32,000 bases of DNA from Gammaproteobacteria bacterium. Its GTDB lineage: Bacteria > Pseudomonadota > Gammaproteobacteria > JBIOEC01. Within the stretch, counting starts at the first letter, position 1; every line of letters starts with the position of its first letter. Shown one piece after another: positions 1-32,000 of the stretch. A model generated the notes under the pieces. The model saw nothing but the letters and a program-made list of their open reading frames with translations, searched no databases and was not told the DNA's origin. Made by a program: the position numbers and the translations under genes. The stretch covers positions 630,001 through 662,000 of the forward strand of contig OZ257143.1 of NCBI GenBank assembly GCA_965279305.1. Reading direction: 5' to 3'.

Positions 1-42
1 GGCATAAAAATTATTGCAGTCGACTAGCGCAAATATAGGCAT
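1..42 (-). CDS. umuC: Y-family translesion DNA polymerase UmuC-like; only the first 14 codons are in the window (gene runs off the left edge)
   Basis: Hand translation of the reverse complement of 1..42 gives MPIFALVDCNNFYA, matching the conserved UmuC N-terminus (FALxDxNxFYASCE). An AAGGA Shine-Dalgarno-like motif (complement of 49-53) lies 6 nt upstream of the ATG. Absent from the ORF track because it is truncated. Confidence 0.55.
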   Translation of the reverse strand, partial: MPIFALVDCNNFYA

Positions 43-101
43 GATGGTTCCTTGCTTTTAATAAAGAATATCGTACAATAATCAAAATAGCAAGGTAGAA
101 T

Positions 102-890
102 TTAGGGGATGTGGGCGTGAGTGATAAGGCCAGCGAGTGTCCAGGCTTTTAATAATGAAGCCGCGCGTAGTGCAATATGTTCATCTTCTTGTGAATAGTT
201 AGCTAAGCCTTCACATATTTCTCCAAAGGTAGCGCCTGCTTGCATGGCATCGATAGCCCAGGCTTCATCTTCTGCTATAGAGCAAAAGTGATTCATTAAA
301 TCGTTTCGCCAAAAAATCCAAGGTACAGGTGTTTCATTTATTTCAGGCGCAGGCGGATCTTCTTCATTATTTAAGGCTTGCCATAGCGCTACTACATTCC
401 ACGATAAATTGACGCGATGCAAAGAAGGATGCGGCTGTAATTTCATATTTATCCAATCGTTAGGTGATATATGAGACAGCGTTTCTATAGATATACTCTG
501 TGCATTTTCTGAATCAAATACCAGCGCCATTAACCATTCTATTTGTGCTAGTTCGGCTAGGTATGGATAGTTTTGATAAACACGGTGTTGTTTTAAAAAA
601 ACAGCTAAATGATCTCCAAACCAGCGGATAGAACGAAAGGTAGAAGGATAAACATCGGCATATTCATTTCCCAAAGTGTTAAATCTTTCCTCTCCCATAT
701 AGATTAAAAGGGCTGGATAGGTAATGGTTAATGTTTCAATTAAACGAGATTTGTAAGCATGGGCATAAATAGCTAAGCGTTTTTCTGCAGAGACATTTTT
801 TGTGCTGACAATGGAATTTTTAATTTGTAGTTTTTGTGGATCTAATAAGTGTTGTTGAAATGCGTTTTGTAATAAGGGTAGTTCGCTCAT
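102..890 (-). CDS. DUF2063 domain protein, BufC/HvfC-like partner of the MNIO enzyme in RiPP maturation
   Basis: 262-aa ORF whose start overlaps the stop of the upstream DUF692 gene by 4 nt (887-890). N-terminus LLQNAFQQHLLDP and overall length are typical of DUF2063. DUF692-DUF2063 pairing is the established bufferin/Hvf/methanobactin-like arrangement. Confidence 0.75.
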   Translation of the reverse strand: MSELPLLQNAFQQHLLDPQKLQIKNSIVSTKNVSAEKRLAIYAHAYKSRLIETLTITYPALLIYMGEERFNTLGNEYADVYPSTFRSIRWFGDHLAVFLKQHRVYQNYPYLAELAQIEWLMALVFDSENAQSISIETLSHISPNDWINMKLQPHPSLHRVNLSWNVVALWQALNNEEDPPAPEINETPVPWIFWRNDLMNHFCSIAEDEAWAIDAMQAGATFGEICEGLANYSQEDEHIALRAASLLKAWTLAGLITHAHIP

Positions 891-1738
891 GCCGGTGTTT
901 CCATAGCTAAATGGTGTTTTGCTATTTGACGTGCATGATTAAGTTCTTTTATAAGCTCTTCTAGAGGAGGAATATGATCATCACGCTCAATCATAGTAGA
1001 AATGGGGCCAAAACGTTTTAGTGTTTTGTCATAGAGATCCCAGACCGGATCGACAATAGGATGATCATGTGTATCAATAATGCAATCATCTAAACGAGAA
1101 TGTCCTGCTAAATGAATTTGAAACACTCTATCTAACGGCAATGCGTTAATATAATCTACAGGATTAAATTCATGATTAACGGAACTTACATAAACATTAT
1201 TAACATCTAATAAAATAAGACAATCCGCTTTTTCGGCAATAGCAGATAAAAATTCCCATTCAGACATTACCGATTGTTGATAGGTAATATAGCTCGAGAG
1301 ATTTTCAATTAAGATGCGTTGTCCTAAAAAATCTTGTACTTGATGTATACGAGAAGCAACATGATTGATGGCTTCTTCTGTGTAAGGTAATGGTAATAAA
1401 TCATGCATGTTTTTTTGATCAACACCTGTCCAACAAAGATGATCCGATAACCATTGAGGTTTTACCCGCTCCATTAAAGTTTTCACTTGGCGCAAATAAT
1501 CCCAATCGATAGGATCGGTGCTGCCTATCGATAAAGACACACCATGCATTACCATAGGATATTTTTCGCGAATTCGATCCAGATAATATAACGGTTTGCC
1601 GCCAGGAACTAAGTAATTTTCGGTTAAAATTTCGAGCCAATCTACAGGAGGGTTGTTATTCAAAATAGCCTCGTAATGATCGGGTCTTAAACCTAATCCG
1701 AAGCCTAAAAATTTTTTGTGTGGGGTTGAATATGTCAT
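887..1738 (-). CDS. DUF692 (UPF0276) multinuclear non-heme iron oxidase (MNIO), BufB/HvfB/MbnB-like peptide-modifying enzyme
   Basis: 283-aa ORF with family-typical motifs: GFGLGLRPDHY, WLEILTENY, MHGVSLSIGS, SDHLCW, HDLLPLPYTEEA, LIENLSSY, LLDVNNVYVSSVNH, HLAGH, IDTHDHPI and MIERDD. Confidence 0.9.
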   Translation of the reverse strand: MTYSTPHKKFLGFGLGLRPDHYEAILNNNPPVDWLEILTENYLVPGGKPLYYLDRIREKYPMVMHGVSLSIGSTDPIDWDYLRQVKTLMERVKPQWLSDHLCWTGVDQKNMHDLLPLPYTEEAINHVASRIHQVQDFLGQRILIENLSSYITYQQSVMSEWEFLSAIAEKADCLILLDVNNVYVSSVNHEFNPVDYINALPLDRVFQIHLAGHSRLDDCIIDTHDHPIVDPVWDLYDKTLKRFGPISTMIERDDHIPPLEELIKELNHARQIAKHHLAMETPA

Positions 1739-1754
1739 CGTGTTTTAGAATTAA

Positions 1755-1785
1755 AAAGCGCGCTTAGACTAGCCAAACGCGCTTT
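1755..1785 (-). terminator. Hairpin between the precursor gene and the MNIO gene (possible partial terminator or attenuator)
   Basis: AAAGCGCG (1755-1762) pairs with CGCGCTTT (1778-1785) around a 15-nt loop. On the minus-strand RNA the GC core is followed by UUUUU and preceded by an A-tract. Confidence 0.4.
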
Positions 1786-1805
1786 ATTTTACAGCAGATG
1801 CATTA

Positions 1806-2090
1806 TTATTGATTATTTTGGTTCATATGATCTTTGATCATTGTGCCGCCTTTAGCTTTACAATCAGCTGCAGACATTTCCATAACGCCTTTACCTTTGC
1901 AAGAATTCATTCCTTTGCAAGAGTTCATTGATGTTTTGCATTGACCGTGGCCTTTACATGAGTTAACACCTTCACATTTAACCATGTGGTTTGTGCCCAT
2001 ATTAGCGTAAGCAGAAGAAGCAACAATTGCAGTAAATGCAAGAGCAGCGGCAGCAGCAACAGTTTTAGTAACAGACTTTGTATTGTTCAT
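1806..2090 (-). CDS. Sec-signal-bearing six-cysteine precursor peptide (bufferin / HvfA-like RiPP precursor)
   Basis: 94 aa. N-terminal signal peptide (KTVAAAAALAFTAIVASSAYA|N), then a 65-residue Lys/Met/His-rich region with 6 Cys in repeated contexts (VKCEG, NSCKG, GQCKT, NSCKG, NSCKG, ADCKA). GGAG Shine-Dalgarno 8 nt upstream. Lies directly upstream of the DUF692/DUF2063 genes. Confidence 0.85.
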   Translation of the reverse strand: MNNTKSVTKTVAAAAALAFTAIVASSAYANMGTNHMVKCEGVNSCKGHGQCKTSMNSCKGMNSCKGKGVMEMSAADCKAKGGTMIKDHMNQNNQ

Positions 2091-2148
2091 AAATTAGCTC
2101 CATTTGATTATGTTGATGACTAGTTTACTACTTAGTACTTCAAAATCG

Positions 2149-2176
2149 ATAATAGAGGTTTGGCATTAAAAGTCAA
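2149..2176 (-). promoter_or_regulatory. Putative sigma70 promoter for the precursor/MNIO operon
   Basis: On the minus strand: TTGACT (complement of 2171-2176), 16-nt spacer, TATTAT (complement of 2149-2154), about 55 nt upstream of the precursor ATG. Confidence 0.35.
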
Positions 2177-2205
2177 TATAAATAAAAGCGGCTATACTGA
2201 ATAAA

Positions 2206-2304
2206 ATGGAAAAACGTATGAATTTAAAACAATATCGCAGTAAAAGAAATTTTAATAAAACACCGGAGCCTAGCAAAAAAAAGAGTTTAGAAAAAGCTAA
2301 ATAA
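2206..2304 (+). pseudogene. Relic of the N-terminus of a LigD 3'-phosphoesterase domain (32 codons)
   Basis: Hand translation gives MEKRMNLKQYRSKRNFNKTPEPSKKKSLEKAK*. LxxYxxKRxFxxTPEP is the signature N-terminal motif of the bacterial NHEJ ligase LigD phosphoesterase domain. The ORF stops before the catalytic core and its last 8 nt overlap the pabA 3' end. Confidence 0.4.
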
Positions 2305-2866
2305 TGATTTTCAAAAAATTGTTAAGCAATTCATAGCCTTGCTCAGTTAATACCGATTCAGGATGAAACTGCACACCATATACCGGATACTCTTTATGCT
2401 GCAATGCCATAATTTCATTTTCATCGGATAAGGCGGTGATCTGTAAACAAGCCGGTAATGAATCTTTTTCAACAACAAGAGAATGATATCTTCCCGCTTG
2501 AAAAGGCTGTGAAAGACCTGCAAAAATACCTTCTTGTTTATGCGTAATCAGACTGCTTTTTCCATGCATAGGATTTTTAGCTTTAACCACTTTTCCTCCA
2601 AACGCTTGGCCAATTGCTTGATGGCCTAAACATACTCCTAGTATAGGAACTTTATTAGCAAATGCTCGAATGGTTTCCAAGGAAATTCCGGCTTCACTGG
2701 GTGTACAGGGGCCTGGAGAAATAATGATATGAGAAGGATTAAGCGCGGCGATTTGCTGCAATGAGGTTTGATCGTTTCGTAAAATAAGGCGTTCAAATCC
2801 TAATTGTCCTACATATCGCCCTAAGTTATGCACAAAAGAATCGTAATTATCAATAATTATAATCAT
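2297..2866 (-). CDS. pabA: Aminodeoxychorismate/anthranilate synthase component II (glutamine amidotransferase)
   Basis: 189 aa with class-I GATase motifs (IIIIDNYDSF, PILGVCLGHQ, HSL, FHPES). A 4-nt start/stop overlap with the upstream pabB-like gene. Confidence 0.85.
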   Translation of the reverse strand: MIIIIDNYDSFVHNLGRYVGQLGFERLILRNDQTSLQQIAALNPSHIIISPGPCTPSEAGISLETIRAFANKVPILGVCLGHQAIGQAFGGKVVKAKNPMHGKSSLITHKQEGIFAGLSQPFQAGRYHSLVVEKDSLPACLQITALSDENEIMALQHKEYPVYGVQFHPESVLTEQGYELLNNFLKIII

Positions 2867-4302
2867 ACATCTACCAATGCTTTTTTTAATGCTTGAGATT
2901 TAACTAGGGTTTCTTGGTATTCTTTTTTAGGATCAGAGTCTAAGGTAACCGCACCACCCGCTTGAAAAGTGACCGTATTATTTTGTATCGCAAATGTTCG
3001 AATAATAATAGACATATCCATATCACCGGTAAAACTAATAAAACCCAAACTTCCACAGTAAGGCCCTCGGGAATGTGGCTCTAGCTCTGCAATAATTTTC
3101 ATTGCTCGAATTTTAGGAGCGCCCGTAATAGAACCGCCAGGCAAAGTGGCTTTAAGTAAATCTATTGCATGCAAAGAAGGTTTTAATTGGCCTTTAATGA
3201 CAGATACTAAATGATGAACACTTTCATAAGTTTCTAGACCGCAAAGAGTTTCTACTACAATGCTATCATCTTCGCATACGCGCGATAAATCATTGCGCAT
3301 CAGATCTACAATCATGACATTTTCAGCGATGTCTTTTTTGCTTTGAATTAATTGAGCGCGCAATTGCTCATCTTGCTCTGGTGTGGATCCTCTTTTAATG
3401 GTTCCTTTGATGGGGCGTGTTTCTACCCTACCCTGACTCACAGAAATAAATCGTTCTGGAGAGGCGGATGCAATAATCGTATTACCCCAATTCATATAAG
3501 CCGAAAACGGCGCTGGGTTGGTGTAATGCAATTTTTCGTATAGTTTAAAAGGAGCAAAAGTATTGTCTAACGTAACAGTAAAACGCTGCGATAAATTCAC
3601 TTCAAAAATATCGCCTTCTCTAATGTAATACTGCGCTTTTTTAACAACATCCATATAGCTGTTTTCATTAAAATGAGAATAAATATCGCTGGCTGCACAA
3701 AAATGATGAGAAGGAATATTTTGTTTAGATGGAGAAGCTAATAAAATTTTTACTGTTTGTAAACGTTGTTGTGCACGTGCTTGTTGACGCTCTCCTACCC
3801 TTTCTGGGAAGCCCGTAGAAATAATCCAGCAGCGTTTTGTTTTATGATCAAAGCTAATCACCACATCATAAAAACCAATGGCCAGATCCGGAAAATTCAT
3901 ATCATCTATGGTGCTAGGTATTTCTTCTATATAGTGAGCCATTTCATAAGAAAAAAAACCAGCAGCTCCGCCTTGAAAAGGAGGTAACTCCGATGAAAGA
4001 GTTGGCATGGAAAAACAAATTAACTTTTCTTTTAATAGTGTAAAAGGGTCGATAACTTCGCTATTCTCTTCTAGCCAGTGTTTATTTTTGATGGTAATCG
4101 TTTCAAAAGGATCAAATACAATATAACTATATCGATTGGTTTCTTGAAAAGCATTTTTACTATTTGCGCTATCTAGAAAAATAGCGCCGGAGTGATGAGC
4201 GACCAATGAAAATAAAGCAATAGGTTCTGTGTAAGGAATTTCTTCAACACACGATGCTGGTAAAATATTTTTTGGTAAAACGTTAGAACGAGTGCACAAC
4301 AT
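2863..4302 (-). CDS. pabB: Aminodeoxychorismate synthase component I
   Basis: 479 aa chorismate-binding enzyme (FEVNLSQRF, SPERF, IKGT, MIVDLMRND, PGGSITGAPK, RGPYCGS). Paired with pabA. Confidence 0.8.
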   Translation of the reverse strand: MLCTRSNVLPKNILPASCVEEIPYTEPIALFSLVAHHSGAIFLDSANSKNAFQETNRYSYIVFDPFETITIKNKHWLEENSEVIDPFTLLKEKLICFSMPTLSSELPPFQGGAAGFFSYEMAHYIEEIPSTIDDMNFPDLAIGFYDVVISFDHKTKRCWIISTGFPERVGERQQARAQQRLQTVKILLASPSKQNIPSHHFCAASDIYSHFNENSYMDVVKKAQYYIREGDIFEVNLSQRFTVTLDNTFAPFKLYEKLHYTNPAPFSAYMNWGNTIIASASPERFISVSQGRVETRPIKGTIKRGSTPEQDEQLRAQLIQSKKDIAENVMIVDLMRNDLSRVCEDDSIVVETLCGLETYESVHHLVSVIKGQLKPSLHAIDLLKATLPGGSITGAPKIRAMKIIAELEPHSRGPYCGSLGFISFTGDMDMSIIIRTFAIQNNTVTFQAGGAVTLDSDPKKEYQETLVKSQALKKALVDV

Positions 4303-4798
4303 GAATAACTACACCCCAAATATACGCACCAGTTTCTGGATTAATTTCGATAGGAGAAAATTGTGGATTTTCTGGCATTAGCCATTGATGATTTTTTTTA
4401 ATACTCAAACGTTTTACTGTCAGCTGTCCATCTATTGCAGCAATGACAATTTTGCCATCAGTCGGTTCTAAACTTCTATCAACCACTAATAGATCACCTT
4501 CATGAATATTGGCACCTATCATGGAATCGCCGGTAGCACGCACTAAAAAAGTGGCGGCAGGATGTTTTATTAAATACTGATGTAAATCTAATTTTCCTTC
4601 CATAAAATCATCGGCAGGAGAAGGAAAGCCCGCTTGCACTTTTGAACTATATAAAGGTAATCGATGCCCACGATGTGCAATAAATTCCGATACTTCTGTG
4701 ACTAGGCTGAGTGGAATACGGATAGGTTTAGTCGATTCGCCATGAGGCCCCTGCCCTTTAGGTCTGCCTGCACCGGTTCGTGCGCCGCCTCTTGCCAT
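4283..4798 (-). CDS. umuD: UmuD-like S24 self-cleaving peptidase (polymerase V accessory subunit family) with a long Gly/Arg-rich N-terminal extension
   Basis: The C-terminal ~115 aa align by eye with E. coli UmuD: VQAG|FPSPADD cleavage region, GDSM catalytic Ser, TVKRL catalytic Lys, and WGVVIHVV. About 56 residues precede the predicted Ala-Gly cleavage site, versus 24 in E. coli UmuD. Confidence 0.8.
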   Translation of the reverse strand: MARGGARTGAGRPKGQGPHGESTKPIRIPLSLVTEVSEFIAHRGHRLPLYSSKVQAGFPSPADDFMEGKLDLHQYLIKHPAATFLVRATGDSMIGANIHEGDLLVVDRSLEPTDGKIVIAAIDGQLTVKRLSIKKNHQWLMPENPQFSPIEINPETGAYIWGVVIHVVHSF

Positions 4799-4843
4799 AA
4801 CGTACCTCTAATTAAAGAAAACTGCTCAGGTCTCATGAGAAGA

Positions 4844-4872
4844 AGAATAATGTGCAAAAATCAAAATGTCAA
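4844..4872 (-). promoter_or_regulatory. Putative sigma70 promoter of umuD-pabB-pabA
   Basis: On the minus strand: TTGACA (complement of 4867-4872), 17-nt spacer, TATTCT (complement of 4844-4849). AGAGGT Shine-Dalgarno before the ATG at 4798. Confidence 0.4.
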
Positions 4873-4903
4873 GCTTCCTATTTATGTGCGGATATCAAAA
4901 ATA

Positions 4904-4930
4904 TTAGCACTCTTCTCATCAAAGTGCTAA
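4904..4930. promoter_or_regulatory. Perfect 8-bp inverted repeat TTAGCACT-N11-AGTGCTAA in the umuD/rpoH divergent intergenic region
   Basis: Read directly: 4904-4911 is the reverse complement of 4923-4930. It ends 30 nt upstream of the rpoH ATG, upstream of the AAGGAGAG Shine-Dalgarno. Confidence 0.35.
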
Positions 4931-4959
4931 AATAGGCGTATTAAAGGAGAGACTATTTT

Positions 4960-5898
4960 ATGACGACAGCGTTAACCCTTTCCCAACAGCATTTACCTAC
5001 CCTGCCCTCCACCTTATTGGACGGCGCCTTAGCCGGCCCAGGCGGCAGTATTGATGCGTATATTAGTCGCGTCAGTAAGATTCCCATGCTTTCATTTGAA
5101 GAAGAACAACAACTGGCGCAACAGTGGTTCTATGAAGAAAACGTAGACGCGGCTAAACAATTGGTGATTAGCAATTTACGTTTTGTCGTACAAATTGCGC
5201 GCGGCTATATGGGATACGGATTAGCATTACCGGATTTAATTCAAGAAGGTAATGTGGGATTAATGAAAGCAGTTAAACGTTTTGATCCTGCTGTGGGTGT
5301 TCGTTTAGTGTCGTTTGCAGTGCATTGGATTAAATCGGAAATTCACGATTACGTTATTCGTAACTGGCGAATTGTGCGTATCGCTACTACCAAATCACAA
5401 CGTAAATTATTTTTTAAATTACGGGGCTCTAAAAAAAGATTAGGCTGGTTCACTGAAGATGAAATGAATCAAGTGGCTCAAGAATTAAATGTGAGCGTAA
5501 ATGATGTGCGTGAAATGGAAAAAAGATTGCAAGCGCATGACGATTCATTTGATTCAGAAGTATCAGATAGCGAAGAAGATAGCTACACATTATCTCCAGC
5601 GGATTATTTAACAAATGCAGAAGGTGATCCCTTGGTTCAGTTAGAGCAATGGGAAGAAGAGCAGCAAAAAGAAAAATCATTAGCTAAAATCTGGCAAGTA
5701 TTAACGCCTAGAGAGCAAGATATTATTCAATATCGTTGGTTGGCAGAAGAAAAATCTACTTTACATGATTTGGCTGCACGTTTTAATATTTCAGCAGAAA
5801 GAGTGCGCCAAGTAGAGCAGAATGCAATGAAAAAACTACAGAAATTGTTGCCATCAAGCGACAGTACGCTTGGCAATGCATTGAGCAGCGATTCGTAA
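4960..5898 (+). CDS. rpoH: RNA polymerase sigma-32 (heat-shock sigma factor)
   Basis: 312 aa with region 2 (LVISNLRFVVQIARGY, DLIQEGNVGLMKAVKRFDP), the RpoH box (QRKLFFKLR) and region 4.2 (ERVRQVEQNAMKKL). Confidence 0.92.
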   Translation: MTTALTLSQQHLPTLPSTLLDGALAGPGGSIDAYISRVSKIPMLSFEEEQQLAQQWFYEENVDAAKQLVISNLRFVVQIARGYMGYGLALPDLIQEGNVGLMKAVKRFDPAVGVRLVSFAVHWIKSEIHDYVIRNWRIVRIATTKSQRKLFFKLRGSKKRLGWFTEDEMNQVAQELNVSVNDVREMEKRLQAHDDSFDSEVSDSEEDSYTLSPADYLTNAEGDPLVQLEQWEEEQQKEKSLAKIWQVLTPREQDIIQYRWLAEEKSTLHDLAARFNISAERVRQVEQNAMKKLQKLLPSSDSTLGNALSSDS

Positions 5899-7038
5899 AA
5901 TTAATTGTTGAGCTAATTCACTTTTGCTCATTAATGGAAATTCTTCTTTTTTTCCATCAGAAAACAATACTTTTACGGCATTCGTATCGGCATTAAATCC
6001 TGTGTTTTCAGAAAGCTCATTCGCAATAATCATATCAATGTTTTTGCTTTTTAATTTCTTTTCGGCGTTAGCCATTAAATCTTGAGTTTCTAGCGCAAAC
6101 CCCACGGTAAAAAGATGGTTTTGTTGCGCAAGCGTTTTTAATATATCAGGTGTGGGAATTAACGATAGTGAAAGTGTGTTCGTTAATTTTTTTATTTTCT
6201 GATCCGACATTTGTTCAGCTTGGTAATCGCCAACGGCTGCGGCCGAAATAAAAATAGTCGAAGTAGGGGAGTGATGCAGTACGGCATTTAACATATCGTT
6301 AGCACTAATCACATCAATGCGCTGAATGTCTTTTGATAGTGAAAGCGAAACAGGCCCTGTAATTACTGTTACTTTAGCACCAGCACGATAAGCCGCTTCT
6401 GCTAAAGCAAATCCCATTTTTCCTGAGCTTCGATTGCTGATATAACGAACCGGATCAATCGCTTCTTGTGTAGGACCTGCAGTAATTAATACATGTTGAC
6501 CTGCCAAACTATTATTAGAAAAAAGGGCATTGATAATATCAGAAGTCTCTACCATTCTTCCTAAACCTTCTTCTCCGCAGGCATGTTCGCCGCAAGCAGG
6601 CCCAATAAATTGAACATGTCGTTTTTTTAATAACGCCACATTATCTTGAGTAGCAGCATGTGACCACATATTAGGATTCATGGCCGGTGCAATATAAATA
6701 GGAGCAGTAGTCGCTAAACATAAGGTGGTTAATAAATCATTGGCTAATCCGTGCGTTAAACGTGCAATAAAATCGGCACTTGCAGGTACGCAAACAATTG
6801 CATCAGCCCATCTTGCAAGCGCAATATGATCCATGCCTTCTTGTGTTTCGGCTGCGCACCATTCTGATAATACAGGTTTTCCAGATAAAGCTTGTAAGGT
6901 GAGGGGAGTGATAAATGATTTGGCATGTTCTGTCATTACTACTTGCACTTCAATATCACGTTGGCGTAACGCACGAACAAACTCAGCTGATTTATATGCT
7001 GCTATGCTGCCAGTGACGCCGACTATTATTTTTTTCAT
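5854..7038 (-). CDS. coaBC: Bifunctional phosphopantothenoylcysteine decarboxylase / phosphopantothenate-cysteine ligase
   Basis: 394 aa. N-terminal flavoprotein domain (KKIIVGVTGSIAAYK, PAMNPNMW) and C-terminal CoaB domain (ITAGPTQEAIDPVRYISNRSSGKMG). Starts 1 nt after the panD stop. Confidence 0.9.
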   Translation of the reverse strand: MKKIIVGVTGSIAAYKSAEFVRALRQRDIEVQVVMTEHAKSFITPLTLQALSGKPVLSEWCAAETQEGMDHIALARWADAIVCVPASADFIARLTHGLANDLLTTLCLATTAPIYIAPAMNPNMWSHAATQDNVALLKKRHVQFIGPACGEHACGEEGLGRMVETSDIINALFSNNSLAGQHVLITAGPTQEAIDPVRYISNRSSGKMGFALAEAAYRAGAKVTVITGPVSLSLSKDIQRIDVISANDMLNAVLHHSPTSTIFISAAAVGDYQAEQMSDQKIKKLTNTLSLSLIPTPDILKTLAQQNHLFTVGFALETQDLMANAEKKLKSKNIDMIIANELSENTGFNADTNAVKVLFSDGKKEEFPLMSKSELAQQLILRIAAQCIAKRTVA

Positions 7039-7039
7039 A

Positions 7040-7372
7040 TTAATCGTGTTTTAAATCAACCACTATAGGTTCTAGTGTTTCTTTAGCAGGATCGATATAA
7101 GCGTAAGAGATAATAAATAAAGGATCGCCTACTTCGCCTTTGCGTGCAGCAGGGCCGTTTAAACCAATAACGCCTGACCCTGCTTTTCCTTTAATAACGT
7201 ATGTTTCTAAGCGTTCGCCATTATTTAAATTAACTACATGCACATGTTCATTTTCTTTTATATTCGCTCTACGCATAATATCTTCGTCAATGGTAATGCT
7301 GCCTACATAGAACAGATCTTTTTGTGTCATGGTGGCATAAGCAATTTTTGATTTGAGGGTTTGTATTAACAT
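7040..7372 (-). CDS. panD: Aspartate 1-decarboxylase proenzyme
   Basis: 110 aa with [25 protein letters not shown], including the Gly-Ser self-processing site, and GLNGPAAR. Confidence 0.92.
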
Positions 7373-7396
7373 CTTTTTTTCCTACTATTTAAATAA

Positions 7397-8164
7397 TCAC
7401 GAAACAAGAGAGCGGTTATCAATCAAGCGAATGCGTCCTGTTTTAACGGCAGCAAATCGTCTGTTGTTACGGTCTTCAATATAATCCACTTTTATTCCTG
7501 CTTTTTGAAGAGACTGAATCACTTCTTCGCAAGATTGGTGGGTTTGTTTAAAAATATCAGCAAATTCATTGGCTAATACTTTCTCTTCAGCATTGAGTAA
7601 ACGATTACGAGAACTGAGCGGCAAGCCGTTGGCTTCTCTTATAATAGGGCAACCAATGACCTCTATATCTAATAAAAAAGCACTCACCATATTCTTTATT
7701 AATTGGAGTTGCTGGTAATCCTTTTCTCCAAAATAAGCGCGATCAGGGTTTGCCAATAGCAGCAATTTTAACACAATAGTGAGCACACCCGTAAAGTGGC
7801 CTGGTCTGAAAGCGCCTTCCTGATAGTGAGAGATTTCATTTTCTGAGATTTGAAACCGATAATCATCAGGATAGAGTGCCGATTTCTCAGGAGCCAGTAC
7901 ATAATCCACACCGTAAGTATTGGCTAATGCTATATCGTCGGCCAAGGTACGAGGGTAGCGAGCATAATCTTCAGCATCATTAAATTGCGTATGATTAACA
8001 AAAATAGATAATATAACTACATCATTTTCACTCTTCGCACGTTCAACCAAACTCCCATGCCCCGAATGCAAATTCCCCATCGTAGCCACAAACCCCACTT
8101 CCTTTTCTTTACAGATCTCCCTTCTAATCTGTTTCCACTGAGAAATATCATTTACTACATGCAT
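7397..8164 (-). CDS. panC: Pantoate-beta-alanine ligase
   Basis: Motifs ATMGNLHSGH, FVNHTQF, FGEKDYQQ and SSRN. I place the start at the internal ATG (8164, MHVVNDI...) because the 18 extra codons of the track ORF (to 8218) lie mostly inside the left arm of the palindromic element. Confidence 0.85.
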   Translation of the reverse strand: MHVVNDISQWKQIRREICKEKEVGFVATMGNLHSGHGSLVERAKSENDVVILSIFVNHTQFNDAEDYARYPRTLADDIALANTYGVDYVLAPEKSALYPDDYRFQISENEISHYQEGAFRPGHFTGVLTIVLKLLLLANPDRAYFGEKDYQQLQLIKNMVSAFLLDIEVIGCPIIREANGLPLSSRNRLLNAEEKVLANEFADIFKQTHQSCEEVIQSLQKAGIKVDYIEDRNNRRFAAVKTGRIRLIDNRSLVS

Positions 8165-8187
8165 ATATAGACCTTTAATATAATAGG

Positions 8188-8304
8188 GCGCACTACCTAT
8201 CAGGTATGTTTTTGACAAGCATCTGAGGCAGGGATGCCGAAGCTGAGCCTACACGGACGTACTTGCGGCGTCTTGGCAAAAACATACCTGATAAGGTAGT
8301 ACGC
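8188..8304. repeat. 117-bp palindromic, GC-rich intergenic element (MITE/REP-like or structured RNA) between panB and panC
   Basis: Left arm 8188-8214 (gcgcactacctatcaggtatgtttttg) is the reverse complement of right arm 8277-8304, apart from one mismatch and one 1-nt indel. The 62-bp core is visibly more GC-rich than its surroundings and contains a further small hairpin (GCATC-N9-GATGC). Confidence 0.6.
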
Positions 8305-8310
8305 AACTCA

Positions 8311-9102
8311 TTATTCAAAACTATGCTTCTCAAGCTCAGGAAACACACTATCCTTCACCTCAGTAGCATACAAATTCAACGCCTCCAAACAAGCCTGATA
8401 ACTATTCGCATAAGGCTTACAAAACTTCGTACGTAACTCCTGCTGTAAACCCAACAAATCATGCAACACCAACACTTGTCCATCAGCATAAGGACCTGCG
8501 CCAATACCAATAGTGGGGATCCCTAACGATTCGCTAACCGTTTTACCCACATGCCAAGGCACACATTCCAATACGATAGCAAAACAGCCTGCTTGCTCTA
8601 GTTTTTGCGCTTGTCTTATTAACTGTTCAGCATGAGAGGCTTGGCGACCTTGCACTTTATAACCACCTAATTGGTGAATAAACTGGGGCGTTAAACCTAA
8701 ATGTCCCATCACAGGAATACCGGATTGAATAATATGCGCAATTAACTCTAAGTTTCCCTCCGCACCTTCTAATTTAATAGAATGGGCGCCAGCTTGGATC
8801 AGTTTTTCTACATTGCTCATGGAATCAGCCAAAGATTTGCGATATGACAAAAAAGGCATATCGGCAATAATAAATTTTTTCGTGATACCACGTGCTACCG
8901 CGCGTGTATGTGCCGTCATCATTTCCATCGTTGCTTGTGTAGTATCGGTGCAACCATAAATCACCATACTTAAACTATCGCCTACTAACACGCAATCCAC
9001 ATCGGTAGAATCAACGATTCGTGCAAAAGAATAGTCATAACAGGTGACCATGCGGATTTTTTCTTTACGCTGTTTCTTTTCTAAAAAGTGATGAATTTTC
9101 AT
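8311..9102 (-). CDS. panB: 3-methyl-2-oxobutanoate hydroxymethyltransferase
   Basis: 263 aa with MVTCYDYSFARIV, LVGDSL, ADMPF, KLEG and GHLGLTPQ. Confidence 0.92.
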   Translation of the reverse strand: MKIHHFLEKKQRKEKIRMVTCYDYSFARIVDSTDVDCVLVGDSLSMVIYGCTDTTQATMEMMTAHTRAVARGITKKFIIADMPFLSYRKSLADSMSNVEKLIQAGAHSIKLEGAEGNLELIAHIIQSGIPVMGHLGLTPQFIHQLGGYKVQGRQASHAEQLIRQAQKLEQAGCFAIVLECVPWHVGKTVSESLGIPTIGIGAGPYADGQVLVLHDLLGLQQELRTKFCKPYANSYQACLEALNLYATEVKDSVFPELEKHSFE

Positions 9103-9790
9103 AATGGTTCCTCATATACGAGTTAACAAAGGCTTGGTATACATCTAAAAAAGGATCTTCTTTAAGCGCACTTAAATTCTTTTCTATCGTTTGTTGATCG
9201 TTTCTTGCTAATGGGCCGGTTAAGGCATGCTTATAATCCTGTAAAAGATTATCACATGTTTTCTTTAAGTAAGGCATCATCATTGAATCGGGTATGTCAA
9301 ACCGATTTTCAAATTCAGAAAATAATTTTTGCCAGAGTAGGGTGGTGAAATTATTTGCCATCACACACAGTGCATGATAATACGCTTTATCTTCTCTAGA
9401 AATACAAAAGTGAGCATTGGGTAAACCTGGAAGCAATGCTTCAAAAGCAAGTCTGTTTTTTTCTATAATAATCGGAATATTTTTATATTCTTCTACAGTA
9501 TATAAATGATGACTAAATGACATAGGCATATGAGCGGTATACGCTTTATCGGATACCAGCGCGCCAGAGCAATGAATTAAACAATGGTTTTGTAATAAAT
9601 TCCATTGCGTTTCAATAAACGAATCAATTTGATTGTCGGTGATCAGCAATAAAACATGAGTAGATTTTTGTAAACAATCAGATAACACATTATCTGATTT
9701 TCGGTACCAATGGTTAAATGAAAGCCCCAGTGCAGTAAAGTAAAACACCATATGCTGTGCGAGGCGTCCATTCCCAATAATGGTATACAT
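9065..9790 (-). CDS. panG: Rossmann + DUF2520 protein, probable PanG-type ketopantoate reductase
   Basis: 241 aa. N-terminal IIGNGRLA dinucleotide-binding motif and a C-terminal LTGPLARNDQQTIEKNLSAL motif typical of DUF2520. First gene of the pan operon, overlapping the panB start. No panE/ilvC-type reductase is present in the window. Confidence 0.6.
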   Translation of the reverse strand: MYTIIGNGRLAQHMVFYFTALGLSFNHWYRKSDNVLSDCLQKSTHVLLLITDNQIDSFIETQWNLLQNHCLIHCSGALVSDKAYTAHMPMSFSHHLYTVEEYKNIPIIIEKNRLAFEALLPGLPNAHFCISREDKAYYHALCVMANNFTTLLWQKLFSEFENRFDIPDSMMMPYLKKTCDNLLQDYKHALTGPLARNDQQTIEKNLSALKEDPFLDVYQAFVNSYMRNHYENSSLFRKETA

Positions 9791-9796
9791 AATAGT

Positions 9797-11011
9797 TTAG
9801 TTCACTATTCCTATTAAGGTGCCCACTTCTAAAATAACTAATATAATAGAAATTCCAATCATAATCGCTAATGTAAAAGATCCGCCGAGCACACGGAAAT
9901 GTTCATCTTTAGCCAATTTCTTTTTATATCGGCCAGACCATACCATTAGTGCAGGCATTAGTCCTAATAAAACGGTGACAAAAATACCACCGTAGCGTAA
10001 TGCAATCTCAAATCCTTTTTGGAAAAAGAGTGCAAAAAATAACGGGGGTAAAAAAGTTAAGACTACAAACAAAATATGTTTTTTGAAATGATAATCATGG
10101 GTTTTTGTTACATCATAAAGTAAACCCATCATGCTCCAGCTCACACCCAAAATAGAAGTGAGTAGTGCACATAAAGAAAATATAGCGACGGCGTTGCTCA
10201 CCCAGGTAATTTGTAATTCGTTATATAAATTGGCGCTAAGATCGGCAACGGGTTGTCCACCATCGCGTAACGCTAATAATCCGTGTTCGCCTTCCAAAGG
10301 TAAGCTGCCCATAATCGCGCCGGTCCAGAATGTATATAAAACTAAAGGAATAGCACTACCAATTAAAATCGCTACCATTAATTGTTTTGGGCTGTTGCCA
10401 ATATAGCGACGAATATTGGGAATAATAAATTGGTAAGCAAAAGAAAGAACAACAATAATCCAGGTTAATGGAAGGCTGGCCATTTGTGCTTGATCAAAAT
10501 GTCCTATATCTACATGTGGAGCGATAGCACCAATAAGTACTACATAACTGATAATGAGTCCTGCCATTAATATTCGATTTGAATAATCCACTGTGCGTGT
10601 GCCGAAGAAAACAATAGACGCCATCACTACTGTGAGTAAAACAGCCATAACAGAATGTTGAATTTGCCAAGAATCAAAAACGGTAACGAGTAATCCTGAG
10701 CTTCCCGTAATGTAAGCAGCGTTAACGGCATATAATAAGAGTGCAAACAAGACAAGTGCAATTAGCCAACCGGTTTTACCTAAGGTTGCACGTGTCATGG
10801 ATAACAAATTAGTATCTTGGGGAAACCACAGAGTAGCTTCTAAAATCAGGAATGCGCTGGTTAACATAAAAAGCCAGGCAATCACAAACATGCCTAAAGT
10901 GGGATAAAAACCACTGGGTGCACTAACGATAGGAAGTGCTAACATGCCAGCACCAATCGTGGTACCTGCAATTAATAACGCGCTGCCAATGACTTTATTC
11001 CAGTTATTCAT
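9797..11011 (-). CDS. Aromatic amino acid permease, HAAAP family (TyrP/Mtr/TnaB-like)
   Basis: 404-aa polytopic membrane protein. The N-terminus GSALLIAGTTIGAGMLALP is characteristic of the hydroxy/aromatic amino acid permease family. Confidence 0.75.
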   Translation of the reverse strand: MNNWNKVIGSALLIAGTTIGAGMLALPIVSAPSGFYPTLGMFVIAWLFMLTSAFLILEATLWFPQDTNLLSMTRATLGKTGWLIALVLFALLLYAVNAAYITGSSGLLVTVFDSWQIQHSVMAVLLTVVMASIVFFGTRTVDYSNRILMAGLIISYVVLIGAIAPHVDIGHFDQAQMASLPLTWIIVVLSFAYQFIIPNIRRYIGNSPKQLMVAILIGSAIPLVLYTFWTGAIMGSLPLEGEHGLLALRDGGQPVADLSANLYNELQITWVSNAVAIFSLCALLTSILGVSWSMMGLLYDVTKTHDYHFKKHILFVVLTFLPPLFFALFFQKGFEIALRYGGIFVTVLLGLMPALMVWSGRYKKKLAKDEHFRVLGGSFTLAIMIGISIILVILEVGTLIGIVN

Positions 11012-11071
11012 AGTAAATTCCCAATAAAATGAAGTCTCTACTATAAAGTAATGAGTAAATTAAGGCAAATA

Positions 11072-12265
11072 TCAGACGTAGTTTCCGTTATATTTATAAA
11101 AACGGGGAAGGCGATCGTTAAATCCACATAAAATTTCATTAGGGATGGTGTTGGCCAAATCGGCGATTTCTTGCAAGCTAATCGTCTCATTTTGTTGTTG
11201 GCCAATAATCACCACTTCATCACCCACATAAGCTTCATTCATATCAATATCCACCGTAAACTGATCCATACAAACCAAGCCTGCAATAGGATATCGTTGA
11301 CCATGAATTAACACTTGGCCTTTATTAGATAAAGAACGGCGAATACCATCACCATAACCTGCCGGTACAGTAACCAGACGAGTCAGCTTATCCGTGTGAT
11401 AAGTATGTCCGTAGCCTACTCCTTTATGTGCTTCTACGGCTTTAAAGAAAGAGATTTTTGCTTTTACCGAGAAAAAAGGTTTTATATCTTTTGCTAATAG
11501 ATGCGAAGGAGGGCAAGTATATCCAAATAATAATATGCCTACGCGCACCATATCAAAAAGTGAATCAGGGTAATGTAAAACACCACCTGTACTGGCTAAA
11601 TGCGCAATAATATCTGGGTTGGTTTTTTCTATATTTTTAACAGCATTTTTAAATAATTTAATTTGTTCATGCGTCTCTGCATTATTCGGTATGTCGGCAG
11701 AGGCTAAATGAGAATATACGCCAGCAATTTCAATATATTTTGAGCATTTGGCATTGAGATCATGAATTAATTCTAATGCGGTTTCAGGACGCATTCCGGT
11801 GCGTTGCATGCCGGTTTCCATTTCAATATGTATGCGTGCTTTTTCTTTTAATTTTCTACACAGGGTGGCCACTAATTCGGCTTTATAACGAGAAGAAATA
11901 GTAAACTCTAAATGATACTTAAGTAAATCGGGCAGTTGATCTTCATGAATAGCGCCTAGTACTAAAATAGGAATGGTAATCCCAGCTTCCCGTAACAAAG
12001 CGCCTTCTTGTAAGTGTGCCACGGCTAAATAATCTACTCCATGATAAGCCGCTACTTCGGCGATAGGCACAATCCCATGTCCATACGCATTGGCTTTAAC
12101 AGCCAAGCAAATTTTTTGTTTTGGCAAATAGGCTTTTAAGGCCTCAATATTTTTAACGAACTGATCCAGATCAATCTCTATCCATGCCGGATGCGCAAAA
12201 CGATGGTTATTTTCTTGGTACATAGGATTCTTCAACAGGTTATTAATGTTTGTTAATGATAGCAT
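11072..12265 (-). CDS. alr: Alanine racemase
   Basis: 397 aa with the PLP-lysine motif AVKANAYGHG, GYGD, and a C-terminal beta domain (CMDQF). Confidence 0.88.
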   Translation of the reverse strand: MLSLTNINNLLKNPMYQENNHRFAHPAWIEIDLDQFVKNIEALKAYLPKQKICLAVKANAYGHGIVPIAEVAAYHGVDYLAVAHLQEGALLREAGITIPILVLGAIHEDQLPDLLKYHLEFTISSRYKAELVATLCRKLKEKARIHIEMETGMQRTGMRPETALELIHDLNAKCSKYIEIAGVYSHLASADIPNNAETHEQIKLFKNAVKNIEKTNPDIIAHLASTGGVLHYPDSLFDMVRVGILLFGYTCPPSHLLAKDIKPFFSVKAKISFFKAVEAHKGVGYGHTYHTDKLTRLVTVPAGYGDGIRRSLSNKGQVLIHGQRYPIAGLVCMDQFTVDIDMNEAYVGDEVVIIGQQQNETISLQEIADLANTIPNEILCGFNDRLPRFYKYNGNYV

Positions 12266-12300
12266 GTAAGTATAATTTGGGTTAAAACTCTACTCCAGTG

Positions 12301-12329
12301 TTGTTTTTGTATCAGTGAATCCGTATAAT
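12301..12329 (+). promoter_or_regulatory. Putative sigma70 promoter of the atp operon
   Basis: TTGTTT (12301-12306), 17-nt spacer, TATAAT (12324-12329), about 95 nt upstream of the atpI ATG. Confidence 0.3.
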
Positions 12330-12421
12330 AGGGCACAATTTGTGGGGGCGGTAAGTCCGAGAGCGCTTGATGTATAGGGCTCAAGAGCCCTTTATGTAGA
12401 TGTCGATGTAGGCGGAACCAC

Positions 12422-12826
12422 ATGACTAGCGTCAATAGCAGGGGAAGAGGGCGAGCGTTGTCGGCAAAATGGTTTGCTTGGCAGTGCGGGACTCTTTGCC
12501 TGATGGCGATTGGTTATTCCTTGTTTGCAAGACTAATGCAGGCAGATGTGTTGATATCCTCGATGTCCTTTTTATTGGGCGGCGGGATCAGCATTCTCGC
12601 CAGCAGCTATTTTGCCTGGAAGTTATTTACCCACACGGATGCCCGAGCTGCTCAACGGATTGTAGCCAACCTATATATAGCGGAAGCCCTAAAGCTGTTA
12701 ATGTCAGCGGCCGGTTTAGCGCTGGTATTTGCTTGGATGCCGGTAGATCCGATAGCAGTATTGATAGGGTTTGTAGTAACATACCTAACTAGTTTGGTCA
12801 TTGTAGCCGTATTAGCGCTTAAATAA
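12422..12826 (+). CDS. atpI: ATP synthase protein I
   Basis: 134-aa small hydrophobic protein in the first position of the atp operon. Confidence 0.75.
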   Translation: MTSVNSRGRGRALSAKWFAWQCGTLCLMAIGYSLFARLMQADVLISSMSFLLGGGISILASSYFAWKLFTHTDARAAQRIVANLYIAEALKLLMSAAGLALVFAWMPVDPIAVLIGFVVTYLTSLVIVAVLALK

Positions 12827-12856
12827 GGCCTAATACATAATATATATATAGAGTAA

Positions 12857-13624
<768 letters not shown>

Positions 13625-13636
13625 CGTTAACTTTAA

Positions 13637-13942
<306 letters not shown>

Positions 13943-13946
13943 AATC

Positions 13947-13997
13947 ACCTCTCCCCTTGTGGGAGAGGTCGTGAAGTTCGCACGTTACGTGCGAACT
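13947..13997 (+). other. Two adjacent perfect stem-loops in the atpE-atpF spacer
   Basis: Hairpin 1: ACCTCTCCC (13947-13955) pairs with GGGAGAGGT (13961-13969), 5-nt loop. Hairpin 2: AGTTCGCACG (13975-13984) pairs with CGTGCGAACT (13988-13997), 3-nt loop. No U-tract follows. Confidence 0.6.
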
Positions 13998-14036
13998 GAG
14001 CGGGTGAGGGGAATAATTTATTAAGAGGATAAAGCT

Positions 14037-14513
14037 GTGAGCATTAACCTAACATTACTAGGACAAGCCATCACATTTTTGATCTTTGTTTGGTTCACCA
14101 TGAAATTTGTGTGGCCACCATTGATAGATGCCATGAAAGAGCGCCAAAAGAAAATTGCTGACGGTTTAGCAGCGGCGGCTCGTGGACAAGAAGAATTATT
14201 AAACGCAGAAGAGCGCATTAAAGGTCAAATCACTGAAGCAAAACAACAAGCGGCAGAGATTATTGAAAAAGCGTATCGTCGTGCGGATCAAATTGTAGAA
14301 GAAGCTAAAGATAAAGCGCAAGAAGAAGGCAAACGTATAATCGAAGCTGCTCAAGCCGATATACAACAATCCACTTCTCGTGCACGCGAAGGCTTGCGCA
14401 AAGAAGTAGCAGCATTAGCGATTAGCGGTGCAGAGCGCGTATTAAAACGAGATATCGATGCAAATGCGCATAACGATATTTTACGTCAACTTGAAACAGA
14501 GATGTCAGCATAA
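14037..14513 (+). CDS. atpF: F0F1 ATP synthase subunit b
   Basis: 158 aa, GTG start. N-terminal TM helix followed by a long charged coiled coil. Confidence 0.9.
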
Positions 14514-15043
14514 TGATTGGAATGAACACATTAGCAAGACCTTATGCCAAAGCTGCTTTTGCAGTGGCACAAGAGAAAAAGCAAACCTCTCAGTGGTTGG
14601 TGACATTAACAGACTTGTCTGCAATTGTTAGCGATCCTGAAATGGCTGATGTGTTAAGAAATCCTAAGCTTAATTATGAACAAGTGATGGACATTATCGT
14701 TGCTTGTCTTCCTGGATTAGATGCAGATGTAAAAAATTTCATTCATATTTTGGCATACAATCATCGCTTAACATTAATTCCAGCCGTTTTGGAATTATTT
14801 GCAGAATACAAAGCAGAAGCTGAAAAAATAGTGAATGTAGAAATGATTTCTGCTTATACCGTAAGTGATGAACAGCGCTTACGTTTTTCGGAAGTGCTTA
14901 GCAAAAAATTACAACGTCAAGTGCAAGTACATTGCACGACAGATAACAAATTAATTGGCGGTGCGATTATACGCGCTGGAGACCAAGTAATTGATGGTTC
15001 AATCCGTGGCCGTTTAATGGATTTAGCCAACAGCTTAATGTAG
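14513..15043 (+). CDS. atpH: F0F1 ATP synthase subunit delta
   Basis: 176 aa with LARPYAKAAF at the N-terminus and GGAIIRAGDQVIDGSIRGRL near the C-terminus. Confidence 0.9.
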   Translation: MIGMNTLARPYAKAAFAVAQEKKQTSQWLVTLTDLSAIVSDPEMADVLRNPKLNYEQVMDIIVACLPGLDADVKNFIHILAYNHRLTLIPAVLELFAEYKAEAEKIVNVEMISAYTVSDEQRLRFSEVLSKKLQRQVQVHCTTDNKLIGGAIIRAGDQVIDGSIRGRLMDLANSLM

Positions 15044-15072
15044 AAATTTAAACTCGAGAGGATGCACGTAAA

Positions 15073-16644
15073 ATGAAAACACAGCTCAATCCTGCTGAAA
15101 TTAGCGAAGTTATTAAGTCACAAATTGAAAAATTTAATGTGACTTCACAAGCACGTACGGAAGGTACGGTTGTTAGCGTTATGGACGGTATCGTTCGTAT
15201 TTACGGTCTTGCCGACGTAATGCAAGGTGAAATGATCGAGTTTCTTCCTGAAAGTGATGATGCTAGCGTTGAACCTATTTACGGTATTGCTTTGAACTTA
15301 GAGCGCGATTCTGTAGGTGCGGTTATTTTAGGGGATTACAGCCGTTTAGTAGAAGGCCAAACCGCTAGATGTACGGGCCGTATTTTAGAAGTGCCCGTAG
15401 GCGAAGGCTTATTAGGTCGCGTAGTTAACGCTTTAGGTATGCCTATTGATGAACGCGGTCCTATCCCTTTCACACAAACTTCTCCTGTTGAAAAAGTAGC
15501 GCCCGGCGTTATTGACCGTCAATCAGTAGACCAACCGATGCAAACCGGTTTGATCTCTATCGATGCGATGACACCCGTAGGCCGTGGACAACGCGAATTA
15601 ATTATTGGGGATCGCCAAACCGGTAAAACTGCTATTGCCGTGGATACTATCATTAACCAAAAAGGCACAGGCATTAAATGTATTTATGTGGCTATTGGCC
15701 AAAAAGCCTCTTCTATTGCTAGCGTAGTGCGCAAACTAGAAGAACATGGTGCTTTAGAACACACGATTATCGTAGCCGCGGGTGCTTCTGATCCTGCTGC
15801 TATGCAATTTATAGCACCTTATGCAGGTTGTGCGATGGGTGAATATTTCCGTGATAGAGGCCAAGATGCATTAATCATTTATGATGATTTAACTAAACAA
15901 GCATGGGCTTATCGCCAAATTTCTCTGTTGTTAAAACGCCCACCAGGTCGTGAAGCATATCCTGGAGACGTATTCTATTTACATTCTCGTTTACTAGAGC
16001 GTGCGGCTCGTGTGAGTGCTGATTATGTAGCACGCGAAACCAATGGTGCTGTAGTAGGCAAAACCGGTTCTTTAACCGCGTTACCTATTATTGAAACACA
16101 AGCGGGTGACGTATCTGCATTCGTTCCTACTAACGTTATTTCGATTACTGACGGACAAATTTATTTAGAAACCGATTTATTTAACTCTGGTTTCCGTCCT
16201 GCTATTAACGCGGGTTTATCAGTATCTCGTGTAGGTGGTGCAGCGCAAACCAAAATTATTAAAAAACTCGGTGGTGGTGTGCGTTTAGCATTAGCGCAGT
16301 ATCGTGAATTAGAAGCGTTCGCACAGTTTGCTTCTGATTTAGATGAAGCCACACGTAAACAATTAGAGCGTGGTCAGCGCGTAATGGAAGTATTGAAACA
16401 AAAACAATACAGCCCATTACCAGTAGCGGATATGGCGATGACATTGTTTGCTGTAGATCGCGGTTACGTAGACGCGGTTCCATTAGCAAAAGTATTACCG
16501 TTTCAACAAGCATTGCATGCGTTCTGTCACGAACAACATAGCAGCTTTATGAAACAAATTAATTTAACCGGTGATTTTGATGGTGAAATTGAGAAAAGAA
16601 TGAAACAAATCTTAGAAGATTTCATTAATTCACAAACTTGGTAA
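15073..16644 (+). CDS. atpA: F0F1 ATP synthase subunit alpha
   Basis: 523 aa with Walker A GDRQTGKT. High similarity by eye to E. coli AtpA throughout, with a short insertion ([12 protein letters not shown]) near residue 60. Confidence 0.97.
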
Positions 16645-16656
16645 GAAAAAAACAAC

Positions 16657-17520
16657 ATGGCAAGTACTAAAGAAATCCGGACCAAAATAAAAAGCATTCG
16701 TAATACGCAAAAAATTACGCGTGCAATGGAAATGGTGGCGGCGAGTAAAATGCGTAAAGCGCAAGATCGTATGAGAGCTTCTGAGCCTTATGCGGAGCGT
16801 ATTCGTGAAGTGATTGCACATTTAGTGAAAGCCCGTCCTGAATACAATAGCGTATTTTTGCAAGAGCGTCCGGTAAAACGCGTAGGTTTTATTATTGTTT
16901 CAAGTGATCGCGGATTATGCGGTGGTTTAAACATCAACGTGTTTAAAGCGGCGTTACGTAAAATGGAAGAATATTCCAAACAAAATATTCCAGTCGATGT
17001 TTGTTTAATCGGCTCTAAAGCAGAAAGTTTTTTTAAACGCATTGGCGCACATATTGTTGCATCAACCGGCCATATTGGTGATAAACCTACCGTCGGTGAT
17101 TTAGTGTCCGGTGTGCAAGTGATGTTAGATGCATACGAAACTCAACAAATTGATCGTTTATATGTGGTGTATAACACATTTGTAAACACCATGACGCAGC
17201 AACCTACCGTGTTGCCATTGTTACCTTCACCTCCTTCTGAGTTGGAAGTAACTAAACATTATTCATGGGATTATTTATATGAGCCTGATGCTCAAACATT
17301 AATTGATACTATCGTTCGTCGTTATATCGAATCACAAGTGTATCAAGCCGTGATTGATAATATTGCTTGTGAACAAGCAGCGCGAATGGTGGCAATGAAA
17401 TCAGCATCTGATAATGCAAGTGATTTAATTGGAGACTTGCAATTAATTTATAACAAAGCGCGCCAAGCGGCGATTACGCAAGAATTGTCAGAAATTATTG
17501 GTGGCGCCGCCGCCGTTTAA
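16657..17520 (+). CDS. atpG: F0F1 ATP synthase subunit gamma
   Basis: 287 aa with [32 protein letters not shown] and a C-terminal [19 protein letters not shown]. Confidence 0.95.
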
Positions 17521-17544
17521 TACATAATTAGATTAACTAGGTAA

Positions 17545-18948
<1,404 letters not shown>

Positions 18949-18979
18949 TAGAGGCGGGCTGTTAGCCCTGATATACATT

Positions 18980-19402
18980 ATGTCTAACACCATTCGCGTA
19001 CAAATAGTAAGCGCAGAAAAAAATCTGTTTGACGGTGAAGCCACTATGGTAGTGGCTACAGCGGCCTATGGTGAAATGGGTATTTTACCTGGACATGCAC
19101 CTTTATTAGCCGATCTTAGTCCTGGCCAAATTCGTTTACATATGGCTGATAAAACCGAAATGGTTTTTTATGTATCTGGCGGTGTGATTGAAGTACAGCC
19201 TAATTTAATTATTATTTTGGCTGATACGGCAGAGCGCGCAGAAAATGTAAGCGAAGCAGCAGCGGCGGCTGCAAAAGAACGTGCTGAAAAATTATTATCT
19301 GATAATTCAGCCGATATCGATTATGCCGCTGTACGTGCAGAGTTAGCGCAAGCGGTTGCACAATTAGCGGCGTTACAACGCATTCGCAAAATAATGAAAT
19401 AA
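18980..19402 (+). CDS. atpC: F0F1 ATP synthase subunit epsilon
   Basis: 140 aa in the last position of the operon, with typical beta-sandwich N-terminal (GILPGHAPLL) and helical C-terminal regions. Confidence 0.9.
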   Translation: MSNTIRVQIVSAEKNLFDGEATMVVATAAYGEMGILPGHAPLLADLSPGQIRLHMADKTEMVFYVSGGVIEVQPNLIIILADTAERAENVSEAAAAAAKERAEKLLSDNSADIDYAAVRAELAQAVAQLAALQRIRKIMK

Positions 19403-20611
19403 TTAGATTTCTAATTCTGTATGCTTGGCTGAAAGATATTCAGGCAAACATTCTGCTAGTGTTTCCACCAACAAATCTATTTGCTCATGTGTGTGATTCG
19501 CATTTAAACTAATGCGTAAACGTGCCGTGCCTGCGGGAACCGTAGGTGGGCGAATAGCAGCAACCAGTATTCCATGTTTTTTCAATTCGGCTTGTAGCTC
19601 TAATACTTTTTTATTATTACCAATCACCAACGGTTGAATCGCTGTTAATGAAGGCATTAAGGGTAATTTAAATTCAGAAGCGCGCACTCTAAAATGTAAA
19701 ATTAATTGCTGTAATCTGTCTCGGCGCCAGGTTTCTTGTTGTGCTAATGAAAGGCTTATTAAACTCGCTTCTGCTAATAGTGGAGGCAATGCAGTTGAAA
19801 ATAAATACGTGCGAGAAAATTGGCGTAAATATTCAATGAGCGATTCGCTGCCAGCCACAAATGCACCAAAGCTGCCAAACGCTTTGCTAAACGTACCCAT
19901 TAAAATAGGCACTTCTTCTAATCCTAATTCTAAATATTCACAAGAGCCGCCGCCATTATCACCTAACGTTCCAAAACCGTGCGCATCATCAACCATCAGC
20001 CATGCATTTCTGTCGCGTGCTATTTCGGCCATTTCTTCAAGATTAGCGATATCGCCATCCATACTAAAAACACCATCGGTAACAATTAACGTATTTTCGG
20101 CTTTATAGCGATCCATTTTGCTTTCTAATTGAGAAAGATCATTATGCGCATAACGAGCAAAACTGGCGCGGCTTAAACGCACGCCATCGAGTAATGAGGC
20201 ATGGACTAATCTATCTACAAATGCGATATCTTTAGGGCCTAATAAAGCACTGATAATACCTAAATTAGCCATATATCCGGTAGAAAACACGAGAGCAGCC
20301 GGTCTATTGGTGAATGTCGCTACAGCACTCTCTAATTCATCGTGTATGGCACAATGTCCGCCTACGCTATGGGCAGCACCGCTTCCTACACCGTAAAGTG
20401 AAGAAGCTTCTTGAGAGGCTTTTATAAGCTCAGGATGGCTAGAAAGACCTAGATAATCATTACTAATAAAAGATAGATAATCGCGTCCGTTATAACGAGC
20501 AGTGGCTGTGTTAGCACCCTCTCTTGCGTTATAATAGCGAAAAAGATGCTCTTGTTTTTGCTTGGCCAGAGCGGCCTGCAAGTAAGATTCTAAAGAATTT
20601 GGCATAAGCAT
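19403..20611 (-). CDS. bioF: 8-amino-7-oxononanoate synthase (alpha-oxoamine synthase family)
   Basis: 402 aa aligning by eye along most of E. coli BioF (SNDYLGL, GYMAN, HASLLDG, HND, TDGVFSMDGD, VDDAHG, FSKA PLP-lysine). Confidence 0.75.
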   Translation of the reverse strand: MLMPNSLESYLQAALAKQKQEHLFRYYNAREGANTATARYNGRDYLSFISNDYLGLSSHPELIKASQEASSLYGVGSGAAHSVGGHCAIHDELESAVATFTNRPAALVFSTGYMANLGIISALLGPKDIAFVDRLVHASLLDGVRLSRASFARYAHNDLSQLESKMDRYKAENTLIVTDGVFSMDGDIANLEEMAEIARDRNAWLMVDDAHGFGTLGDNGGGSCEYLELGLEEVPILMGTFSKAFGSFGAFVAGSESLIEYLRQFSRTYLFSTALPPLLAEASLISLSLAQQETWRRDRLQQLILHFRVRASEFKLPLMPSLTAIQPLVIGNNKKVLELQAELKKHGILVAAIRPPTVPAGTARLRISLNANHTHEQIDLLVETLAECLPEYLSAKHTELEI

Positions 20612-20683
20612 ATGCTATCGAAATACCGGCGATTATGCAAATCGCTGTAGAAACAGCAAAATCAAAGTAAGGAGCAGAGTCCT

Positions 20684-21712
20684 ATGAGAAAAAAAGCGGC
20701 GACAGTACGTGCCCCACGCCCAGAGCCAGCTAGCCATTTATCTGCATCTGCATCTGAAAGAACAGAGAATGCCAAAAAACTACTACCTCAATTAATTCCG
20801 TTAGCAAAAAAATATGATGCGGCACATCCTGCTTACCCTCCTGTTTTACAAGTAATTAAAGAGACGGTTCAGTATGCTCCCAGAGGAAATCGTGAAGCAC
20901 AAAATAGAGCGGGTAATTTTTATTATTCTGGGGAGTATAATATTCCCCAGAATTTTGAATTAGCGCTCTATTGGTTTAATGAAGCAGCTAACCGAGGACA
21001 TTCCGCATCAAGATTACAAGTTGCAAAAATGCTTCAAGAAGGTGAAGGTACTCAACCTGACAAGGCAGCCGCTGCCCAATGGTATGAGTTGCTTGCAGAT
21101 GAGGGCAATTTAGTGGCATTAAATAATCTGGCAATGATGTATAAAAATGGGGATGGCGTACCGCAAGATGATGAGAAGGCTTATTATTATATGTTTACAG
21201 CAGCCACATATGGTGATCCTCTCGCCCATTTTAATTTAGGAAAGTTGTTTGAGCAAGGGAGCGGGCAAACAAAAGTTGATCTAAATGAAGCTGAATCTTG
21301 GTATAGAAGAGCAGCTGCTAAAGGTCATCCGGATGCTCTAAATAATTTGGGTGTTATCAAAGCTAAAGGGGCACATCTATCAGAAATGCTTGGTTTAAAT
21401 TCGAAACCGGAAGTGGATGAGGCTATATCGATATTTACAACTGCAACTAGGCAGGGAAATGGTCTTGCTGCTTTTAATTTGGCACAGTTTTATCGATTCG
21501 GCTGTGTGGTAGAACAAAATGATCAAAGAGCTTTGGATTTACTTTCTTTAGCGGCAGATAGAGGTGTTGAACAAGCGATTATTGCGCGCAGAGAAATGAA
21601 CTCTGATGGTAAGCGAAAAAGGGATGATGCTGATATATCGGGGTCATCATCACCTGAACCCGAACCCAAAAGAGTTGCTGCGGGATCTGCACGTCCAGCA
21701 GGCCCCGCGTAG
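20684..21712 (+). CDS. Sel1/SLR repeat protein with no signal peptide and basic/Pro-rich disordered termini (candidate secreted effector)
   Basis: 342 aa. About six Sel1-like repeats (for example AQNRAGNFYYSG..ALYWFNEAANRGH, ALNNLAMMYKNGDGVPQD and AESWYRRAAAKGHPDALNNLG). The N-terminal ~45 aa and C-terminal ~40 aa are low complexity. AAGGAG Shine-Dalgarno upstream. Confidence 0.8.
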   Translation: MRKKAATVRAPRPEPASHLSASASERTENAKKLLPQLIPLAKKYDAAHPAYPPVLQVIKETVQYAPRGNREAQNRAGNFYYSGEYNIPQNFELALYWFNEAANRGHSASRLQVAKMLQEGEGTQPDKAAAAQWYELLADEGNLVALNNLAMMYKNGDGVPQDDEKAYYYMFTAATYGDPLAHFNLGKLFEQGSGQTKVDLNEAESWYRRAAAKGHPDALNNLGVIKAKGAHLSEMLGLNSKPEVDEAISIFTTATRQGNGLAAFNLAQFYRFGCVVEQNDQRALDLLSLAADRGVEQAIIARREMNSDGKRKRDDADISGSSSPEPEPKRVAAGSARPAGPA

Positions 21713-21766
21713 GCGAATCACATCTATTGTGAATCATTTTTGTGGGAGCCCAAAATAGGAATCAAG

Positions 21767-22123
21767 ATGTCAGATATAATATTTATTTATGGTTTACAAG
21801 TAGAAACTATTATTGGTTGTTTTGACCATGAAAAAACCAAAACCCAACCCTTAATTTTTGATATAGAAATGAAAAAAGATTTTCGTATGGCCGCCGAAAA
21901 AGATGATGTCACTTTAACTGTGAATTATGCAGAAGTGGCTGATGAAATACGTGCGTTTGTAGAAAATACCTGCGTAGAATTATTAGAAACATTAGCTGAG
22001 CGCTTAGCTCAACAATTATTTAAAACCTTTCCTGTCACAGAAGTGATGATCAAAATTCAAAAACCCGAAGCCATTCCCGGTTTGCCGAATGTAGGTATCA
22101 TCATTACGCGAGAAAAGAGTTAA
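21767..22123 (+). CDS. folB: Dihydroneopterin aldolase
   Basis: Start placed at ATG 21767 (MSDIIFIYGLQVETIIGCFDHEK), preceded by TAGGA. Size of ~118 aa and the N-terminal motif are typical of FolB. Confidence 0.8.
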   Translation: MSDIIFIYGLQVETIIGCFDHEKTKTQPLIFDIEMKKDFRMAAEKDDVTLTVNYAEVADEIRAFVENTCVELLETLAERLAQQLFKTFPVTEVMIKIQKPEAIPGLPNVGIIITREKS

Positions 22124-22875
22124 TTAAATATAGAACGTCCACCATCCACATATAATGTGGTGCCAGTTGTATAAGTAGCATGCGACGCTAAATAACATAC
22201 GGCGTTGGCTACTTCTTCTCCAGAGCCTATTTTTCTTAAAGGCGTTCTTTCTAAAATGGTTTTGCTCGTATCTTCAGAAATGTTTTCAGGCGGAAAACAA
22301 GCGCCAGGTGCAACGGCATTAACCCGAATATAAGGCGCTAATTCTCGTGCCAACGATTGTGTTTGCATTAATAGTGCTGCTTTAGTAATAGAATAAACAC
22401 TGTAATTTTTAATCGGTCTGCCATCAGCATGTGAATCGGTAATATTAATAACAACACTGTTTTCTTGTTTTTTTAAAAAAGGTACAGCGGCTTGTGTGAG
22501 AAAAAATGGTGCGGTGACATTGGTATTCCACAACGTGTTCCATTGTTCTAATGTGGTTTCGCCTATCTGATTTGGAAAAAAATCAGAAGCACTATTCACT
22601 AAAACATCTAAACGTTTCCACACGGCAGCTGCTTTTTCAATTAGGCTTGAATAACTCTTTGTATCATTAAGATCCGCTTGTAAAACGCCGGCTGAATCAG
22701 GGCGAATGTGGTTTAAAGAAGCTGCTAAGGCTTTAGCTTCTTGTTCTGAGTGACGGTAATGAATCAGCACGCGAAAGCCTTGTTGATGTAAAGCCTTTGC
22801 TATTACAGCGCCTATACGCTTGGCGGCTCCTGTTACTAGGGCTACTCGTTTAAGATTGAGTTCATTTTGTGGCAT
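22120..22875 (-). CDS. Short-chain dehydrogenase, pteridine reductase / FolM-like
   Basis: 251 aa with TGAAKRIG cofactor motif and YSITK catalytic Tyr-x3-Lys. Overall resemblance to PTR1/FolM-type SDRs and adjacency to folB. Confidence 0.6.
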   Translation of the reverse strand: MPQNELNLKRVALVTGAAKRIGAVIAKALHQQGFRVLIHYRHSEQEAKALAASLNHIRPDSAGVLQADLNDTKSYSSLIEKAAAVWKRLDVLVNSASDFFPNQIGETTLEQWNTLWNTNVTAPFFLTQAAVPFLKKQENSVVINITDSHADGRPIKNYSVYSITKAALLMQTQSLARELAPYIRVNAVAPGACFPPENISEDTSKTILERTPLRKIGSGEEVANAVCYLASHATYTTGTTLYVDGGRSIFN

Positions 22876-22908
22876 AATAGACCATCTATCAATATCATTA
22901 AAATTCTT

Positions 22909-24033
22909 ATGCGTGTGTCACCATCTACTTTACCAGAGCCTAACCCAGAGGAAAAAACTCGCAGTAATGAGCTCTCAGCTCTTATATCACAGGCTATTCA
23001 GGCCGCACCCACACATATTATTAGCTTTTCACATTATATGGAATTAGCGCTTTATACACCAGGGCTAGGCTATTATATGGCCGAGCATCCTATTTTTGGC
23101 TGGGAAGGAGATTTTACTACAGCACCTGAATTATCGCCTTTATTTGGCCAATGTATGTCGCATGCTATTGGCGAAACCTTAGAGAAAACGCAAGGGGATA
23201 TTCTAGAAATTGGCGCAGGTAGCGGTAAATTAGCGGTGGATATACTGCAATCTTTACCTAACCCACCTGCTCATTATTATATTTACGAACTTAGCCCCGC
23301 TTTGCGCAAAAGACAGCAACAGTATTTGCAAGAGCATATTCCCGACTATTACCCTAAAATCGTATGGCTAGAGCAATTACCCGCGCATTTTGATGGCGTT
23401 ATCATTGCTAATGAAGTGATGGATGCATTACCGGCGGATTGTTTTACGATCACTGATACCGATATTTTAGCAAAAGGTGTCTCTGTAAAAGACGGACAAT
23501 TTGTATGGGCTGACTATCCTGCCTCTGAAGAAATGCAAGCGGATATTAAAAGAATTCAAAAAGAGTTACCCGATTCTTTTTATCCTCCTTATACCAGCGA
23601 GATCCAAATGTTACTCCCCGTATGGATTAAATCATTAGCAAATTTGTTAGAGAACGGAATAATATTATTAATTGATTACGGATTTATGCGTACTGAATAT
23701 TATCATCCAGAACGATCGCAAGGCACTTTAATGTGTCATTATAAACATCTGGCGCATGGCGATCCTTTTTTATATCCTGGTTTGCAAGATATAACGGTGC
23801 ATATCGATTTTACAACCGTGGCAGAAGCCGCAGAAGAAAACGGATTAAAAGTGATTCATTTTTCGAATCAAGCACAATTTTTATTAGAATGTGGATTAAT
23901 TAATCTGTTAGAAAAAGATCCGGATCTGGGTTTTGCCACCAAACACCAAGTGCAAGTATTAACCTCTCCTGTGGAAATGGGAGAAATGTTTAAAGTAATG
24001 ATGTTAGAAAAAAATAGCGGAGCCACTCTATGA
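22909..24033 (+). CDS. MidA/NDUFAF7-family (DUF185) SAM-dependent methyltransferase
   Basis: ISFSHYMELALYTPGLGYY, GDFTTAPELSPLFG and LEIGAGSGKLAVDIL are the family motifs. Start placed at ATG 22909 to avoid overlapping the divergent SDR gene. Confidence 0.8.
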   Translation: MRVSPSTLPEPNPEEKTRSNELSALISQAIQAAPTHIISFSHYMELALYTPGLGYYMAEHPIFGWEGDFTTAPELSPLFGQCMSHAIGETLEKTQGDILEIGAGSGKLAVDILQSLPNPPAHYYIYELSPALRKRQQQYLQEHIPDYYPKIVWLEQLPAHFDGVIIANEVMDALPADCFTITDTDILAKGVSVKDGQFVWADYPASEEMQADIKRIQKELPDSFYPPYTSEIQMLLPVWIKSLANLLENGIILLIDYGFMRTEYYHPERSQGTLMCHYKHLAHGDPFLYPGLQDITVHIDFTTVAEAAEENGLKVIHFSNQAQFLLECGLINLLEKDPDLGFATKHQVQVLTSPVEMGEMFKVMMLEKNSGATL

Positions 24034-25331
24034 AAACTATTTTATTAGGATTAAATGAGATCAATTTTCATTTTATCGAAAAATATATTCAAAAAGGACG
24101 TCTTCCGCATTTTAAAAAACTATTCGAACAGTATGGTTATCGTAAAACTGATTCTGAAAATGAATATCGTTTACTTGAGCCTTGGATCCAATGGGTAACC
24201 GTGCATACCGGAAAAACCTATGCAGAGCATCAAATATTTCGCTTAGGCGATATGGTGGAAAGACCTGATATTTTGCAAATATTTGAAGAGCTAGAAAATA
24301 AAGGATATCGGGTAGGGGCAGTGAGTCCTTTTAATGCCGATAATCGCTTGAAAAATCCTGCTTTTTTTGTACCCGATCCCTGGACTAAAACACGTGCATC
24401 AGGCCACGCTTTATTAAAAGAATTATCGGCGGCGGTATCGGCTGCCGTGAATGATAATGCCAAAAAAAAATTAAGCTTAAAAACCATGATCGTATTGGTT
24501 GCAGGCTTGGCTTATTACACGCCTATCAAAGATTATCTCTGGTATTTCAAAAAATTATTAAAAATCAAAAATGTGGCGACTAGACCAGTAATTTTAGATA
24601 AATTATTAAGCGATGTTTTTATTAAAGAATGGAAAATCACGCAACCTGATTTTTCATTATTATTTTTAAATAGTGGTGCGCATTTACAACATCATTATAT
24701 GTATAACTCAGAAGTATATGAAGGTTCATTGCATAATCCAGAATGGTATTGCAGTGCAAAACAAGATCCCATCTATGAAATTTTTTCGCTTTACGATAAA
24801 ATTTTGGGTGAACTATTAGCACTTCCTGATATTCGACTTATCTTGGCAACCGGTTTAAGCCAACAGCCACACAATGCCATGACTTTTTATTGGCGCTTAA
24901 AAGATCATGCCGTATTTTTAAATAAAATAGGCATTACTGACTTTTCAGCGTTGCATCCTAGAATGTCTAGAGATTTTCTGGTGGAATTTCCAAGCATTGA
25001 GCAAGCGCAACAGGCAACTAAACAATTGGAAGCTTGTCATGCTTCTGATGGAACCGCTATTTTTAGTGTGGATAATCGTGGCAAAAGTTTATTTGTAGAA
25101 TTGGTTTATGATAAGGATATTTCTCCTGATATGTCTATTATGTCAGCTGATAAGACTATTGAACATTTCCTAAACGATGTTGCGTTTGTGGCTCTTAAAA
25201 ATGGTGAACATAATCGCGTCGGTTATTACCTGGATACTGCGCAATTAATTAACACTCCTGCCATCTCTGATCCGTTCCCTTTAACACAAGTCCATGCACT
25301 AATTTTAAAAGGATTTGAGACGCGAGGGTAA
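24030..25331 (+). CDS. Conserved hypothetical protein, distantly alkaline-phosphatase / nucleotide-pyrophosphatase-like
   Basis: 433-aa ORF whose ATG overlaps the upstream stop (ATGA). The N-terminal layout (ILLGLNEINFHFIEKYIQKGRLPHFKKL ... VTVHTGKTYAEHQIF) resembles the type I phosphodiesterase fold, but expected metal and nucleophile residues appear substituted. The functional call is weak. Confidence 0.4.
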   Translation: MKTILLGLNEINFHFIEKYIQKGRLPHFKKLFEQYGYRKTDSENEYRLLEPWIQWVTVHTGKTYAEHQIFRLGDMVERPDILQIFEELENKGYRVGAVSPFNADNRLKNPAFFVPDPWTKTRASGHALLKELSAAVSAAVNDNAKKKLSLKTMIVLVAGLAYYTPIKDYLWYFKKLLKIKNVATRPVILDKLLSDVFIKEWKITQPDFSLLFLNSGAHLQHHYMYNSEVYEGSLHNPEWYCSAKQDPIYEIFSLYDKILGELLALPDIRLILATGLSQQPHNAMTFYWRLKDHAVFLNKIGITDFSALHPRMSRDFLVEFPSIEQAQQATKQLEACHASDGTAIFSVDNRGKSLFVELVYDKDISPDMSIMSADKTIEHFLNDVAFVALKNGEHNRVGYYLDTAQLINTPAISDPFPLTQVHALILKGFETRG

Positions 25332-25384
25332 AACTCGATACTCTTGATCCAATTCTGTATTATAATAAGAAACTGCCTCATCAG

Positions 25385-26644
25385 ATGGATCTGACACCTA
25401 TGCAACTGTTTCTAGCGTTTGACAGCGAGTACAAGCAACATAGCGATACAGTAGGGAAACAGCCTATTATCGCGTGGACTTTGCTAGACGATCAGGGCCA
25501 AGTGAAACAATCTGGCGGCAAAACACCGTTGGCAGAAATCGCCGAAAAATGTAAATCTTTACCTCTCACAGTTCATGTGTTTATTATTAGCCCCGATGTG
25601 GTGATTATGCAGGTGCCGCGTCCTGCAGGATCTTTCAATAAAATTCGCCAGGCCATTCCTTTTTTATTAGAAGAACACTTAGCGGAAGATATTGAGTTAC
25701 TCCATTTTTCAGTTATCAACCCTAGCAGTAGCAATACTATATCGATAGCTGTTATTAATAAAATACTGATGAAAGAATGTGTGGATATGTTATTAGCTGC
25801 ACGTTTAGTGCCGCAAACTATTATTCCATTTAGTTTGGCTTTGCCCATCCCTGAAGAATCGCAATGGACGATATTAACGAATTCCGAGTATGCGTGGGTG
25901 CGTTCCGGTGCTTTTGGTGGTTTTTCATTAGAGCGTTCGATGGTAACCAATTTATTAGAAACGCTTCCACCGGCTCAGTTACCTAAAAGCATCAATTGGA
26001 TCACCGCAGAAAATATTAAAACAGAAATAGATGAATGTAAAAAACGTAATATAGAAGTGAAAAAAATAACGATTCCTTCTAAAGGCACAAATAATTGGTT
26101 GGAATATATTGCCAAAACTTATAAGCCAGCGCCACATGTTAATTTATTGCAAGGTGAATTTAGTATACAGCAACAAACCGGCTCAGATAAACGTTGGTGG
26201 GATTTAGTCAAAAAATTATCAGTCGCTATTGTTGTAGTATGGTTTGTGGGTTTAGTCGGGCAATATTTCTTTTTACGTTGGGAACATTTTTACTTACAAA
26301 CACAAATTGAAAGTGTTTATCGCGAAGTATTTCCTGATACGCCTATGGTCAGCAGCCCTCGTACTATTTTTGAAAGAGAAATTGGGCTGGTATCTAGTGG
26401 AAAAGTCGGCAGTGATTTTTTAAGTTTATTATTACGTGTAGGCGAAGTGACCAGCAATTTTCCGCAAATTCAAATAATAGAAATTGTTTATAATGAAAGA
26501 GCGTTAACCATTAGTATGATGGCTGATAATTTTTCGCGGCTTCAACAATTAGATGAAAAAATGCAAGAAGTTGGATTAACGGTAGTGCAAGAAACCGCTT
26601 CGAGTAGCGGCGGAACTGTTAATGCAAGATGGAAAATATCTTAA
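25385..26644 (+). CDS. lspL: Type II secretion system protein L
   Basis: 419 aa. Cytoplasmic domain with AIPFLLEEHLAEDIELLHF, a single TM segment (LSVAIVVVWFVGLVGQYFFL) and a periplasmic C-domain. Followed by gspM. Confidence 0.8.
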   Translation: MDLTPMQLFLAFDSEYKQHSDTVGKQPIIAWTLLDDQGQVKQSGGKTPLAEIAEKCKSLPLTVHVFIISPDVVIMQVPRPAGSFNKIRQAIPFLLEEHLAEDIELLHFSVINPSSSNTISIAVINKILMKECVDMLLAARLVPQTIIPFSLALPIPEESQWTILTNSEYAWVRSGAFGGFSLERSMVTNLLETLPPAQLPKSINWITAENIKTEIDECKKRNIEVKKITIPSKGTNNWLEYIAKTYKPAPHVNLLQGEFSIQQQTGSDKRWWDLVKKLSVAIVVVWFVGLVGQYFFLRWEHFYLQTQIESVYREVFPDTPMVSSPRTIFEREIGLVSSGKVGSDFLSLLLRVGEVTSNFPQIQIIEIVYNERALTISMMADNFSRLQQLDEKMQEVGLTVVQETASSSGGTVNARWKIS

Positions 26645-27255
26645 GAGATCTTATGAATTTTAAAAATGATAAAATAAAAGCATTGGTCAATCAAACGCTC
26701 AATCAGGTAAAAACCTATGCATTACCTTTGCAGCGCCAAGTGCAAGAAAGTGAATATTGGAAACAAGCAGAGCAGCGCTGGAAACAATTAACCAAGCGCG
26801 AACAATTATTATTAATGGGAACCGGTGCGCTAACTGCTGTTTTAATTTTTTATCAATTAATTTATTCACCCATATCAACAGCCATTACACGATACCAACA
26901 AGATGTGATTAATGATCAAGAGCTGTTAGTGTTTATGAAAGCTTCTGTTCCTCGTTTATTAGCTGCTACCGGACAATCAAAACCCGAAGAACCTATTCGA
27001 GCAGATATGTTTCTTCCTACCGTTGAAAGTAGTTTAACAGCGGATGGAATGATGGAAGTGGTAACTAGCATGAGTTTATCGAATGATAATACTATCAGCA
27101 TACAATTTGATGCAGTGGAATTGGATGGCTTATTGGGTTGGTTAATTCAAATTCGAAAAAAATATGGGATCCAAGTGGATATGTTTAGTGCAAGACCTGT
27201 TGAGCTTCCGGGATTTGCAAGTGCCACTGTTCAATTGAAGTTGATGGGCAGCTAG
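26629..27255 (+). CDS. lspM: Type II secretion system protein M
   Basis: 208 aa. LTKREQLLLMGTGALTAVLIFYQLIYSP (bitopic TM) and the periplasmic domain are typical of GspM. The start could instead be ATG 26653, 9 nt after the lspL stop. Confidence 0.75.
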   Translation: MENILRDLMNFKNDKIKALVNQTLNQVKTYALPLQRQVQESEYWKQAEQRWKQLTKREQLLLMGTGALTAVLIFYQLIYSPISTAITRYQQDVINDQELLVFMKASVPRLLAATGQSKPEEPIRADMFLPTVESSLTADGMMEVVTSMSLSNDNTISIQFDAVELDGLLGWLIQIRKKYGIQVDMFSARPVELPGFASATVQLKLMGS

Positions 27256-27268
27256 TTTTTTATATAGG

Positions 27269-32000: not shown

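Follow-up and report, generated by a model that had tools for sequence, protein, structure and literature searches.

What does the three-gene cluster at the start of this gammaproteobacterial window (the whole 32,000-nt stretch of DNA that was analysed) make, and does anything set it apart from its published relatives? The initial annotation described an MNIO-type RiPP operon of the bufferin / HvfABC class, built of three co-oriented, tightly linked genes. All three were found on the minus strand, where it had placed them, together with the following features:

2149..2176, minus strand: sigma-70-like promoter candidate TTGACT-16-TATTAT with 10/12 consensus matches, in the spacer between bufA2 and the ligD_N remnant.
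2090..1806, minus strand: bufA2 ORF, six-Cys precursor, 94 aa.
2004..2090, minus strand: bufA2 signal-peptide part, residues 1-29, MNNTKSVTKTVAAAAALAFTAIVASSAYA, from inspection of the sequence, with cleavage predicted after AYA.
1806..2003, minus strand: the 65-residue bufA2 core peptide (30-94) together with its stop codon, from the NF050166 match.
1745..1785, minus strand: terminator-like hairpin from a terminator scan, with a 13-bp stem and a 5-nt loop, followed by UUUUUAAUUCU.
1738..887, minus strand: bufB, MNIO/DUF692, 283 aa, from profile matches to PF05114 and NF050167.
890..102, minus strand: bufC, DUF2063-family partner, 262 aa, from the PF09836 match and an AlphaFold model.

A GGAG lies 7 nt 5' of the bufA2 ATG, and bufB and bufC share the 4-nt overlap described initially (887-890). 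At 42..1 of the minus strand stands MPIFALVDCNNFYA, the N-terminus of a UmuC-like Y-family polymerase, in agreement with the umuC start reported 59 nt 3' of bufC; the counterpart of this gene in the sister strain, L081 (the one strain used for such comparisons, with coding regions ~95% identical), is an IMS-family protein of 420 aa. Neither a DoxX gene nor a metal regulator was present among the window ORFs scanned (~30 of the 39 of at least 100 aa), nor was a copper-responsive regulator or copper gene seen among the scanned ORFs of the 32-kb window, where the sole sigma factor was an RpoH-like gene (4960..5898). The genes flanking the cluster are housekeeping genes.

Profile searches placed the cluster in the bufferin class, with the BufA2, BufB, and DUF2063 profiles all passing their cut-offs. 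The DUF692 and DUF2063 models, on which the initial annotation had staked its reading, matched BufB (PF05114, MbnB_TglH_ChrH; 382 bits, E = 1.7e-114) and BufC (PF09836; 60.4 bits against a cut-off of 27.2, E = 2.1e-16), respectively. BufB also matched NF050167 (MNIO_BufB; 392.9 bits against a cut-off of 310, E = 6.1e-118), and residues 11-84 of the precursor matched the NF050166 BufA2 equivalog (83.8 bits against a cut-off of 60, E = 7.3e-24). While the bufferin half of the proposed class stood, the HvfABC half did not. The HvfB and HvfC models scored below their cut-offs (297.1 bits against 360 and 36.6 bits against 142), EGKCG repeats were absent from the precursor, and Asp, not Phe, follows the catalytic Asp in BufB. 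The Buf1/GIG type was rejected on the lack of a DUF2282 match to the precursor (PF10048, none at E <= 0.1), a umuC-like gene after bufC, and no DoxX among the scanned ORFs. Methanobactin MbnABC was likewise rejected, with TIGR04159 (MbnB) scoring 60.5 bits against a cut-off of 325, a DUF2063 partner, and a precursor that is a 94-aa Sec substrate. Judged from these matches, the cluster belongs to the Buf2 (BufA2/BufB/BufC, 'Cys-Lys') subfamily, not to Hvf and not to Buf1/GIG.

Gene order was largely retained across 79 related loci, with BufC downstream of bufB in 75. The initial annotation had held that relatives devoid of a Cys-rich peptide gene would speak against its reading; a BufA2-like ORF was located directly upstream of bufB in 60 of the 79 loci and absent there from 19. 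A crude scan of those 19 loci returned no convincing alternative Cys-rich precursor, and several of them lie at the end of a contig or have their precursor at another site or on the opposite strand.

The N-terminus of BufA2, judged by eye, has the Sec-type features expected of the exported peptide that had been proposed: a basic n-region (K5, K9), a hydrophobic stretch (10-26), and AYA at 27-29, with no lipobox Cys and no twin-Arg. It reads as a Sec/signal peptidase I signal, and published bufferin precursors are cut at the predicted signal-peptidase site (PMC11626156). As first described, the peptide has six Cys, at residues 39, 45, 51, 58, 64, and 77, and Lys directly follows each of Cys45, Cys51, Cys58, and Cys64. 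These four are the predicted modification sites, with Cys39 and Cys77 predicted to form a disulfide pair. BufA2 and its relatives have in common the motif C.G.N.CKG...CKT..N.CKG.N.CKG...C, and all 119 homologous cores examined contain exactly six Cys. The core holds eight Met and three His and ends in a Met/His/Asn/Gln C-terminal tail, giving a Met plus His share of 17% against a median of 5.3% for the 119 homologous cores. PDB sequence searches with BufA, and likewise with BufC, gave chance-level matches only.

The closest solved relative of BufB by sequence is 3BWW (H. somnus). Using the published iron-ligand identities of MbnB (PMC9060507), BufB H65, H100, E145, D178, and N181 align to MbnB H54, H90, E133, D163, and N166, where H65 was assigned through the 7DZ9 alignment and its invariance, the numbered MbnB (7TCR) alignment stopping short of it. 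H209, D222, H224, and E251 align to MbnB H192, D208, H210, and E239, and all nine positions are invariant in 79 relatives. Within the ERDD motif of BufB, D253 aligns to the proposed catalytic base and D254 replaces Phe, as in Cys-Lys-type MNIOs (PMC13097082), the latter residue being kept in 78/79 relatives.

The AlphaFold model of BufC (pLDDT 95.2) found its best PDB fold match in 3DEE (NGO1945; E 1.4e-5, target-normalised TM 0.71). It also superposes on TglI (8HCI_A) and gave weak fold matches to the RRE domains of TbiB1 and ThcOx. As modelled, BufC consists of an N-terminal DUF2063 domain and a C-terminal RRE-like winged-helix domain; NCBI names its homologues 'HvfC/BufC N-terminal domain-containing protein'.

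The hairpin is intercistronic, after the stop codon of bufA2 and ahead of the bufB start codon. Its fold z-score is -3.3, none of 200 shuffles folded equally well, and its sequence is identical in L081. Counting stems of at least 8 bp within 70 nt 3' of the bufA2 stop, a hairpin was present in 56 of 60 related loci, compared with 19/74 after bufC and 10/79 inside bufB. Loci with a hairpin after bufA2 span several orders, and the main text of two bufferin survey papers makes no mention of it. From this conservation of structure we infer a role as terminator or mRNA stabiliser.

The promoter-like element that the initial annotation assigned to the operon fared less well. A candidate site was found, but the seven such sites in 1-2500 were not above shuffles (9.0 +/- 3.0), and the call at 2176..2149 is weak when taken alone. 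Approximately 190 nt 5' of the bufA2 ATG were, however, almost invariant, with only a handful of differences from L081. A search of 2080-2310 for inverted repeats or an operator found neither. Because no copper regulator, operator, or copper gene was seen, copper induction is an assumption for this cluster.

Taken together, we consider it highly probable that the cluster is functional and directs the biosynthesis of a Buf2-type bufferin ('captophorin'), each step of which is proposed by homology. Transcription would most likely begin in the short divergent spacer 5' of bufA2, and the hairpin and U-tract after bufA2 probably terminate or stabilise most transcripts; substrate mRNA would exceed bufBC enzyme mRNA, with the latter dependent on read-through. 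The RRE-like C-terminal domain of BufC would capture the precursor in the cytoplasm, and its DUF2063 domain would dock onto BufB. BufB, a predicted TIM barrel whose site would hold two to three irons, would use O2 for four-electron oxidations of Cys45, 51, 58, and 64 in their Cys-Lys context, each modified Cys becoming a 5-thiooxazole with a change of about -4 Da per site. The modified precursor would then be exported through Sec and its signal peptide removed after Ala29. Formation of the Cys39-Cys77 disulfide in the periplasm would bring the total shift to about -18 Da on the 65-residue peptide, whose thiooxazole thiol and nitrogen, possibly with Met/His side chains, may sequester excess periplasmic copper. 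In Caulobacter vibrioides Buf1/Buf2, the central Cys each change by -4.03 Da and a disulfide probably links the first Cys to the last, both BufB and BufC are required and together suffice, DoxX is dispensable, and the bufferin peptide is copper-induced and copper-protective (PMC11626156). The 5-thiooxazole chemistry has since been extended across the class (PMC13097082). Links to Au, Cd, and Hg have been published for some family members, and metal specificity could differ.

A further proposal, which we offer tentatively and think rather less likely to be right than wrong, is that the hairpin is a family-wide device for a high precursor:enzyme transcript ratio and that the core represents a Met/His-enriched Buf2 subtype with extra Cu(I) sites. 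If so, the four thiooxazoles would be joined by further Cu(I) sites with thioether and imidazole ligands, and this small-genome, Legionellales-like and possibly host-associated bacterium would have a periplasmic copper sponge of higher capacity.

The same biosynthesis might instead serve another job than the buffering of copper stress, namely mainly the handling of another metal (gold, cadmium, mercury, or zinc), copper storage or delivery, or interaction with a host, as has been proposed for H. influenzae HvfA. Several transition metals elicit a response from gig operons (PMC11626156), MerC-Buf2 fusions tie some Buf2 domains to mercury (PMC12452194), and HvfA of H. influenzae has been described as a virulence factor (PMC11252979). 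The lack of a copper gene or copper regulator nearby, among the scanned ORFs, would also fit such a role, and the richness in Met and His could shift metal preference. Met- and His-rich periplasmic peptides are, however, typical Cu(I) binders, which weakens this alternative, and the characterised Buf2/Buf1 peptides and Lys-Cys captophorins are linked to copper. We regard another job as improbable.

Could the cluster be a non-functional relic, intact by chance in a gene-losing genome of ~1.87 Mb but with its expression or its use already lost? Comparison with the sister strain revealed flanks that are decaying or variable: ligD_N upstream of bufA2 is a 32-codon stub, separated from it by a divergent spacer of 115 nt, and a higBA-like pair found in the sister strain's flank is absent from that of the window. 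No neighbours were in common with 80 GTDB relatives, so the genomic context is uninformative on function. Against this, the three ORFs are intact with all catalytic residues kept, the upstream region and hairpin are conserved between strains, and dN/dS against L081 was 0.04 for bufA2, 0.08 for bufB, and 0.13 for bufC, no higher than for the neighbouring housekeeping genes pabA and pabB. All three buf genes are under purifying selection, which makes decay a very unlikely account. Least credible is the older annotation of a DUF2063 DNA-binding regulator, a sugar-isomerase-like DUF692 TIM barrel, and an unrelated small secreted or membrane protein, which survives in the Pfam name of PF09836 ('Putative DNA-binding domain'), the deposition of 3DEE as a putative regulator, and the term 'uncharacterized membrane protein' used for the small protein in some sources, but which is effectively refuted already by published biochemistry on homologues, since DUF2063 partners bind precursor and MNIO and are required for modification (PMC11252979, PMC11626156), the BufC model matches TglI, partner of the MNIO TglH, and the family as a whole keeps the three genes together in one order.

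Given a Buf2 bufferin operon as the preferred reading, how much of it is new? The minimal, DoxX-less layout noted initially is not a peculiarity: C. vibrioides buf2 is also bufA2-B2-C2 without DoxX (PMC11626156), DoxX was not among the 47 co-oriented genes that immediately follow bufC in the closest relatives, and published surveys report no regulator genes in Buf2 clusters. Likewise, published work on L. pneumophila contradicts the view that no such cluster had been characterised in a Legionellales-type bacterium. The GIG operon lpg2105-2108 (Buf1 type) was reported in 2017 as gold- and copper-induced (PMC5413113), and no genome is reported to carry more bufferin genes than that of L. pneumophila subsp. 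fraseri; two of these are Buf2, and one of its Buf2 peptides has been modelled (PMC12452194). Support for an intracellular Legionellales source of the window itself is weak: among named relatives, the best are MAGs assigned to Legionellales, Coxiellaceae, and Berkiella, and named AtpD matches at 84-88% identity included Candidatus Berkiella, a Legionellales MAG, Ectothiorhodospira, and Aliikangiella.

The bufferins, with tens of thousands of clusters, had been described before, along with their chemistry and their occurrence in Legionella, and the additions made here are small, consisting of the conserved hairpin after bufA2 and the unusually Met/His-rich core. NCBI curated models already name two of the three buf proteins automatically, and importance beyond correct annotation is slight. 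A small-genome gammaproteobacterium near Legionellales retains a Buf2 copper-peptide system under purifying selection, consistent with the published idea that bufferins aid bacterial copper survival, including in phagocytes. The hairpin and the Met/His-rich core may be of use for work on bufferin expression and metal stoichiometry.

Among known systems, C. vibrioides buf2 (Buf_6/12Cys; PMC11626156) shares the A-B-C order without DoxX, the DUF2063 partner, a Sec-type precursor with a core of ~61-65 residues and six Cys, central Cys in a Cys-Lys context, and an MNIO with Asp at the Cys-Lys determinant position. Unlike that alphaproteobacterial system, the cluster described here comes from a gammaproteobacterium near Legionellales/Berkiella, has no SigF/NrsF-type control evident in the window, and encodes a core in which Met and His make up 17% of the residues, far above the family median of 5%. 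The L. pneumophila GIG operon likewise combines an MNIO, a DUF2063 partner, and an exported Cys peptide in a Legionellales host, and its promoter responds to Au and Cu (PMC5413113). In contrast to the window cluster, it encodes DoxX and a DUF2282 precursor of the four-Cys Buf1 type, and it lies within the ICE-beta-ox mobile element rather than between housekeeping genes. HvfABC/oxazolin, fontiphorin, and gonophorin (PMC11252979, PMC13097082) also pair an MNIO with an RRE-containing DUF2063 partner and follow the same logic, in which Cys of a signal-peptide precursor become copper-binding heterocycles; their substrates, however, contain Lys-Cys repeats (EGKCG), and the position of BufB Asp254 is occupied by Phe in their MNIO. 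Methanobactin MbnABC is alike in MNIO fold, iron ligands, and a Cys-derived copper-binding heterocycle, whereas MbnA, unlike BufA2, is short, leader-dependent, and secreted as a chalkophore with oxazolone/thioamide pairs, and its partner MbnC belongs to a different family from the DUF2063 partner BufC.

The minus strand of the window between positions 102 and 2176 carries three closely packed ORFs, encoding a putative precursor peptide (BufA2), a multinuclear non-heme iron oxidative enzyme (MNIO; BufB), and its DUF2063 partner (BufC). The cluster was matched in every detail reported by the initial annotation, including the ORFs, the 4-nt overlap, the promoter-like site, and the 59-nt gap past bufC. 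Its features are as follows:

2176..2149, minus strand: sigma-70-like site, TTGACT-16-TATTAT
2090..1806, minus strand: bufA2, 94-aa ORF, with GGAG 7 nt 5' of the ATG
1785..1745, minus strand: 13-bp hairpin followed by a U-tract, between bufA2 and bufB (fold z-score -3.3)
1738..887, minus strand: bufB, 283-aa ORF
890..102, minus strand: bufC, 262-aa ORF, overlapping bufB by 4 nt

Shuffled sequences contained sigma-70-like sites just as often, hence the site at 2176..2149 proves little alone.

Profile searches bore out the earlier call of a bufferin-class system with DUF692 and DUF2063 proteins and narrowed it to the Buf2 branch of the bufferins. BufB scored 382 bits against Pfam MbnB_TglH_ChrH and 392.9 bits against the curated NCBIfam equivalog model BufB (cut-off 310), BufA2 83.8 bits against the curated NCBIfam equivalog BufA2 (cut-off 60), and BufC 60.4 bits against Pfam DUF2063 (cut-off 27.2). 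The grouping with HvfABC did not hold, since scores were below cut-off for both HvfB (297 versus 360) and HvfC (36.6 versus 142), ruling out the Hvf/oxazolin branch. The DUF2282/GIG (Buf1) branch was likewise rejected; the 94-aa peptide had no match in a Pfam profile search. For the ApyH, ChrH, and MbnB models, the window proteins scored under every cut-off.

By inspection, BufA2 begins with what reads as a Sec signal, made up of lysines K5 and K9, hydrophobic residues 10 to 26, and AYA at 27 to 29. Six Cys follow, at residues 39, 45, 51, 58, 64, and 77, in a motif that could be aligned across related BufA2 sequences. Met (8) and His (3) together account for 17% of the mature core of about 64 residues. 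The median over 119 homologous cores was 5.3%, and no peptide apart from this one and the two most closely related to it reached such a level. The exact BufA2 sequence was not found in a collection of 15 billion proteins, where exact BufB and BufC, both encoded on one 1.87-Mb contig in NCBI/ENA, were present; the bufA2 gene may be uncalled, or called otherwise, in the deposited annotation.

BufB was aligned to solved MNIOs, with iron ligands taken from the MbnBC structure paper (PMC9060507). All nine ligand positions (H65, H100, E145, D178, N181, H209, D222, H224, and E251) are present and were invariant across the 79 closest relatives; H65 was assigned by its invariance and by alignment to 7DZ9, since the one to the numbered MbnB (7TCR) begins past this residue. 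In the ERDD motif, D253 aligned to the proposed catalytic base and is followed by D254, a position occupied by Asp in Cys-Lys-type MNIOs and by Phe in Lys-Cys types (PMC13097082). Asp was found here in 78 of 79 relatives, and it fits the substrate encoded in the window, as Lys directly follows each of the four central Cys. A PDB sequence search with BufC returned no match. Its AlphaFold model, built with 47 homologs as input, was confident (pLDDT 95.2), and the best structural matches were NGO1945 (3DEE, the DUF2063 prototype) and TglI, partner of the MNIO TglH, with weaker matches to the RiPP recognition elements of TbiB1 and ThcOx. Legionella micdadei homologs are named "HvfC/BufC N-terminal domain-containing protein" at NCBI.

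The 80 nearest BufB loci found among GTDB representative genomes included Legionellales (78% identity), Coxiellaceae, Berkiella, and Legionella nautarum, along with Steroidobacteraceae, Burkholderiales, and other MAGs. A co-oriented BufA2-like ORF was the immediate upstream neighbor in 60 of 79 loci, and 66 of 80 loci had such an ORF at some position. BufC came next after BufB in 75 of 79, the remaining four being contig ends. No neighboring genes were common to the window and these loci among the flanks compared, and DoxX was absent from the co-oriented genes directly after bufC (0/47). Of the latter, 17 encoded a PALP plus CBS (cystathionine beta-synthase-like) protein, mostly in Steroidobacteraceae MAGs as judged from ORF N termini, which may tie cysteine/sulfur metabolism to Buf2 clusters in that family. 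Precursors also varied. In L. nautarum (locus L057, 5261-5890, plus strand), an exported protein of ~210 aa 5' of the BufB homolog has Gly/Ser/Asn-rich repeats and then many NNCKSY-type repeats (~17 Cys), and is a Cys-Lys precursor variant far larger than the six-Cys form. In Berkiella and related MAGs (L025, L041, L047, L052, L058, L073, and L074), the BufA2 signal peptide ends in a lipobox-like LFATGC/LLAAGC, so that these are probably lipoprotein versions, in agreement with the ~16% of Buf2 reported as lipoproteins (PMC12452194).

In 56 of 60 related loci, the 70 nt after the bufA2 stop contained a hairpin with an unbroken stem of 8 bp or more (median stem 12 bp, starting ~12 nt past the stop), compared with qualifying hairpins in 19/74 after bufC and 10/79 inside bufB. 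Hairpin sequences vary among loci, hence structure is what is conserved. It likely acts in partial termination or 3'-end stabilization, giving more precursor than enzyme mRNA, as is common for operons encoding RiPPs and bacteriocins; no mention of it was found in the main text of two bufferin surveys. In a single-sequence MFE fold of 1730-1815 (minus strand), an outer helix surrounding the terminator hairpin pairs AUGCAUCUG, just past the bufA2 stop, with CACGAUGACAU in the bufB start region. bufB has no obvious Shine-Dalgarno sequence, and in this folding model the outer helix might hide its start codon.

The buf cluster is maintained rather than decaying. Compared with the sister-strain contig L081 (Logan SRR28248352), syntenic with the window over ~20 kb, dN/dS was 0.04 for bufA, 0.08 for bufB, and 0.13 for bufC (neighboring pabA, 0.09; pabB, 0.16), and ~190 nt 5' of bufA and the bufA-bufB spacer were nearly unchanged. 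At 59 nt past bufC, the minus strand encodes MPIFALVDCNNFYA, the N-terminal start of a umuC-like Y-family polymerase whose sister-strain counterpart is an IMS-family gene of 420 aa. In that strain, genes for a HigB-like toxin and an HTH_3 antitoxin (L081 10786-11331, minus strand) separate bufC from umuC, versus a gap of only 59 nt (43-101) in the window, so the buf flanks differ by insertion/deletion among close strains. Divergent from and 5' of bufA2, a 32-codon ORF (2206-2304, plus strand; MEKRMNLKQYRSKRNFNKTPEPSKKKSLEKAK) without a Pfam match of its own is what is left, at the 5' end, of a LigD_N (PF13298) gene; the sister strain has this gene whole (198 aa, L081 8077-8673, minus strand), and ~510 bp of it are gone in the window. 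In both strains, pabB-pabA-bufA-bufB-bufC lie between a UmuD-like S24 peptidase gene (4283-4798, minus strand, overlapping the pabB ORF as listed by 20 nt) and the umuC-like gene (1-42, minus strand), all co-oriented, an arrangement resembling a umuDC pair whose halves lie some 4.2 kb apart after a split.

For BufB, BufC, and AtpD, the best named relatives came from Legionellales, Coxiellaceae, Berkiella, and Legionella, and GC content was 39.6%. The window also encodes GspL/GspM type II secretion proteins (25385-27255) and two Sel1-repeat proteins (20684-21712, plus strand; 27269-27760, minus strand), one with five repeats. Legionella and Coxiella commonly encode Sel1-repeat proteins, which here give a weak taxonomic hint only. 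Together these traits are consistent with a Legionellales-like bacterium, short of a placement.

The mechanism we propose is modeled on Buf1/Buf2 of C. vibrioides, where central Cys carry a -4.03 Da change, the first and last Cys are likely disulfide-linked, and BufB plus BufC are necessary and sufficient, DoxX being dispensable (PMC11626156). The 5-thiooxazole chemistry was later extended to the whole class (PMC13097082). By homology at every step, BufC would hand the precursor to BufB, which would oxidize Cys45, 51, 58, and 64 to 5-thiooxazoles; the product would leave via Sec with signal peptidase cleavage after Ala29, form a Cys39-Cys77 disulfide, and chelate periplasmic copper.

The initial annotation took such a cluster to be uncharacterized in an intracellular Legionellales-type bacterium, which overstated its novelty. 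More than 21,000 precursor peptides of the class have been counted. In L. pneumophila, the GIG operon, of Buf1 type on ICE-beta-ox, was shown in 2017 to respond to gold and copper (PMC5413113), and subsp. fraseri is the reported extreme: it has seven MNIO and six DUF2063 genes besides five for Buf1 and two for Buf2, and a model of one of these Buf2 peptides has been published (PMC12452194). The buf operons of C. vibrioides are induced by copper and protective (PMC11626156), and its characterized buf2 operon has three genes without DoxX, exactly as in the window. The cluster is thus a routine addition to an already described kind.

Follow-up and report, generated by a model that had tools for sequence, protein, structure and literature searches.

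What does the short, cysteine-rich reading frame at positions 1806..2090 of this stretch of DNA encode, and does its product belong to a new class of enzyme substrate or to a family already on record? The window, by which we mean the whole 32,000-nt stretch that was analyzed (contig OZ257143.1, positions 630,001 to 662,000), carries the frame on its minus strand, and the precursor gene and the two parts of its product are located as follows.

1806..2090, minus strand: bufA2, an ORF of 285 nt including the stop codon, coding for a 94-aa bufferin-2-type precursor.
2004..2090, minus strand: predicted Sec-type signal peptide, aa 1-29 (MNNTKSVTK, then TVAAAAALAFTAIVASS, then AYA).
1809..2003, minus strand: BufA2 core, 65 aa long, which contains 6 Cys, 8 Met, 3 His and 9 Lys.

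The complete product is 94 aa long and reads MNNTKSVTKTVAAAAALAFTAIVASSAYA followed by NMGTNHMVKCEGVNSCKGHGQCKTSMNSCKGMNSCKGKGVMEMSAADCKAKGGTMIKDHMNQNNQ. Its N-terminus displays n, h and c regions with A-Y-A at aa 27-29, so that, from the sequence pattern, cleavage is predicted between aa 29 and 30; the same pattern shows no lipobox, and equivalent N-termini were seen when BufA2 homologues were aligned. For Caulobacter bufferins, cutting at the predicted signal site has been shown by mass spectrometry (PMC11626156). A preliminary description of the locus had reported cleavage between AYA and N, a 65-aa core and six cysteines, and all of these could be read from the sequence: the cysteines (Cys I to VI) stand at aa 39, 45, 51, 58, 64 and 77, i.e., with a spacing of 6, 6, 7, 6 and 13, in the contexts VKCEG, NSCKG, GQCKT, NSCKG, NSCKG and ADCKA, respectively. 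Its count of eight Met and three His in the core agreed with ours, the segments NHMVK, GVMEMS and IKDHM were all found in the core, and SMNSCKG-MNSCKG spans aa 54-66. The predicted monoisotopic mass of the unmodified core is 6907.98 Da.

Compared with the NCBIfam equivalog NF050166, "BufA2 family periplasmic bufferin-type metallophore," the precursor scored 83.8 bits (cut-off 60, E = 7e-24), with residues 11-84 aligning to positions 4-78 of the 79 in the model and the length unchanged; it is by this NCBIfam model that the founding Caulobacter BufA2 is represented in our comparison. The earlier view of the product as a RiPP precursor core bearing a signal peptide was correct, a RiPP being a ribosomally made peptide that enzymes modify. 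No meaningful score outside NF050166 was obtained in the NCBIfam scan of the precursor at an E-value limit of 10, and Pfam PF10048 (DUF2282/BufA1) gave no match at the same limit, in line with the earlier remark that the core differs from DUF2282/BufA1. The precursor has six Cys, not the four-Cys layout of BufA1, and the KC motif (Lys before Cys, of the EGKCG type) is absent from its sequence. An alignment with the BufA1, BufA2 and HvfA families had been proposed as a check, and these results, with a match to BufA2 only, point to a known family.

The size of that family bears on the same question. A search of 5.8 billion proteins returned 701 BufA2 homologues (E<=1e-3), and 1113 of the 1.84 billion cluster representatives searched with HMMER matched the BufA2 core (E<=1e-3, two-domain forms with 12 Cys included), numbers that are consistent with the published description of Buf2, in which 90% of members have six Cys and the others twelve (PMC12452194). 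The exact window precursor protein is not on record in the public collection, where the nearest entry (P0001) is 96% identical. All 120 of the best homologues have the six-Cys pattern, which, together with the E-value of 7e-24, indicates that the Cys layout is not due to chance. When loci were picked by BufB similarity alone, a six-Cys precursor was found directly upstream of bufB in at least 55 of 80, which is a lower bound, since spurious ORFs were picked in some high-GC loci (e.g., L012, L013, L015 and L024). The preliminary description had also raised the possibility of a variant substrate class; the score above the curated BufA2 cut-off and the 1113 family representatives rule out a new one. 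Judged by its sequence, the frame at 1806..2090 is bufA2, a regular member of the known BufA2/Buf2 (BUF_6/12Cys) "Cys-Lys" bufferin family. Bufferin-2-type peptides were described in 2024, and another name given to the BufA2-type class is the 'Cys-Lys' group of captophorins (PMC13097082).

Family membership also accounts for the repeat in the middle of the core.

1893..1928, minus strand: two MNSCKG units, 1911-1928 and 1893-1910, forming direct repeat D2.

The back-to-back MNSCKG units had previously been read as a duplication that is also visible in the DNA. The repeat itself is present, its 18-nt units being identical at 16 of 18 nt with both differences at synonymous third positions (17 of 18 nt in the register 1894-1911/1912-1929), but a recent local duplication is ruled out, because the units are the family columns NxCKG-xNSCKG, as seen in the consensus of a 42-sequence alignment (VxCxGVNSCKGxSxCKTAxNxCKGxNSCKGKGxxxMSxxDCKAKGG), and their DNA identity is mostly forced by the peptide. 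Encoding the same peptide already obliges the units to agree at about 13 of the 18 bases, which leaves the DNA repeat with little to add to what the protein shows. The Met ahead of the second unit (CKGMNSCKG) was found in 49 of the 120 closest homologues vs. 1 of the 55 BufB-selected loci.

The genes and signals around bufA2 are as follows.

887..1738, minus strand: bufB, a 283-aa MNIO-family maturase (NCBIfam NF050167 and Pfam PF05114).
102..890, minus strand: bufC, a 262-aa DUF2063 protein (Pfam PF09836, 60.4 bits vs. a cut-off of 27.2).
2149..2176, minus strand: candidate sigma-70-type bufA2 promoter, TTGACT, 16-nt spacer, TATTAT (10 of 12 matches).
2098..2101, minus strand: bufA2 ribosome-binding site GGAG, 7 nt upstream of the ATG.

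The order bufA2-bufB-bufC runs along the minus strand with a spacer of 67 nt between bufA2 and bufB and an overlap of 4 nt (ATGA) between bufB and bufC, and a DoxX/bufD gene is absent. This three-gene layout is repeated in two further loci, L001 and L081. The latter, a Logan contig, keeps the operon in DNA that is 92% identical to the window, and its bufA2 differs from ours by five synonymous and four non-synonymous codons, which leave the invariant residues untouched.

BufB scored 392.9 bits against NF050167 (MNIO_BufB, MNIO family bufferin maturase; cut-off 310), MNIO standing for multinuclear non-heme iron oxidative enzyme, and 382 bits against Pfam PF05114, and it fell below the cut-off for both the HvfB model (297.1 vs. 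360) and the MbnB model (60.5 vs. 325). Its best genomic match, at 78% identity, comes from a Legionellales metagenome-assembled genome. Residues H65, H100, E145, D178, N181, H209, H213, D222, H224, E251 and D253 are kept in at least 97% of 76 sequences, and all of these except D253 we take to be iron ligands, after the MbnB pattern. D253 corresponds to the published catalytic base. Where the HvfB-type structure 3BWW has ERDF, BufB reads E251-R-D253-D254, and D254 is kept in 75 of 76 relatives. Since 'Cys-Lys' MNIOs have an Asp at the FonB-Phe250/BufB2-Asp251 site, with a modelled contact to the substrate Lys (PMC13097082), the window BufB carries, as far as its sequence tells, the 'Cys-Lys' MNIO signature at D254. 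The repeated Cys-Lys-small-residue context had been interpreted as an enzyme recognition motif, and this interpretation gains ground here, the motif being family-wide and that of the published 'Cys-Lys' group, with the matching Asp in BufB.

For BufC, no relatives in the PDB were found by phmmer or with a 29-sequence profile, and HvfC, the sole NCBIfam partner model that matched, scored 36.6 against a cut-off of 142. We therefore draw on structure for this protein: in Foldseek comparisons, its AlphaFold2 model (pLDDT 93.8) matched TglI (8HCI_A; E = 3.9e-6, probability 1.00), the partner of the MNIO TglH, as well as the DUF2063 archetype NGO1945 (3DEE; E = 1.1e-5, TMt 0.72, probability 1.00), with weak matches to RiPP recognition element (RRE) domains (TbiB1, lasso-peptide B1) and to MbnC (E = 0.69). 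According to this model, BufC is a DUF2063 partner with an RRE-like C-terminal domain.

Promoter-like sites were no more numerous than in shuffles, and for this reason the sigma-70-type promoter of bufA2 is only a candidate; its sequence is identical in L081. MerR/CueR-type promoters are marked by a long spacer, and a bufA2 promoter of this type was rejected, the best candidate having a spacer of 16 nt. No convincing operator dyad was found.

The spacer between bufA2 and bufB holds a stem-loop at 1755..1785 on the minus strand, with 13 pairs, a loop of 5 nt and a UUUUU run behind it (-17.9 kcal/mol, z = -2.47). In 54 of 56 related loci the bufA2-bufB spacer likewise contains a hairpin of 8 or more pairs, in unrelated sequence, and in 52 of the 56 it folds better than 95 or more of 100 shuffles. 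The element looks like a terminator, a conserved attenuator or an mRNA-stabilising element. The bufB ribosome-binding site is weak, consistent with a high precursor-to-enzyme ratio, and the positional conservation of the stem-loop suggests that this ratio is set at the transcript level. A stem-loop between the precursor and maturase genes is unmentioned in the two main bufferin papers.

Together, the three family memberships, the motif conservation, the conserved putative iron ligands, D253 and D254 of BufB and the operon layout are the basis that the window itself offers, and on the strength of these sequence features we consider it very probable that bufA2 heads a bufA2-bufB-bufC operon making a copper-binding bufferin-2-type RiPP, with the copper function assigned by homology.

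The Met content is the sole unusual trait of the window BufA2. Met makes up 8 of the 65 core residues (12.3%) vs. 2.8% in the window's long ORFs (binomial p = 4e-4), and the median number of Met per core is 1 in BufB-selected precursors and 2 in the closest 120 homologues; only 1 of 129 single-domain cluster representatives reaches 8. Met stands at position -3 of Cys I, IV and V, and the C-terminal tail reads TMIKDHM. The trait is common to the 96%-identical P0001 and is rare elsewhere (P0253), with weaker Met-rich forms, which have Met/His-rich C-terminal tails, in P0002, L001 and L002; P0001, P0002 and L002 are Legionellales-like relatives. Speculatively, the eight Met and three His may supply extra soft Cu(I) ligands. 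Whether Met/His-rich Buf2 peptides form a functional sub-variant, in which thioether and imidazole groups would add Cu(I) sites or pass copper to the thiooxazoles, is a tentative idea that we think rather unlikely to hold. If it were true, such a sub-variant would have a higher metal stoichiometry, or a selectivity shifted beyond that of thiooxazoles alone. This natural Met-rich core could serve to ask whether Met and His work together with thiooxazoles to bind Cu(I).

The surroundings of the operon bear on which metal the peptide serves. The window is AT-rich (39.6% GC), and the neighbours that were scanned are housekeeping genes (pabAB, an rpoH-like gene, a permease, alanine racemase and ATP synthase); the window holds no second bufferin-like small Cys-rich ORF. 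In Caulobacter, buf2 is a copper-induced operon without bufD, and Buf2 has an absorbance peak near 305 nm (PMC11626156). The same modified peptide could nevertheless have a metal or a role other than copper buffering, be it gold, cadmium, mercury, oxidative or sulphur stress, or the supply of metal to a partner protein: gold and cadmium, as well as copper, elicit a response from related gig operons (PMC11626156), MerC-Buf2 fusions are found in mercury loci (PMC12452194), a high Met content favours soft metals generally, and neither copper regulators nor other copper genes were found among the ten neighbouring proteins scanned. However, for the only Buf2 that has been tested, Cu is an inducer but Fe, Zn and Mn are not, and this Buf2 gives protection from copper (PMC11626156), while thiooxazole peptides of several clades have been tied to copper detoxification (PMC13097082). 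We therefore regard a role outside copper buffering as improbable, and retain copper as the likely metal of the window peptide.

Which of the six cysteines does BufB modify? The positions concerned are the following.

1893..1964, minus strand: central segment, aa 43-66, with Cys II-V (C45, C51, C58, C64) in CK(G/T); predicted 5-thiooxazole sites.
1974..1976, minus strand: codon of Cys I, C39 in VKCEG; invariant, with Lys never at +1 in 55 loci; predicted disulfide partner.
1860..1862, minus strand: codon of Cys VI, C77 in ADCKA; invariant, with a variable +1 residue; predicted disulfide partner.

Across 42 sequences, the invariant BufA2 residues are C39, G41, N43, C45, K46, G47, C51, C58, N62, C64, K65, G66, G68 and C77. 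All six cysteines are thus among them, their spacing and the N-x-C-K-G units are likewise invariant in the family, and the residue that follows sets the cysteines apart: in the 55 BufB-selected loci, Lys occurs at +1 of Cys I in 0, Cys II in 55, Cys III in 42, Cys IV in 48, Cys V in 51 and Cys VI in 7. Mass spectrometry of Caulobacter Buf2 showed a loss of 4 Da at each of the four central Cys, which are 5-thiooxazoles, while Cys I and VI were unmodified and are thought to be disulfide-bonded (PMC11626156). The conservation of Lys at +1 of Cys II-V only fits this split. With the predicted modifications, the computed mass of the core falls from 6907.98 to 6889.84 Da.

The preliminary description had implied that all six cysteines are targets. 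If all six were BufB substrates, the product would have six heterocycles and the structural disulfide would be absent. The ADCKA context means that Cys VI could be a substrate too; it stands here in C-K-A, Lys follows it in 48 of the 120 closest homologues, and a small residue is found at +2 of every Cys. Yet Lys follows Cys I in 0 of 55 and 1 of 120 sequences and Cys VI in only 7 of the 55 BufB-selected loci, and both cysteines are unmodified in Caulobacter Buf2 by mass spectrometry (PMC11626156). They also appear to occupy the strand and helix that a disulfide joins in the published BufA1 model, to which the BufA2 model was reported to be very similar (PMC11626156). In our AlphaFold2 model of the precursor, C39 belongs to a strand (aa 36-40) and C77 to a short helix (aa 74-79), but at a pLDDT of 60.8 the model lends the C39-C77 disulfide no structural support. 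We consider modification of all six very improbable; BufB probably acts on fewer, and C45, C51, C58 and C64 are predicted as its targets by homology with Caulobacter Buf2.

The chance is slighter still that the product stays unmodified, a Cys-rich protein of the periplasm with three disulfides, and that its position beside bufBC is a coincidence or a relic. A considerable proportion of Buf precursor genes is indeed found apart from any MNIO gene (PMC12452194), but here the precursor sits 67 nt upstream of an intact bufB with conserved putative metal ligands and catalytic Asp, bufB and bufC are coupled in translation, 55 of 80 related loci show the same arrangement, and D254 of BufB matches the CK motif of the substrate.

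BufB might also make oxazolone/thioamide pairs, as in methanobactin, in place of 5-thiooxazoles: the two structures are isomers that are hard to distinguish, oxazolin was reportedly first assigned as oxazolone/thioamide, and labelling and spectroscopy preprints are said to take up the question of thiooxazole vs. oxazolone/thioamide. This product is scarcely to be expected, since oxazolin was re-assigned to 5-thiooxazole by alkylation-assisted HMBC NMR (PMC13097082), bufferins share the 305 nm absorbance of other 5-thiooxazole peptides (PMC13097082), and the MbnB model reaches only 60.5 on the window enzyme against a cut-off of 325.

Returning to the copper-binding bufferin that we favour, we infer from Caulobacter Buf2 which Cys are modified, the chemistry, the export and the copper function, and the following pathway can be proposed. 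In the cytoplasm, the iron enzyme BufB would act together with its DUF2063/RRE-like partner BufC and, using O2, would carry out a four-electron oxidation of C45, C51, C58 and C64, each of which would become a 5-thiooxazole; Asp254 of BufB would read the Lys next to each target Cys. By homology with Caulobacter Buf2, the modified precursor would be exported by Sec and cut by signal peptidase after AYA29, whereupon a C39-C77 disulfide may staple the small beta/alpha fold. The 65-aa product would be held in the periplasm and, again as in Caulobacter Buf2, would sequester surplus copper by means of the N and S atoms of its thiooxazoles.

Bufferins, recognised as a class only recently, form a very large group of peptides that buffer copper in the periplasm, and few of them have been characterised. 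The present locus adds one Buf2 operon from a Legionellales-like bacterium, and Legionellales encounter copper within phagocytic hosts. In practice the locus is of modest value, although bufA2BC, with three genes and no bufD, is a clean test system for which the mass is precisely predicted.

How does this operon compare with the systems already known? Methanobactin (MbnA/MbnB/MbnC) shares with it an MNIO enzyme that turns Cys of a ribosomal peptide into a copper ligand by oxidation, but has a leader peptide in place of a Sec signal, MbnC as the partner, and an oxazolone/thioamide product that is secreted as a chalkophore. The window system falls outside this group, with an MbnB score below the cut-off and a partner of DUF2063 fold. 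Oxazolin (HvfA), fontiphorin (FonA) and gonophorin have in common with it the MNIO and DUF2063 proteins, the conversion of Cys to 5-thiooxazole and the link to copper (PMC13097082). The 'Lys-Cys' captophorins differ in having Lys before Cys, in EGKCG 5-mers, whereas in the window BufA2 Lys comes after Cys, and their enzymes have Phe where the window BufB has Asp254.

Bufferin 1 and the 'gig' operons of Legionella pneumophila and Cupriavidus share the MNIO and DUF2063 pair and the signal-peptide logic, and bufferin 1 follows the same scheme, in which the central Cys become thiooxazoles and the outer Cys a disulfide (PMC11626156). In contrast to the six Cys of the window BufA2, BufA1 has four, with surrounding residues that are little conserved (PMC13097082), and bufferin 1 and 'gig' operons usually include DoxX (bufD) and sigma/anti-sigma genes.

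Bufferin 2 of Caulobacter vibrioides (BufA2/BufB2/BufC2, CCNA_03001-02999) differs in its host, that of the window being Legionellales-like and AT-rich, and in its SigF/NrsF-type regulator, none of which was seen at the window locus; within the Buf2 family as a whole, the window core stands apart by its eight Met, vs. a median of 1-2, and by its Met/His tail TMIKDHM. The Caulobacter system shares with that of the window, however, a Sec signal peptide, a core of some 60-65 aa whose six Cys are conserved and have CK motifs at the central four, and a set of three genes with a BufB-type MNIO and a DUF2063 partner and no DoxX/bufD.

We examined the spacer between the precursor gene bufA2 and the maturase gene bufB, where the following element stands:

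1755-1785, minus strand: strong stem-loop immediately 3' of the bufA2 stop codon, in the bufA2-bufB spacer

When the bufA2-bufB spacers of the related genome loci selected through BufB similarity (L001-L080) were folded, 54 of 56 contained a hairpin with 8 or more pairs, and 52/56 gave a better fold than 95 or more of 100 shuffles. The position of the stem-loop was conserved across these loci, while its sequence was not. It likely serves as a terminator/attenuator or as an mRNA stabiliser, setting the precursor-to-enzyme ratio; two main bufferin papers make no mention of it.

Outside the operon, the window also carries these genes:

1-43, minus strand: umuC-like N-terminus, MPIFALVDCNNFYA, beginning just downstream of bufC and continuing beyond the window
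4283-4798, minus strand: umuD-like S24 peptidase gene, approximately 4 kb upstream
2207-2302, plus strand: 31-aa ORF, MEKRMNLKQYRSKRNFNKTPEPSKKKSLEKA, resembling the N-terminal part of a LigD 3'-phosphoesterase-like gene
20684-21712, plus strand: 342-aa Sel1-repeat protein (Pfam PF08238, 129.7 bits)

The umuD-like gene overlaps the start of pabB by 20 nt. Given the placement of the umuC-like and umuD-like genes, pabAB and bufA2BC separate what is usually a umuDC pair. In L081, a Logan contig with 92% DNA identity that carries the same operon, umuC likewise immediately follows bufC. The 31-aa ORF looks like an N-terminal remnant of the LigD-like gene, and its L081 counterpart is longer (at least 69 aa, running past the contig end). 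Since homology between the window and L081 ends near window position 2272, a deletion or rearrangement adjoining pabA appears to have occurred in the window genome. Sel1-repeat proteins are frequent in host-associated, Legionellales-like bacteria, and the one encoded here is a possible hint of such a bacterium.

Eight-Cys Buf2 precursors were found in Berkiella-like and related loci (L008, L025, L041, L047, L052, L058, L073, and L074). Their signal peptide is lipobox-like (…ATGC|S…), and CK is replaced by CA or CS at several sites. These precursors are probably lipoprotein-type Buf2 forms, which account for about 16% of the family in the literature. In Legionella nautarum, a BufB-like MNIO gene, whose product is 67% identical to the window's BufB, is immediately preceded by a gene (L057, 5261-5890) for a protein of 209 aa that has 14 Cys, arranged in NNCKSY/NNCKSK repeats. 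This 209-aa protein is a repeat-type Cys-Lys precursor, in contrast to the compact six-Cys domain.
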